A stretch of 64,000 bases of DNA, from the NCBI GenBank assembly GCA_030390025.1, contig CM059432.1, positions 96,598,001-96,662,000 of the forward strand, read 5' to 3'. Position numbers and translations under genes: made by a program. Below, one piece after another: positions 1 to 64,000 of this stretch; position 1 is the stretch's first letter, and every line of letters starts with the position of its first letter. The notes beneath the pieces are model-generated. The model saw only the letters and a program-made list of their open reading frames with translations, was not told the DNA's origin and did not search any database. Source of the stretch: Squalus acanthias (Eukaryota).

Positions 1-81
1 GGATAAGGGGTCGGCCATTTAAGACTGAGATAAGGAGGAATTTCTTCACTCAGAGGATTGTGAATCTTTGAAATTATCTAC
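1..81 (+). mobile_element. CR1 LINE ORF2 C-terminal fragment cut by the window edge
   Basis: Translates as IRGRPFKTEIRRNFFTQRIVNL, matching the C-termini of the other CR1 copies in the window. Confidence 0.8.
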
Positions 82-329
82 TGTAAGATTCTAAACACGT
101 AATAAAACCGCTGCTACCGTGTGGAGATCGAAATTGCGAACAAATTGTGAGATGGTAATGGACGGATTTAAAATGGAGGAAGTCAGCATGTGTTCCTTTG
201 TCGGTAAGGATTTAGAACATAAGAAATTTTAAAATTAAAAAAAAGAACATAAGAAATAGGAGCAGGAATAGACCACTTGGCCCCTCGAGCCTGCTCCGAC
301 ATTCAATAAGATCATGGCTGATCTTGGGC

Positions 330-3100
330 TCAAAGCCACTTCCCTGCCTGCTCCCCATAACCCTTCACTCCCTTATCTTGCAAAAATCTGTCTATCTCCA
401 CCTTAAATGTATTTAATGACCCAGCCTCCACGGCTCTCTGGGGCAGAGAATTCCACAGATATACGACCCTCTGAGAGAAGAAATTTCTCCTCATCTCAGT
501 TCTAAAAGGACGACCCTTTATTCTGAAACTATGCCCCCAAGCTCTAGATTTCCCCACGAGGGGAAACATCCTCTCTACATCTACCTTGGCGAGCCCCCTC
601 AGTATCTTATATGTTTTAATAAGATCATCTCTCATTCTTCTAAATTCCAATGAGTATAGGCCCAACCTGCTCAACCTTTCTTCATAAGTCCAACCCCTCA
701 TCTCTGGAATTAACCTAGTGAATCGTCTCTGAACTGCCTCCAATGCAAGTATATCCTTCCTTAAATAAGGAGACCAAAACTATACGCAGTACTCAATGTG
801 TGGTCTCACCAATACCCTGTACAGTTGTAGCAGGACTTCCCTGCTTTTATACTCCAACCCCCTTGCAATAAAGGCCAACATTCCATATGCCTTTTTGATT
901 ACTTGCTGTACCTGCATGCAAACTTTTTGTGTTTCATGCACAAGGACCCCCAGGTCCCTCTGAACTGTAGCATTTTGTAATCTCTCTCCATTTAAATAAT
1001 AATTTGCTTTTTCATTTTTCCTGCCAAAGTGGATAACCTCGCACTTTCCCACATTATACTCCATCTGCCAAATGTTTGCCCACTCACTTAGCCTGTCTAT
1101 ATCCCTTTGCAGATTCTTTGAGTCCTCTGCACAACTTGCTTTCCCACCCATCTTTGTATCATCCGCAAACTTGGCTACATTACACTGAGTCCCGTCATCC
1201 AAGTCATTAATGTAGATTGTAAATAGTTGAGGCCCCAGCACCGATCCCTGTGGCACCCCACTAGTTACCGTTTGCCAACCGGAAAATGACCCATTTATCC
1301 CGACTCTCTGCTTTCTGTTAGTTAGCCAATTCTCTATCCATGCTAATATATTACCCCCAACTCCGTGAGCTCTTATCTTATGCAGTAACCTTTTATGTGG
1401 CACCTTATCGAATGCCTTCTGGAAATCCAAATATACCACATCCACTGGCTCACCTTTGTCCACCCTGCTCGTTACATCCTCAAAGAACTCCAGCAAATTT
1501 GTTAAACATGATTTCCCTTTCATAAAACCATGCTGACTCTACTCGACTGCATTATGATTTTCTAAATGCCCTGCTACTGCTTCCTTAATGAAGGACTCTA
1601 GCATTTTCCCAATGACAGATGTTAGGCTAACTGGTCTATAGTTTCCTGCTTTCTTTCTCCCTCCTTTCTTAAATAGGGGTGTTACATTTGCGGTTTTTCA
1701 ATCCGCTGGGACCTCTCCAGAGTCCAGGGAATTTTGGTATATTGCAACCAATGCATCCACTATCTCTGCAGCCATTTCTTTTAAGACCCTGGGATGCAGG
1801 CCATCTGGTCCAGGGGACTTGTCATCTTTTAGTCCCATTATTTTACCAAGTACTTTTTTCTTAGTGATAGTGATTGTCTTTAGTCCCCCCCGCCCTGTGG
1901 CCCCTTGATTATCCATTATTGGGATGCTGTGAAGACAGATACAAAATATTTGTTCAGAGTCTCTGCCATTTCCCCGTTCCCCATTATTAATTCCCCAGTC
2001 TCATCCTCTAAGGGACCAACGTTTACTTTAGCTACTCTCTTCCTTTTTATATACCTGTAGAAGCTCTTACTATCTGTTTTAATATTTCTTGTCAGTTTAC
2101 TCTCATAATTCATCTTCTCTCTCTTTATTATTTTTTTAGTCATCCTTTGCTGTTTTTTTAAAAATTCCCAATCCTCTGGCCTCCCACCAATCTTGGCAAC
2201 ATTGTATGCCTTTGTTTTCAATTTGATACCATCCTTTACTTCCTTAGTTAGCCACGGATGGTGCTCCCTTCTCTTAAAATCTTTCTTTCTCACTGGAATA
2301 TATTTTTGTTGAGAGTTATGAAATATCTCCTTAAATGTCCGCCACTGCATTTCAACTGTCTTACCCTTTAATTTATTTTTACAGTCCACTTTAGCAAGTT
2401 CTGCCCTCATGCCATTGTAATTGCCTTTGTTTAAGATCAGGACACTGGTTTGAGATATAACTTTCTCACCCTCCAACTGAATTTGAAATTCAACCATGCT
2501 ATGATCACTCTTTCCTAGAGGATCCTTTACTATGAGATCATTTATTAATTCTGTCTCATTACACAGTACCAGATCCAAGATAGCCTGTTCCCTGGTTGGT
2601 TCCATTACATACTGTTCTAGGAAACCATCCTGGATACACTCTAGGAACTCCTCCTCAAGGCTACCATGGCCCATTTGATTTGTCCAATCAATATGGAGAT
2701 TAAAATCACCCATGATTATTACCATACCTTTTTTACAGGCCTCCATTATTTGTTGATTTATACTCTGTCCAACAGTATTGCTGCTGTTCGGGGGCCTGTA
2801 GACTACGCCCACCAGAGACTTTTCCCCCTTATTATTTTTTATCTCCACCCAAACCGATTCTACATCTTGATCTTCTGAGCCAATATCACTTCTCACCACT
2901 GCACTGATCCCATCCTTTACCAACAAAGCCATCCCACCCCCCTTTCCTTTCTGTCTATCCTACCGAATTGTCAAATACCCTGGAATATTCAGTTCCCAGC
3001 CCTGGTCACCTTGCAACCAACTCTCTGTAATGGCGATCAGATCATACCCATTTGTATCTATTTGTGCCGTCAACTCATCTATCTTGTTACGATTGCTGTG
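330..3100 (-). pseudogene. CR1 ORF2 (APE endonuclease + reverse transcriptase), disrupted
   Basis: ORFs 1916-2932 (VYRPP, GDFN, SDH), 1698-1916 (KSPGPDG), 780-1523 (GVPQGSVLGP, KFADD) and 330-743, separated by stops and frameshifts. Confidence 0.93.
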
Positions 3101-3296
3101 TGCATTCAGATATAAAGCTTTTAACTTTGTCTTTTTATCATTTCTCCTTGTTTTGGCCTCATTTTCTGTTGCACTCTTATCTATCCCTTCCTGTCACACT
3201 CTGGTTATTATTTCCCCATCTCTATCCTGCTCTATTGGTTTCTCATTTCTCATTGACTTTTTAAATTCCCACTCACCTGGACCCTCCCCCCGTCCA

Positions 3297-4240
3297 CTAG
3301 TTTAAAGCCCTCTCTACAGCCCTAGTTATTTGATTCGCCAGGACTCTAGCCCCAGCACGGTTCAAGTGAAGCCCATCCAAACGGAACAGCTCCCTCTTAT
3401 CCCAGTACTGGCGCCAGTGCCCCACAAATCGAAACCCATTTCTCCCACACCAGTCTTTGAGCCACTCGTTCATTTCTCTGATCTTATTCACCCTATGCAA
3501 ATTCACTCATGGCTCAGGTAGTAATCCAGAGATTATTACCTTTGTGGTTCTGCTTTTTAATTTAGCCCCTAGCTGCTCATACTCTCTCAGCAGAACCTCT
3601 TTCTTTGTCCCACCTATGTCATTGGTACCTACGTGGACCATGACAACTGGATCTTCCCCCTCCCACTCCAAGTTCCTCTCCAGCCCAGAGGAGATGTTCT
3701 TAACCCTGGCAACGGGCAGGCAACACAACCTTCGGGACTCACGCTCTCGGCTGCAGGGAACAGTATTTATCCCCCTAACTATATTGTCCCCAATCACTAC
3801 AACATTTCTTTTTACTCCCCCCACTTGAATGGTTCCCTGTACCACGGTGCTGTGGTCAGATTGCTCATCCTCCCTGCAGTCCCTGCCCTCGTCCACACAG
3901 GGAGCAAGAATCTCCTACCTGTTGGACAAGGCCAAGGGCTGAGGCTCCTCCATCACTACCTCCTGGATCCCAATACCTGCCTCACTTGTAGTCACACTCT
4001 CCTGTCCCTGACCATGGGCCAAATTGGAAGTAATTACTCTAGTGGGTGTGACTGCCTCCTGGAACTTAGTGTCCAGGTAACACTCCCCCTCCCTAATGTG
4101 TCGCAGTGTCTGATGCTCGGACTCCAACTCATCAACTCTGAGCCAACATTTGCTGCAGATGTGGTCGCCGTGGACCTCAATGGCGTCCACCAACTCCCAC
4201 ATGCAACAACAACAACACATTGCCTAGTCTCCCATCTCAA
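3297..4240 (-). pseudogene. CR1 ORF1 (Cys-rich N-terminus + SGNH-type esterase), disrupted
   Basis: Esterase blocks VIGDNIVRG, VHVGTND and DGLHLN (3297-3896), with a CxxC/HICSKC segment upstream (3915-4220). Confidence 0.88.
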
Positions 4241-4440
4241 TTAATTAATTAATTTTAAAATTTGGAACACGTATATCTTTTAATCTACACCAAGGCAGTT
4301 AAATTTAGACGCCCAAGTTTGGAAAAAAGCGAGAAATAAGAGAAATACTCACCAACCAATCACTTACCTGCTTTCTGGTGACATCACACTTCAATTACTT
4401 TTTACTTCTTTACACTCACCGGTCCGTTGTATCTCAGCGT

Positions 4441-4696
4441 CTCCCAGCCCGGGTCCCTGCTCAGGTCCGCAGTCTCTGCTCTCGGCTCTCCTCTGCCGCG
4501 CTCTTTATCTCTCTCTCTCTCCCAGCCCGGGTCCCGCTCAGGTCCGCAGTCTCTGCTCTCGGCTCTCCTCTGCCACGCTCTTTATCTCTCTCTCTCTCCC
4601 AGCCCGGGTCCCACTCAGGTCCGCAGTCTCTGCTCTCGGCTCTCCTCTGCCGCGCTCTTTATCTCTCTCTCTCTCTCCCAGCCCGGGTCCCGCTCA
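4441..4696. repeat. About 3.3 copies of a 77-79 bp tandem repeat at the CR1 5' end
   Basis: Unit ctcccagcccgggtccc...(ct)n starts at 4441, 4519, 4596 and 4675. Confidence 0.93.
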
Positions 4697-5415
4697 TCAA
4701 GTGCCAGGCAATGACTATCTCCAACAAGAGAGAGTTTAACCACCACCCCTTGACATTCAACGGCATTACCATTGCCGAATCCCCCACCATCAACATCCTG
4801 GGGGGGGGGGGGCGGTGTGTTCACCATTGACTAGAAGCTTAACTGGACCAGCCACATAAGTACTGTGGCTGCAAGAGCATGTCAGAGGTGGGGCGTTCTG
4901 AGATGAATGTCTCATCTCTGACTCCCCAAAGCCTTTCCACTATGTACAAGCCACAAGTCAGGAGTGTGATGGAATACTCTCCACTTGCCTGGATGAGTGC
5001 AGCTCCAACAACATTCACTTGCTCCACCAAAGGTGCACCGTGGCTGCAGGTTGTACCATCTACAAGATGCACTGCAGCAACTCGCCAAGGCTTCTTCAAC
5101 AGCACTTCCCAAACCCACAACCTCTTCCACCAAGGACAAGGGCAGCAGGTGCATAGGAACACCATCACCTGCAAGTTCCCCTCCAAGTTACACACCATCT
5201 TGACTTGGAAATATATCGCCGTTCTTTCATCGTCGCTGGGTCAAAATCCTGGAACTCCCTCCCTAACAGCACTGTGGGAGTACCTTCACCACATAGACTG
5301 CAGTGGTTCAAGAATGTGGTTCACCACCACCTTCTCAAGAGCAATTAGCGATGGGCAATAAATGCTGGCCTTGCCAGCGATGCCCACATCCCAGGAATGA
5401 ATAAAAAGAAAAAAA
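4697..5415 (+). mobile_element. 3' fragment of the tRNA-headed LINE family (same family as 26891-30131)
   Basis: Shares CQAMTISNKRE and YKxQVRSVMEYSPLAWM and ends gcaataaatgctggcc plus an A-rich tail. Confidence 0.9.
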
Positions 5416-6805
5416 TTAGCCCTTCTCCAGTTGAGTATTTTTATGTTTAATTGTTCCTTGTCCTTTTCCAGAACTACTCTAAACCCAAGTTAAACCAGAG
5501 TTAAAATCGGTCTCTATGTATTTAGACAATTATGCAGAATATGTTCAATGTGCACAATACTTACTTTTCTCACATACTACACATTTTTCCCCTATTCTCT
5601 GTGTATTTCTACATACACACCTTAAATTAAAACATCTTAAAAGCTTAGCTATTTCTTTCCTTTAAGGTGCATGTTCAGTCATTTCCATATGCAGGATAAT
5701 GTAAGGTACATATAAAAAAGACATTTAACAGAGTCTGAACATGATCTAAAGATACTGTTTTTTCTTACTGAGGAATGTCTTTGTGCTGCATCTGTTGCTA
5801 TAGATACGTGTTCTCAAAAAATCCTAAAAGGTCTACAACATATTTTGTTTATTCAGAGAATACCCGAATTCCACTTTATCAGTACTGAACAGCTGTAACA
5901 TTCTGAGAACTGAGAAGGACAGTCAGTACTTTAATGGCTATTTAACTATTAAAATGCTGTAGTTACTTACTGCTGTAATCAATCCACAATTGATTAAATG
6001 AATAATTTTTGCACAGCTAATAATTACAATTTAAAATGTCCATCAATAAACGTGCTTAATCTTGAAGGGACAATTGTTCTACTCAATTTTTAAACTCATT
6101 ACTAATTGTAGCGATTCATCCAGGAAGCTTAAAAGGCATAATAAAGCAGACATCACCCTGTGAATTATTGAAAACCTGTCCTATCTATCTGTCATGTGAG
6201 GATGACCATGTCTAAGATGATGAAGAGAATTATAAGCATCTCTTCTATCCTTTGTGGTTAATTAAAAAAAAATACTTTCCAGCATGTATTTGAAAGTTAG
6301 CACTGTGCTGTTTGAAGTATTTTTGAGGATGAGCAAAATATAATTGAAGCAATCCCGTTAGCAAAGTTGTTTAAATATATGCAAAGCTAGAAATCGTCGA
6401 GGTTTTATCCTTTGAAGGATTGGAAATGTCTATTAAAAATACTCTCAATCAAACTAAGTAACTGCTCAGCATGTAAGACTGATCACAGTTCTGAAATTTC
6501 TCTGAAATCTGATGTTAATTTCCAAGACAGAATCCAGGAATAGTTTACTACAATAAATGTTGGGATTTACAACATAACAATAGCACTTAAGAGGTAGGAC
6601 AAAAAATTATTATCCTCTTCAATCATTTTTGGATAAAGTTGGAGATTTCTGCGAAAGTGCTAACGGAACATAAGAATACTCTTAGTTTCAGTACAGCAAT
6701 TTCTGTGAGATGATATTTTTACAATGCGTGCATAGAAGGTGAACCAATCAAAATGCATCTATAGTAATGTTGCTGAGCCACTTGATAAACTGCTTTTGGT
6801 ACCTT

Positions 6806-7433
6806 TAGGGCACATTCACATTCCAAGTTTAGCATCAGTGCTTGTAGCGGTCAATGTTAACCTTTGGGCAGCCCACTCGTTTTGGCATTGAAGAGGCCGT
6901 AGCCATTTTGAAGCCCGGACCTCATTTCATTTAGAACCAGCAAGGTGTGGGCACCAAATGGGCATCCTGATGTAGCTCAACATATTTAGGCTGGCACAAT
7001 ATCGGGCGGCCTGTCGGCTGCTCGGACGACAGCAAGGTAAGTCCCGGTGGGGGATTGCGGCCCAGATTATTTTTGTCGGGCCTAGAGGAACACTCCTATT
7101 CCTCATTGCCTTACAGAAGTAATTTAAAACTTACCTTTTCAGTGCCTCTTCATCTCCATCACCAGTAAAACTGGTCAGAGAGTCTACAACTCATGCTTGG
7201 ACCTGTTCTATTCTAAAATAGCAATCGGGGTCCTATGTACGTCATAGGACCCTGATTTGCATAGGAAAAGCGCCCTATGCCTGAAAGAGGTGCTTCGGCT
7301 GCCCAATGATAAGCCTCTGTAAAAGTGGCAACAGCTGGATCGCCGATGTTAACGGGGCGATATGTCAACCGATCCCATTTTGAGGCCTTTATTGCCTCAT
7401 TAACACCGATTTCAGCAAAGCAGAAATTGGCCC
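6806..7433. mobile_element. Probable Harbinger-type MITE
   Basis: GC-rich island in AT-rich DNA, ends aaattggccc, and has an internal palindrome ggtcctatg...cataggacc. The left end is uncertain. Confidence 0.45.
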
Positions 7434-7589
7434 TGTGGAGTGTAAATCACGTATACAGGCATGAACTAGCTCCAAAGAAAAGCAGAGTGCAACAGTCTCC
7501 TCCAGGAAGTCTCACTCCTCTTCACTCCTGTGTCAAGTTAGACCCTAACTCTGGGTTCAAGCTCCATTTAGACTACAACTGCACTGTTG

Positions 7590-7742
7590 AGGGCAAAGTT
7601 CTATGAGACCCCGTGCCACTAGCAGGGTCTTTGACTCAATGGGCAGCTTATTGTTTGCAATTTGCTGTGCACCCACACTTTTCCGATCAACTGCCCACTG
7701 TGTGATGTCCCACTGCCCCTGTGGGATCTCGGAAATGTGCCC
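7590..7742. mobile_element. Short MITE-like element
   Basis: Imperfect terminal inverted repeats gggcaaagttctatgagacccc / gggatctcggaaatgtgccc. Confidence 0.4.
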
Positions 7743-8398
7743 TTAAATGAGATGAAATCTACAAGACCTTGCTAATAGCTGTGCACCATGCATGTCTGTA
7801 CTGCTTTTCCTCCTAACTTGTTCTACTGAAAATGTCGGAAAATGTGAAAAGACTGATCACCAGCTCTAAGATACATACCCACTGGCTGCTGGCATAGGCT
7901 GTGTGGAGGAAATCAGTGCAAGAGTCATGAGGTAGGAGTGTAAGAGCTTACAGTTTCATACAGAGAAAATGCAAATCAGTTATGCTTCTGAGGTTGGGCA
8001 GTTTTAAATGTTCAGTGCATAATCATGATATTTGTACATGCATTTTTTTGCACTGTAAGTAAAATGACAAAAGTAGCAAGTATTACTGTACCTGAATGGA
8101 ATAAGCTGCACAAAAGGAATCATCACAGTTTTCATTATCCCTTTCCCCATATTTTGTGCTGTCATCTGGAACCACTATACAATAAGACATGTGATAGAAT
8201 AACAAAAAAAATAGCAGTTTGATCTATGAGAATGAGTAGATTACAGGGAGGATTTAAAAAAAATGTTTTGCTGTGAATACTTGGAAAATTGCACAATTCT
8301 CTGAGATAAAGTTAAATATGAAACCTTTAATCATTTGGGCACTTTGTTTTTTATTGTAGCAGTGTTGGTGAAAATAATTTTCAAGTCTTGTACTTAAT

Positions 8399-9137
8399 AT
8401 GTGAAAGGCTTAGAGGGTGCGGAATTCTTAAAGTGCATCCAGGAGAGCTTTTTGAGCCAGCATGTAGAAAGTCCTACAAGAGAGGGGGCGGTACTGGACC
8501 TAATTCTAGGGAATGTAGCCGGGCAAGTGGTAGAAGTGTCAGTAGGAGACAGTGACTTTTGGTGACAGTGAACATAATTCGGTGAGATTTAAGGTAGTCA
8601 TGGAAAAGGACAAAGGTGGACCGGAAATAAAGGCTCTAAAATGGGGGAAGGCCGATTTTAATATGATAAGGCAGGATCTGGCCAAAGTGGACTGGGATCA
8701 GCTACTTGTAGGAAAATCCACATCAGAGCAGTGGGATTCATTCAGAAAGGAAAAAGAGAGTACAGCGCCAACATGTTCCCGTAAAGGTCAAGGGTGGGAC
8801 CAACAAGTCCAGGGAACCCTGGATGTCAAGGGATATACAAGAATGGATTAGGAAAGAAAGGGAGGCTTTTGGCAGATACAAAGGACTAAAAACAGTGGAA
8901 GCCCTAGAGGAGTATAGAAAGAGCAGGGGGGTTGGAATCTGGAACTCATTGCCTGAAAGGGTGGTAGAGGCAGGAACCCTCACAACATTCAAGAAGCATT
9001 TAGATGAGCACTTGAAACGCCATAGCATACAAGGCTACGGACCAAGTGCTGGAAAATGGGATTAGAATAGATAGGGCTTGATGGCCGGCGCAGACACGAT
9101 GGGCCGAAGGGCCTCTTTCTGTGCTATATAACTCTAT
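8399..9137 (+). mobile_element. Internally deleted CR1 copy (same subfamily as 38440-41842)
   Basis: Closely matches 39423-39952, then jumps at about 8930 to sequence matching 41636-41842. Confidence 0.92.
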
Positions 9138-10013
9138 GGGGGAAAAATTCAGTATCGCCCCGTTTGGGGCGCAATTATCAGCTGGGCGCAAAGATTCGTG
9201 CCTGGCGCTAATTATCGCCTCCGACTGCAAACTTGACTTTTATCGCCCCTGGAGTGGATTGGAGCGTTAAGTCAGGCGCTACACATCTGTCTTAAGGCGC
9301 AAAGGCCGAGGAGCGAGGCGCTAACTCAGAGCGTTGGCGAAGCTCATGTGATGTCAGTCAGCAATGGAACACAGACACAATGGCCCCGGCCAGTTCTTAA
9401 AGGGGAGGGTTGATCCTGCTTTCCATCCACATCCTGCTCATTGCAGCCTTGAATCTCGGCCTGGAGACCTGTACATCAAATCTGCTGGAAAGAACAATGG
9501 AGAGTACCAGGGAAAGAGCTCAGAGTGCAGCCCCCACAGTCTCTTCTAAATCGATACAAGGAAGGGCAAATCAAAATGAACCTGCAAAGTGCTGCTCAGT
9601 ACCCAAAACTCCTTGACACAGCGTTGAATCTCTCCAGAAGTCTCTCTCTCTCTCAGAATGCGTGGTTCAAAAATGTCGCCAACAAAAAAAGGCAGGAAGC
9701 GGTCGCCTTTAAATAGCGCTCGCCCAGTATCTTCCTGACAGCAAAACGCTCCCCTCAACCTGTCGTTGCTAGCGGCAGTCGGTAAGGCAGGGGGCGCCAC
9801 TCAATATCCACTCCGGGGCGTTGCGCACTCGACTGACGTCACGATCTGCCGGCACAGGAGATCGTGGCGGTACTGTTTAGCGCCGCCGCAGAATGTCTAG
9901 TTAATTTCGCGAGCGGCGCAAACATTGCCGCGCCCGGGCGCTAGATGCTTTGCGCCCCATTAGCGCCCTCTTAAGGCGCTAACGGGAGGTGCAACCAACT
10001 GAATTTTCCCCCC
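9138..10013 (+). mobile_element. Non-autonomous Harbinger element (deletion derivative of the 42542-46708 type)
   Basis: TIRs GGGGGAAAAATTCAGT / ACTGAATTTTCCCCCC, TAT target duplication at 9135-9137 and 10014-10016, and both arms homologous to the ends of the full element. Confidence 0.92.
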
Positions 10014-11102
10014 TATGACTCTATGAGACAAGGTAAAGTCTGCAATAGATACACAGTATTTTAAATTAGGCAGTTAAGCTGTTCACTCGCAGCAGAAAAG
10101 CACAACACCAACATTTGAGGACAATTCTAGTGAGAATTAACTTGTGTTATTATTTGGATTGGATAGGCTAGAAAAATGTAACAACCTCTTACATATTCCA
10201 TTAATCGTGAGCCTAGATTTTCTGATTAGTAACAACTGATTTTTGGGCACAAAGTGAGTACTACCCGTCGTAAAACATAATGGGTGACTCATCATGCCAG
10301 ATCTCCAGCCGTTTTGGGTACCACATACATTCCCAGTGGGGGAGTTGATGAGTGCAGAAAGCTCTGGCGTGAAGTAGGTAAGTGCTTAATTTGAATAGAC
10401 ATCATTTCGATGTTCATGTATGTCTAATATGGAGCTGTCTACCTGTCCATATAAAGCAAATTTCCAGGGTTGCTAGGGACTAAGCTCTATACAGTAGTTA
10501 ATTTAAAGAGCTCAGTAACTGGAAAAATAAAGGAACCTTACTCTCATAAAATATAAATTGTGAGGCTCTGCTCCCAGCATGGAGCTTCACTAGTGGCAAA
10601 TATGGGGCAGAACATTGGGACTACAGTTTTCTAACCCTATCTCCACTCGTGTGCTCACTGTACTGGGAGTCTCACCTTGCAAAACTACCCCTTTATGTGT
10701 AACTTCTGAAATCTTATGCTAAAATAATACAATATCGTGAAAGAACAGAAACAATCACTTGACTTTCTCTGAGATTAGAACATAACAACAAATTGCATTT
10801 ATATAGCACCTTTAATGTACAAAAATATCCCAAGGTGCTTCACAGAGGAGTAACCTGACAAACATGGATGCATAATAAGGAGGTACTTAATTGCAGTAGC
10901 AAATTCTAAAGAAAGTTGGGTAATTACCTGGAAAAAAATTGATAGAGGTTTATGGGAAGTATTGTGGAATCTGATAGTTTCTGGAAAGTGGGACTAGCTA
11001 GATGGACTGCAATGGTCTATTCCAGACCTTTACACTGTTGTGTTCTTATATTTCTAACATAATAATGAGAAAAGATCATTCATCCCATTCAGCTCACACC
11101 AT

Positions 11103-11902
11103 GGGCTGGATTTTGCCAATGGGGAGCTTTTGGAGGCGGGACTCCCATTTGTCGGGTTTCTGTCCCACCTCCATCAACTTCTGGCCAACCCATGCTATTT
11201 TCCCTTGATTGATCTTGTTAAGCCTGCCTAGCGGGCTTAGCAGGCCAATTAAGGGAAAGCCGGTTACAGAGACGTTTGACGTTTCATCTGTCAAAAATTT
11301 TTGACAGATGAATTGTCATCATTTGACAGCTCTGTGAAGCTGTCAAACACTGACAGTCTCTGTAGTTTGATGAGTTCTTGAATTCAAGACTCATCAAACC
11401 TCTTTATTTAGCAAAAATTAGAGAATGCAGCGGCCATCTGTCATCTCTGCCGCGGAGGTGCGAGACTCTCCGCATCCCCAACTCTTGAAGCCTGCAGGAA
11501 GAAACAAAGGTAAGTAAACTTTTACTAACACTTTCCACTTACCTCACATACTCACCTCTCCGCACTTGCACCCATCACTCACCTTCACAGCGCACTTTTG
11601 CACCCCTCCGACCCCCGCAGACCCACTGCTCGCCCCGGTGACCCTGGCGGGTTTTGGAGCCTTCGGGAAGCCCGCACTTGTGTGGGTAAAATGGGGATAA
11701 TCCTCTTATTTGCCTGTTAACTACCTGTTAACAGGCACATAAGTGGCACTAATCCCCTTCCCGCCTCCAAGGAGATGGGACCCGGCGCGGGTCGGCTACC
11801 TGCCTCCTGGCAAGATGGCACAGAGGCGGGTTGGGCACCCGCCCCCAGATTCTGCCATTTTCCCGGCAGTCCCGCCTCCCCAGGGCTGGCAAGATCGCGC
11901 CC
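11103..11902 (+). mobile_element. 800-bp Harbinger-type MITE with internal hairpins
   Basis: TIRs GGGCTGGATTTTGCCA / TGGCAAGATCGCGCCC and a CAT duplication. Related copies lie at 19855-20540 and 25056-30713. Confidence 0.85.
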
Positions 11903-11954
11903 CATAATTCGCAGACTGTTTTCATCTCTCACCTGACTCATCACATTTAGTTTC

Positions 11955-12608
11955 CATAGAAAATACAGCACAGAAACAGGCCATTCGGCCCAACCAGTCC
12001 ATGCCAGCATTTATACTCCATTCGATCCTCCTCCCATCCTTCCTCATCTAAATCTATCAGCATAACCCTCTATTCCCTTCTCCCTCATATGCTAATCTAG
12101 CCTCCCCTTAAATGCATCTATACTATTCACCTCAACAACTCCCTGTGGTAGCGAGTTCCACGTTCTCACCACTCTTAGGGTAAAGAAGTTTCTTCTGAAT
12201 TCCCTATTTGATTTCTTGGTGACTATCTTATATTGATGGCCTCTAGTTTTGCTCTTCCCCACAAGTGGAAACACTCTCTCTGAGTCTACTCTATCAAAGC
12301 CTTTCATAATTTTAAAGACATCTATTAGGTCACTCCTCAACCTTCTCTTTTCTAGATAAAAAAGACCCAGCTTGTTCATCCTTCCCTGATAGTTCTGGTA
12401 TCATCCTTGTAAATCTTTTTTGCACCCTCTCCAGTGCCGCTATATCCTATTTCAATTATGGCAACCAGAATTGTACGTAGTACTCCAAGTGAGGTCTAAC
12501 CAAGGTTCAAGACAAGTTTAGCATAACTTCTCTACTTTTCAATTCTATTCCTCTAGAAATAAACCCTAATGCTTGGCTTGTTTTTTATGGCCTCATTAAC
12601 GTGCATTA
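11955..12608 (-). mobile_element. CR1 3' fragment
   Basis: ORF 12092-12379 (LEKRRLRSDLI...FFTLRVVRTWNSLP) plus 3' UTR. Confidence 0.88.
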
Positions 12609-12612
12609 CATT

Positions 12613-13113
12613 CATAGAACATAGAACAGTACAGCACAGTACAGGCCCTTCGGCCCTCGATGTTGTGCCGAGCATTGTCCGAGACCAAGATCAAGCTATC
12701 ACACTCCCTATCACTCTGGTGTGCTCCATGTGCTTATCCAATAACCGCTTGAAAGTTCCTAAAGTGTCCGACTCCACTATCACAGCAGGCAGTCCATTCC
12801 ACACCCCAACCACTCTCTGAGTAAAGAATCTACCTCGGACATCCCTTCTATATCTCCCCCCATGCACCTTATAGTTATGCCCCCTTGTAACAGCTGCCTC
12901 TACCCGAGGAAATAGTCTCTGAACATCCACTCTATCTATCCCCCTCATCATCTTATAAACCTCTATTAAGTCGCCTCTCATCCTCCTCCGCTCCAAAGAG
13001 AAAAGCCCCAACTCCCTCAATCTTTCCTCATAAGACCTCCCCCCCAAACCAGGCAGCATCCTGGTAAATCTCCTTTGCACTCTTTCCAATGCTTCCACGT
13101 CCTTCCTATAGTG
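12613..13113 (-). mobile_element. CR1 3' fragment of a different subfamily
   Basis: catagaacatagaa tail; ORF 12691-13098 is an ORF2 C-terminus. Confidence 0.9.
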
Positions 13114-13434
13114 AGATTTCCTTAATTTATAATTAAATGCCCTGATTTTCTTCTAAAGAGTAATTTTTTAAATTACTTTCTTTGCATGCTGTGGACAGAG
13201 AAATGATTTGCTCCTGAGGTCAGAATGACCTCAATGTTGTGGTTAGAATTACACCTAGACCAGGTATTGATTAAATTATGTAGTAAATACACTGGAGATA
13301 AGAACTGGTATCTGCCTTGGTCTTCGCTCTGAGGGAAGCTATCAAAATCAAAAAGGATTTTTCAAATATGTGTATTAGGTAAGTAACCTCAATCATAATG
13401 ATTGTGATTAGTATCAAGTAATTTTAGAAAATGT

Positions 13435-13860
13435 CTTTCATAGGAACAGGAGTAGTTCATTCAGCCCCTCAAGCTTCTTCCACCATTCAACGAGATCATG
13501 GTTGATCTGTACCTCAATTCCATTTACCTGCCTTTTCTCCATTTCACTTGATATCCTTACCTATCAAAAAACTATCTATCTAAGTTTTGAAATTTTCAAT
13601 TGATTCAGTCGTTACAACGTTTTGAGGGGGAGAGTTCCAGATTTCCACTGTCCTTTGTGTGATAAACTGCTTCCTGACATCACCTTCTCAATGACCTAGC
13701 TCTAATTTTAAGGTTATGCCCCCTTGTTCTGGACATACCCCCACCAGAGGAAATAGTTTCTCTTTATTTAACCTGTCAAATCCTTTCATAATCTTAAACA
13801 CCTCAATTAGATCACCTCTCAATTTTCAATACAAGCCTAATCTATGCAACCTTTCAGTAA
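13435..13860 (-). mobile_element. Old CR1 3' fragment
   Basis: 3' UTR motif ataggaacaggagtag...cagcccctcaagc followed by a degenerate ORF2 end. Confidence 0.75.
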
Positions 13861-15269
13861 GTATGTAGATTTGTATTTGTTTTGAGTTTTCTAGTTGTGA
13901 GTACAAGATCATATTTAGTTTGTGAGACGCTTTCATTAGCTGCAGCCTAGGTGGCAGGAAAAACAACATTGGAGAGACAAAGCAGAGGGGAAAAAGGTTG
14001 GCTTCAGAGAGGAATGCTACCTGCCTCAGGATTTGAAGCATTAACGGTAGTTTTGGAAAACCTAACACTTATCTCTCTATATATCTAATTGTGTATCGAG
14101 CTATTATTTGTTTTTTCCTAGTACACTGGGAAACAGCATTCTTGGGAAGGGACCCAGCACAGGATGGTAACAAGAGCCTTGGTTAGATAAGGGCTTTGGG
14201 AGGGAAATTTATAGTGTTGGTTCATGGTGCTGTAGTCCTGGTCAGTATATTACCGCAACTTAGATCTCCAAATATGATCACCACAATTCTCCAATCAACA
14301 AAGTATCACAAATTTAACTTAAAAGTTCTTTTATGCTTTTGCGTTATAATTCTATGCTGATATTTGGAGACAATTTAAATACATGAAAATATTGCTACTC
14401 TAACAAAATAGATGAGATAATAACAAATAGCAAGATGCCTCCTCCCTGAATGTTGCTTTTATTAGTATCATCTCAGCAAATCACCTACCTTCTGTTGTGA
14501 CATGTTGCTGCAAGAGTGAATTTGGTGATGCCATAATTGCTTTATTTCCTCCATCATAATTATAGAGATTCCAATGACAATGACAAATTAAACATAATAA
14601 TTTTCTGACAGTGAATGACTCGTTTTGTTGCTGAAGAATTCATCACTGGAAGGTTCTTTAATGCTGTGATAGCTTGCAGACAAAGTAGTAGAGGACAAAA
14701 GTAAGCATTATTTATGATTAGGTGAAGTTTATTATTGTAAGGTTGGTCTGGGCTTTAAATGCGAAAAAGATTTTAAGTGGAATGTCAAATATGATTTATT
14801 TACTTTTCTCTTTTAAATGGGCATCCAATTTAAATATTTGTTGAAAGCTGGTAGGAAGCATTTTGAAAGTGATACAGCCTTGCCTCAAACTGTCTTGCTC
14901 ATCGCTTTTTTATAACTCTCTCTCCTTACTTTATTCCTTCTACTTATTCTATCTCTTCCTTTTATTCCAGTTCCCTTTTTTCATGAAATGCTTCATTCCG
15001 CTTTGGTAATCTCACTTTTATTTCCCTTCAATATCCTTCTTTAAATGTTCTTTCAATTTAGCCTGTATTTTCCTTTTTTATGGCACACTTTCTCTCTTTT
15101 TTGGTCTGAATCAGCCTTATAATTTCCAACTTTGTCTTAAAACTTGTCTTGCAATTATTTTTCCCTATTCAGCCATCTGACGAGATTATAATGGCACCAG
15201 CAATAGGTTAACATTATTGGGCAAAAATTGCATTGCAGAGAAGCTGCATTAAGTGATGACAAAACTTAC

Positions 15270-16672
15270 ATGAAACGAAAGAACTTGCATTTATATAGTG
15301 CCTTTCACATATCAGGATGTCTCAAAGTGCTTCATACCCAACAAATTACTTTTGAAATGTAGCAACTGTTGTTTTGTAGGCAAACAAAGCAGCTAATTTG
15401 CACATAACAAGATCCCACAAACAGCAAATGAGATCAATTCCAATTAGACTGTTTTGGTGGTGTTGGTTGAGAAATGGATGTTGGTGAGAACATCTCCCTA
15501 CTCTTCTTCAAATAGTGACATGGTCGCCCTGACATTCCAAAGAGGTTGTTTTGGTTTCCCACTATAACTTTGGTGGTAGGCCAGTGAGACTCCCAGAGGA
15601 GCAGTGTCAACGCCAAACTTACAGCATAACTTCAGGCCAGGATATTTTACATCCACCTGAGCAAACAGATAGGGCGAAATAACAACAGAAAACGCTGGAA
15701 AAACTCAGCAGGCCAGGCAGCATCCGTGGAGAGAGAAACAGAGTTAACGTTTCAGGTCGGAGACCTTTTGTCAGAACTGGAAAAAAGCAGGAAATGAAAT
15801 ACATTTTAAAGCAAGTTTAGGGCTGGGAAAGGGGGAGGGGATGAAAGAACAAAAGGGAAGGTCAGTGATAGGATAGAAAGCAGGAGAGATTAACAGACAT
15901 TGAGAGACATTAAGAGATATTCAAGGCAAGAGGAGGTGGAAATGGGACAGGTTGAGGAACAAAGGATGGCTCTAGATGAAGTGTGAATTGTGCTGGCAGA
16001 ATGAAGGACAGCTGCTGTGTGGGAGGGGAGAAAAAAAGGCCAAACAAAAGTGTGGATAAAAAAAATATATATATATACTGTATATATATGTGATAGGGGC
16101 CGGGGTTATGATCTGAAATTGTTGAACTCTATGTTGAGTCCAGAGGGCTGTAGAGTGCCTAATTGAAAGATGAGGTGCTGTTCCTCGAGCTTACGCTGAG
16201 CTTCCGAAGAGGCCGAGGACGGTGAGGTCTGAGTGGGAATGGAGCAGAGAATTAAAGTGACAGGCCACCGGGAGCTCGGGGTCCCCCTTACGGACTGAAC
16301 GGTGGTGTTCCGCAAAGCAGTCACCCAATCTGCGTTTGGTCTCCCCAATTTAGAGGAGACCACATCATGAGCAGCGAATACAGTATCCTAAATTGCAGGA
16401 AGTACAAGTAAATCGCTGTTTCACCTGGAAGGGGTGTTTGGGGCCCTGGACAGTGGGAAGGGGGGAGGTATAAGGGCATGTGTTGCATCTCCTGCGCTTG
16501 CACGGGAAGGTGCCGGGCAGATAGGGCCTCAGTTTAAAATCTCACCCAAAAGATAGCACCTTCAACAATGAAGTGTCAGTCTAGATTATGTACTTAAGTC
16601 CTGGAATGGGACTTGAAACCACAATCTTATAATTTAGAGGTAAGAGTGGTACTATTGAGCCAACCTGACACT
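15270..16672 (-). mobile_element. tRNA-derived SINE (Deu-domain-like), split by a Penelope insertion
   Basis: A-box and B-box-like head on the minus strand at about 16600-16670; body and tail homologous to 32192-32552. The family assignment is from memory. Confidence 0.7.
15676..16517 (-). mobile_element. 5'-truncated Penelope-like element (GIY-YIG end + 3' region)
   Basis: Encodes QRKLEEQHLIFQLGTLQPSGLNIEFNNFRS. A 10-bp TSD, cagatagggc, lies at 15666-15675 and 16518-16527. Confidence 0.92.
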
Positions 16673-16936
16673 GCTGATTCTATGTACATCACGTATTTCT
16701 GTGAAATGACATGAGTTGACATTTTTGACAGAATTCCTCCAGCAAGGCTGCCTTAGCTTTCCTGTACAATTAGGACACGCACAAAGCAAATCCTTTGAGA
16801 CACTTTTTAAACAAACACCATCTTCATTCAGACATTTTTACAGTTATGCCTGTGTCAGTACAGGATTATACAGGACATCCAAAGACATGTGCAGTGCTGT
16901 AAGTTATCACGTTGAAATATGTGCATACGGTGCATA

Positions 16937-17995
16937 CATAGAAGATAGGAGCAGGAGTAGGCCATTCGGCCCCTCGAGCCTGTTCCGCCATTTAATGAGA
17001 TCATGGCTGATCATCCAAATTCAGTACCCTGTCCCTGCTTTCTCCCCATATCCCTTGATCGCTTTAGCCTTAAGAAATATATCTAACTCCTTCTTGAATA
17101 TATTTAATGAATTGGCCTCAACTGCCTTCTGTGGTAGAGAATTCCACAGGTTCACCACTCTCTGGGTGAAGAAATTCCTCCTCATCTCAGTCCTAAATGG
17201 CCTACCCCTTATCCTTAGACTGTGACCCCTGGTTCTGGACTCCCCCGCCATCAGGAACATCCTTCCTGCATCTAGTCTGTCTAGTCCTGTTAGAATTTTA
17301 TAAGTTTCAATGAGATCCCCTCTCATTCTTCTAAACTCTAGCGAATATAATCGACCCAATCTCTCTTCATACGTCATTCCTGCCATCCCAGGTATTAGTC
17401 TGGTGAATCTTCACTGCACTCCCTCAATGGCAAGAACATCTTTCCTCAGATAAGGCGACCAAAACTGCACACAATACTCAAGGTGTGGTCTCACCAAGGC
17501 CCTGTACAACTGCAGCAAGACATCCTTGCTCCTGTACTCGAATCCTCTCGCTATGAAGGCCAACATACCATTTGCCTTCTTAACCGCCTGCTGCATCTGC
17601 ATGCTTACCTTCAGCAACTGGTGCACAAGGACACCCAGGTCTCGTTGCACTTCCCCTTTTCCCAATCTATTGCCGTTCAGATAATAATCTGTCTTCCTGT
17701 TTTTGCCACCAAAGTGGATAACCTCGCCTTTATCCACATTATACTGCATCTGCCATGTATCTGCCCAATCACCCAACCTGTCCAAATCATACTGGAGTTT
17801 CTCTGCATCCTCCTCACAGCACACATGCCCACCCAGCTTTGTGTCATCTGCAAACTTGGAGATATTACATCTAGTTCCCTCGTCTAGATCATTAATATAT
17901 ATTGTGAATAACTGGGGTCCTAGCACTGATCCCTGCGGTACCCCACTAGTCACTGCCTGCCACTCAGAAAAAGACCCATTTATTCCAACTCTTTA
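16937..17995 (-). mobile_element. 5'-truncated CR1 (RT to 3' end)
   Basis: ORFs 17411-17953 (GVPQGSVLGP, KFADD) and 17021-17386. Confidence 0.93.
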
Positions 17996-18589
17996 CTAAG
18001 GCCACAGCATTACCAATTCAATTTCCAAGTGGGCTATTTATTCAAAAAAATCTTTAAGATCGCTGGGCCTCCAGTCCATGTTGATATGGTCAATAATCCA
18101 CATTTAACCAAATTAGCTCAAAATTTAGTTGGTGAACTGCCCTCTGGTACCAAAAGAGGTCATTCTATTTTTTTATGTATCCTGTCAAAACAAAAAGATC
18201 TCAGTTTAAAAAAATGGGTTTTTCAAATCTTGCCAGCAGCCATTCCCTATGTTTACTGATTTCCTCACTGCACAGATATATTTAGTTCAAATATCTGGTA
18301 ATTAAGAGCTGATTAACTCTTGAGAAGTATGTAAATGAGTATTAGTGTAGATATATATAGACTGGATGATTTCTGCTGAGATTAGTGAACTCATGACCCA
18401 AAAATTCAAACCAAAGTAACTCAGATGCATCCACTTGTTTGATTGACTTGTGAGACTTGTGGTCAGAAATCGATGAACTTTAGTAATTATGTTTACAGGG
18501 AGGAAAACAAAATGGGCCTTGGTCTCATTTACAGAGTATCCGTATCACATCCATGGACTTGCATAGATCGGCTTATACGGCCCAAGAGC

Positions 18590-19850
18590 CTTCAGCACAA
18601 AAACAGGCCATTTGGGCCAACTGGTCCATGTCGGCATTTATACTCTGCACGAACCTCCTCCCCACCCCTCTTCATCTAACCCTATCAGCATATCCGTCTA
18701 TTCCTTTCTCTCTCAAGTGCTTATCTTGCTTTCCCTTAAATGCATCTATGCTATTCACCTCAACAACTCCCTGTGGTAGCAAGTTTCACATTCTTACCAC
18801 TCTTTTGGTAAAGATGTTTCTCCTGAATTCCCCATTGGATTTATTGGTGACTATTTTATATTTATGGCCCCTAGGTCTGATCTACCCCGCAAGTGGAAAC
18901 ATCGCTATGTCTACCCTATCAAACTCTTTCAGAATCTTAAAGACCTCTATTAGGTCACCCTCAGTATTTTCTTTTCCAGAGAAAAGAGCCTGTTCAGCCT
19001 TTCCTGATAAGTATATCCTCTCAGTTCTGGTAATATCCTTGTGAATCTTTTTTGCACCTTCTCCAGTGCCTCTGTATCCTTTTTCTAATACGGAGACCAG
19101 AACTGTCCACAGTATTCCAAGTGTGGTCTAACCAAGGTTCTATACAAGTTTAACATAACTTCTCAGCTTTTTAATTCTATCTCTCTAGAAATGAACCTCA
19201 GTGCATGGTTTGCTTTTTTATGGCCTTATTAACCTGTGTCACTAATTATATTGATTTGTGTATCTATACCACTAGATCTCTTTGCTCCTCTACCCCATTT
19301 AGACTCTTTCAAGCAGTATGTGGCCTGCTTATTTTTCCTACCAAAATGTAACACTCACACTTATTGATATTCATTTGCCAATTACACACCCATTCTGCAA
19401 GTTTATTAATATCTTCTTATATTTTGTCATAGGCTTCCTATATATTTACTATACCCCCCAATTTGGTGTCATCCACAAATTTTGAAATTGTACTTCCAAC
19501 TCCCAAGTCCAAATGTTTATGTAAATTGTGAACAACAGTGGTCCCAGCACCAATCCCTGCGGAACAACACTTCCCACCTTTTGCCATCTGAGTAGCTACA
19601 CTTAACCGCCACTATCTGTTTCTGTTTTGTAGCAAACTTGCAATCCATTCTGCTATTTTTTCCCTGACTCCAGATGCTCTGACCTTAGTCATGAGTCTAC
19701 TATTGAAGGCCTTTTGAAAATCCAAATATACTACATCTACTGCATTACCCTTATCTACTCTTTTTGTTAATTTTTCAAAGAATTCAATGAGGTTGGTGAA
19801 GCATGACCTTCCCTTTGAAATCCGTGCTGACTACTCTATTATTTTTGTTT
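18590..19850 (-). mobile_element. Decayed CR1 RT/3' fragment
   Basis: Collinear with the RT region and 3' UTR of the other CR1 copies, with many stops. Confidence 0.85.
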
Positions 19851-19854
19851 CTTA

Positions 19855-20540
19855 GGGTTGAATTTTGCCAGCCCTGGGGAGGCGGGTTTGAAGGCAGGAC
19901 TGCTGGGAAAATGGCAGAATCTGGGGGCGGGTGCCCATCCCGCCCCCCAACCCGCCTCCGTGCCATCTTCCCAGGAGGCGGGTAGCCAACCAGCGCTGGG
20001 AGTCACCTCTCTGAGGCAGGAAGGGGATTACAGCCACTTAAGTGCCTGTTAACAGGTAGTTAACAGGCAGTTAAGAGGATTATCCCCATTTTACCCCTAC
20101 AAGTGCGGGCTTCCCGCTGTCGGGAAACCCCCCCAGGGTTAGCGAGGCGAGCAGTGGGTTTGTGGGGGTCGGAGGGGTCCAAAAATGCGCTGTAGAGGTG
20201 AGTGATGGGTGCAAGTGTGGAGAGGTAAGTATGTGAGGCGAATGTAAAGTGATAGAAAATGTTTACTTACCTTTGTTTCTTCCTGCAGGCTTCAACAGTT
20301 GGGGAACCGGAGACTCCCGCATCTCACCGGCAGAGATGACAGATGGCTGCTGCATTCTCCAATGCAACAGCCATCTGATTTCTGCTCAGCAGATAGGTTT
20401 GATGAGTCTTGAATACAAGGCCTCATCAAACAACAGAGATTGTCAGTGTTTGACAGCTTCACAGAGCTGTCAAACGATGACAATTCATCTGTCAAAAATG
20501 TTTGCCAGATGAAACGTCATACGCTGACGTTCTCTGTTCA
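19855..20540 (-). mobile_element. Partial inverted copy of the 11103-11902 MITE
   Basis: Reverse complement of about 11265-11902, beginning gggttgaattttgccagccctgg. Confidence 0.85.
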
Positions 20541-22588
20541 CCGAGTCCAATGAATGAAACCACAGATCCCCGTTGCTCAACACATCCCCATCATACCATC
20601 CTTCTGTCACAGATTATCACAGCGTCCTCCTGGACACAAAGCTGAAATGAGAGCCACCACAAAAGATCCCAAACAAAATTAATACATTTATCCCAAATCA
20701 ATTGACACATATTTACACATACGATATGAACTAATCACCCTGTGCAATCCCTTAGTACCTGTCGTTTGGATGCCCTTTCGTGATCCTAGTGCACCTACGA
20801 AGTGCTCCCCAGTGGCTGCAGCATGGCAGGTGGAAGGCTGCTGAGTCCCAGCCACGATGGCAGCAGTCTGAGCTTGGGTGGCACAAAGCTGAGACTTCAT
20901 GAGAGCGGTCTGCGCTTCCGCTGCAGCACTAAGACGTTAGGTTACTTCTGCCTGTGCTGCAATGGCAGCCGCGACATCGCCCATCATGTCTGGGTCAACA
21001 CGGTCTCTTTGGGAGTCTTCCATCATTTCCAGCCTGGAAATCCTGGGCTCCAAGCTCTGCGCAGAGCCCCATGCAATGTTGGAGGCAAACTCCTCCATGC
21101 TTCTTGACATTGCCAAGGGGCTCTCTGGCAGGCTTGTCATTGCACCTAGCAATTCGGTGTGCATGACCATCACCCTTCTTCTGAAGGCTGCCCCTTTGAG
21201 GTCCTCTTCTGAGTCTTGTACAGCAGAACTCACGTGCGAACTCTCCCTCCGGGGAGCTGGCCCCCTGAGCTACCCCTTCCCCCTGGCCTTGCTGCAGCCC
21301 ACTCATGCCTGGTGCCTCACTCTGTGCAGATCCCATTTCTACACTGGCCTCTAAATAATGCGCAGTGCCAGTTCTGAGCTGGTGTCTGCGAGTGACAGAT
21401 GCAGTGACGCTGTGTCTTCTTCTTCTCCCCCTCGATCTCCTGCATCGCCTCGGGGACAGGCTACTCGGGTGCTTTGTCTTGATTATCTGAAAGCAGAAAG
21501 GCACAATAATCGGGTTATGGTATGAGGAGGTGGGGGGTAGCAAGATATGCATGCATACAGCATCAGCAGCTTAACAGTGAGAAGAGATTGTGGGATGAAG
21601 GATAAGTGGGATGTGAGAAGAAGGATTAGGAATGAGCCCAAGGGGTTCAATCTCGTCGGTTGCCATGACCTCTACGATCTGCTGCCCAATGATTCGCTGA
21701 GGTCTTGGATGTCAGTCTGCCCCCTTCCTGTCCGCTGCTGCTCCATCTGGTTGTGAGTTATCTTGGCCTGGAAGACAAAGAGAAGTGTGTGAGTGACTGG
21801 TGCAATGTGTTTGGGTGATGTGCCTGCCATAGTTGAATAGCTGTCAGTATGTGCAAGTGTGAGATGTGGGTTTGAGTGTTGCAGCAGTAGTAAGTTCGTG
21901 AGGATGAAGCTATGATTGTGCAGTGTGAGTGGTGATAGGTAGAGATTGTTGGTAGGTGAGTGATGTGGGTGTGGTGCATTGAGCAGTGTGTGAGGCTTGT
22001 GGTAGAAATGGTGGGATATGGCATTTACTGAAGTCTTCAATCACCTTGATCACCTGTGTGAGGTCATTAAACTTCTTTTGGCACTGGAATGACGACCTTG
22101 GCACCACAGTGCTGGCCGTCACATGTGCAGCTATCTCCTGCCAAATCCATCGGGAGGTGTATGACTTCCTTCCAGTCTCTGGGAAGAGGACAGCCCGCTT
22201 CCTCTCCATAGCCACAACCAGTCCCTCCAGAGCTGCGTCCGAAAATCTCCTGGCTCTCTCCCTTTGAGGACGCTCTGCCATGGCTTTGGACGATGATCTT
22301 CTTCTTCTTCACAATGAGGTGCTGTAGCATCAATGCACCTCCCCTTTAAGTAGTGGAAAAACCCTGTGCCACACATAACTGGGAATTAAACTGGCCCCAA
22401 TATTGGTCCACCTGTTTAGCGTTAAGCCAATGAACAGCAGTTTTAGCACTGAGATCATGACCATAATCATGTTAATGAGGAGTGAGCACGAATTTTGCGT
22501 GCTACCTAGACCAGTTTGAGGTGGCGCAGCTGAACATCGTTAGACCTTAACACTGCCTGTTTCATGGCTATATCCAATTTCTAGGCCC
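20541..22588 (-). mobile_element. Harbinger remnant carrying a decayed three-exon Myb/SANT-like gene, no transposase
   Basis: ORF 21910-22281 (RFSDAALEGLV...WQEIA...QCQKKFNDL), exon 2 AKITHNQMEQQRTG and exon 3 MHTELLGAM. The terminus reads aatttctaggccc. Confidence 0.85.
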
Positions 22589-23231
22589 ATGACTTAGTAC
22601 ACTGTTAAAAACTCAGTTACACCTCATTCAAAAAGGCTCAACTTTTTCAATGGTATTTATAGCAAGAATAGTGCGTAAAAGTTGAAGTTCATGTCATATC
22701 ACTGATTCTGTGTTGATTGCATCTGCGAAGACTGCACCCTATGGAGGAGCAGGGTATCACTGACAGTAACTTCCGGATTTCTGCATTTAATTGCGTATGT
22801 GCGGACGTCAGAAGTTGCTGTCAGTTTTACACGATAACAATGGCGAGCGCTGACAGTTTTGCCGTCATTACAATCGCAAATTCTGGGCCAATATGTCATG
22901 ATCACTGTATATCTTTGCTTGCCAGTTTATTTGGGGGTAGTTGAAATCTCCCATGATTATTATTCTATCTCTTTTACTCACTTCATAGATTTGCTTACAT
23001 ATTTCTTCCTCCACTATTAAATACCCTTATTAACGTGATTGATGCCTTCTTATCCTTTGTCTCAATCCAGATGGATTCTGTTTCTATCTTAAATGTTAGT
23101 TATGTACCTTTTTTCTACTTCCATTATGCTATCTCTAATTAGTACAGCTATTCCAACCCGCTTCTTCTTCCCTATCCTTTCTAAATTCATTATATCCTGC
23201 AATATTTAACTACCAGTCCTGTTTTTTATTA

Positions 23232-24695
23232 CAGTGGTTCTCAACCTTTTTTGGTTGAAGAACCCCTTTTCAAATGGATTAGTAATCATGGACCCCCCAT
23301 CTAAATTATAATACTCATAATATGAAGGTGCTGCCTGTAAAGAGTGTTTTAATAATGCTTTTAAGAAAACAGTTATTTACTTACAGCTATCAGTGAGATG
23401 GGTATGCCTGCTTCTCACACCAATTCTGGGAGAGATGGTCACTATTAGCCACTTAGTGCTGGACAATTTTTAAGGCCGTCAGCAGGCTGGTGAGTGAGGG
23501 CACGAGCACCCATGCACATGCTGGGATGTGGCTGGAAGCATGACTTACCGCCATACTGTCCCACTGGCACGTTCTGTAACAGCTGCATTGTGGGATTGGA
23601 CGTGTTTGCGTGAATACATTCAGGCAGGCGTTCTGATCACGTGTCGGGAGGATGCCACAGGGTCGTGCCGCCAGGGAGAGGAATCGACTCGACCGGCAGG
23701 GAGCGCTCGTTGCAAAGTGAGTGAAAGCTTTCAGCCTCTGTGAGGAGGTGGGCCCAGCTGTCGTGAATAGTTCACAAGAACTGAATCAGTGTCGGTTTTA
23801 TAGAGTTACCTCTGGTAATTATTTTTAATATTTTGAATTATTTTTAAATATTTAACCTTTATAAAGGAGACACCACCCTCCAATGCCCTCACCATAGAAT
23901 TTAGTGAATGAGATTCTGAAGGTTCATTCCACCAAGAGCCAAAAAGACAAAAAAAACTATGGGACATTTTAATTATCTCTGAGTCACATTTAAAGCAGGG
24001 ACTTGCTGCCTTCCAGCAGGTGTCCTGCTTGGCTGCTAAGAAGAGTAAGTTAATATTGGGCCCCGTGAGAAGACACCGGATTGGAGGAGGTAAGTTGCAC
24101 AGGAGGTAAGTTTTGACTGTACCCTGCTCGGTTTCTGACAGGTAGGAAAGGGGATTGAAGTTCCCCACCCCTCCCCACCTGATTATCCTTCCTTTTTTAC
24201 TGGTGATTCATAGCAATTCCCAGTTAAGGGTTACCTTCCCTTATTGTCACAGATCCCTACGCAAATTGACTTAACCCTGAGGTTATAAAATTGAAGCTGT
24301 GCGCAAAGTATTTGTAGGCAAAAAAAAGTGCCTGTTTATATTGTGAAAACTGCCAGAGCAGATAGTGCTTGATGCAGAACTGAATGCAAGTGCCACTGAA
24401 AAACACAACCCAATTGATTGGTGACAGCAATTTAATAATGTGTCGCCATACTCGTCCCGTGCTACGAGACTTCCTGTGCCGTTGTATCTTGGCTACAATC
24501 TGTGTCTTTATATCTGCTTTTTGCTTTCTTTTTCTTTAAGACGTGTTAGACTTTTTAGTTTTCAACTTTTGAATTGCAGAGCAATATGCATTATTCAATC
24601 ATTTTTAATTACTTCTGGCCTCCTCCAGTCACAGACCCCCTGGAAAGTTTCTGCTGACCCCCAGGGGTCCACGGACCCCAATTTGAGAAACACTG
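23232..24695 (-). mobile_element. Non-autonomous hAT (Charlie/Buster-like) DNA transposon
   Basis: TIRs CAGTGGTTCTCAA / TTGAGAAACACTG and an 8-bp TSD ttttatta / ctttatta. A transposase C-terminal remnant, CEKQAYPSH*, lies at 23390-23419 (-). Confidence 0.85.
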
Positions 24696-25108
24696 CTTTA
24701 TTAAGCCATGTTTTAGTTACCCCTACTACATCTGGCTCCTCACTGCGAATTATTGCCTCCAGTTCCCCCGTTTTGTATCGGATGCAGTACACATTGCTGT
24801 ACAGGCAATTTCATTTTTTTTAATTAATTGTTCCACTCACTTTAAATTTATCAATCATTTTATACTTATGTTCTTTAACTGTATCTATTCCCTGACTGTT
24901 TATGTTATCCTTATTCTTTACCTTGTCTGAAATTTGCTCTCTTCGCCCATTTCTTTCATCTTCAGGCTTATGTTATTTTCATTAGATCCCTCGACCCCAT
25001 CTTACTAATTTAAATTCCTATTCACAGCCCTATTTATCCTTTCCACTAGGACCCTGGGGGCAATTTTATTAATGAGGGCGCGTTGGAGGCAGGACTGCTG
25101 CTTGGCGG

Positions 25109-26710
25109 TGTAGAGTTTCGCAATTATCGCGATTCAAAATAACATGAGAGAAGCAGATTCAATTGATCATTTTTATTAAACGAAATGCTGTCCTGATAAT
25201 AAAGGACACAGAAGCCTGTAAAATGGCCGCCATGCATCGTGGCAGAAGCTTCCAGAGACACAGTGGGCAGACAAGATGGCGTCGAATATACATTCAGTAT
25301 GAGATCGTATCATACTCGGTACACATTGTAAAGATAGGATGCAACCCGTTCGCATCTTGAACAATAGCAATGATATAAGTGCTGGAATCGTTTCCTACGC
25401 ACAGTAAGGATCATTGAACTGGGCCATCGAGAACCCATCCAGACACATCAATACACAAATACCCCCCCGGCTCAACAATGAGAGAGACATTGGCGGGTGA
25501 TTAAGCCAGTATTCGGGGGGCCCCAAAACCAGTTGAGGAGACGATTCATATACATCCTGGCTGGCTCAACAATGGAGAAGGTATTAACGGATAGTTGGCT
25601 AGTTTCAGATGCTACCGAAACCCGTTAAGAAGATAATCGCCGCATGCTGGGAGTTCTGGGCGCCAAAATCACACAAAGAATAAACGTTTAGATATGAGCG
25701 GGAGATAAGGCCGACAAAGCAGTATAACTATAGGGGACAAATGTCCATCGGTCTCTTGACTCGGGCTGAACCCTCTTGACTCGCTCTCTCGCTTCCTGGC
25801 CTCTTCTTTGACTCTTGACTCTTAGCCGTGCTGGTCGGTTATTCGAGTGTTGGGTGGAACTCAATCGGAACGAGCCGCCTCGACAGAGCAAGTAACAGGG
25901 TACACCATCCCGAGTGTCAGTAAACGGTGTCCGGACCCGGAGGCCCGAGTGACGAGAAGAAAGACGAGAAGAAAGACGAGAAGAAATTCCACGTGCCGCC
26001 ACGGTCAGTAAACCCTGACCGCGCCCGAAGATATAACGACAGAACTCATCTTTGAATTCTACCGACTTCTACATGTACCGTTTCCTTTGAATTCTATGGA
26101 TTACTGCACGATCCGGTTTGAGTCCATCGACTGCTTCATGACATCAGGGAGTCTGGCTTGCCTTTCGCGGCAGCGAGAGTAAACAAGTGGGGTGCAGAAA
26201 CCCTTCCAAACACGTGACAGTCAGGTGCTGCAGCGAAACGAGCTGAGTGCCTCACTTTAAATTTCCGAAGTAAGCTGAGTGGTGAGCATGTTTTACGATC
26301 CTACAAATCCAGACGTAGTGTAGGTATTGTTAAGGGAGGGTGGTTTTTAATAAGGTTAAGGTATAATGTGTTCCCCTTTTTACGATGTGCCGTGTGTTCT
26401 CCATTTCCATAGACCAAGTTTTATGAACGTGTGTATACTTGTACTCTCTTTGATCTGCGCCTATGACATGTATTTCATGATTTTAGACGCCATGCAATAA
26501 AGATATTCATTTCGTGCTATTCAACCGGGTCTATTTGAGTTTTCTCTGCATTACTGCTCCTTGCATCTAAGTCCAGGTGTCAGAACCGTAAGGGCGAGTG
26601 GGTCGAACCACTCACAGGTGCTTATTGCAAAAGGCTGGCCGGAGACCAGAGCAAGCAATAGTATAGGCAACAAAGGCCTCACCTCGCACCAGTACCATTG
26701 ACCACTTACA
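25109..26710 (+). mobile_element. 1602-bp solo LTR (ERV or Gypsy-type)
   Basis: TGTAGAGT...ACTTACA termini, a 4-bp TSD GCGG (25105-25108 and 26711-26714), AATAAA at 26496, internal direct repeats and no coding domain. Confidence 0.82.
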
Positions 26711-26903
26711 GCGGGTCGATGTCCCGCCTTCATCGATTTGTGGGCAAACCACGCTATTTTCCCTTGATTGACCTTGTTAAGCCAGCCCAGCAGGTTTAGC
26801 AGGCCAATTAAGGAAAAGCCGATTGCAGAGAACGTCAACGTATGATGTTTCATCTGTCAAAAATTTTTGACAGATGAATTGTCATTGTTTAAGTGACAGG
26901 AAC

Positions 26904-26986
26904 GGTAGCGTAGTGGTAATGTCACTGGGCCAGTAATCCAGAGGCCTGGGCTAATGATCCAGAGATGTGAGTTCAAATCCCACCAC
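26904..26986 (+). promoter_or_regulatory. tRNA-like internal Pol III promoter (A box + B box)
   Basis: TAGCGTAGTGG at 26906-26916 fits the A box TRGCNNARYGG, and GAGTTCAAATCC at 26969-26980 fits the B box, followed by CACCA. Confidence 0.75.
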
Positions 26987-27233
26987 AGCAGCTGGGGAAT
27001 TTAAATTCACTTAATTAAATAAATCTGGAATAAAAAAGCTAGTATCAATAATGGTAACCATGAAACTATTGGATTGTCGTAAAAACCCATCTGGTTTACT
27101 AATGTCCTTTAGGGAGGGAAATCTGCCGTCCTTACCTGATCTGGCCTATATGTGACTCCAGACCCACAGCAATGTGGTTGACTCTTAACTGCCCTCTGAA
27201 ATGGCCTAGCAAGTCACTCAGTTGTAACTAACC

Positions 27234-30080
27234 ATGACGAAACAAAATAATAAGAATGAAACCGGACAGACCACCCGGCATCGACCTCAGCACCGGCTTC
27301 GGACACGGCAACGGCACACCCAGCCCAGTCAATCCTGCAAAGTCCTCCTCACCAACATCTGGGGACTTGTGCCAAAATTGGGAGAGCTGTCCCACAAACT
27401 AGTCAAGCAACAGCCTGACATAGTCATACTCACAGAATCATACCTTTCAGCCAATGTCCAAAACTCCTCCATCACCATCCCTTGGTATGTCCTGTCCCAC
27501 CGGCAGGACAGACCCACCAGGGGTGGTGGCACAGTGGTATGCAGCCGGGAAGGTGTGGCCCTGAGAGTCCTCAACATTGACTCCGGACTCCATGAAGTCT
27601 CATGGCTTCAGGTCAAGCATGGGCAAGGAAACCTCCTGCTGATTACCACCTACCGCCCTCCCTCAGCTGATGAATCAGTACTCTTCCATGTTGAACACCA
27701 CTTGGAAGAAGCACTGAGAGTAGCAAGGGCACAGAATGTACTCTGGGTGGGGGACTTCAATGTCCATCACCAAGAGTGGCTCAGTAGCACCACTACTGAC
27801 CGAGCTGGCCGAGTCCTGAAGGACATAACTGTCAGTCTTGGCCTGTGACAGGTGGAGTGAACCAACACGAGGGAAAAACCTACTTGACCTTGTCCTCACC
27901 AATCTTCCTGTCGCAGATGCAACTGTCCATGACAGCATTGGCAGCAGTGACCACTGCACAGTCATAGTGGAGATGAAGTCCCGTCTTCACACTGAGAACC
28001 CCCTCCATCGTGTTGTGTGGCACTACCACTGTGCTAAATGGGATAGATTCAGAACAGATCTAGCAGCTCAAAACTGAGCATCCATGAGGCGCTGTGGGCC
28101 ATAGCAGCAGCAGAATTGTATTCCAGCACAATCTGTAACCTCATGGCCCGGCATATCCCTCACTCTACCATTACCACCAACCCTGGATCAACAACGAGTG
28201 TAGAAGAGCATGCCAGGAGCAGCACCAGGCGAACCTAAAAATGAGGTGCCAACCTGGGGAAGCTGCAACACAGGACTACATGCATGCTAAAAAGCAGAAG
28301 AAGCATGCTATAGACAGGGCTAAGCGATCCCACAATCAACTGATCAGAACAAAGCTCTGCAGTCCTGCCACATCCAGTCGTGAATGGTGGTGGACCATTA
28401 AACAACTAACGGGAGGAGGAGGCTCCAAGAATATCTCCATCCTCAATGATGGTGGAGCCCAGCACGTGAGTGCAAAAGACAAGGCTGAAGCGTTTGCAAC
28501 CAACTTCAGCCAGAAGTGCCGAGTGGATGATCCATATCGGCCTACTCCCGAGGTCTCCACCATCACAGAAGCCAGTCTTCAGCCAATTCGATTCACTCCA
28601 AGTGATATCAAGAAATGGCTGAACGCACTGGATACAGCAAAGGCTATGGGCCCCGACAACATCCCAGTTATCATGCTGAAGACTTGTGCTCAAGAACTAG
28701 TCACGCCTCTAGCCAAGATGTTCCAGTACAGCTACAACACTGGCATCTATCCAACAATGTGGAAAACTGCCCAGGTATGTCCTGTCCACAAAAAGCAGGA
28801 CAAATCCAACCTGGCCATTTACCGCCCCATCAGTCTACTCTCAATCATCAGCAAAGTGATGGAAGGTGTCATCGACAGTGCTATCAATCGGCACTTACTC
28901 ACCAATAACCTGCTCACTGATGCCCAGTTTGCATTCCGCCAAGACCACTCGGCTCCCAACCTCATTACAGCCTTCGTCCAAACGTGGACAAAGGAGTTGA
29001 ATTCCAGAGGTGAGGTGAGAGTGATTGCCCTTGACATCAAAGCAGCATTTGACCGAGTGTGGCATGAAGGAGCCCTAGTAAAACTGAAGTCAATGGGAAT
29101 CAGGGGGAAAACGCTCCACTGGCTGGAGTCATACCTAGCACAAAGGAAGATGGTTGTGGTGGTTGAAGGTCAATCATCACAGCCCAAAGACATTGCTGCA
29201 GGAGTTCCTCAGGGTAGTGTCCTAGGCCCAACCATCTTCAGCTGCTTCATCAATGACCTTCCCTCCAACATAAGGTCAGAAATGGGGATGTTCATTGATG
29301 ATTGCACAGTGTTCAGCGCCATTCGCAACTCCACAGATAATGAAGTAGTCCATGTCCGCATGCAACAAGACCTGGACGACGTTCAGGCTTGGGCTGATAA
29401 GTGGCAGGTAACATTCGCGCCACAGATGTGCCAGGCAATGACTATCTCCAACAAGCGAGAGTCTACCCACCTCCCCTTGACATTCAATGGCATTACCTTC
29501 GCCGAATCCCCCACTATCAACCAGGTCAGAGGCTAGGTATTCTGCGGCGAGTGTCTCACCTCCTGACTCCCGAAAGCCTTTCCACCACCTACAAGGCACA
29601 AGTAAGGAGTGTGATGGAATACTCTCCACTTGCTTGGATGAGTGCAGCTCCAGCAACACTCAAGAAGCTCGACACCATCCAAGACAAAGCAGCCCGCTTG
29701 ATTGGCACCCCATCCACCACCTTAAACATTCACTCCCTCCACCATCGGCGTACCGTGGCTGCAGTGTGTACCATCTACAAGATGTACTGCAGCAACTCGC
29801 CAAGGCTTCTTCGGCAGCACCTCCCAAACCTGTGACCTCTTCCACCTAGAAGGACAAGGGCAGCAGGCACATGGGAACACCACCACCTGCAAGTTCCCCT
29901 CCAAGTCACACACCATCCTGACTTGGAAATATATTGCCGTTCCTTCATCGTTGCTGGGTCAAAATCCTGGAACTCCCTACCTAACAGCACTGTGGGAGTA
30001 CCATCACCACACGGACTGCAGCAGTTCAAGAAGGCGGCTCACCACCACCTCCTCAAGGGCAACTAGGGATGAGCAATAAA
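27234..30080 (+). pseudogene. APE endonuclease-reverse transcriptase ORF, disrupted in this copy
   Basis: Motifs PDIVILTES, YRPPS, GDFN, SDH, GPDNIP, YRPISLLS, LDIKAAFDRVWH, GVPQGSVLGP and FIDD. Confidence 0.9.
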
Positions 30081-32191
30081 TGCTGGAATTGCCAGCGACG
30101 CCCTGATCCCATAAACGATAAAAAAAAAAAATTCTCTGCAGTTTGATGAGTTCTTGCATTCAAGACCTCACCAAACTTCTTTGTTTTACAGAAATGAGAT
30201 GGTTGTTGCATCCGAGAATACAACGGCCATCTCTCATCTGCAACACGGAGGTCCGAGACTCTCCCCATACAAACCAACTGAAGCCTGCAGGAAGAAACAA
30301 AGGTAAGTACATTTTTAAAAACTCTTTGCACTTAACCTCAGATACTCACCTCTACACTCTTGCACCCATCACTTACACCACACTTTTGCACCCCCCCCCC
30401 CGACCCCCGCAGACCCAGTACTCGCTGAGCTGAGCTGAGCTGAGCTGGCGTATTTTGGAGCCTTTGGGAAGCCCACAATTGTGAGGGCAAAAAGGGGATA
30501 ATCCTATTTTTTGCCTGTTAACTACCTGTTAACAGGCAGTTAATAGGCTTTAATCCCTTCCCGCCTCTAAGGAGATGGGACCCGGCGCGGGACGGCTACC
30601 CGCCTCCTAGGAAGATGGCATGGAGGCGGGTTGGGCACCTGCCCCCAAATTCTGCATTTTCCCAGCAGTCCCACCTCCATACCCGCCTCCCCAGGGCTGG
30701 CAAAATCGCCCCCCCCGGTTCCAATCTGATTCAGGTGCAGCCCGTCCCAGCAGTACAGCTCCTTCCTGTCCCAGTACTGGTGCCAGTGTCCCAAGAAATG
30801 GAACCCCTTGTTCCCACACTAATGTGTCAGCCAGTCTTTCACCTTCCTGATCTGTCTATCCCTATGCTAATTAACATTTGGCTTGGGTAGAAATCCCGAG
30901 ATTAACACCAGTGAGGTCCTGTTTTTTTAATTTAGTTCCTTCCTTCTGATATTCCCTTAGCAGGATCTCCTCCTTTTTCTTCCCTATATTATTGATCCCG
31001 ACATGGACCATGACAACTGGATCTTCCACCTCCCTTTCCAAGTTCCTCTCCAGTTGCTCTGAGATATCCTTTACTCTTGCACCAGATAGGCTCTCAGTTG
31101 TGACTGCAGAGGATGCTATCTATCCCCCTAATAACAAATCTCCTATGATTACAACCATTCTATTCTGCTCCTCCCCCCTTGGACTGCTTCCTGCTCCATG
31201 GTGCCATTGTTAACATTCTGGCCATCCTCCCTGCAGGCTTCATCCTCATCCTCACAGGTAGTAACTGCATTATACCTGTTAGATAGGACCAGTGTCTGCG
31301 GGACCTTCTTCTCTGCCTCCCCTTGATTTCCCCAACCCTGCTGACTGACAGTCACATCCTCACATTCCTCTGAGGGCACTCCCACAGTACCGATAGAGAA
31401 CTATCCAAAAATTCCTCCCCTTCCCTAATGTGTCAGAGTGTCTCTAACTCACACTCCAGCTCAATGACTCTGAGCTGGAGTGACTCAAGGCAGAGCCATT
31501 TCTTGCAGATGTGGCAATCCGGGACAGTCTCGCTGTCCACAAGCTCCCACATATTGCAATCCCGACACACTGCCTGTGCTTCCATCTCTACTTTTTATTT
31601 ATTTATTAGTTAGTGGTCATTTATTTCTCGAGCTAATATAATCACTTGGAGGTCTAGTATTAAATAGCTAATGGATTTGTTTGATTTCAAATTAATTAGT
31701 AATTAATTACTCTGATTATTATTTATGTATAGCAGATATTTATTTAATGTAAATTGGATCCCTTTAATGTTGGTTTCTTCCACTTAGTTTATTTTGTCCC
31801 CTTAGATCTATTTAGCCTCTTAAATCTGTTTGTTTACTTAAAGGATATTGTGTATGCTCTTAATGCTTAAGATAAATGATAAATTAAACAATTAGCTCTA
31901 ATTCCTCAGGTCTGCTGCTCCTCACTCTGTGCTGACTATGACGTCACTTTTTGAGTTTTCCCCTCTGTCTGGTATCTGCTGCTCCGGGTCTCCTGATACT
32001 CTTGGCTGCCGCCGCCGGCTCTCTCACGCTGATTAAATCTGCCACTCTGGGTCTCCCGATATGCTCTGCAAATGCTACCCTACACTGTGACAATGCCTTC
32101 AATGTACGGTATTCTATAATAAACTTCTGTATAATTAAAAGTTTTACATCTGCTGTGTGTCCGCAGTGTGTGGAAAAGTACGTTATATATT

Positions 32192-32552
32192 CCAAAGAAA
32201 GAAAGACTTGTATTTATGTAACGCCTTTCACAACCTCAGGACATCCCAAAGCACTTTACAGCCAATGAAGTACTTTTCAAATGTAGTTACTGTTCTAATG
32301 TAGGAAACGCGGCAGCCAATTTGTGCACAGCAAAGTCCCACAAACAGCAATGTTATAATAACCAGGTAATCTGGTTTTTTTAGTGATGTTGATGGAGGGA
32401 TAAATATTTGCCAGGACACCGGGGATAACCCACCTGCTCTTCTTCAAAATAGAGCCACAAGATCTTTTACATCCACTATAGAGCAGACAGGCCTTGGTTT
32501 AATGTTTCATCTGAAAGACAACACCTCCGACAGTGCAGCACTCCCTCAGTAC
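32192..32552 (-). mobile_element. SINE body and tail (Deu-domain-like)
   Basis: Homologous to 15270-16672; the minus strand reads gtactgagggagtgctgcactgtcggagg. Confidence 0.7.
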
Positions 32553-33915
32553 GGTTTTGGATTAATGTCTGTTGCACTTACTTGATTAACTCAAACAACC
32601 GCTATCTGATGCTGCTGACAAAGGGTTATGCTTGAAACATTTTCATTACAGATGGAGATGGACCTGCATTTTCTGGTTTTGTTTCAGATTTCCAGAATTT
32701 GCACTTTTTTTATTCATTCTATTAACCATACTGGTTCATTTAAATATAGATCACAACCCAACAGAAAGCTAGGAAGAGCTACCAATCACAAGCCAACAAC
32801 CCACACAAATCCGACAAATAAAACTGTTCCGATGAAAGGTCATTGACCTGAAACGTGTTTCTCTCTCCACAGATGCTGCCTGACCTGTCGAGTGTTTTCT
32901 ACTATTTTAAATAAAATTGTTCATTTTTATCAAAACTGCCAACAAAGAATGAACAATTGTCAAGATAAACCAATCCAATTGTTCAAATAATTCGCTCACA
33001 CTATTTCTATTTCATTTAATTGAGTATACACAGCTGACGTTAAAAGAGCCTATTTTCTGCTCTCCCCCACCCACCCTCTGCCAGGTGTCAGATAGCTGCA
33101 GCATGCCAGCATACTGTGCCTGTAGAGGAAACAGTGTGTTGCAGTTTCTTAGCATGGCCTGGGTGCACTTTGCAGTACAGGAATGCTCTCTGGCAGGATT
33201 TTGCACTGAGTGGTACTGTTGTTTGTGTTAGAAACAGTGCAGGAAATTTGTGAGACTGTTCGATGCTGAATCATCAATCAGGCCTTTAGCATGGCAAATG
33301 ACCACCTGTGCAAAGTGCTGGCCATTGCTTGTGGGAAAAGCTCTATAGAAATGAAAGCTTCAGCAAGAAGTATAGCGTTAATTTTCTGAAATTACAGTCC
33401 TGGTGGGGATCCTCAGTCACCTGGAGTACATAATAGGGATTCATTAAAATTAAAGGATGGAAATGATGGAGATCATGGGGTAAAATTCAACTTCAGCGAG
33501 GGCGCAAAACTTGTGGTAGTGGATCGGCTGTTCATTATACACCCAGCCTGTTTTTCCTTCGGGCATGGTATATAACGAGAAGTCAATCCAATACCATTTT
33601 GTGCACTTGCCAAAGTCGAATTTGATTCCCCACAAGTCTAAATCACATATTTACACTCCCGCTGGGCTAAGTTCCCTGCCAGGAGCATGATTTTTAAAAT
33701 GTCAATTTTATTTATTTATTCATTGGCGGGATGTGGGCGTCGCTGGCAAGGCCAGCATTTATTGCCCATCCCTCATTGTCCTCGAGAAGGTGGTGGTGAA
33801 CTGCCTTCTTGAACCGCTGCAGTCCATGTGGTGAAGGTACTCCCACAGTGCTGTTAGGGAGGGAGTTCCAGGATTTTGACCCAATGACGATGAAGGAATG
33901 GCAATAAATATCAAA

Positions 33916-34114
33916 CGTGAGAAGTCGCACAACACCAGGTTATAGTCCAACAGCTTTATTTGAAATCACAAGCTTTCGGAGCGCTGCTCCTTCATCAGGT
34001 GACAAAGGAGCAGCACTCCGAAAGCTTGTGATTTCAAATAAAGCAGTTGGACTATAACCTGGTGTTGTGCGACTTCTCACATTTGTCCACCCCAGTCCAA
34101 CACCGGCATCTCCA
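33916..34114. mobile_element. 199-bp fold-back Penelope-type mini-insertion containing a hammerhead motif
   Basis: Inverted arms of about 76 bp (33917-33992 and 34005-34080) and a 14-bp TSD caataaatatcaaa (33902-33915 and 34115-34128). Confidence 0.85.
33966..34002 (-). ncRNA. Minimal type I hammerhead ribozyme
   Basis: Minus strand reads TCAC-CTGATGA-AGGAG-cagcg-CTCC-GAAA-GCTT-GTGA: intact core, stems I and II, and a palindromic stem III. Confidence 0.8.
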
Positions 34115-34620
34115 CAATAAATATCAAAGTCAAGATGGTGTGTGACTTCGAGGGGAACTTGGAGGTGCTGGTGTTCCCATGCACCTGCTGCCCTTGTCCT
34201 TCTAGGCGGTAGAGGTCGCGGGTTTGGGAGGTGCTGTCAAAGAAGCCTTGGCGAGTTACTGCACTACATTTTGTAGATGGTACACACTGCAGCCATGGTG
34301 CGCCGATGGTGGAGGGAGTGAATGTTTAAGGTGGTGGATGGGGTCCCGATCAAGCGGGCTGCTTTATCCTGAATGGTATCGAGCTTCTTGAGTGTCGTTG
34401 GAGCTGCACTCATCCAGACAAGTGGAGAGTATTCCATCACACTCATGACTTGTGCCTTGTAGATGGTGGAAAGGCTTTGGGGAGTCAGGAGGTGAGTCAT
34501 GTGCCACAGAATACCCAGCCTCTTGTAGGCACAGTATTTATGTGGCTAGTCCTGTTAAGTTTCTGGTCAATGGTGACCCCCAGGATGTTGATGGTGGGGG
34601 ATTCGATGACGGTAATACCA

Positions 34621-35158
34621 TTACAAAGGATATACGGCACAGAAACAGGCCATTTGGCCCAACGAGTTCATGCCGGCATTTATGCTCCACTCGAGCCTCC
34701 TCCTATCTTTCCTCATCTAACTCTATCAGCATAACCCTCTATTCCCTTCTCCCTCATATGCTTATCTAGCGTCCCCTTAAATGCATCTATACTATTTGCC
34801 TTAACTACTCCCTGTGGTAGCGAGTTCCACATTCTCACCACTCTCTGGGTAAAGAAATTTCTTCTGAATTCCCTAGTTGATTTCTTGGTAACTATCTTAT
34901 ATTGATGGCCTCTAGTTATGCTCTTCCCCACAAGTGGAAACACTCTGAATCAACTCTATCAAAACCTTTCCTAATTTTAAAGACCTCAATTAGGTCACCC
35001 CTCAGCCTTCTTTTTTCAAGCGAAGAGAGACCCAGCCTGTTCATCCTTTGCTGATATGTATACCCTCGCATTTCTGGTATCATCCTTGTACATCTTCTCT
35101 GCACCCTCTCCAGTGCCTCTATATCCTTTTTATAATATGGCAACCAGAATTGTACGCA
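34621..35158 (-). mobile_element. CR1 3' fragment
   Basis: ORFs 34713-34943 and 34916-35160 (CVQFW...LEKRRLRGDLIEV). Confidence 0.9.
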
Positions 35159-35159
35159 A

Positions 35160-37388
35160 ATATGGCTGCCACATGATGCACCGAGTTGGCACCACCCCAC
35201 ACCAACACCATAAAGTATCCCTACAATGACCAAGCCATTCCTTTCACACTCACCACCATTGCTGGAGGTAACATTATGTCTCACCATTCATTGCAACTCA
35301 CTAATTCACTTCCAAAGGTGCACAAAAATGTGTCCAAGATGGGAAAGTGGTTAAAATAAAGATTTTTATGTTTGACAGCACATTAACGGAAACTTTATAT
35401 AAAAATTGGATAAAACACCCAAGTGGCTACCCTTGTGAATCTACCTGTGTGTCAATTTCTCTTCCGCGTACTTCTATGAGGAGCTAGACCTGTGGCTTCA
35501 GCAGAGGTAGAGGCAGCCTGCTCACTTCCCTGCTGCCAAGGAGCTGAAGAGTGCCTTGCTACACATCAGTGGGGCCATGAGGACCCACATCTATGCTGAC
35601 ATCCCTCCTAGAGAGGAGGTGTAGGAGCCTCTGCCATCTATCCTCCATACATAGCTATCTATCCTCCATAGAGACCATGTGCTCCTATGAGTGGCGCATT
35701 AGCTGCTCCATGTAGGTGGCCATCCTTTCCATGGAGGAGCCTACAGTTGTCCTCGCCTGTGGCATGGTGGTGCTCATGTTGGAGATGGACTCCTCCATTC
35801 ACTGAACATTGGCAGACATCACGCTCGCAAAACTTGTCAAAGCCTCCTGTACTTCTTCCTGCACATCCAGGATCACCATCTTTCTGGATCGCCCCCGAGG
35901 CTTAGCGTTTGCATGCAGCTGAGCAGAGCTAGGAGCGTCCTGCACCCTCTGGCGAGGAGCCTCCACTGCTGTCCCTGTCTCCACCATCTGCTCTTGTTCA
36001 CTTGTGAGTTGTGAGACACCAGGTGACAACACCACTCTATCTCGTGTGGGACCCACCCAGGTGTAAGTATCTGCGCTGGTACTGGGTGCGCTTATGTCTG
36101 GTGACGGTGCGCCCTCAAAGTCTGGAGGCTCCTCTGAGGAGTCGTCTTCCTCTTCCTCCTGGACAGTGGGGGGGGGGGGGGGGAGGGGGGGGGGAGTGGG
36201 GGCTCTTGCTGGACCTGTGGGAGAGTAAAGAGATGAGTTAAATATGTCATATGAAGAATGGCTACAGATACCATTATGCACATGATGACCATTCACTGGC
36301 TGCTGACATCAGTCCCCATATGAGTGACTGCTATATGCCATGTAGCTGTATGAGATGTAATTTTGTCACCAGGTTGCTGAGATGCCCCCTCTCTCCGTCT
36401 CCCACCTCCAGCTGCTCGGCAACTCCAGATATTTCTAAAACAGCCTCCTCTGCTGTTGTAAGGTTTGCAAATGATGAAGGGCCACCGCCGGTTCTCTCCT
36501 GCTCCATCTTATTTTGGGCTCTCTTTTCCTGCAAGGAGGGAAAGAGAAGGTTGAGTGAGAGTGATGGAATAAGTGTAAGAATGAATGGGTTAGGTCTTTA
36601 GAGGAAGGCTATGATGGAGTGGGGTGCCAAAGCCAAGTGACCTCCTTGTGTGTTGTTAGTTGGTATGCTTGCACTAGGATGAGGGTGAGTGTGAGGGGTG
36701 GCTAGTGAGATGGGGATGTGATAATGTAGATAGAGAGAGAGAGAGGGGGATGGGTAGATGTGCAAGGTATGTTGGTGTGAGTAAGGATGTGCAGGAGTAG
36801 GGTTGGGAAGGCAGTGATGGGGATGTGATGAGAGGCAGGATGAAGTTGAGTGTGGCTTTGTACTCATGTTTCCTGATCTAATGAGATCAATGAAATGTTT
36901 GCGGCACTGCACCCAGGTCCTCCTGACCACATCCCTGCTGATGAACTCCTCTGCAATCTCCAACCAGGCTGTTTCGGTTTCTTCCACCCATTGGAAGGGA
37001 AGAGTTCCTCCCTGCGTTCTCTGACTCCCTCCATAAGCATATGGAGGGAGTCATAAGAGAACCTGGGTGCAACCCTCTGCCTCTGTGCAGTCATTGTCAA
37101 AGTGTTTGCAGCACTCCACTGCTGTAGTGCACTGACAGCACTATGTTACATTAACCTTCAAATTTAATGTGGCCATGGCCCCTTTAAAGATCTCGGCTGA
37201 AAATGCATCCTGAATGATATCACCAGATCCACACCATTTAATTGGGCTGGGTAACGTGCAGGGCAGGCTTAATAGGCCCTCTTAACGTAAAGTTGTTCTG
37301 TGGAGTGGGATGGAGCCAGCAACAGGGTCGTGACCTGCCATGGCAACCGTCCACACTGGACCCGCCCAGGTAAAGAAAATTCCGGCCC
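35160..37388 (-). mobile_element. Harbinger remnant with a decayed Myb/SANT-like gene
   Basis: APRFSYDSLHMLMEGVRERREELFP, AWLEIAEE...WVQCRKHFIDL and exon 2 EKRAQNKMEQERTGGGP. The terminus reads aaaattccggccc. Confidence 0.8.
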
Positions 37389-37429
37389 AGGTCTTGTTGG
37401 ATGCAGGCACAGACTGCTTCATTATCTGA

Positions 37430-38440
37430 GGAAAACAGAAAATGCTGGAAATACTCAGCAGGTCAGGCAGCATCTGTGGAGACGGAAAGAGAGTTAACGT
37501 TTCAGGTTGATGACCCTTCATCAGAACTGGAAAAAGCTGGAGATGGAACAGGTTTTTAAGCAAGTGCAGGGGCAGGGAAAGGGGGGAGGGGAGGAAAGAA
37601 CAAAAGGGAAGGTCTGTGATAGGATGGAAGGCAGGACAGATTGAGAGACATTAAGAGATGCTGCAAGGCAAAAGGAGATGGTAATGGGACAAGTTAAGAA
37701 ACAAAAGATGGCTCTAGATGAAGTGTAAAAAAAAAATGAATGGGAAAAAAAGAATAGGGGCAGAGGTTATGGTCTGAAATTGTTGAACTCTATGTTGAGT
37801 CCAGAAGGTTGTAAAGTGCCTAATAGAAAGATGAGATGCTGTTCCTCGAGCTTACGTTGAGCTTCATTGGAACAGTGTAAGAGGCCAAGGACGGTGAGGT
37901 CTGAGTGAGAGTGGAGTGGAGAATTAAAGTGACAGACGACCGGAAGCTTGGGGTCACCCTTACGGACTGAATGGAGGTGTTCCGCAAAGCAGTCACCCAA
38001 TCTGCATTTGGTCTCCCCAATGTAGAGGAAACCGCATCGTGAGCAGCGAATACAGTATAATGTGGTCTCCTCTACATTGGGGAGACCAAATGCAGATTGG
38101 ATGACCGCTTTGCGGAACATCTCCGTTCAGTCCGTAAGGGTGACCCCAAGCTTCCGGTTGCCTGTCACTTTAATTCTCCACTCCACTCCCACTCAGACCT
38201 CACCGTCCTTGGCCTCTTACACTGTTCCAATGAAGCTCAACGTAAGCTCGATGAACAGCATCTCATCTTTCTATTAGGCACTTTACAGCCTTCTGGACTC
38301 ATCATAGAGTTCAACAATTTCAGACCATAACTTCTGCCCCTATTCTTTTTTTCCCCATTCATTTTATTTTTTATTTTTTTTACACCTCATCTCGAGCCAT
38401 CTTTTGTTTCTTAACTTGTCCCATTACCATCTCCTTTTGC
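37430..38440. mobile_element. Penelope-like 3' fragment (-, 37430-38058) joined head-to-head to an inverted copy (+, 38061-38440)
   Basis: The GIY-YIG C-terminus is encoded on both strands (ORFs 37767-38120 on - and 38097-38330 on +). Confidence 0.9.
37491..37530 (-). ncRNA. Minimal hammerhead ribozyme in a Penelope 3' region
   Basis: Minus strand reads AGTT-CTGATGA-AGGGTC-atc-AACCT-GAAA-CGTT-AACT. Confidence 0.72.
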
Positions 38441-41400
38441 CAGGTGCCAGGGTCAAGGATGTCACTGAACGGCTGCAGGGCATTCTGAAGAGGTAGGGTG
38501 AACAGTCAGAGGTCGTGGTTCACATTGGTACCAATGACATGGGTAGAAAGAGGGATGAGGTCCTGCAACAAGAATTTGGGGAGCTAGGGAGCAGATTAAA
38601 AAGCAGGACCTCAAAAGGTTGTAATCTCTGCTAGTGAGTATAGGAATAGGAAGATAGAGCAGATGAATGCGTGGCTAAAGAGTTGGTGCAGGAGGGAGGG
38701 CTTCAGTTTCCTGGATCACTGGGTCTGCTTCCGGGGAAGGTGGGACCTGTACAAGTCGGACGGGTTGCACCTGAACCAGAACGGGACCAACATCCTTGTG
38801 GGGAGGTTTGCTAGTACTGTTGGGGGGGGTTGAAACTAACTTGGCAGGGGGGATGGGATACGGAGTGGAGCTATAGTAGGGGGTGATGCACAGCCAAATA
38901 TAGAGGAAAAAACAAGTCAGCCTGGAAGGCAGAGCAAATATGTAACAGCACAAGGGAGTATGGCAAGGCTGGATGGCATTTATTTTAATGCAAGGAGTCT
39001 TGCGAGTAAGGCAGATGAATTGAAGGTGTTGATGAACACATGGGAGTATGATATTGTTGCTATCACAGAGACATGGTTGAGGGAGGGGCAGGACCAGCAG
39101 CTCAATATTCCGGGGTATAGAATCTTCAGGCGAGACAGAGTAGGGTATAAAAGAGGAGAGGGTGTCGCAATATTAATCAAGGAGTCAATTACTGCTGTAA
39201 GGAGGGATGATATCTTAGCAGGTTCCTCTAATGAGGCCATATGGGTAGAACTTAAAAACAAATAGGGGGCAAGCACTTTGCTGGGAGTGTACTATAGGCT
39301 CCCAAACAGTCAGAGGGAGATAGAGGAACAGATATGTAGGCAAAACTCAGAAGTGTAGAAATAATAGGGTAATAATAGTAGGGGATTTCAACTTCCCCAA
39401 TATTAACTGGGATAGTCAGAGTGTGAAAGGCTTAGAGGGTGCAGAATTCTTAAAGTGCATCCAGGAGAGCTTTTTGAGCCAGCATGTAGAAAGTCCAACA
39501 AGAGAGGGGGCGGTACTGGACCTAATTCTAGGGAATGTAGCTGGGCAAGTGGTAGAAGTGTCAGTAGGAGAGCATTTTGGTGACAGTGACAATAATTCGG
39601 TGAGATTTAAGGTAGTCATGGAAAATGACAAAGATGGACCGGAAATAAAGGTTCTAAATTGGGGGAAGGCCGATTTTAACATGATAAGGCAGGATCTGGC
39701 CAAAGTGGACTGGGATTAGCTACTTGTAGGAAAATCCACATCAGAGCAGTGGGAGTCTTTCAGAAAGGAAATAGAGAGAGTACAACGCCAACATGTTCCC
39801 GTAAAGGTCAAGGGTGGGACCAACAAACCCAGGGAACCCTGGATGTCAAGGGATATACAAGAATGAATTAGGAAAAAAAGGGAGGCTTTTGGCAGATACA
39901 AAGGGCTAAAAACAATGGAAGCCCTAGAGGAGTATAGAAAGTGCAGGGGGGTACTTAAAAAAGAAATTAGGAGAGCGAAGAGGGGGCATGAAAAAACACT
40001 GGCGGGCAAAATAAAGGAAAATCCCAAGGTGTTTTATAAGTATATTAAGGGCAAGAGGATAACCAGGGAAAGAGTAGGGTCCATTAGGGACCAAAGTGGC
40101 AATCTGTGTGTAGAGCCGGAAGATGTGGGAGAGGTTTTAAATGAATATTTTGCATCTGTGTTCACTATGGAGAAGGATGATTTAGGCATAGAAATCAGGC
40201 AGGGGGATTGTGATATACTTGAACAAATTAGTATTGAGAGGGAGGAGGTACTAGCAGTTTTAGCGGGCTTAAAAGTGGATAAATCCCCAGGCACTGACGG
40301 GATGTATCCCAGGCTGCTGTGTGAGGCAAGGGAGGAGATTGCAGGGGCTCTGACACAAATTTTCAGAACCTCTCTGGCCACAGGGGAGGTGCCAGAGGAC
40401 TGGAGAACAGCTAACGTAGTACCATTGTTCAAGAAGGGTAGTAGGGATAAACCAGGGAATTACAGGCTAGTGAGCCTAACATCAGTGGTAGGGAAATTAT
40501 TGGAAAAAATTCTGAGGGACAGAATTAGTCCCCACTTGGAGAGGCAAGGATTAGTCAAAGATAGACAGCATAGCTTCGTCAGGGGGAGATCATGTCTGAC
40601 CAATTGGATTGAATTTTTCGAGGGGGTGACTAGGTGTGTGGATGAGGGTAGTGCAGTTGATGTAGTCTACATGGACTTCAGTAAGGCTTTTAACAAAGTC
40701 CCACATGGGAGACTGGTCAAGAAGCTAAGAGCCCATGGAATCCAGGGCAATTTGGCACATTGGATCCAAAATTGGCTTAGTGGCAGGAAGCAGAGGGTGA
40801 TGTCGAAGGTTGTTTTTGTGACTGGAAGCCTGTGTCCAGTGGTGTACTGCAGGGATCGGTGCTGGGTCCTTTGCTGTTTGTAGTGTACATTAATGATTTA
40901 GATATGAATGTAGGAGGTATGATCAGTAAGTTCGCAGATGACACGAAAATTGGTGGAGTGGTAAATAGCGAGGAGGGAAGCCTCAGGCTACAGGACGATA
41001 TAGACGGGATGGTTAGATGGGCAGAACAGTGGCCAATGGAATTTAACCCTGAAAAGTGTGAGGTGATGCATTTTGGGAGGACTAACAAGGCAAGGGAATA
41101 CACAATGAATGGTAGGACCCTCGGAAGGACAGAGGATCAGAGGGACCTTGGTGTGCATGTGCATAGATCCCTGAAGGCAGCAAGACAGGTAGATAAGGTG
41201 GTTAAAAAGGCATATGGGATACTTGCCTTCATTAGCCGAGACTTAGAATACAAGAGCAGGGAGGTTATGATGGGTCTGTACAAAACGCTAGTTAGGCTAC
41301 AGCTGGAATACTGTGTGCAGTTCTGGTCGCCACACTATAGGAAGGATGTGATTGCATTGTAGAGGGTGCAGAGGAGATTCGCCAGGATGTTACCTGGGCT

Positions 41401-41842
41401 GGAGTGTTTCAGGTATGAAGAGAGACTGGACAGGCTGGGGTTGTTTTCCTTAGAGCAGAGAAGGCTGAGGGGGGAACGGATTGAGGTGTACAAAATTATG
41501 AGGGGCATAGATAGGGTAGATAGAAAGGAACTTTTCCCCTTAGTAGAGGAGTCAATAACCAGGGGCCATAGTTTCAAGGTAAGGGGCAGGAGGTTTAGAG
41601 GGGATTTGAGGAAAAACTTTTTGACCCAGAGGGTGGTTGGAATCTGGAACTCACTGCCTGAAAGGGTGGTCGAGGCAGGAACCCTCACAACATTCAAGAA
41701 GCATTTAGATGAGCACTTGAAACGCCATAGCATGCAAGGCTACGGACCAAGTGCTGGAAAATGGGATTAGAATAGACAGGGCTTGATGGCTGGCGCGGAC
41801 ACGATGGGCCGATGGGCCTCTTTCTGTGCTGTATAACTCTAT
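38440..41842 (+). mobile_element. Long CR1 copy (partial esterase ORF1, disrupted ORF2, 3' tail)
   Basis: HIGTND and GLHLN remnants; ORFs from 38960 to 41770 with APE and RT (KFADD); tail actctat. Confidence 0.95.
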
Positions 41843-42530
41843 GGGCTGGATTTTCATTGACCCGTGGAGGAGGGTTTGGAGGTGTGTGGGGGATTAAAAT
41901 TGCGAAAACTGGTGGGCAGGCACAAGTCCGCCTCCATCCTGCCTCCACGCAATTTTCATTAAATCGTGTCTGCTGGTCCCGACTCCATCCCGCCTCTAAG
42001 AGGCGGGATAGGCTGTTAAGGCCCTTAACAAACACTAAATTGCCTCTATAATGCCATTTTGAAAGGCCTTTGTGATTTTAACCCTTATTCTACGTGAAGC
42101 ACGCCTGTTCTGAACCACGACTGTGAAACCTGGCGGGAGCACATTTGGATATGGATAGTTGACGCTGGCTGGCTGTGGGGATGGATGTATAGATGGATGG
42201 ATGGAGAGGAGACATATCTGGGAGTGGTGGTGGTGTAAAAATATCTGGGAGCAGACTCAGGGCTGCTGCTGCTCATTTTGCATCCCAGGTCCTCTCACAG
42301 CAAAGGCCAGGCAGTCTCTGAAGACCTTCAATGCAGCAGCAATGATGACATCTTCAGAGGCGACTTTCAGACTGAAAACACTAATTGGTTCATGGGTTCC
42401 CACATGCTGGAACTTAATTGCCCAATTAGGTGAAAATTGCATCAATCTCCCACATCCAATTGCAGTCGGGTGGATAACACGAAAAGTGGATGACACGACC
42501 CCAACCCAGCCCAGTATCAAAATCCAGCCC
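41843..42530. mobile_element. 688-bp Harbinger-type MITE
   Basis: Perfect 12-bp TIR GGGCTGGATTTT / AAAATCCAGCCC with a TAT duplication. Confidence 0.9.
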
Positions 42531-42902
42531 TATGACTCTATGGGGGAAAAATTAGGTCGCGCCCCGTTTGGGGTGCAAATATGATCTGGACGCAAATATT
42601 AGCGCCTGGCTCTAATTATCGCCACTGACTGGAAACTTCACTTTTACCGCCCCGGGAGGTGAGTGGAGCGCTAAATCAGGCGCTGCACACCTGTCTTAAG
42701 GCACAAAGGCCGAGCAGTGAGGCGCTAACTCAGCGCGCGAGCGCAGCGCAGGTGCTGCCAGTTAGCGAGGGAACACAGACACACTGGCGCCGGCCAGTTC
42801 TTAAAGCGGGGGGGGGGCCAACTTGCTCCCCAGCCACACCCTGCTCATTGCAGCCTTGAATCTCGGCCTGGAGAGACCTGTGAATCCATTTTGCTGCCAA
42901 GG

Positions 42903-44723
42903 ATGGAGAGGGTGAGAGAACGAGCTCAGCGCTTCACCGAGCGGGCCTTGGATGCTCTGGTTGGTGCGGTGGAGCGCAGAAGATGTATACTCTTCCCTGA
43001 GAGTGGCAGGAGGCCTTTGCCACGCGAGTACAGAAGAGTGTGGAGGGAGGGGGCTCAGAGCGTCTCCTCCAGGAACATGGTGCCCAGGACCCATGTTCAA
43101 TGCCGCAAAAAGTTCAACGACCTCACTCGGGTCGTCAGGGTGAGTGGCTTTTTCTCAATACCTCTCCATCCCTCCATCTCAACCTCACTCTATGGCCAGA
43201 GGGTCTTAAAACCCCAATGCACAACACTCATCCAACACCTATGGCTCTTTCATGAAACACACACACACATTCCACACTTTGCATACAGTAAGGGCTATTC
43301 ACCTATGGGAGGCACATCAGGCAAGACCATGGCTGCATACAGTAAGGGCTATTCACCTATGGGAGGCACATCAGGCAAGACCATGGCTGTATATTTACTC
43401 AGATGCTGTCCTTTTTCTTGCAGGCCAAGCTGGCGCATAATCGGAGACAGCAGCAACGGACAGGTGGAGGGCGGCCTCAGCTGCAACCCCTCAGCGATCT
43501 TGAGGAGCGCGTCCACAGGATTGTGGCAAGCCGGGTGATCGGTCCCGTCGCCACTGGAGACGCTGACCCCGTTCTGGACAGCAATGGTAAGGTCATCACC
43601 TTTTTGTCCTTTGTCCTTCCACTTGTCCCTCACAACACCAGCCTTTGACACTTTCAATCCAACTTGCTAACTCGCTGCACTTATTCCTCCCTTACTGCCA
43701 CCCTGTCCTCACGCTAAAGCCACTCTTGTACCTCCCTGCTTTCAGACGGTGATTCACCAGCTGAGGAGACGGGCCCTGAAGCTGCCAGTGGGAGTGAAGC
43801 TGCAGCCGAGGAGGAAGAGGAAGCCGGAGCATCAGTGCCACCCTCTCCCGAGGAAGCCCATGCCCACACTGGGAACACGCCTTCCCTGGAGGGGAGCAGG
43901 GGGGAAGGGTCTGATGAGGGTGAAGCTCCAGGACCCAGCGGGCTGCAGCAACGCCATGGGGGGTAGGGAAGAACGGGGGCCTTCTCCCCAGAGGGAGAGT
44001 AGGCCAGAGACTCCTACTGCAATGGACGCAGAGGAGGAGCGGCTGATCGCAGAAATGAACACCCAGGCGGTGGGCATGCACACTGAGCTCATGGGTGCAG
44101 TGGGAAGGGTGCCCGAATGCATTGAGTCACTGGCAAGGAGTGTGGAGCACTTCGCTGTAGCACAGGCGGATGCCACACTAAAGCTTAGTGCTGCAATTCA
44201 GTCACTGACTGCCGTGATCCCATCTCTGACTGCTCTCATGCAGACTCAGATTGAGGCCACGCGAGCACTGACTGCTGCCAACCTCGATGGTTCGTTCACA
44301 TGTCCCCGGGGCTCTCACTGCGCCGCAGCAGGCCAGCAATCTGTGCTCCAGCAGATTGCTCCGGATGCTGAAGTGCTGCCCCGTGGGAGTGCCAGTGTGT
44401 CGGGCGAGCAGGGAGTTGCTGTCCTCTCTCACGATGACAGCATTCCTGCTGCCAACACTGTCACTTCTCCACTGCACTTGCCACCGCCTGTAGGACAGAC
44501 TGCTGCCGCCCATGCAGAGTTGGTGCAGTCTGCAGCCGGGCCCTCCAGGCCCAGAACTGGTCGAGGCCGTCCTTCAGGGGCATCTGCAGTGTCAGGGTCT
44601 GACGATCAGCAGCCTTCCACCAGCCTTGCTGCAGCTACTGAGGTCCCATTACGGAGGAGCAGTAGGGTTAGAAGGGGGGAAGTGCGCAAGGGAAGGAGAT
44701 CACCCTCGAAGGGCAAAAAGTAG
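42903..44723 (+). CDS. Harbinger Myb/SANT-like DNA-binding protein, three exons (42903-43139, 43424-43586, 43746-44723), with one +1 frameshift near 43960
   Basis: RFTERALDALV...VWRE...QCRKKFNDL; GT-AG introns with matching phases 0 and 1; basic C-terminus. A G6 run breaks the frame. Confidence 0.82.
43281..43388. repeat. Exact 54-bp tandem duplication in intron 1 of the Myb gene
   Basis: gcatacagtaagggctattc...ccatggct occurs at 43281 and 43335. Confidence 0.92.
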
Positions 44724-44967
44724 GAGGTGTGACAAAATGCTGGTCATTTTTTTATTAAAGGCCGAGGTTCGTGGTCCAACTTTTGTCTAGTGTTTTGGAC
44801 ATTATCTCCAGGTTGTGAGAACCAGTTATGTTAATGACTGTTTTTTTGTGTTTATTTCTATGAGTTTGTCATGAGGAAATGACACACACAGAGTTTGTAA
44901 AATAAATAAGTTTTTGTATTCAAAATATACATGTTTGGTGTTTGGAATCATTGGTGCCTTGGCCGGC

Positions 44968-46125
44968 TTAGGGGTTGCGTGCTGGGTTCATTGATGTTGT
45001 TAGCAATGGCAGAAGCCATTTCCACAGCAGGGGCCCAAGAAGCGGCTTTGCTATCAGCCGTTGATGGGCGGCCCTTGCAGTTTCACCATTGTGGGCCGCC
45101 CTCCCGCCTTGGTGCTGCTTATGATCATCCTCCTCGTCCTCTTCCTCCTCTTCCTCCTCCTCCTCTGGTGGTGCTCCAAGGCCTGGTGGCATTGGCTGGG
45201 TCCTGACGATTGCCATGTTATGCAACATGCAGCACACAACTACGAAGTTGGATACTCGCTCAGGCGAGTACTGCAGGGCTCCTCCAGAATGGTCGAGACA
45301 GCGGAACCGTTGCTTCAGCACGCCGATTGTACGCTCAATGATGTTCCTGGTAGCTTGATGGCTCTCGTTGTACCGCAGCTCAGCAGGGGTGTTGGGCGTA
45401 TGGAGCGGTGTCATCAGCCAGGTGCTCAATGGATACCCCTTGTCCCCGAGAAGCCAACCAACTGGCTGATGCGGTGCCTCGAAAAGTTCTGCCACAGTAG
45501 TCTGGCGCAGGATGAAAGCATCGTTGCAGCTGCCAGGATAGTGGGCATTGACAGCGAGTATCAGCTGTCTGTGGTCACAGACCAACTGAACATTCAAGGA
45601 ATGGAATCCCTTTCTGTTCCGGAATTCCTCGGCATTCTCATGTGGAGCACGCAAAGCCACATGCGTGCAGTCAATGGCGCCCTGCACCAAGGGGAAGCCC
45701 GCTATCCTCGCAAAGCCCAGAGTGCGGTCACGCTGCTTGTCTGGGGTCATGGGGAAAGAGATGAACTCTCGTCTCCTTTTAAAGAGGGCATTTGTGACCT
45801 GCCGGATGCAGCAATGCACCGCGAACTGGGAGATATTGGCGAGGTCCCCAGCAGCAGCTTGAAATGAGCCAGTAGCATAGAAGTTGAGAGCCACTGTGAC
45901 CTTCACTGCCACCGACAGAGACGTCCTGGACCTCAGTTGAGACTGCAGATCTGGCTGCAGCAGGTGGCAGAGCTCAGTGACCACCTCCTTGCTGAATCGC
46001 AGCCTTCGCAAACACAGCTCCTCAGACATATGAATGTAGGAGAGCTGTTCACGATATACCCTGGGAGGGTAAGCTCTCCTGTACATACGCCTGTTGGCCC
46101 TCCTCCGTCTGGCCATCATTGCCAC
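44968..46125 (-). CDS. Harbinger (HARBI1-like) DDE transposase
   Basis: GAIDCTHV, NRKGFHSLNVQLVCD, LLGDKGY, IERTIGVLKQRFRCL and CCMLHN, with an acidic tail. The extreme N- and C-termini may be frameshifted. Confidence 0.93.
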   Translation of the reverse strand: MAMMARRRRANRRMYRRAYPPRVYREQLSYIHMSEELCLRRLRFSKEVVTELCHLLQPDLQSQLRSRTSLSVAVKVTVALNFYATGSFQAAAGDLANISQFAVHCCIRQVTNALFKRRREFISFPMTPDKQRDRTLGFARIAGFPLVQGAIDCTHVALRAPHENAEEFRNRKGFHSLNVQLVCDHRQLILAVNAHYPGSCNDAFILRQTTVAELFEAPHQPVGWLLGDKGYPLSTWLMTPLHTPNTPAELRYNESHQATRNIIERTIGVLKQRFRCLDHSGGALQYSPERVSNFVVVCCMLHNMAIVRTQPMPPGLGAPPEEEEEEEEEDEEDDHKQHQGGRAAHNGETARAAHQRLIAKPLLGPLLWKWLLPLLTTSMNPARNP

Positions 46126-46803
46126 TCTCTCTCTGCATCTCTGCGTCCTCCGATTCAGCTAGAGAAGGACGACGCCCCCAATCAGTGCAGCCCCATAGTC
46201 TCTTTGCAAGCAAAGTTATGAAGGACAGCAACCAAAGTACCAGCGAAGTTAGGATCAGTAGGCAAAACTACCTCACACAGCGTTGACTCAATGCAGAAGT
46301 CTCTCTTTCTCTCTCTCCGAATCTCTCTCTCTCTCTCAGAACGAGTGGTGCAAAAATGTCAACCACAGAAAAAGACAGGAAGAGGCCCCCTTTAAATAGC
46401 ACCCCCCCCCAGCCCCACAGTGATTGATAGCGTTCCAGTCTTCCGGTCGTTGGATGCGCCAGGCGGTAAGGCAGGGGGCGCCACTCAATTTCCGCTCCGG
46501 GGCACCACAAGGGCGTTGCACCATGGAATGACGTCACAATCTGCGCGCGCAGGTGGTCGCAGCGGTAAAGTTTAGCGCCGCCACACAATGTCTAGTTAAG
46601 TTCCCGAGCGGCGCAAACATCGCTGCGCCCGGGCGCTAGCGGCTTTGCGCCCCATTAGCGCCCTCTTAAGGCGCTAACGGGAGGCGCAACCAACTGAATT
46701 TTTACCCCCATGACTCTTAATCCACCATAGAAACTAAGGAAATAACAACAGAAAACGCTGGAAAAACTCAGCAGGCCAGGCAGCATCCTTGGAGAGAGAA
46801 AGA

Positions 46804-46842
46804 GAGTTAACGTTTCAGGTCGATGACCTTTCGTCAGAACTG
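46804..46842 (-). ncRNA. Minimal hammerhead ribozyme
   Basis: Minus strand reads AGTT-CTGACGA-AAGGTC-atc-GACCT-GAAA-CGTT-AACT, with an intact core. Confidence 0.8.
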
Positions 46843-47121
46843 TGAAGAGCCGGAAATCAAATAGATTTAAGGCCAGAGTAAAGCTGGGAAAAGGGGGAGG
46901 GGATAAAAGAACAAAGGGGGAGATGAAGAGACATTAAGAGACATTAAGAGATATGCAAGGCTAGAGGTGGTGTTAATGTGACAGATTAAGGCTGAAAGAA
47001 GCGTGAAATCCACTGGCAGAATGAAGGACAGCTGCCAGCTTCTAGGAGGAAAAAAAAAGGTGGGGTGGGGGGCAAATAAAAGGGTGGAAAAAATAAAATA
47101 TAAATGTGATTGGAGCTGAGG

Positions 47122-48486
47122 TTATGATCTAAAATTGTTGAACTCGATATTGAGTCCAGAGGGCTGTAGCGTGCCTAAACGAAAGATGAGGTGCTGTTCC
47201 TCGAGCTTACGCTGCGCTTCCGTGGAACAGTGTAATAGGCCGAGGACGGTGAGGTCAGAGTGGGAGTGAAGCGGTGAATTAAAGTGACAGGCCACCGGGA
47301 GCTCGGGGTCCCCCTTACGGACTGAACGGAGGTGTTCCGCAAAGCGGTCACCCAATCTGCGTTTGGTCTCCCCAATGTAGAGGAGACCACATCGTGAGCA
47401 GCGAATACAGTATACTAAATTGCAGGAAGTACAAGTAAATCGCTGTTTCACCTGGAAGGGGTGTTTGGGGCCCTGGACAGTGGGAAGAGGGGAGGTGTAA
47501 GGGCATGTGTTGCATCTCCTGCGCGTGCACGGGAAGGTGCCGGGCGAAGGGGAAGGGGTGCTGGGGGTGGTAGAGGAGTGGACTAGGGTGTCGCGGAGGG
47601 AGCGGTCCCTGCGGAATGCTGAAAGGGGAGGTGAGGGGAAGATGTGTTTGGTGGTGGGATCACGCTGGAGGTGGCGGAAATGGCGGAGGATGATCCGTTG
47701 AATGTGGAGGCTGGTGGGGTGAAAGGTGAGGACAAGGGGAACCCTATCGTGGTTCCGGGAGGGAGGGGCAGGGGTGAGGGCAGAAGTGCGGGAGATAGAA
47801 CAGACACGGTCGAGGGCCGTGTCAACCACGGTAGAGGGGAATCCTCGGTTGAGGAAAAAGGAAGACATGTCGGAAGCACTGGTATGGAAGGTGGCATCAT
47901 CAGAGCAGATGCGGCGGAGACGGAGAAACTGGGAGAATGGAATAGAGTCCTTACAGGAGGCGGGGTGGGAGGAAGTGTAGTCCAGGTAGCTGTGGGAGTC
48001 AGTGGGCTTGTAGTGAATGTTAGTCAATAACCTATCCCCAGAGATGGAGATGGAGAAGTCGAGGAAGGGAAGGGAAGAGTCGGAGATGGACCATGTGAAG
48101 GTGAGGGAAGGGTGGAAATTGGAAGCATAGTGAATGAAATGTTCTAGTTCAGGGCGAGAGCAGGAGACGGCACCGATACAGTCATCAATGTACCGGAAAA
48201 AGAGGTGAGGGAGGGGACCCGAGTAGGACTGGAACAAAGAGTGTTCCACATATCCCATGAAAAGGCAGGCATAGCTAGGACCCATGCGGGTACCCATAGC
48301 AACACCTTTGATTTGGAGGAAATGGGTAGAGTCAAAGGAGAAGTTGTTCAATGTGAGAACAAGTTCAGCCAGGCGGAGGAGGGTGGTGGTGGATGGGGAC
48401 TGGTTGGGCCTCTGTTCAAGGAAGAAGTGGAGCGCCCTTAGGCCATCCTGGTGGGGAATGGAGGTGTAGAGGGATTGTACGTCCAT
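47122..48486 (-). CDS. Penelope-like RT (N-truncated) + Cys linker + GIY-YIG endonuclease
   Basis: MDVQSLYTSIP, GVAMGTRMGP, RYIDD, CxxxxCxxC and LVYCIRCSRCGLLYIGETKR, uninterrupted over 454 aa. Confidence 0.93.
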   Translation of the reverse strand: MDVQSLYTSIPHQDGLRALHFFLEQRPNQSPSTTTLLRLAELVLTLNNFSFDSTHFLQIKGVAMGTRMGPSYACLFMGYVEHSLFQSYSGPLPHLFFRYIDDCIGAVSCSRPELEHFIHYASNFHPSLTFTWSISDSSLPFLDFSISISGDRLLTNIHYKPTDSHSYLDYTSSHPASCKDSIPFSQFLRLRRICSDDATFHTSASDMSSFFLNRGFPSTVVDTALDRVCSISRTSALTPAPPSRNHDRVPLVLTFHPTSLHIQRIILRHFRHLQRDPTTKHIFPSPPLSAFRRDRSLRDTLVHSSTTPSTPSPSPGTFPCTRRRCNTCPYTSPLPTVQGPKHPFQVKQRFTCTSCNLVYCIRCSRCGLLYIGETKRRLGDRFAEHLRSVRKGDPELPVACHFNSPLHSHSDLTVLGLLHCSTEAQRKLEEQHLIFRLGTLQPSGLNIEFNNFRS

Positions 48487-48619
48487 AGTGAAGAGGAGAC
48501 GGTTGGGGCCGGGAAACTGGAAACTGTTAAAATGGCGGAAACTAAGGAGGCAGGCAACAAAAAATTAACTTTAGCGATCAAGATTGCTGGTTAATACTCT
48601 GGAGAAATCTTTACATAAA

Positions 48620-50240
48620 ACAACAACTAGCATTTATAATAGAGCTTTTATTGTAGAAAAACGTCCCAAATTATTTCAGAGGCATAAGTAAACAACGGAT
48701 GCAGAGACGGAGCTATTAGGATGGGTGTCTAAAACCTTGTCAAAGAGGTAGATTTTAAGGAGAGTCTTAAAGGAGGAGGGAGAGGTGGAGAGGCAGAGAG
48801 GCTTACAGATGGATTTTCAGAGCATGGCGAGTAGCTGACTGAAGCCAAAGCCAACAATGGTAAGGCTAAGTGGGAGATGCATAATGGCCCAGAGTCAGAG
48901 GAATGGAGAATTCAAGAGCGGGTGGTTGGGGTGGGAACTTGTAAGGATGTAGATTGGAGAGGCAGAACTATAGAGCGATTTAAACTCAAGGAGGAGAATT
49001 TAAAATTTATGGGGACCATGAGCCAATGTTGAGAACAAGAGGGATGGGGGGAGGGACATTGTGCACGATAGGATATGAGCAACTGTGCTTTGGATGAGCT
49101 GAAGTTCATGGAAGGTGGAGGATCGGAGATCGTTGGATTAGTCAAGTCTGAAGATGACAAAGACATGCATGAGGGCTTCAGCGGAAAACAGGTTGAGTTA
49201 GGGGCAGAGGTGGGTGTTGTTATGGAGGTGGAAGTAGGAAGTCTTGGTGATGTCTGTGGATGATGTTGCTCTGCCTTAAGATAGGTAAGAATGGAACCAA
49301 GTGAGGGCATTCCTACCAAGCTGCATAATAGAGGAAAGGTGTTGGATGAGGATGATATGTTCGACTGTGTAAAAGGCTGCATAGAGGTCAAGCAGGATAA
49401 TGGAGGAGGGATAATGCATCATAATCACAGTCATAGAAAACATCTTCCATGTCTTTGATTAGGGTGGTTTTGGTGTGACGGGGAGGGATAGAAACATGAC
49501 TGGAGGAATTCAAACAGAGTTTCAGGGAAGATGGGTATGGATCTGGGAGGTGACAATATGTTCAAGGACTTCGGAGAGGAAAGAGAGGCTAAAGAAAGGC
49601 AAATACTCAGGGGTCAAGGGCAACGTCCCCTTTAAGCTGTGTGGCCGTTCAGCACTCTGCAGCTCTCTTGCAGCCGGCTCATTGGCTTTTAAATAGGAAA
49701 AACCGTGCATGCGCAGTATTTTGAATGGGCTGTGCAGCTCCTTAAAGGGGCCACGTACCCAAAAAATAATTGATGGGAACATTGGTCAAGGGTGTTTTTT
49801 TAAGAATAAGGTGATAACAGCAGTTTTGATAGGAAGGGAGGCAATTGCTAAGGAGAGGGAACCAATGTTAGCTACCATAGAGGCCAGGAAGGGAAATTGA
49901 GTGGTCAGCAGTTTAGTGGGAATGGAATCAAGAGGACAGGAGGGTCTCGTGAATGAGATGAGCTTGGAGAGGATGTAGGAGGTGGAGGTGAGAGGGAAGC
50001 TAAAGAGACACTTTGTTCAAGGATAGGGTCGAGGGAATCTTAGGGAGTGGTTTGACTTGGTGGGCAAGGGGAAAGAGGAGAAGCAGCAGAGGCAGCTGAA
50101 TGGATGGTCTCAATCTAGGTGACAAAGAAATCCATGAGCTCCTCGCACTTGATGGTGGAGGTGAGGATGGAGGGGCATGGGGAGGTGGGTTTGCGGAGAC
50201 GGTTGGTAGTGGAGAAAAGAAGCCCTCAAGGACGATTCCC
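48620..50240 (-). mobile_element. Decayed L2-like LINE fragment
   Basis: Purine-rich on +, degenerate RT-like segments on -, and an acaactagcatttata 3' end resembling the SINE tails. Confidence 0.65.
49621..49784. mobile_element. 164-bp hAT-type MITE
   Basis: TIRs CAACGTCCCC / GGGAACATTG and a perfect 8-bp TSD gtcaaggg. Confidence 0.85.
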
Positions 50241-51319
50241 CTGTCCAATATAAATAATAAGTGTATTCAGAGAACTACATGATTCCACCCTTTGATTCCT
50301 CTCCAAAAATAAAGATATGACAATGCAAAATACATAATATATGACAAATCATTATAATTAGTAACAATTTATTTTATGACTAGTTGCAGGAATTTCACTT
50401 AATTGTCTGTTGTTTTCCCATTGCCACACTGCTTTGTCTGCTTTCCTTTCTGCCAAATGTGTACGAGACTCTACTGAATTAATCATGTTCATTCATGTAG
50501 CAGTGCAAGGTTATGTCCATGTGCAGTGACATTACCAGTACAACACTGTAAAATGTAGTCATTTATTATTTGTCACTGAACTCAGTGAGAATTGATAGCT
50601 GAATCAATGGCAAACTGAAAAATCATTAACTATATAATGAAAAGTGTTGACTGTAGTGAACTCTAGTGTCTGTTGTGAGCATCCATCTATTTTCTTCTTT
50701 GAACTGCTGTTAATTTTCAGTTAAATCTCATTTTAGCTCCTTTCTAATTGGTTATTTATCTACTTTTGTTACTCACCAATTATATCGCACAAATCCGTTC
50801 TCTCCCATAAACCTCAGCCCTCTCATACAGCCGTAAAAAAATGTCTGAGAGAAGTATTCAGCATGACAGTTCGTTACCTGATCTATTTACGCTGAAATGT
50901 AACCTTTTTTACATAATTAACACATTAAAAGTTAAATATAATTCACAAAAAGCACAACATTACTGATCATATCTTTGCATTGCTCCAACATATCCTCTCC
51001 CGATGCAAATCAACAGCTCCAACCACCAGTACAGCCGCTATTGCTAGAAAGCAGCACCAGACTTGTCTATGGCGCTGTACTGGCTCAACTCAAGCCCAAT
51101 ATGAAGAATGAATGCACATACGGAGCAGACACTAGGCTTGTGCATGCTGATAACTCTGCCCCTCTTCTCCTTCCAGTGCCACATCCAGCTGACAAAAGCT
51201 GTCTACCTCCTACAACTCTTCGACTAGTGCTAGTTCTGGCACCGACCCGCTTTTCTGCCCAGTTCCTCCCTAAGTGCTGCACCTCTGGTCCTAGCTCCCA
51301 TCCTATTGTGAGGGATGGT

Positions 51320-52195
51320 TGGAGGTAAAAGCAGGAGTTGCAGATCACTGCAGAAGAATGTGCAGCTAGCAAAGATTGGTGTTGTAACAAAGAATGTCTT
51401 CAAACCATCATAATGCAAAAGGAAGCCATGTATCTGCCTAGAGTTAGAAGAAGGGTACATGGTAAAACAAAGCCAAATTGGCTAATAGATCATGTTCAAA
51501 AACAAATGAGACTTAGGCAGAAATATTTTTATGGGCTTAAAGAAAATAGTTCTCAGGGGGTAGGTATTAATCTCAGCTAAAGGTATAAAAGCTGCTATCA
51601 GAGTAGCCAAATAGACAAAGGAGAAGACGACAATAGATAGCTGTGGTCGTATTAACAAGGTCTTTTTCAGCTATATTAGGAGTTAGGGGGCCATTCAGGA
51701 CTGTAAAGGGCTATTGAATGATTCCTCAGGGCAGATTCAGGTGTAATACCAGGATATGGAATGAGGTTTCAATAAGTTACTTTGCATCACAATAATACAT
51801 CGTAGGTTAATGCTAAAGTTGAAAGCGGATGCAGATATAGTCCAGGCTAGAATAAGGGATCTGAAAAGTGAATGGGCTGCTGGCCCTGATGGCATTCACA
51901 CGTGCTCATATATTTAACAGCTCGCTGGGTTCTGGGATTGTTCCCAAGAACTGGAGAGAGGCCCATGTGGTGACAATATTTTAAAAAGGCAACAAGTCAG
52001 AACTGGGAAATTACCGGCTCATTAGCTTGACTTCAATTATAGGCATCATTAGGGATACTCTGTATGGCCACCCGGACAGAGGTGTTATTGTAAAGTCTCA
52101 ACATGGCTTTTGGAAAAAGGTCAAATCTTACTAATCTGGTTGAATTTTTTGAGAAAAAGTTACTAGGTTGCTGGATGTAGGTAGCCCAGTTGACT
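51320..52195 (+). mobile_element. Ancient CR1-like ORF2 remnant
   Basis: Remnants of KPNWL, GPDGIH, IFKKGNKSELGNYRLISLTS and QHGF. Confidence 0.7.
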
Positions 52196-52290
52196 AAAAC
52201 TTGTGTGACCCATTCCTCAAAATATTTATAAGCGATACGACAGGAGATCTACTAGTTATTTCAAATAATAATCAGTTTAATGTACAGTTA

Positions 52291-55200
52291 ATCACAGAAA
52301 CTTACAGCACAGAAGGAGGCCATTCGGCCCGTCGTGCCTGTGCTGGTTCTTTGAAAGAGCAGTCGTGCTTAGACCCACATCCCCGCTTTTTGTCCGCAAC
52401 CCTGTGAGTTCCTCATCCTCAAGAACCTGTCCAACTCCCTTTTAAAATTATTTATGGAATCAGCTTCTACCACCTCTTCAGGTAGAACGTTCCAGATTCC
52501 GACAATTCAGTGAAAAAAAATCTCCTCATCTCCCCTCTAGATCTTTTGCCAACGATTTTGAATCTATGACCTTTGGTTATTGACCCACACGCCAGAGAGA
52601 ATAGTTTTTCTTTATCTATTCTATCAAAACCTCTCATCATCTTGTAAACCTCTATTAGGTCACCTCCTAACCTTCTCTGTTCCAAGGAGAACAGTCCTAA
52701 CTTTTCCAACCTCTCCTCATAACTGAAGTCCCTCATCCCTGGTAACATCCTGGTAAACCTCCTCTGTACTCTTTCGAAGGCCTTTACATCTTTCCTGAAG
52801 TGTGGAGCCCAGAATTACATAGGATATACAGCACAGAAACAGGCCATTCGGCCCAACCAGTCCATGCTCCATTTGAGCCTCCTCCCGTCTTTCCTCATCT
52901 AAATCTATCAGCATAACGCTCTATTCCCTTCTCCCTCATACGCTAGTCTAGCCTCCCCTTAAATGCATCTATGCTTTTCCATTCAACCACTCCCTGTGGT
53001 AGCAAGTTCCTTTGGGTAAAGAAGTTTCTTCTGAATTCCCTATTTGATTTCTTGGTGATTATCTTATATTGATGGCCTCCAGTTTTGCTCGATCTCTCTG
53101 CTCAGCTACACTTTTCAAAATTGTGCCATTTATAGTATACTGTCTTTCCATATTAGTACTCCCAAAGTGCATCACTTCACACTTCTCCGCATTGAACTCC
53201 ATCTGCCGTGCTTCTGCCAATTTCACCATCCTGTCTGTCATTCTGAAGCCTATAACTATGCTCAACATGATCTACTACTTAGCCAAGATTCTTATCATCT
53301 GCAAACTTTATAATGCTGTTCCCTACACCTGAGTCTAGATCATTTATAAAAATTGAGAAGAGAAATGGACCCAAAACTGACTCTTGGGGAACAACGCTAC
53401 ATACCAGTCTGAAAAACATCCATCTTCTTAATAAGCCTCCTGTCTGCCACTTTGTCGCATGCCTTCCGAAAGTCCAGATATACATTATCTACTGCACTAC
53501 CTTGATCAACCTTCTTTGTTACCTCATCAAAGAATTCAATCAAGTTAGTCAAACACGATTTGCCTTTAACAAATCCATGCTGGCTCTCCTAGATTAAGCC
53601 ATGCCTTTCCAAATTAAAGTTTATTTTGTCCCTGATATTGGTTTCCAATAACTTCCCCAGCACTGATGTTCAGCTGACTGGCCTGTAGTTTCCTGGTTCA
53701 TCCCTCTCCCCTTTCTTGAATAGTGGTATAACATTCGCAACCATCCAGTCCTCCGGCACTATTCCTGTATCCAATGAGGATTGAAAGATTGTGACGAATG
53801 CCTCTGCTATTTCTACCTTTGCTTCTTTCAGCAACCTAGGATGCATTCCATCTGGACCAGGTGACTTACCAACTTTCAGTAATGCTAATCTTTTTAGTAC
53901 GTCTTCTCTATCTATTACTATCCTGTCCATAACTTCCCTCTCCTCTTTTAGTGTGACCTTCACAACATCCGCTTCCTTTGTGAAGACAGATGCAAAGTAC
54001 TCATTTCATACTTTAGCCAACTCCTCTGCCTCTTCATAAAGATTTCCCTTTGGGTCCTTAATAAGCCCAACTTTTTCCCTAGCTAGCCGCGTACACTATA
54101 TGTTTATAAAATGTTTTAGGATTCAATTTAATGTTGCCTGCTAATCTTTTCTCGTAACCTCTCCTTGCCTCCCATATTAACTTTTTCAATTCCCTCCTGT
54201 AATCCATAATCCATAATCTTCCTGGTTATTAACTGAATCTTGCTCCTGACATTTTTTATAAGCTTCCTTTTCTGTTTTATTTAAATTTTTATTTCCTTTG
54301 TCATCCAGGGTACGTTAGCTTTGGATGCTCTACTTTTTCCCTTCAAAGGGATATGCCTAGTTTGTACTTGAACTATCTCTTCCCTGAATGCCCTCCATTG
54401 CTCCGTTACTGTTTTACCCTGCAATCACCTTTTCCAATCTACCTGTGCTAGGTCCCTTCTTAAATCACTGAAATTAGCTCTTCCCCAGTTGAGCATTTTT
54501 AGCTTCGATATTTTCTGGTCTCTTTCCATAATTACTTTAAACCGAATTATTTTATGGTCACTGTTAGCTAGATGATCTACTGTAACACACTCCACTTGCC
54601 CTACTTCATTTCCCAGAACCAGATCCAACACTGCTTCCTTCCTACAATAGCAAAATACTGCGGATGCTGGAAATCTGAAATAACAACAGAAATTGCTGGA
54701 AACACTCAGCAGGCCAGGCAGCATCCATGGAGAGAGAAACAGAGTTAATGTTTCAGGTCTGGGACCCTTCATCACAACTGGAAAAAGCTGGAGATGTAAC
54801 AGATTTTAAGCAGGTGCAGAGACAGGGAGAGGGTGGAGGGGAGGAAGGAATTGAAGAAAGATTCTGTGCTAAGGTAAGAGGCAGGAAAGATAAAATGTTG
54901 CAAATGGGGATGGCAAAATCATACAGCATGAAAAATGGGAGCAGGGGTTATGGTCTGAAATTGTTGAACTCAATGTTGAGTCCAGAAGGATATAAAGTGC
55001 CTAATCGAAAGATGAGGTGCTGTTCCTCGAGCTTACGTTGAGCTTCATTGGAACAATGTAAGAGGCCGAGGACAGAGAGATCAGAGTGGGAGTGAAGCGG
55101 AGAATTAAAGTGACAGGCGACTGGAAGCTCAGGGTCACCCTTACTGCATTTACTGCTTCCTTCCTTGTTGGACTGGAGGCATATCGATCGAGAAAGTTCT

Positions 55201-55497
55201 CCTGTGCACATATCAAAAATTCCTCTCCTTCCCGACCCTTAGCGCTATGTTTTTCCCAGTCTATATTAAGGCAATTAAAGTCTCCTAATATTACTATATT
55301 TTTGTTATGTGCCTTTGAATTTGCTGATAAATTTGCTCATCGATCTCCTTCTTATTGTTTGGAGCTCTATAAAAAAAACTCCCAACAATGTAACAGCTCC
55401 CCCTCTGTTCCTCAAGTCAAGCCAAATAGATTCAGTCCTAGAACCATCTAGTAAATCCTTTCTATTTAGAACTGTAACATCATCTTTAATCAATACT
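52291..55497 (-). mobile_element. Decayed CR1 ORF2 with a nested short CR1 (about 52817-53088) and a Penelope insert
   Basis: ORFs 52467-52748, 53279-53485 (KFADD), 53670-53963 (KSPGPDG) and 54425-54640 (LDLVL, SDH). Confidence 0.88.
54644..55151 (-). mobile_element. Short Penelope-like 3' fragment
   Basis: 14-bp TSD actgcttccttcct at 54630-54643 and 55152-55165, a GIY-YIG C-terminus and a mutated hammerhead core. Confidence 0.9.
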
Positions 55498-57364
55498 TAA
55501 TGATTAGTTAGAAGATCAAAGGCTATATCCCTATTGTTACACAGTCCTAAATAACTTCACATTTGCCCAAGTATATGAAAAGGTTTTATGATGTAGTATT
55601 AAAAAAGTATTGATGGACTAATGACGTACTTTGCACAGCTATGCTTGTAATAGTGTATTCTAGGATATTTTATGTGTCACCTATTTATGCAAGATGTTTT
55701 TTGCTATAGGTACTACTTTGAACTAAGTGGACTCACCCATAGGAGTCCAGGCCAGGGAACTGACCTGAACTCTTGAAGACATCCACCATGGAATAATTTT
55801 TTTGATTAGTGCAATTCCTTTACAAAGGGAACTTCTGAAACCAAAGTTCATGCTTTTCCAACCCCCCTGACCCAGCAACCAGAGGCCAGATTTCCTACTA
55901 ACTTTCAGCTGGCAGGTACATGAAATAAGCCATTTGTGCTGCAGACGCTCACTGGCCCCCATGCTGATTAAGTGCCCTCTGGTGGGGTTAGTGCTGGTGG
56001 ACGCAATCCTGGCTTAAGTGGTATTTCAGGGCCGCAATGTTATAGCCGCTTCAATAATTTATAACATTTCTATTTTCAACCTCTACTTCTCAGAACAGAA
56101 ATTGAATTGTATTTTTAAAATATAATCTTTTTTGTCGACAGCACATTACAAATGAAATAGGTGCAAGGTAGGAAAGGGAAATGCATTCCTTTAGCGGGTG
56201 AAATTGAAACAGAAAATTGTGGAAATGCAGAGCAGTTGAGTGAGCATCTGAAAGGGAAACATAGATTAACTTTTCAGATGTCTCTTTCAAATGCTTACTG
56301 ACCTGCTCCGCATTTCCAGCATCTTCTGTTTTAAAAAAAAATTGATTTCTGATTTTCACATTGCAATGTTTTCCTTTGAATATTTACATTGATCTGAAAG
56401 AGCGTCTGTAACAAATTGCTTGTGGCAGCTCACAGCTGTGATAATTATGATAACTCTCTGTTAATATAGTTAAGTCCATATTTTTCCAGGCCCTTTATGA
56501 ATAAAAAGCACAGCAAAACAACAACCCATGTACAAATATTAGCGAATCCTCTTAGCCTAAATTGCTACGTAGGCTCTAGGCAGTTTTCAGAACCTGCACA
56601 AAATGGTTCATTGGTACTTCTGAAAGAAGGAAGGAAAAACTGTTAATAAGTATAAACATATCTTGTGATTTTTATCCTTTAAACGTGTTTTCTCCCTTCC
56701 TATCCTGTAGGTGTCTGATTTTGCTGGTGTACAGTTCAGGATGCCAGCCACCATACATTAGCTTGTCCAAGCCGCCAGTCTTCAGAAGTGAGTCTAGACA
56801 ACGAGTGGGCATTTCAATTCTGGGAGCATCACAGCCTAGCCCGATTCCCATCCTCACCTAAAGATCGCACATACACACTTTACAGCAGGGTCACCAGATA
56901 ACAACCTGCAGCCCTGGCTGATTAATTTTTAATCTCACCATTGCAGCTCAAGGATGCATTGTACAACTCAGTTATAGGAGAGGGGGAGATTTCTCTGTGC
57001 TATTTGTAGCGATGTTGCAAACACATTCATAAAGAACACTGTTACAACTTTGCTGGAAATAGCAAACAGAGGTATTCTTCCCAATAGGATGAGGTTTTAT
57101 GTTCAATGATTTGAAATGAAGACGAGGAAAAATTAAAATACTTCTCAAAATTAAAGTTTAGCCCTTGCACTGTAGGGAGTTACTGCATAAATGGTATTTG
57201 TACATTTAATTTCTTCCACAATTTTTAAAATATTTAATCTTTTTAGATTTCTGAAATGAAATGACAGAGTTAAAAGGATATATTTTATAAATTCATTAAA
57301 TGAATAAATAGAGTACACTCAATGGGAAATTGCAACAAAATATTTTACAAATTCACAATTAGAA

Positions 57365-57527
57365 TGCAGGCTTCACCCACTGGGATCTCATATCAGGAAT
57401 TTGAGCATGGGTCCTGCAGGAATTTCCATACGTTAAAATTAATAAAATTGGCAGAAAATCCTGTGGGACCCACTGACTTTCATGTTCAAATTCCTGATAA
57501 GTGGTCCCAGTGGATGACGATCTGCAG
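57365..57527. repeat. Imperfect fold-back (probable old MITE core)
   Basis: cactgggatctcatatcaggaatttgagcatg is answered by catgttcaaattcctgataagtggtcccagtg. Confidence 0.65.
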
Positions 57528-58472
57528 AAGGAGCTTGAATTTGCAACTCCGTGATGCAAGACACTTTTTCTTGACTCAAATGCTCCTATGAATTTAATTT
57601 CTTTCAGTGGAGATTTTCTCTTCATTATCTTTAGATTTTAGGGTGAAGCTTCAGGCTTTTTTTCTGAAGTTTTATACATCATTATTCATCTCTGGCAAGA
57701 TTTATACAAATTAAATGGTGCAAACTGTACATGGTCTGTTGAAGAACCAGGGTCGATGGACTAAATGGCCTCTTCTAATTTCATATGTTCTTATGTTACC
57801 AGGAAGCTGGATTTGAAGACAGTGACCATTTGCTGCTGAGGGGTGCTTAAAGCTATTTCTGACTGAGGATAGCTAAAGAACCATTTGAATTTGAAACAGT
57901 CCTCATTAAAGCAAGTCAAAAAATTGTTACAATTAAAATTTAAGTTATTTTATTTTAACCAGATGATTACACATTTGTGGTATAAATTCAGTGGAAAACT
58001 GTAGAAAACTGAATTCACTCCACTCTGTTCAGGAGTTTAATTCAATCATGATTTTACTCATGCATTACCAGTTCTTCCAAACTGTTTGAATAGAATCTGT
58101 GTTGCAATTTCCCAGTGAGTATTCTCTATTTATTCCTTGAAACTGAATGTGCCTTCCAGTTTAATTTCAATGTACAAGGGGGAAAAATTCGGTTGCTTTG
58201 CGCCTCCCGTTAGCGCCCTAAGAGGGCACTAATTGGTTGCAAAGCAACTAGCGCCCAGGCGCGGCGATGTTTGCACTGCTCGTGGAATTGACCAGACGTT
58301 TTGCAGTGGCGCTAAACACTACCGCCACGATCTCCTGCGCCCGCAGATCATGACGTCAGTCGAGCGTGCAACGCCCCGGACCGGATATTGAGTGGCGACC
58401 CCTGCTTTTCCGCCTGCTGCTAGCAACGACAGGTTGAGGGGAATGTTTTGCAGTCGGGAAGGGACTGGGTGA

Positions 58473-58678
58473 TGTAAGAAAACTACTAGGCACTTGGTCT
58501 AAGCGTTAAACAAAGCTTTAATCAACTGTTTTCCAACATTGAGATCTAGTTGTGTCCTTCACTAGTTCCTGTTGAGGAATGTCCTAAGCAAGCTGGGCCC
58601 ATGCCCGAGTATTTATACTCTCCCTGGACAGCGCCATCAGCAGGCCGGCCAGTATTACTTCATACAAGATTCATGTCA
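58473..58678 (-). repeat. Gypsy 3' LTR
   Basis: TG...CA termini, preceded by the PPT; about 185 bp shared with 63534-63718 with 5 substitutions. Confidence 0.9.
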
Positions 58679-58694
58679 TTCTTCCCGCCTGAAA

Positions 58695-61047
58695 GATTGG
58701 AAGTCTACCGAATTAGCCGGACTAAGAATAGACGCAGTCATTTGGATTTCCGTTGGAGGCCGGAAGGCATGTCTCCTCGGACCGTGTTTTGGTCCCTGGG
58801 TCACTTGGTTCGTACCAGCGGGCTGGCAGAGTCTGTGTCGCCTTGATCGACCCGAGGGGGACTGGGGAGATCATGGCTCCGGGTGCGGGTCCCCACCGGC
58901 ACAGAGCTGGCTTCATCCTGCTCAGTAGTCGGTGATTGACCGGTGTCCTGGCTTCGGGTGGCCATCCCACGGGGAGCGCTCTGTTCCCCGGGTTGATCCA
59001 GTGGAGTAGCTGGCAGATCCCTTGATGTCCCCGGGTAGGGCGTCATCCTCGGAGGAGCGCAGATTATCAGCGTCGTTAATACGGATCTCTATCGATTGGG
59101 TCCGTGGGACCGGTTGGGCAGGGAGTCAGATCCCGAAGTGAAACTGTGGACTCCCGGCCATTAGGGTACCGCACGTACACGTATGTAGGATTGACATCCG
59201 TTAGTTCCACCTCGTCGACGAGGGGATCACTCTTGGAGGATCGGACGAATCTTCGGAGCAGCACGGAGCCAGGAGCTGCCAACCATGATGGTAGGGACGT
59301 CCCATGAGTGGAGCGACGCTGGAACCCGAAGAATCATTCGTGAGGAGTAACATTGGTGGATGTAGAAAGAAGAGACCTGATGGAATGCAACGCGTCAGGG
59401 AGCATAGTTTCCCACTGCTGGTCTGGTAGATTGCGTGACCTTAGTGCAAGATGAACAGCGTTCCAAATGATAGAGTTGTATCTCTCAACCTGTCCGTTTC
59501 CAATAGGATGATATGGTGTCGTTTTACTTGTGGCAATTCCCCGTTGGTAAAGATAACTTTTGAGTTCGCTTGACATGAAGGAGGGACCCCGATCAGAGTG
59601 GATGAAATTGGCCGTACCGCAAAGGGAAAAGACCTGATCGAGGCATTTGATCACTGTGGAAGTAAGCATAGAGGGACAGGGGAAAGCAAAGGGAAAGCGT
59701 GAATATTCATCCACCATAGTAAGCAAGTAGGTGTTTCGCGTTGAGGAAGGCAATGGCCCTTTAAAGTCAATGCTGAGTCACTGCATAGGCTGAGTAGCTT
59801 CTATGAGCGAGCCATCCGACGGACGGAAGAGTTGTGGTTTTAATTCCGCGCAAACTCTACAAGTGGAGCATGTTCTTTTCACGTCTTCCGTAGAAAATGG
59901 GAGATTTTTAGATCGCACAAAGTGCAACATATGGGTAACGCCAGGATGGCATAAGTCAGTATGAAGATCCGCAAGAGTCGAAGTTGACATGGAAGAGCAG
60001 AATGCACGCGTGAGGGTATCCGGGGCCACATTCTCCTTGCCGGGTCGATACTGTATGGTGTAGCCAAAGGTGGCCAATTCCATCCTCCAGAGCTGTATTT
60101 TGTTGTTCTTGATTTTAGTGCATTTCCTGTTATCCAGCATAAAGGCCACCGAGCGCTGATCGGTTATGAGCGTGAAATGGCGACTAGCGAGAAAATGACT
60201 CCATTTACGTACTGCTTTGATGATAGCCGTAGCCTCCTTCTCGACAGGAGGATAATGGAGCTCGCTACCCTGCAACGTTCTAGACAGAAATGCAACGGGT
60301 CGACTGCCTTGATTCAAGGTAGCCGAGATCGCCACCGCCGATGCATCGCACTCGACCACGAAAGGGAGATTTTCATTGATGGAATGAAGCGCGGCTTTTT
60401 CCAGTTGTTGCTTGAGGAGGTCGAAAGCTGAAATAGCCCTCGCCTCCAACGGAAATGACTTCGCGTGAAGCAGGGGTTGGATCTTGTCAGAAAAGTGAGG
60501 TATCCACTTCGCATAATCGGTGAACATGCCGAGGGCCCGACGAAGAGAGCCGAGATTCGTAGGAGGAGGGAGCTCCTGAAGCGGACGAAGTCGCTCCAGA
60601 TCCGGTTTGAAGACACCATTGCCCACGCAGTAGCCAAGGATGTTGACTGATGGTACTGATTTCACAGATTTGGACTCATTTAAGGTTAAGTTGCGATGAC
60701 GGAGAACGTCAAGAAATTTCTGGAGGTTGGCATCATGCTCCTTCTGGTCATGACCAGCAATGGTGATATTATCCAGATATGGAAAAGTGTCTGTTAAGTT
60801 CTCCTGTTTGACTAGGCTATCCATTGCCCGTTGAAAGACGGCCACCCCATTGGTGACCCCGAATGGAAGGCGACGAAACTGGTAAAGCCGACCATTGGCC
60901 TCAAAAGCCGTATACTTTTTGTCAGAGTCCTTTAATGGTACTTGATGGTATGCGCTCTTTAAGTCAAAAGTTGAAAATACCTTGTAGTTAGCAAGGTTAT
61001 TGACCATGTCATCGATGCGTAGTAGTGGGTAGGCATCCAGGTCGGTA
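58695..61047 (-). pseudogene. Gypsy pol remainder: RT, RNase H and integrase with stops
   Basis: FDLKSAYHQ, LPFG, YLDN, ECDAS, HPG...CxxC, HSDRG and NGQVER; TGA stops at 59778 and 59334. Confidence 0.92.
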
Positions 61048-61915
61048 CGATAGCAAAATACTGCAGATGCTGGAAATCCGAAATAACAACAGAAATCGCT
61101 GGAAATAATCAGCAGGTCAGGCAGCATCCGTGGAGAGAGAAACAGAGTTAACGTTTCAGGTCGATGACCTTTCGTCAGAACTGGAAACAGCCGGAAATCA
61201 AATAGATTTAAGGCAAGGATAAAGCTGGGAAAAGGGGGAGGCGATGAAATAACAAAAGGAGAGATTAAGAGACATTAAGAGATATTCAAGGCAAGAGGTG
61301 GTGTTAATATGACAGGTTAAGGCTGAAAGAAGTGTGAAATCCACTGGCAGAATGAAGGACAGCTGCCAGCTTCTAGGAGGGAAAAAAAAAGGGGGGGGCC
61401 AAATAAAAGGGTGGATGAAAAAATAAAATATAAATGTGATAGGGGCTAAGGTTATGATCTAAAATTGTTGAACTCGATATTGAGTCCAGAGGGCTGTAGC
61501 GTGCCTAAACGAAAGATGAGGTGCTGTTCCTCGAGCTTACGCTGCGCTTCCGTGGAACAGTGTAATAGGCCGAGGACGGTGAGGTCAGAGTGGGAGTGAA
61601 GCAGTGAATTAAAGTGACGGGCGACCGGGAGCTCTGGGTCCCCCTTACGGACTGAACGGAGGTGTTCCGCAAAGCGGTCACCCAATCTGCGTTTGGTCTC
61701 CCCAATGTAGAGGAGACCACACCGTGAGCAGCGAATACAGTATACTAAATTGCAGGAAGTACAAGTAAATCGCTGTTTCACCTGGAAGGGGTGTTTGGGG
61801 CCCTGGACAGTGGGAAGAGGGGATGTATAAGGGCATATGTTGCATCTCCTGCGCTTGCACGGGAGGGTGCCGGGCGAAGGGGAAGGGGTGCTGGGGTTGT
61901 TGAGGAGTGGACTAG
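61048..61915 (-). mobile_element. 5'-truncated Penelope-like element inserted in the Gypsy RT
   Basis: 8-bp TSD ggtcggta at 61040-61047 and 61916-61923; closely matches 46741-47589. Confidence 0.93.
61145..61183 (-). ncRNA. Minimal hammerhead ribozyme
   Basis: Same intact CTGACGA...GAAACGTT motif as 46804-46842. Confidence 0.8.
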
Positions 61916-63443
61916 GGTCGGTATACAGGTTAATAGTTTGCGAGTAATCGATGCAAAGACGTTTCTTGTGTTGCTTCAGAGGATTTTTAACAACGACGAC
62001 TTGAGCCCACCAGGAAGATGAACATGGCTCAATGATACCGTCAGCTAGAAGGCGAGAGATCTCTGCCTCGATAAAGGATAGGTCATCTTGGCTGAAACGT
62101 CGTGATTTAGTGGCTATGGGCTTACATCGGGGGGAAAGATTAGCAAACAAGGAGGGCTCGTCGAGCGAAGCCGCCGAAAGTTCACAAAATGGTACTTTGG
62201 AAATAGTAAGCTCTGGCTTTGATCCTTCAAACTCGAAAGTGAGTTTTTTGTGTTGTTTCTGTAAATCCTGTCCCAGGAGCACATCACTGCATAGGTTTTT
62301 GAGCACCCCGAACCGCGTAGAGAAATAAGTGCGGCCATTGAGAATAAGGTCGACAAGACAAAAGCCGGAAGAGTTAGTGGTCAGTGTCGTCAGAGCCATT
62401 GCAATTTCCCTGTCTGAGGGGTAAATACGTAGTTTTAACTTACTGACAGCCTGCTCACTGATGAAGCTGTCAGAGCTGCATGAGTCGATTAATGCACTCA
62501 AAGTGTGTCCATTTACTGAAACCTTCGTGGCTGCATGGGACAGGCTTTGGGGAAAAACAGCTGTGATGGGTGGAGGGGCAGTTTTATCCTTGACAGCTGT
62601 AACATTAGTAGTGGCTCTTGGGGGAGGAGCAGTTTTATAGATGACAGCTGTAACCCTAGATGAGGCTCTTGACTGACATACTTTCGAGAAGTGACCTTTC
62701 TTACTGCAATGATTGCAGATTGCATTACGAGCAGGACAACATTTCCTATAATGAAATGCACCTCCACAGAAGAAACACTTCCTTTTAGATTGCCAAGATG
62801 CCGCTAGGGTAGGGTCGTCATCAGCTAGGATAGAGTCGTCATCAGTGAAGGCTTCCGCCTGAGGCTTATCGGAGTAGTCACTAAAAGTGATAGCAGCAGT
62901 CCGTGCACGTGGTAAAAGATAGGCATCTGCATTTTTTTTTGCCAAGTCCACAGAATATGCCTGGTCATAGGCAGCTTGTAACTCGAGGGTTTTATTCTGC
63001 AGCAGACGCTGGCGTATGAAGGGAGACGCAATTCCATTAATAAAAGAATCACGAATTAACTCCTCCTGGTACTGCTCAGCTGAGACAGCCTTGAGATTAC
63101 AATCTTTGCTGAGCCTGCGAAGCTTTTGAAGGAATTCGTCAAGTGATACCCCGGGTTGTTGTTGAGCTATGGCCAGTAGATGCCGAGCAACAATTTCATT
63201 TGGAGCCTTAACATATAGTTGCTGTAGTATTCGGATAGCAGAGTCATAGTTTACACATTCTTTGATATAGTCAAACACATAAGGGGATACATAATTGGCA
63301 AGTATCTCTAACTTATCAGGAACATTCTCACCACGTGCCCTGAGGTAGTTGCTGAAGGTACGATACCAGTGTTTCCATACCTTAGCAGTTGTAGGTGAAT
63401 TTGGGTCCAGGTCAAGACGGGTGGGTCGGAGTAGTTTCTCCAT
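61452..63443 (-). CDS. Chimeric 663-aa ORF: Gypsy Gag (zinc knuckles) + aspartic protease + RT N-terminus fused to a Penelope GIY-YIG endonuclease
   Basis: ATG start; CFFCGGAFH and CNHCSKKGHFSKVC; LIDSCS; LCIDY; then Penelope-derived sequence to its natural stop. Expression is unknown. Confidence 0.75.
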   Translation of the reverse strand: MEKLLRPTRLDLDPNSPTTAKVWKHWYRTFSNYLRARGENVPDKLEILANYVSPYVFDYIKECVNYDSAIRILQQLYVKAPNEIVARHLLAIAQQQPGVSLDEFLQKLRRLSKDCNLKAVSAEQYQEELIRDSFINGIASPFIRQRLLQNKTLELQAAYDQAYSVDLAKKNADAYLLPRARTAAITFSDYSDKPQAEAFTDDDSILADDDPTLAASWQSKRKCFFCGGAFHYRKCCPARNAICNHCSKKGHFSKVCQSRASSRVTAVIYKTAPPPRATTNVTAVKDKTAPPPITAVFPQSLSHAATKVSVNGHTLSALIDSCSSDSFISEQAVSKLKLRIYPSDREIAMALTTLTTNSSGFCLVDLILNGRTYFSTRFGVLKNLCSDVLLGQDLQKQHKKLTFEFEGSKPELTISKVPFCELSAASLDEPSLFANLSPRCKPIATKSRRFSQDDLSFIEAEISRLLADGIIEPCSSSWWAQVVVVKNPLKQHKKRLCIDYSQTINLYTDPSPLLNNPSTPSPSPGTLPCKRRRCNICPYTSPLPTVQGPKHPFQVKQRFTCTSCNLVYCIRCSRCGLLYIGETKRRLGDRFAEHLRSVRKGDPELPVARHFNSLLHSHSDLTVLGLLHCSTEAQRKLEEQHLIFRLGTLQPSGLNIEFNNFRS

Positions 63444-63486
63444 GATGGATTGATTACTATATCTGGTTCCCTTCTACCGTTTGAGT

Positions 63487-63718
63487 TGTAACCGTCTGCT
63501 CCCAAAACTACTCAGAGCGTGGAGCAGGTCCAGTTGGTCTAAGCGTTAAACAAAGCTTTAATCAACTGTTTTCCAACATGGAGATCTAGTTGTGTCCTTT
63601 ATTAGTTCCTGTTGAGGAATGTCCTAAGCAAGCTGGGCCCATGCCCGAGTATTTATACTCTCCCTGGACAGCGCCACCAGCAGGCCGCCCAGTATTACTT
63701 CATACAAGATTCATGTCA
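63487..63718 (-). repeat. Gypsy 5' LTR with a variant, longer U5 end
   Basis: Matches the 3' LTR up to agaccaa, then diverges but keeps agtagtttt and a terminal ttaca. Confidence 0.8.
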
Positions 63719-64000
63719 GGAAGGGACTGGTGGAGCGCTATTTAAAGGCGACCGCTTCCTGCCTTTTTTTGTCGGCGACATTTTTGCACCATGCATTCTG
63801 AGAGAGAGACTTCTGGAGAGATTCAACGCTGTGTGAAGGAGTTTTGGGTACTGAGCAGCACTTCGCAGGTTCATTTTGATTTGACCTTCCTTGCATCGAT
63901 TTAGAAGAAACTATGGGGGCTGCACTCTGAGCTCTTTCCCTGGGCGCCTCCATTGTTCGTTCCAGCAGATTTGATGTACAGGTCTCTCCAGGCCGAGATT

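Follow-up and report, generated by a model that had tools for sequence, protein, structure and literature searches.

Can a retrotransposon that encodes its own reverse transcriptase be driven by a tRNA promoter? In the textbook division, as given in the part of the source covered, LINEs are coding elements transcribed by RNA polymerase (Pol) II and SINEs are non-coding elements transcribed by Pol III, with SINE-like lengths limited by Pol III (PMC10886601). The question is raised by a 64,000-nt stretch of the Squalus acanthias genome, hereafter the window (GCA_030390025.1, contig CM059432.1, positions 96,598,001 to 96,662,000, forward strand). A first-pass annotation, made from the letters alone, described there a LINE that opens with tRNA-type boxes and lacks sense-strand runs of four or more T (T4), and proposed that its coding RNA is made by Pol III and translated without a conventional cap, selection having removed the terminators. 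The features are as follows, in window coordinates:

26899..30131, + strand: full-length, decayed copy of an elasmobranch Zenon LINE, differing by 3.3% from its family's consensus
26899..26991, + strand: tRNA-derived head with D arm, anticodon arm, long variable arm and weak T arm
26906..26916, + strand: A box, called from sequence and kept in five species
26969..26980, + strand: B box, called from sequence
26992..27233, + strand: conserved leader with several upstream AUGs
27196..27221, + strand: hairpin resembling an anticodon stem-loop (two 4-bp helices around a small internal loop, capped by a 7-nt loop)
27234..27236, + strand: GCU, the first codon conserved in the family and the complement of the hairpin 'anticodon'; here decayed to ATG
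27234..30066, + strand: single APE-RT frame, 971 codons in the consensus, broken in this copy
30075..30080, + strand: AATAAA in the 3' UTR
30120..30131, + strand: A tail of 12 A
4697..5415, + strand: 3' fragment of the same Zenon family, 719 nt
33706..34622, - strand: rearranged 3' fragment of the same family, 911 nt at 33710-34620

Identity and distribution of the element

Sequence comparison identifies the window element as a copy of the elasmobranch Zenon LINE. The consensus of 30 copies is, by eye, nearly identical to the 5' 400 nt of SquAca_Zenon-1, published in the supplement of Stuart 2026 (PMC13343379), whose Zenon rows were each compared over their first 400 nt. The family, which the annotation had suggested looking up, is thus already described; Zenon belongs to the CR1 group, and its lineage ordinarily has a poly(A) tail and no ORF1. 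The copy lies in another repeat and has no target-site duplication, and two empty copies of that host repeat place its start at 26899, not at 26891 as first given, since 26891-26898 are host sequence. More than 7,000 Zenon copies with the leader occur in the Squalus acanthias genome. Four other published elasmobranch rows (CarCar, RhiTyp, ScyCan and HypSab) share the head, leader, hairpin and GCUA by eye, and the hagfish and coelacanth Zenon rows have no such head within their first 400 nt. Like the window family, the published elasmobranch Zenon-1 elements, SquAca included, are about 3.3 kb long, with APE-RT, no ORF1 and poly(A), and have crustacean relatives (PMC13343379); in our quick tree, which left out the window's CR1, the near homologues included a Penaeus-named cluster. 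Neither relatives nor the leader were found in the viral contigs searched, and a protein search with the APE domain alone gave no match.

In the consensus, the frame follows a 335-nt leader in which no frame reaches 60 codons, in agreement with the reported absence of ORF1, and about 250 nt separate the B box from the frame, as claimed. The reported single APE-RT frame holds for the family, whose majority consensus of 30 copies has 971 codons, and not for the window copy, which is broken by stops at 27846, 28075 and 29833 and by gaps after 27854, 28102, 28175 and 29521. The APE domain spans approximately 27354-27806 (Pfam PF03372, E 9.5e-10) and the RT domain approximately 28796-29497 (PF00078, E 1e-34). 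The AATAAA and poly(A) tail are present as reported.

The words 'tRNA', 'polymerase III' and 'start codon' never occur in the main text of PMC13343379, and in the portion of Stuart et al. 2026 covered we found no description of the Zenon head, the T-run avoidance, the missing AUG or the hairpin. While the family itself was known, in the literature searched we did not find that A and B boxes open the Zenon consensus in five species of sharks and rays, that the head is constant in full-length copies or that copies with the leader exceed 7,000 in this genome; also new is the AUG-less frame at GCU with its complementary-loop hairpin.

A tRNA-derived head as part of the element

The A and B boxes noted earlier are present at a tRNA-like distance from the 5' end, judged against the usual box consensus. 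Between them lie an anticodon arm (26925-26941) and a variable arm (26946-26962); the acceptor stem is absent by eye. Rfam matches a tRNA at 26905-26984 with 18.6 bits, below the gathering score of 29, and ARAGORN finds no tRNA in the head. The boxes are kept across the species rows, the B box in perfect consensus form in three of five and with one base missing in the ray row, while the acceptor stem has been lost and the variable arm changes compensatorily (by eye). The 3' end of the head can pair over 7 bp with a leader loop.

One check proposed by the annotation was whether the head is constant among full-length copies; it is. Among the 30 best full-element matches, 12, including the window copy, start at most 14 nt from 26891, and 17 are cut at scattered places. 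No alternative 5' end is shared among 20 flanks compared, 49 copies with the head are flanked on the 5' side by 48 different sequences, and full-length copies begin sharply 7-8 nt before the A box. The five published elasmobranch consensus rows open with the same boxes by eye. Constant starts, varied flanks and five-species rows together rule out a chance SINE neighbour, and because the head is constant both in copies and in five species, it can be concluded from these comparisons that the lineage had adopted the tRNA-derived head as its 5' end before the divergence of sharks and rays. Another LINE, RTE-1_DAn, and the elements related to it are said to contain a tRNA-like sequence; they belong to the RTE clade, and in the portion of the source covered neither the position nor a function of that sequence is stated (Kojima 2018, PMC5786205).

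Apparent avoidance of T runs

The reported lack of sense T4 holds, as does the abundance of T4 in the neighbouring CR1 (38440-41842), where 17 were counted: the 3241 nt first annotated contain no such run, compared with 16 A4 runs, or 15 once the tail is set aside. The two fragments likewise contain none in 719 and 911 nt, but they belong to the same family and hence add no independent evidence. The element is the longest T4-free stretch of the window on either strand (3320 nt; the next is 1987), and T4 is absent from the consensus, from 22 of 30 copies and from all four well-covered subfamily consensuses, which differ by at most 6% and so are not independent of one another. Set against shuffles, as the annotation had advised, zero T4 alone is nevertheless not significant under dinucleotide or codon nulls (P 0.11-0.22). 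For the window copy, its probability is 0.009 under base shuffling and 0.109 under dinucleotide shuffling; for the consensus it is 0.22, and under codon-preserving nulls 0.13-0.17.

The proposed selection against terminators is thus not borne out by the bare T4 count, but tests of TTT runs, pentamers and context lend it some support (P 0.0003-0.02). At synonymous T/C sites, T use drops with the length of the run it would make (41%, 28%, 12% and 0/1; Fisher P 3.4e-4), while the same measure is flat in 113 distant relatives (64-66%) and reads 66, 60, 54 and 63% in the window's CR1 segments. The frame holds 5 TTT runs against 11.4 expected under synonymous shuffling (P 0.003), and there is 1 pentamer with four T of five against 6.8 under dinucleotide (P 0.009) and 5.7 under synonymous shuffling (P 0.02); the CR1 controls have no deficit in either test. 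Phe makes up 1.85% of the Zenon protein, below all 120 listed homologues (minimum 2.1%). C4 runs are depleted too (P 0.017), and when stratified by neighbouring base, the T-avoidance tests are weak (P 0.03, 0.22 and 0.28). The head or T4 loss as a clade-wide trait was rejected: 113 of 151 distant loci have a frame of at least 500 codons, none has both boxes in a pattern search in which many contigs end short of the 5' end, and all carry T4. ARAGORN found no tRNA in 60 of the 151, a negative of little weight since it also misses the window's Zenon head.

Which polymerase transcribes the element

Judged from its sequence, the head is probably an internal Pol III promoter for the whole 3.3-kb RNA. 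The element has traits of a type 2 Pol III promoter, namely A and B boxes at a tRNA-like distance from the 5' end and no internal T4. Among the sequencing runs used, all of them contigs and two only guessed to be RNA, four span head to tail and include leader-to-tail joints, but such contigs carry no start, strand or level. Against a Pol III origin stand the product length, as 3.3 kb is far above that usual for Pol III, and the zero T4 count, which alone is expected 11-22% of the time.

It is rather unlikely, if by no means far-fetched, that the head is instead a captured SINE-type 5' UTR and that Pol II makes the full-length RNA, from an internal promoter or by host read-through, with Pol III serving short derivatives only and the scarcity of T reflecting a strand bias general among LINEs or the avoidance of signals for splicing and polyadenylation. 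Such an account would fit the non-significance of T4 absence under the dinucleotide and codon nulls, the pyrimidine words CCCC, TCTC and CTCT as the most depleted tetramers, the few T4 in the clade-mate L192, which has no visible head (1; T 0.20), and the AATAAA and A tail, which are compatible with Pol II. It sits less well with avoidance that depends on run length for T and is absent for C and in controls, with the sharp full-length starts 7-8 nt 5' of the A box, and with seven AUGs before the hairpin, none of which opens the frame, a poor fit to cap scanning. An improbable alternative makes the head an RNA structure rather than a promoter, for example a processing or ribosome-binding signal that sets the 5' end of read-through transcripts. 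The D, anticodon and variable arms are indeed kept, the last with a compensatory change, the A and B boxes double as tRNA loop sequences, and the 7-bp pairing with the leader is available; yet a tRNA-processing enzyme would need both an acceptor stem, which is absent, and a T stem, which is weak (by eye), and T-run avoidance is not predicted.

For the preferred Pol III transcript, the 3' end has a precedent among the T+ SINEs. In the part of PMC9599045 covered, T+ SINEs such as Can also have a tRNA head, AATAAA and, ahead of the A tail, a T-run whose length varies from long to short between copies, but they are short and non-coding whereas Zenon is a coding LINE. A run of at least four T directly precedes the A tail in 24 of 91 Zenon family tails, and the other 67 have fewer than four T.

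An AUG-less frame and a candidate tRNA mimic

Translation without a conventional cap gains plausibility from the sequence because the family frame has no usable AUG. The first Met of the consensus frame lies near codon 285, with no in-frame AUG before it; the two young subfamilies have an in-frame UAA 9 nt upstream of GCU, and the sole shared in-frame near-cognate codon is AAG. Genome-wide, the first codon is GCT in 4894 copies, ACT in 1479 (ACT/GCT 0.30) and ATG in about 18, with ACG in about 91, GCG in about 121 and GTG in about 13 as scaled from the first 100 rows listed. The window's ATG is thus one of about 18 on many backgrounds, and recurrent reversion of GCU to AUG was rejected, as the counts fit ordinary CpG decay via ACG instead. 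Substitutions mark the main frame as the coding one over the N-terminal stretch: synonymous to non-synonymous changes number 8/6 and 4/1 there, compared with 2/10 and 1/4 when read from an out-of-frame AUG that all five published rows keep about 20 nt downstream. The distance from GCU to Asn is a multiple of three in 87 of 97 cases, and GCU is in frame in four other species by eye, despite a 1-nt shorter linker in one.

The hairpin loop, CUAGCAA (27206-27212), has the canonical 7 nt of an anticodon loop and presents the 'anticodon' AGC (27208-27210), complementary to the GCU 12 nt 3' of the hairpin. Hairpin and GCUA are invariant in five species, so that neither loop nor codon varies and no loop-codon covariation was found among them; a stem A.C pair is replaced in the oldest subfamily by G-C and in the ray by A-U. 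Strictly defined, the motif of hairpin and codon is present a single time in the 3.3-kb consensus, at the first codon; of 4000 leader shuffles, 1 has it in frame near the start, or 17 when the loop rules are dropped, a P that is optimistic in that the motif was defined after the hairpin had been seen. Elsewhere in the leader, a long-range helix (27090-27094 with 27158-27162) has one compensatory change, U-A in three subfamilies and A-U in the oldest (88 T-A, 23 A-T and 11 A-A in 128 rows). Folding of the leader is no stronger than that of shuffled sequences (z -0.09; whole-leader z 0.22; hairpin z -0.9), and Rfam gives no IRES match.

By analogy, the hairpin-codon pairing might, tentatively and with a probability not far short of even, be read as tRNA-mimic initiation. 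Pseudoknot I (PKI) of type 6 (dicistrovirus intergenic) IRESs also has an anticodon-like hairpin loop and a variable A-rich linker, and there, as in Zenon, the complementary codon stands immediately at a frame without AUG; GCU and Thr codons are typical of these viral starts. The likeness is partial, as only the PKI-like part is recognisable in Zenon, at 3-4 bp and in a cellular retrotransposon rather than a virus; the possible pairing is only 4 bp (UAGC:GCUA), and usual type 6 geometry would point to the +1 frame. The L1.1, SLIV and SLV motifs of types 6a and 6b were not recognised by eye, and PKII and PKIII were not identified; because some type 6 subtypes lack SLIV, SLV or PKIII, these absences lower membership of type 6, not likeness to it.

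Whichever polymerase is used, it is possible, if somewhat doubtful, that tRNA mimicry plays no part in starting the protein: ribosomes would reinitiate or read through after a mini-uORF, use a near-cognate codon, or start from the downstream AUG and then undergo a -1 frameshift. AUG-independent reinitiation is known for L1 ORF2. The hairpin itself holds an in-frame mini-uORF, AUG-GCC-UAG (27201-27209), which all five species rows contain and which three of four subfamilies have in frame and in good context, with CAA after its UAG; ACG comes after GCU in three subfamilies, and all five rows have the downstream AUG. Each route has its exceptions, however: the mini-uORF AUG is GUG in the oldest subfamily, the young ones carry the extra in-frame UAA, and the uORF is out of frame in the whale-shark row; ACG is replaced by ACA or AAA elsewhere; and three subfamily consensuses have AUA in place of the downstream AUG, whose frame is not conserved.

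A working model and its significance

Taken as a whole, a Zenon LINE with a tRNA head as Pol III promoter and a hairpin-mimic start stands somewhat better than even as the best explanation. The head would direct Pol III to transcribe the whole 3.3-kb RNA, purging of T-runs and near-terminators from the body would let the polymerase through, and AATAAA with the tail T-run would lead to polyadenylation as in T+ SINEs. Because an RNA made by Pol III would be uncapped and the frame lacks a usable AUG, the protein would have to start unusually: the hairpin, mimicking an anticodon stem-loop paired to the in-frame GCU, would seat the ribosome as dicistrovirus type 6 pseudoknot I does, and decoding would begin at the codon after GCU. 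The protein would then copy its own RNA by target-primed reverse transcription, which is established for the group and would yield both 5'-truncated copies and SINE-sized deletion derivatives of head, leader and tail.

Its fullest form is doubtful: an autonomous vertebrate LINE running on Pol III and a factor-free tRNA-mimic IRES throughout modern shark and ray history, its leader perhaps descending from a duplicated tRNA anticodon arm (the head anticodon loop is CUAGUAA, the start hairpin loop CUAGCAA), and shedding SINEs by deletion behind the mimic. Were it true, a successful LINE driven by a tRNA promoter would undo the LINE/SINE split, a LINE becoming a SINE by one deletion, and Zenon would be a cellular example of factor-free tRNA-mimicking IRESs, so far known from RNA viruses only. 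A pseudoknot-I mimic would also offer a clue to the source of such viral IRESs, a question open in the part of the IRES literature covered.

Short derivatives of the element

Deu-SINEs of sharks such as SacSINE1, whose tail is shared with L2-2_CM, likewise have a tRNA head and a shark host; a Deu-SINE origin of the leader was rejected, the Deu/Meta domain alignments (PMC7245038 supplement) being unlike it by eye. The SINE-sized Zenon derivatives consist of head, leader and tail with the breakpoint right behind the hairpin, and they arose with many different junctions. Among 20 loci (L061-L080), the derivatives of about 410 nt are 75-96% identical to the consensus, several being 5'-truncated. 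The Persaeus SIDEs of lepidopteran Zenon (PMC6740152) are also internal-deletion products that join 5' and 3' Zenon ends, but they have neither tRNA homology nor a Pol III promoter, whereas the derivatives described here inherit the tRNA head and are therefore SINEs by structure, with the SINE2 traits of a tRNA head, a short non-coding body and a LINE-shared tail.

Identity of the element and its insertion site

The features needed below are, in window coordinates:

26712-26898 and 30132-30714, host repeat around the insertion
26899-30131 (+), decayed full-length copy of an elasmobranch Zenon LINE (CR1 group) with a tRNA-derived head
26906-26916, A box
26969-26980, B box
27196-27221, start hairpin
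27234-27236, GCU, the family's first conserved codon (ATG in the window copy)
38440-41842, neighbouring CR1

The tRNA-type boxes, the leader behind them, the APE and RT domains, AATAAA and the A tail described in the first-pass annotation are all borne out, as are the lack of sense-strand runs of four T (T4) in the element, against 16 runs of four A (roughly 15 had been claimed), and the abundance of T4 in the neighbouring CR1 (17). The start had been placed at 26891; two host-repeat copies without the insertion move it to 26899, and comparison with them reveals no target-site duplication at the insertion. The single APE-RT frame holds in a 30-copy consensus but not in the window copy, which is dead, with three premature stops and four gaps (one of 67 nt) in its frame.

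The host repeat also occurs at 11153-11903 and 19862-20536. It carries a cluster of TGACAG/CTGTCA palindromes, including a perfect 26-nt palindrome near 26852-26877, and the interrupted copy lacks 23 nt of this cluster. Another repeat, common to loci L029 and L275, lies just upstream (26165-26687), and LINE fragments contain head-to-head inverted structures at 33912-34085 (86-nt arms, 2 nt between) and 37727-38370 (311-nt arms, 22 nt between).

A catalogued family with an undescribed 5' end

Shark and ray Zenon elements that lack ORF1 and carry poly(A) have been reported (Stuart et al. 2026, PMC13343379). The SquAca_Zenon-1 row is by eye nearly identical to the window family over its first 400 letters, and the white shark, whale shark, catshark and stingray rows have these boxes and this leader at their starts; the family, its lack of ORF1 and its tail were therefore already known. 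That paper's main text is silent on tRNA, polymerase III and start codons, and a search of the open-access literature found no description of the head, T-run avoidance, AUG-less start or hairpin. The family is real and already catalogued; its 5' end is unusual and undescribed.

In the 3.7-Gb Squalus acanthias genome the family is large, with at least 7,189 copies by exact leader-end patterns (4894+1479+182+504+130). The head, proposed as an integral part of the element, is constant in full-length copies: 12 of the 30 best matches (window copy included) begin within 14 nt of the start first assigned, one begins at 33, and the other 17 have lost their 5' ends, starting at 166-821. Twenty upstream flanks had nothing in common beyond a single 21-nt match, and those of 49 head-bearing copies were distinct save for one duplicated pair. 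All 30 loci fetched with head plus leader (a query containing about 30 nt of the frame) continue into the frame, and 28 of the 30 extend deep into APE; with the leader only, 25 of 30 enter the frame, four jump to the tail and one does neither. The 30-copy consensus, 3.3 kb long, lacks T4 and has a single long frame. Four well-covered subfamilies, drawn from 206 distinct leader-bearing rows, differ mutually by up to 5.8%, and copies diverge from their own subfamily consensus by 3.3-11.2%.

Near homologues have proteins 37-43% identical and lie on 3-4 kb contigs, one cluster being named from Penaeus. The clade-mate L192 starts with an ordinary AUG, so the oddities are not clade-wide. The relative P0016 carries a 2A-like (StopGo) motif before its endonuclease; no such motif occurs in the Squalus Zenon family. 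Of the bacterial genome bins made from animal-associated samples, many include eukaryotic LINE contigs (L191-L261), which are most likely host contamination. Two metatranscriptome runs (X19 and X20, one labelled coral) contain the entire element, mostly at 80-95% likeness; their samples probably included material from a shark or ray.

Frame start and the upstream hairpin

The first Met of the consensus frame lies near codon 285, 3' of the APE domain. Ahead of APE, the sequence shows coding in the main frame but none in that of a nearby out-of-frame AUG; the distance from GCU to a conserved Asn is a multiple of three in 87 of 97 cases (owing in part to AAT-repeat slippage), and in the two young subfamilies an in-frame UAA 9 nt 5' of GCU closes the frame. 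Together these place the start on GCU or in its immediate vicinity, where there is no AUG. The GCU is in frame in the four other species.

The hairpin (4+4 pairs, loop CUAGCAA) ends twelve bases upstream of GCU. Its loop fits the tRNA anticodon-loop pattern, with an anticodon, AGC, complementary to GCU. The hairpin may mimic an anticodon stem-loop that pairs with GCU to start translation, a possibility we hold tentatively. The 3.3-kb consensus has a single instance of the strict hairpin-plus-codon motif, and 128 kb of window strands have five; of 4000 leader shuffles, one yields it in frame close to the start, the motif having been defined after it was sighted. Loop and GCUA are identical in five species although the linker differs, as do the bases further downstream; at a mismatched stem position the oldest subfamily has G-C and the ray A-U. 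Loop-codon covariation is absent, as neither ever varies; elsewhere in the leader one pair is changed on both sides between subfamilies and another in the whale-shark row. Folding of the leader does not surpass that of shuffled sequences, and Rfam returns no IRES match. A real rival is that the protein starts by reinitiation or read-through at a mini-uORF, the same hairpin spelling an in-frame AUG-GCC-UAG. Hairpin and GCU are arranged like pseudoknot I of type 6 IRESs (PMC12221177, PMC10516663, bioRxiv 2024.04.17.590008). The remaining type 6 domains were not found in the Zenon leader, which is not counted among these IRESs.

The start hairpin (27202-27216) and the head's anticodon and variable arms (26925-26962) resemble variants of a single arm in triplicate, with the hairpin loop one base off the head loop and the closing pair changed on both sides.

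Polymerase

Zenon RNA is somewhat more probably than otherwise made by Pol III from the tRNA-type head, because the boxes are kept in five species though the acceptor stem is gone, because the start is sharp, 7-8 nt upstream of the A box, and because T avoidance scales with run length. Among synonymous T/C sites, T fills 138 of 340 where no run results, 39 of 139 where two T would adjoin, 5 of 42 where three would and 0 of 1 where four would (P 3.4e-4), a fall absent in 113 distant relatives and in window CR1 segments. The proposed selection against T-runs has support in part. TTT runs are depleted against synonymous shuffles (P 0.003; dinucleotide null, P 0.11), as are 4-of-5-T pentamers (dinucleotide shuffles, P 0.009; synonymous shuffles, P 0.02), and CR1 controls lack both depletions; the absence of T4 by itself, on which the proposal had leaned, is not significant against the fairer nulls (P 0.11-0.22). 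The family protein has less Phe than all 120 homologues listed. In 24 of 91 tails a T-run lies directly ahead of the A tail. T+ SINEs share this feature, and in them the terminators shorten and regrow (PMC9599045). Counting against Pol III are the T4 values just given and the dinucleotide value for TTT, together with a depletion of C4 as well as T-runs, weak stratified T-avoidance tests and the lack of independence among the subfamilies.

Short SINE-like derivatives

The leader end is joined to the tail within 30 nt in 230 pattern matches, against 0 in the control. These junctions are many and diverse, and example derivatives measure about 410 nt, head included. Some retain the last codons of the frame; since derivatives keep coding ends, the SINEs arose from the Zenon LINE and not the reverse. 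When loci were chosen solely by the old-type hairpin, 20 of 30 reached the tail within 330 nt, four entered the frame and six did neither. Among deletions longer than 2 kb, 47 of 53 have their breakpoint no more than about 30 nt 3' of the hairpin, up to 20 of these loci having been selected for that. That an autonomous vertebrate LINE has long run on a Pol III promoter and a tRNA-mimicking, factor-free IRES, shedding SINEs by deletion behind the mimic, is, taken as a whole, unlikely.

By eye, the leader end (27191-27198) could form some 8 bp with the final frame codons (30057-30062), not far from the commonest deletion junction, a pairing that might represent a 5'-3' contact.

Follow-up and report, generated by a model that had tools for sequence, protein, structure and literature searches.

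The endonuclease (EN) of Penelope-like elements (PLEs) acts together with the element's own reverse transcriptase (RT) on PLE RNA, by target-primed reverse transcription. The PLEs of the Neptune/Nematis type are defined, in the available part of PMC8557442, by a CX2-5CxxC linker, a CCHH motif and the R, H, E and N residues of the EN. The PLE insertions described in the accessible text of PMC3846280 present target-site duplications (TSDs) of 8 to 10 nt, 5' truncation and microhomology at their junctions, and they occur nested in other elements, such as Pen2_Av of Adineta vaga, which lies in a non-LTR element. The Ty3/Gypsy (Metaviridae) elements with a single ORF are built differently, with long terminal repeats (LTRs) and one gag-pol frame in the order protease (PR), RT, RNase H and integrase. 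In the domesticated metaviral capsid genes ARC, PEG10, PNMA and RTL, a Gypsy-type capsid ORF, with protease, has outlasted pol, and most of these genes are syntenic, have an age of at least 100 My and evolve under purifying selection (PMC11011659, available portion). Finally, capsid-targeted viral inactivation, first used on Ty1 according to the available sections of the review PMC5035972, relies on engineered fusions of Gag with a C-terminal nuclease; these proteins are designed, and they carry non-specific nucleases or RNase H.

The locus described here joins a predicted Gypsy capsid to a PLE nuclease. In the 64-kb window (the whole stretch of DNA that was analysed), a Ty3/Gypsy element on the minus strand carries inside its RT a PLE fragment of the same orientation, and the Gag-protease part of the first is read without interruption into the EN of the second. 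We consider, with a probability of about 0.82, that this fusion is an accident of the nesting, likely present as a single copy, decaying neutrally and without function. The fused ORF (61452-63443, minus strand) has 663 codons and runs from the native Gag start codon, an ATG at 63443, to a TAA at 61452. As the original prediction stated, it contains no internal stop, while the orphaned rest of pol downstream (RT, RNase H and integrase, 58680-61039, minus strand) has acquired two, at 59780 and 59336. The encoded protein consists of Gag, protease, an RT stub, 5 to 7 out-of-frame PLE codons, a Cys linker and the GIY-YIG domain; an exact look-up of this protein and of its counterpart from a sister PLE copy found neither of them.

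All features of the fused ORF lie on the minus strand. Its N-terminus is predicted to adopt a capsid-like fold (aa 1-176, 62916-63443): the model of the first 178 residues has a pLDDT of 88.6, and the top three rows of the VIA structural search are all capsids, with modest scores, the domain matching dArc1 with a Z of 7.8 (rmsd 7.8 over 122 aligned) and the Copia capsid with a Z of 7.6 (rmsd 5.4 over 111 aligned). Foldseek returned 0 matches for this domain at E<=0.001, and the capsid assignment rests on VIA. Two CCHC zinc knuckles (aa 223-256, 62676-62777) precede a retropepsin-like protease (aa 307-394, 62262-62525; PF13650, E 3.6e-8), whose predicted fold resembles Ddi1 and the retroviral proteases in a Foldseek search with a 509-aa model, where the matches listed concern the protease only. 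The DSC motif of the protease (62475-62492) was considered as a trace of decay and rejected, since DSC is present in 30 of the 120 homologues. The N-terminal stub of the Gypsy RT (61917-62096) shows three departures from conserved residues, at aa 474, 477 and 479. The last part (61452-61859), which ends at the native PLE stop, comprises a CX4CX2C linker and a GIY-YIG endonuclease with the CCHH motif and the R, H, E and N residues; the Pfam GIY-YIG match at aa 565-601 is weak (E 4e-4, below the curated cut-off). None of the 23 strongly conserved EN columns is altered, either in this copy or in the sister copy, and a C-to-R change before the EN histidine, suspected of being damage, was discarded because R occupies this position in 3 of 17 EN homologues. 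In the next frame-continuous stretch after the fused ORF, Pfam recognizes RT, RNase H and the integrase zinc domain.

The PLE insertion (61048-61915, minus strand) measures 868 nt, is 5'-truncated and lies on the same strand as the Gypsy ORF. It shares 93% identity with a PLE copy, at 46739-47589, that belongs to a sister element (46739-48564, minus strand); this sister is itself 5'-truncated within its RT, retains 480 open codons and served as the comparison copy (hereafter the 47122 copy). The insert has the C-terminal GIY-YIG, the CCHH motif, the R, H, E and N residues and the CX2-5CxxC linker of a Neptune/Nematis-type EN+ PLE, and it shares with these elements, as far as the available parts of PMC8557442 and PMC4209133 describe them, the two Cys between GIY and YIG and a putative minimal hammerhead core. 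This likeness is one of motifs, and the insert differs from them in holding the linker, the EN and the 3' repeat only, with its RT lost. Among named proteins, the closest come from rays and sharks, with 59-65% identity, which makes a chondrichthyan genome probable. It is flanked by an 8-nt duplication, with the upstream copy at 61916-61923 and the downstream copy at 61040-61047 (minus strand), as against 8 to 10 nt in the nested EN+ PLEs of the available part of PMC3846280. At the 5' junction, the last 3 nt of the upstream TSD are also the PLE's own preceding 3 nt, which constitutes a 3-nt microhomology. Short TSD, 5' truncation and 5'-junction microhomology are thus common to this insertion and to Pen2_Av; unlike the nested PLEs of that source, the present one has Gypsy pol as its target, and its EN happens to come into frame with Gag-protease through a 1-nt gap. 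Independent support for the TSD came from contigs of the runs X2 and X16, in which 61039 is linked to 61916, 8 letters of the joint being ambiguous. At this joint, the uninterrupted Gypsy form reaches a depth of 230 in X2, and it is also present in record 13 of X16, with 197 and 169 nt flanking the joint. A Gypsy family with the uninterrupted form therefore exists in public contigs, and the nesting of a same-strand PLE fragment in the Gypsy RT, proposed from the sequence at the outset, is confirmed.

A hammerhead-like motif is a standard terminal feature of PLEs, and the PLE terminal repeat presents here a minimal one at about 61146-61183 (minus strand). Its core boxes and helix II were recognized by eye and by folding, its core is identical to that of the 47122 copy, and its cleavage is putative. 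The claim of an intact hammerhead in the new 3' UTR thus holds for the core read by eye and finds no counterpart in Rfam, which gave 0 matches at the gathering score in the window and a single chance match (E 8.3) around the motif. Since cleavage was not detectable for single minimal motifs in the available part of PMC4209133, the hammerhead is uninformative on the fate of the chimera. A tRNA scan returned 0 genes.

The host element has kept both of its LTRs, each with TG...CA ends. The 5' LTR (63482-63718, minus strand) lies upstream of the ORF, as originally described, with a TATA-like box near 63652-63658 and a putative promoter; the 3' LTR (58470-58678, minus strand) differs from it at 6 of the 188 alignable nucleotides (182 identical). 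The U5 of the 5' LTR holds in addition two segments, of 13 and 11 nt, that have no counterpart in the 3' LTR. The domain order, gag (capsid and CCHC) followed by PR-RT-RNase H-integrase, is that of the single-ORF Ty3/Gypsy elements, as indicated by Pfam, the knuckles and the capsid-like fold; a purine tract lies 5' of the 3' LTR, and no env was seen in the element. Two CCHC arrays are, in the accessible part of PMC2577118, a trait of the Mag and Micropia/Mdg3 lineages, to which the host element can be likened by this trait alone. Elements of corals, crustaceans and molluscs (among the 120 listed of 328 matches) share 50-55% identity with its gag-pol. The usual target-site duplication of Ty3/Gypsy elements is short, 4-6 nt. 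In contrast, the host-site duplication found here has 12 nt (58457-58468 and 63719-63730) and lies within a high-copy host repeat, and the element also differs from typical single-ORF members in that its pol is interrupted and stop-bearing; compared with the family contigs, the pol tail is further marked by indels at 59029 and 59085. The 12-nt duplication may result from recombination between two insertions, and the Gypsy element itself may be a recombinant. Together with the 6 differences in 188 nt and the two U5 gaps of the LTRs, this long duplication makes the dating uncertain.

The comparison of the fused ORF with the orphaned pol, which had been suggested as a check, gave a divided answer: two tests detected no constraint, and a third, made on a small subsample, gave p values of 0.04 to 0.09. 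The first test measured the divergence from the family contigs of X16 (three pieces for gag-pro and five for pol), which amounts to 31 of 1216 nt in gag-pro and 52 of 2144 nt in pol (Fisher p=0.82); these distances include the changes of the contig lineage itself, and the contigs, which contain the families, this copy not being demonstrable in them, may be of another species (the best run shares 0.48 of sampled words, and organisms A-G 0.34-0.48). Had selection removed half of the non-synonymous changes, about 19 differences would be expected in gag-pro, and the probability of observing at least 31 is 0.006, although constraint could be masked by faster gag evolution in active lineages. The second test counted departures at conserved columns. 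With 120 homologues and columns at least 90% conserved, we found 6 of 96 in the fused Gypsy part and 14 of 201 in pol (p=1.0), the corresponding counts being 4 of 73 and 5 of 128 at a cut-off of 95%, and 15 of 150 and 22 of 272 at 80%. With 263 homologues the figures are 4 of 74 against 10 of 173 in pol (p=1.0), and Gag and protease taken alone are slightly cleaner (1 of 53 against the same 10 of 173, p=0.47).

The third test compared synonymous with non-synonymous changes, whose ratio is 7:6 in gag-pro and 2:14 in pol (Fisher p=0.04). It is based on 29 of the 214 difference sites: from the 40 that were listed, we excluded 10 in the tail, where the frame is uncertain, and 1 of the flank, which leaves 13 sites for gag-pro and 16 for the pol core. 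When restricted to sites differing in all three contig runs, the ratios become 6:6 and 2:12 (p=0.09). A context of CpG decay was found for 18 of the 39 listed differences inside the element. In the EN part, 11 of 148 codons differ between the window and the 47122 copy, by 6 non-synonymous and 5 synonymous changes. On balance, these sequence comparisons suggest no convincing selection on the fused ORF, the synonymous excess being the one hint that is left.

The nesting and its TSD exceed chance; the open frame does not. At a neutral divergence of 1.6-2.5%, the probability that 663 codons stay free of stops is 0.18-0.34, and that of finding both stops in pol is 0.25-0.31. PLE tails are plentiful: six EN-bearing PLE fragments lie in the 64-kb window, three of them with a whole EN, and the summed depth of the PLE-tail contigs is about 75-156 times that of the Gypsy interior, a crude ratio that gives no copy number. 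A rough model in which we assumed 300-3000 Gypsy elements in the genome and 1-3 young EN-complete PLEs per 64 kb predicts that each genome would contain, by chance, about 1-35 gag-pro/EN fusions directly in frame. By our estimate, fusions requiring a compensating indel would be roughly ten times rarer, yet unsurprising, and the chance of such an indel falling in the short usable stretch would be a few percent, thus improbable, at any one locus.

Further examples of the chimera, whose search had also been recommended, did not turn up. We used phmmer over 1.84 billion representatives (best 150 of 14,611 matches listed) and word-index searches, and among the 281 distinct proteins fetched, 263 present Gag-PR only, 18 EN only and none both. 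A weak search for the EN among longer proteins was likewise negative (0 of 137 candidates). Since the proteins searched include no close relative of the Gypsy family, this null result excludes a widespread fusion, not a local one. None of the 24 contigs listed, out of 143,508 pieces, spans the chimeric junction, contigs being able to show presence and not absence; the raw reads of X21 were excluded (32 partial, mostly unlike reads from another organism). A literature search over titles and the opening lines of abstracts retrieved no natural Gag-GIY-YIG fusion, and the Gag-protease-GIY-YIG domain order may be unrecorded.

At the junction, the PLE sequence is read out of frame, YTD-PSPLLNN-PST in the place of the TLVHSSTT-PST of the 47122 copy, and a 1-nt gap relative to the other PLE copies (61892-61901, minus strand), 14-23 nt into the insert and placeable either in a G-run at 61892 or at 61901, returns the reading to the native EN frame ahead of the CX4CX2C linker (61833-61859) and on to the natural stop; on both points the original description was accurate. 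Two origins can be considered for the gap, a real mutation and an assembly slip. If the nesting is real but the gap an assembly error in a G/C homopolymer, which seems to us improbable, the actual allele would lack the EN frame and finish with about 79 junk codons; in the junction frame, the 47122 copy does stop after 79 codons. The possible placement in the G-run is consistent with such an error, and so is the extra base carried at 61892/61901 by the PLE contigs, in about 97% of the depth in X16 (270.6+105.1 of 386.9, the depths at the two placements being summed by assumption), and in a smaller share in X1 (58%) and X2 (23%), where the placements with a gap are dispersed or incompletely counted. 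The PLE family therefore does not have the gap as its standard form; however, an extra base elsewhere is equally expected if the gap is a private mutation. Substitutions also adjoin the gap in the window copy, and 89 homopolymer runs of at least 4 nt in 6,093 nt of neighbouring frame-intact coding DNA present no frameshift, an argument that favours a real mutation and is partly circular, as these stretches were picked as open.

If the gap is real, the fusion might be expressed from the LTR and selected for, in the role of a natural capsid-targeted nuclease acting on its own Gypsy family, a reading to which we give a small probability. The Gag-PR-EN protein would co-assemble with the family's Gag, its protease would free the nuclease in the particle, and the family's cDNA would be nicked, so that the family would be restricted. 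By analogy with the engineered fusions, which share the architecture of Gag with a C-terminal nuclease and inhibit MLV (PMC5035972, available sections), the fused ORF, if expressed, would act as a Gag-nuclease fusion; those were designed, whereas the present chimera is natural and read from sequence alone. The capsid-like fold, the knuckles, the protease fold and the EN residues all look intact as modelled, the native Gag start codon is in use, and the synonymous excess of gag-pro points in the same direction. Nevertheless, divergence is not reduced, conserved columns are not spared, and a second copy or two-part homologue was not found among the 281 fetched proteins. Moreover, the ancient and syntenic domesticated capsid genes (PMC11011659, available portion) differ from this chimera, which is about 2-3% from its family, still has its two LTRs and the whole of pol, and presents no constraint that we find convincing. 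The original suggestion of a capsid-forming, protease-processed nuclease thus keeps its inferred domains and is weakened by the two selection tests in which the ORF decays as the orphaned pol does. Fainter still is the prospect that the chimera is an incipient mobile unit, with an RNA that intact members of the family would package and reverse-transcribe in trans, and an EN that perhaps substitutes for integrase as GIY-YIG-bearing Gypsy copies spread. Both LTRs, the purine tract and the atypical 12-nt host-site duplication would agree with it, but the form found at the joint is the uninterrupted one, the divergence of the LTR pair and its two U5 gaps argue that the copy has not moved recently, and the RT partner of the PLE EN is absent.

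A young accident, named from the start as the other possibility, fits best. Any young PLE tail lying in a young Gypsy copy should show an open frame and a hammerhead; the fused ORF and the orphaned pol decay equally in two of three selection tests, and no second example was found. We infer that the Gypsy copy inserted first, and that a nick in the Gypsy RT then served for the target-primed reverse transcription of a PLE RNA, which would have halted early, at 868 nt, the 5' end of the PLE being presumably joined via microhomology. This insertion would have severed RT, RNase H and integrase from Gag, and so ended autonomous mobility. The base was probably lost by slippage in the short G/C run, at or after the insertion or already in the donor copy, and the ORF would owe its openness solely to the youth of the element (about 2-3% diverged), in which this frame has so far been spared a stop. 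Provided that the LTR remains transcribed, an mRNA with a 3' UTR of about 2.9 kb would yield a Gag-PR-EN by-product. The likely outcome is a non-autonomous element whose first ORF ends in a nuclease by happenstance.

Understood as an accident, the locus illustrates cleanly how new domain orders can arise at no cost when retroelements insert into one another in a repeat-rich genome, and it calls for caution, an open chimeric frame in a young element being a weak sign of function. If the fusion were expressed and selected, the nuclease of one element would have been turned on another through its capsid, by the host or by a transposon. The capsid-targeted reading, if true, would provide a natural counterpart of the engineered Gag-nuclease inhibitors, caught at birth, and, improbable as we hold this to be, a new kind of transposon-derived restriction factor in a cartilaginous fish.

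The Ty3/Gypsy copy lies within a high-copy host repeat, further copies of which are found in the window at 9464-9994 and 46191-46712. It is flanked by a 12-nt duplication (58457-58468 and 63719-63730) in place of a short target-site duplication, and the U5 regions of its two LTRs differ by two gaps (58470-58490 versus 63482-63530), through which most of a short inverted repeat present in U5 is missing from the 3' LTR. The element may be a recombinant between two insertions. In contigs from two public sequencing runs (X1 and X2), possibly of other species, the summed depth of the LTR bins (58487-58673 and 63536-63722) exceeded that of most of the Gypsy interior more than 10-fold, which suggests the existence of numerous solo LTRs or of related LTR families.

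Inside the Gypsy ORF, the linker between Gag and protease carries a tandem repeat (62568-62651; about 17 codons, in frame), which was found in none of 15 aligned homologues and within which some family contigs present compensating indels at 62642/62644. The protease motif (62475-62492) is often DSC in this lineage, rather than DSG or DTG (30 of 120 homologues).

Other Penelope-like sequences were also encountered. Two 3' fragments form a fold-back pair at 37434-38370, with 311-nt arms spaced by 22 nt and 94% complementary. The search for homologues of the GIY-YIG endonuclease retrieved a ray gene model (P0124, "divergent protein kinase domain 1C isoform X2") which contains Penelope-like RT sequence at its start together with the endonuclease match; this model is probably a mis-joined or exonised Penelope-like element in that annotation. 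Finally, the interval 42729-46158 is spanned by a Harbinger-type transposase (DDE_Tnp_4, 44968-46158, minus strand) and a Myb/SANT ORF facing it (42729-43538, plus strand), and the sister Penelope-like copy (46739-48564, minus strand) is located a short way beyond.
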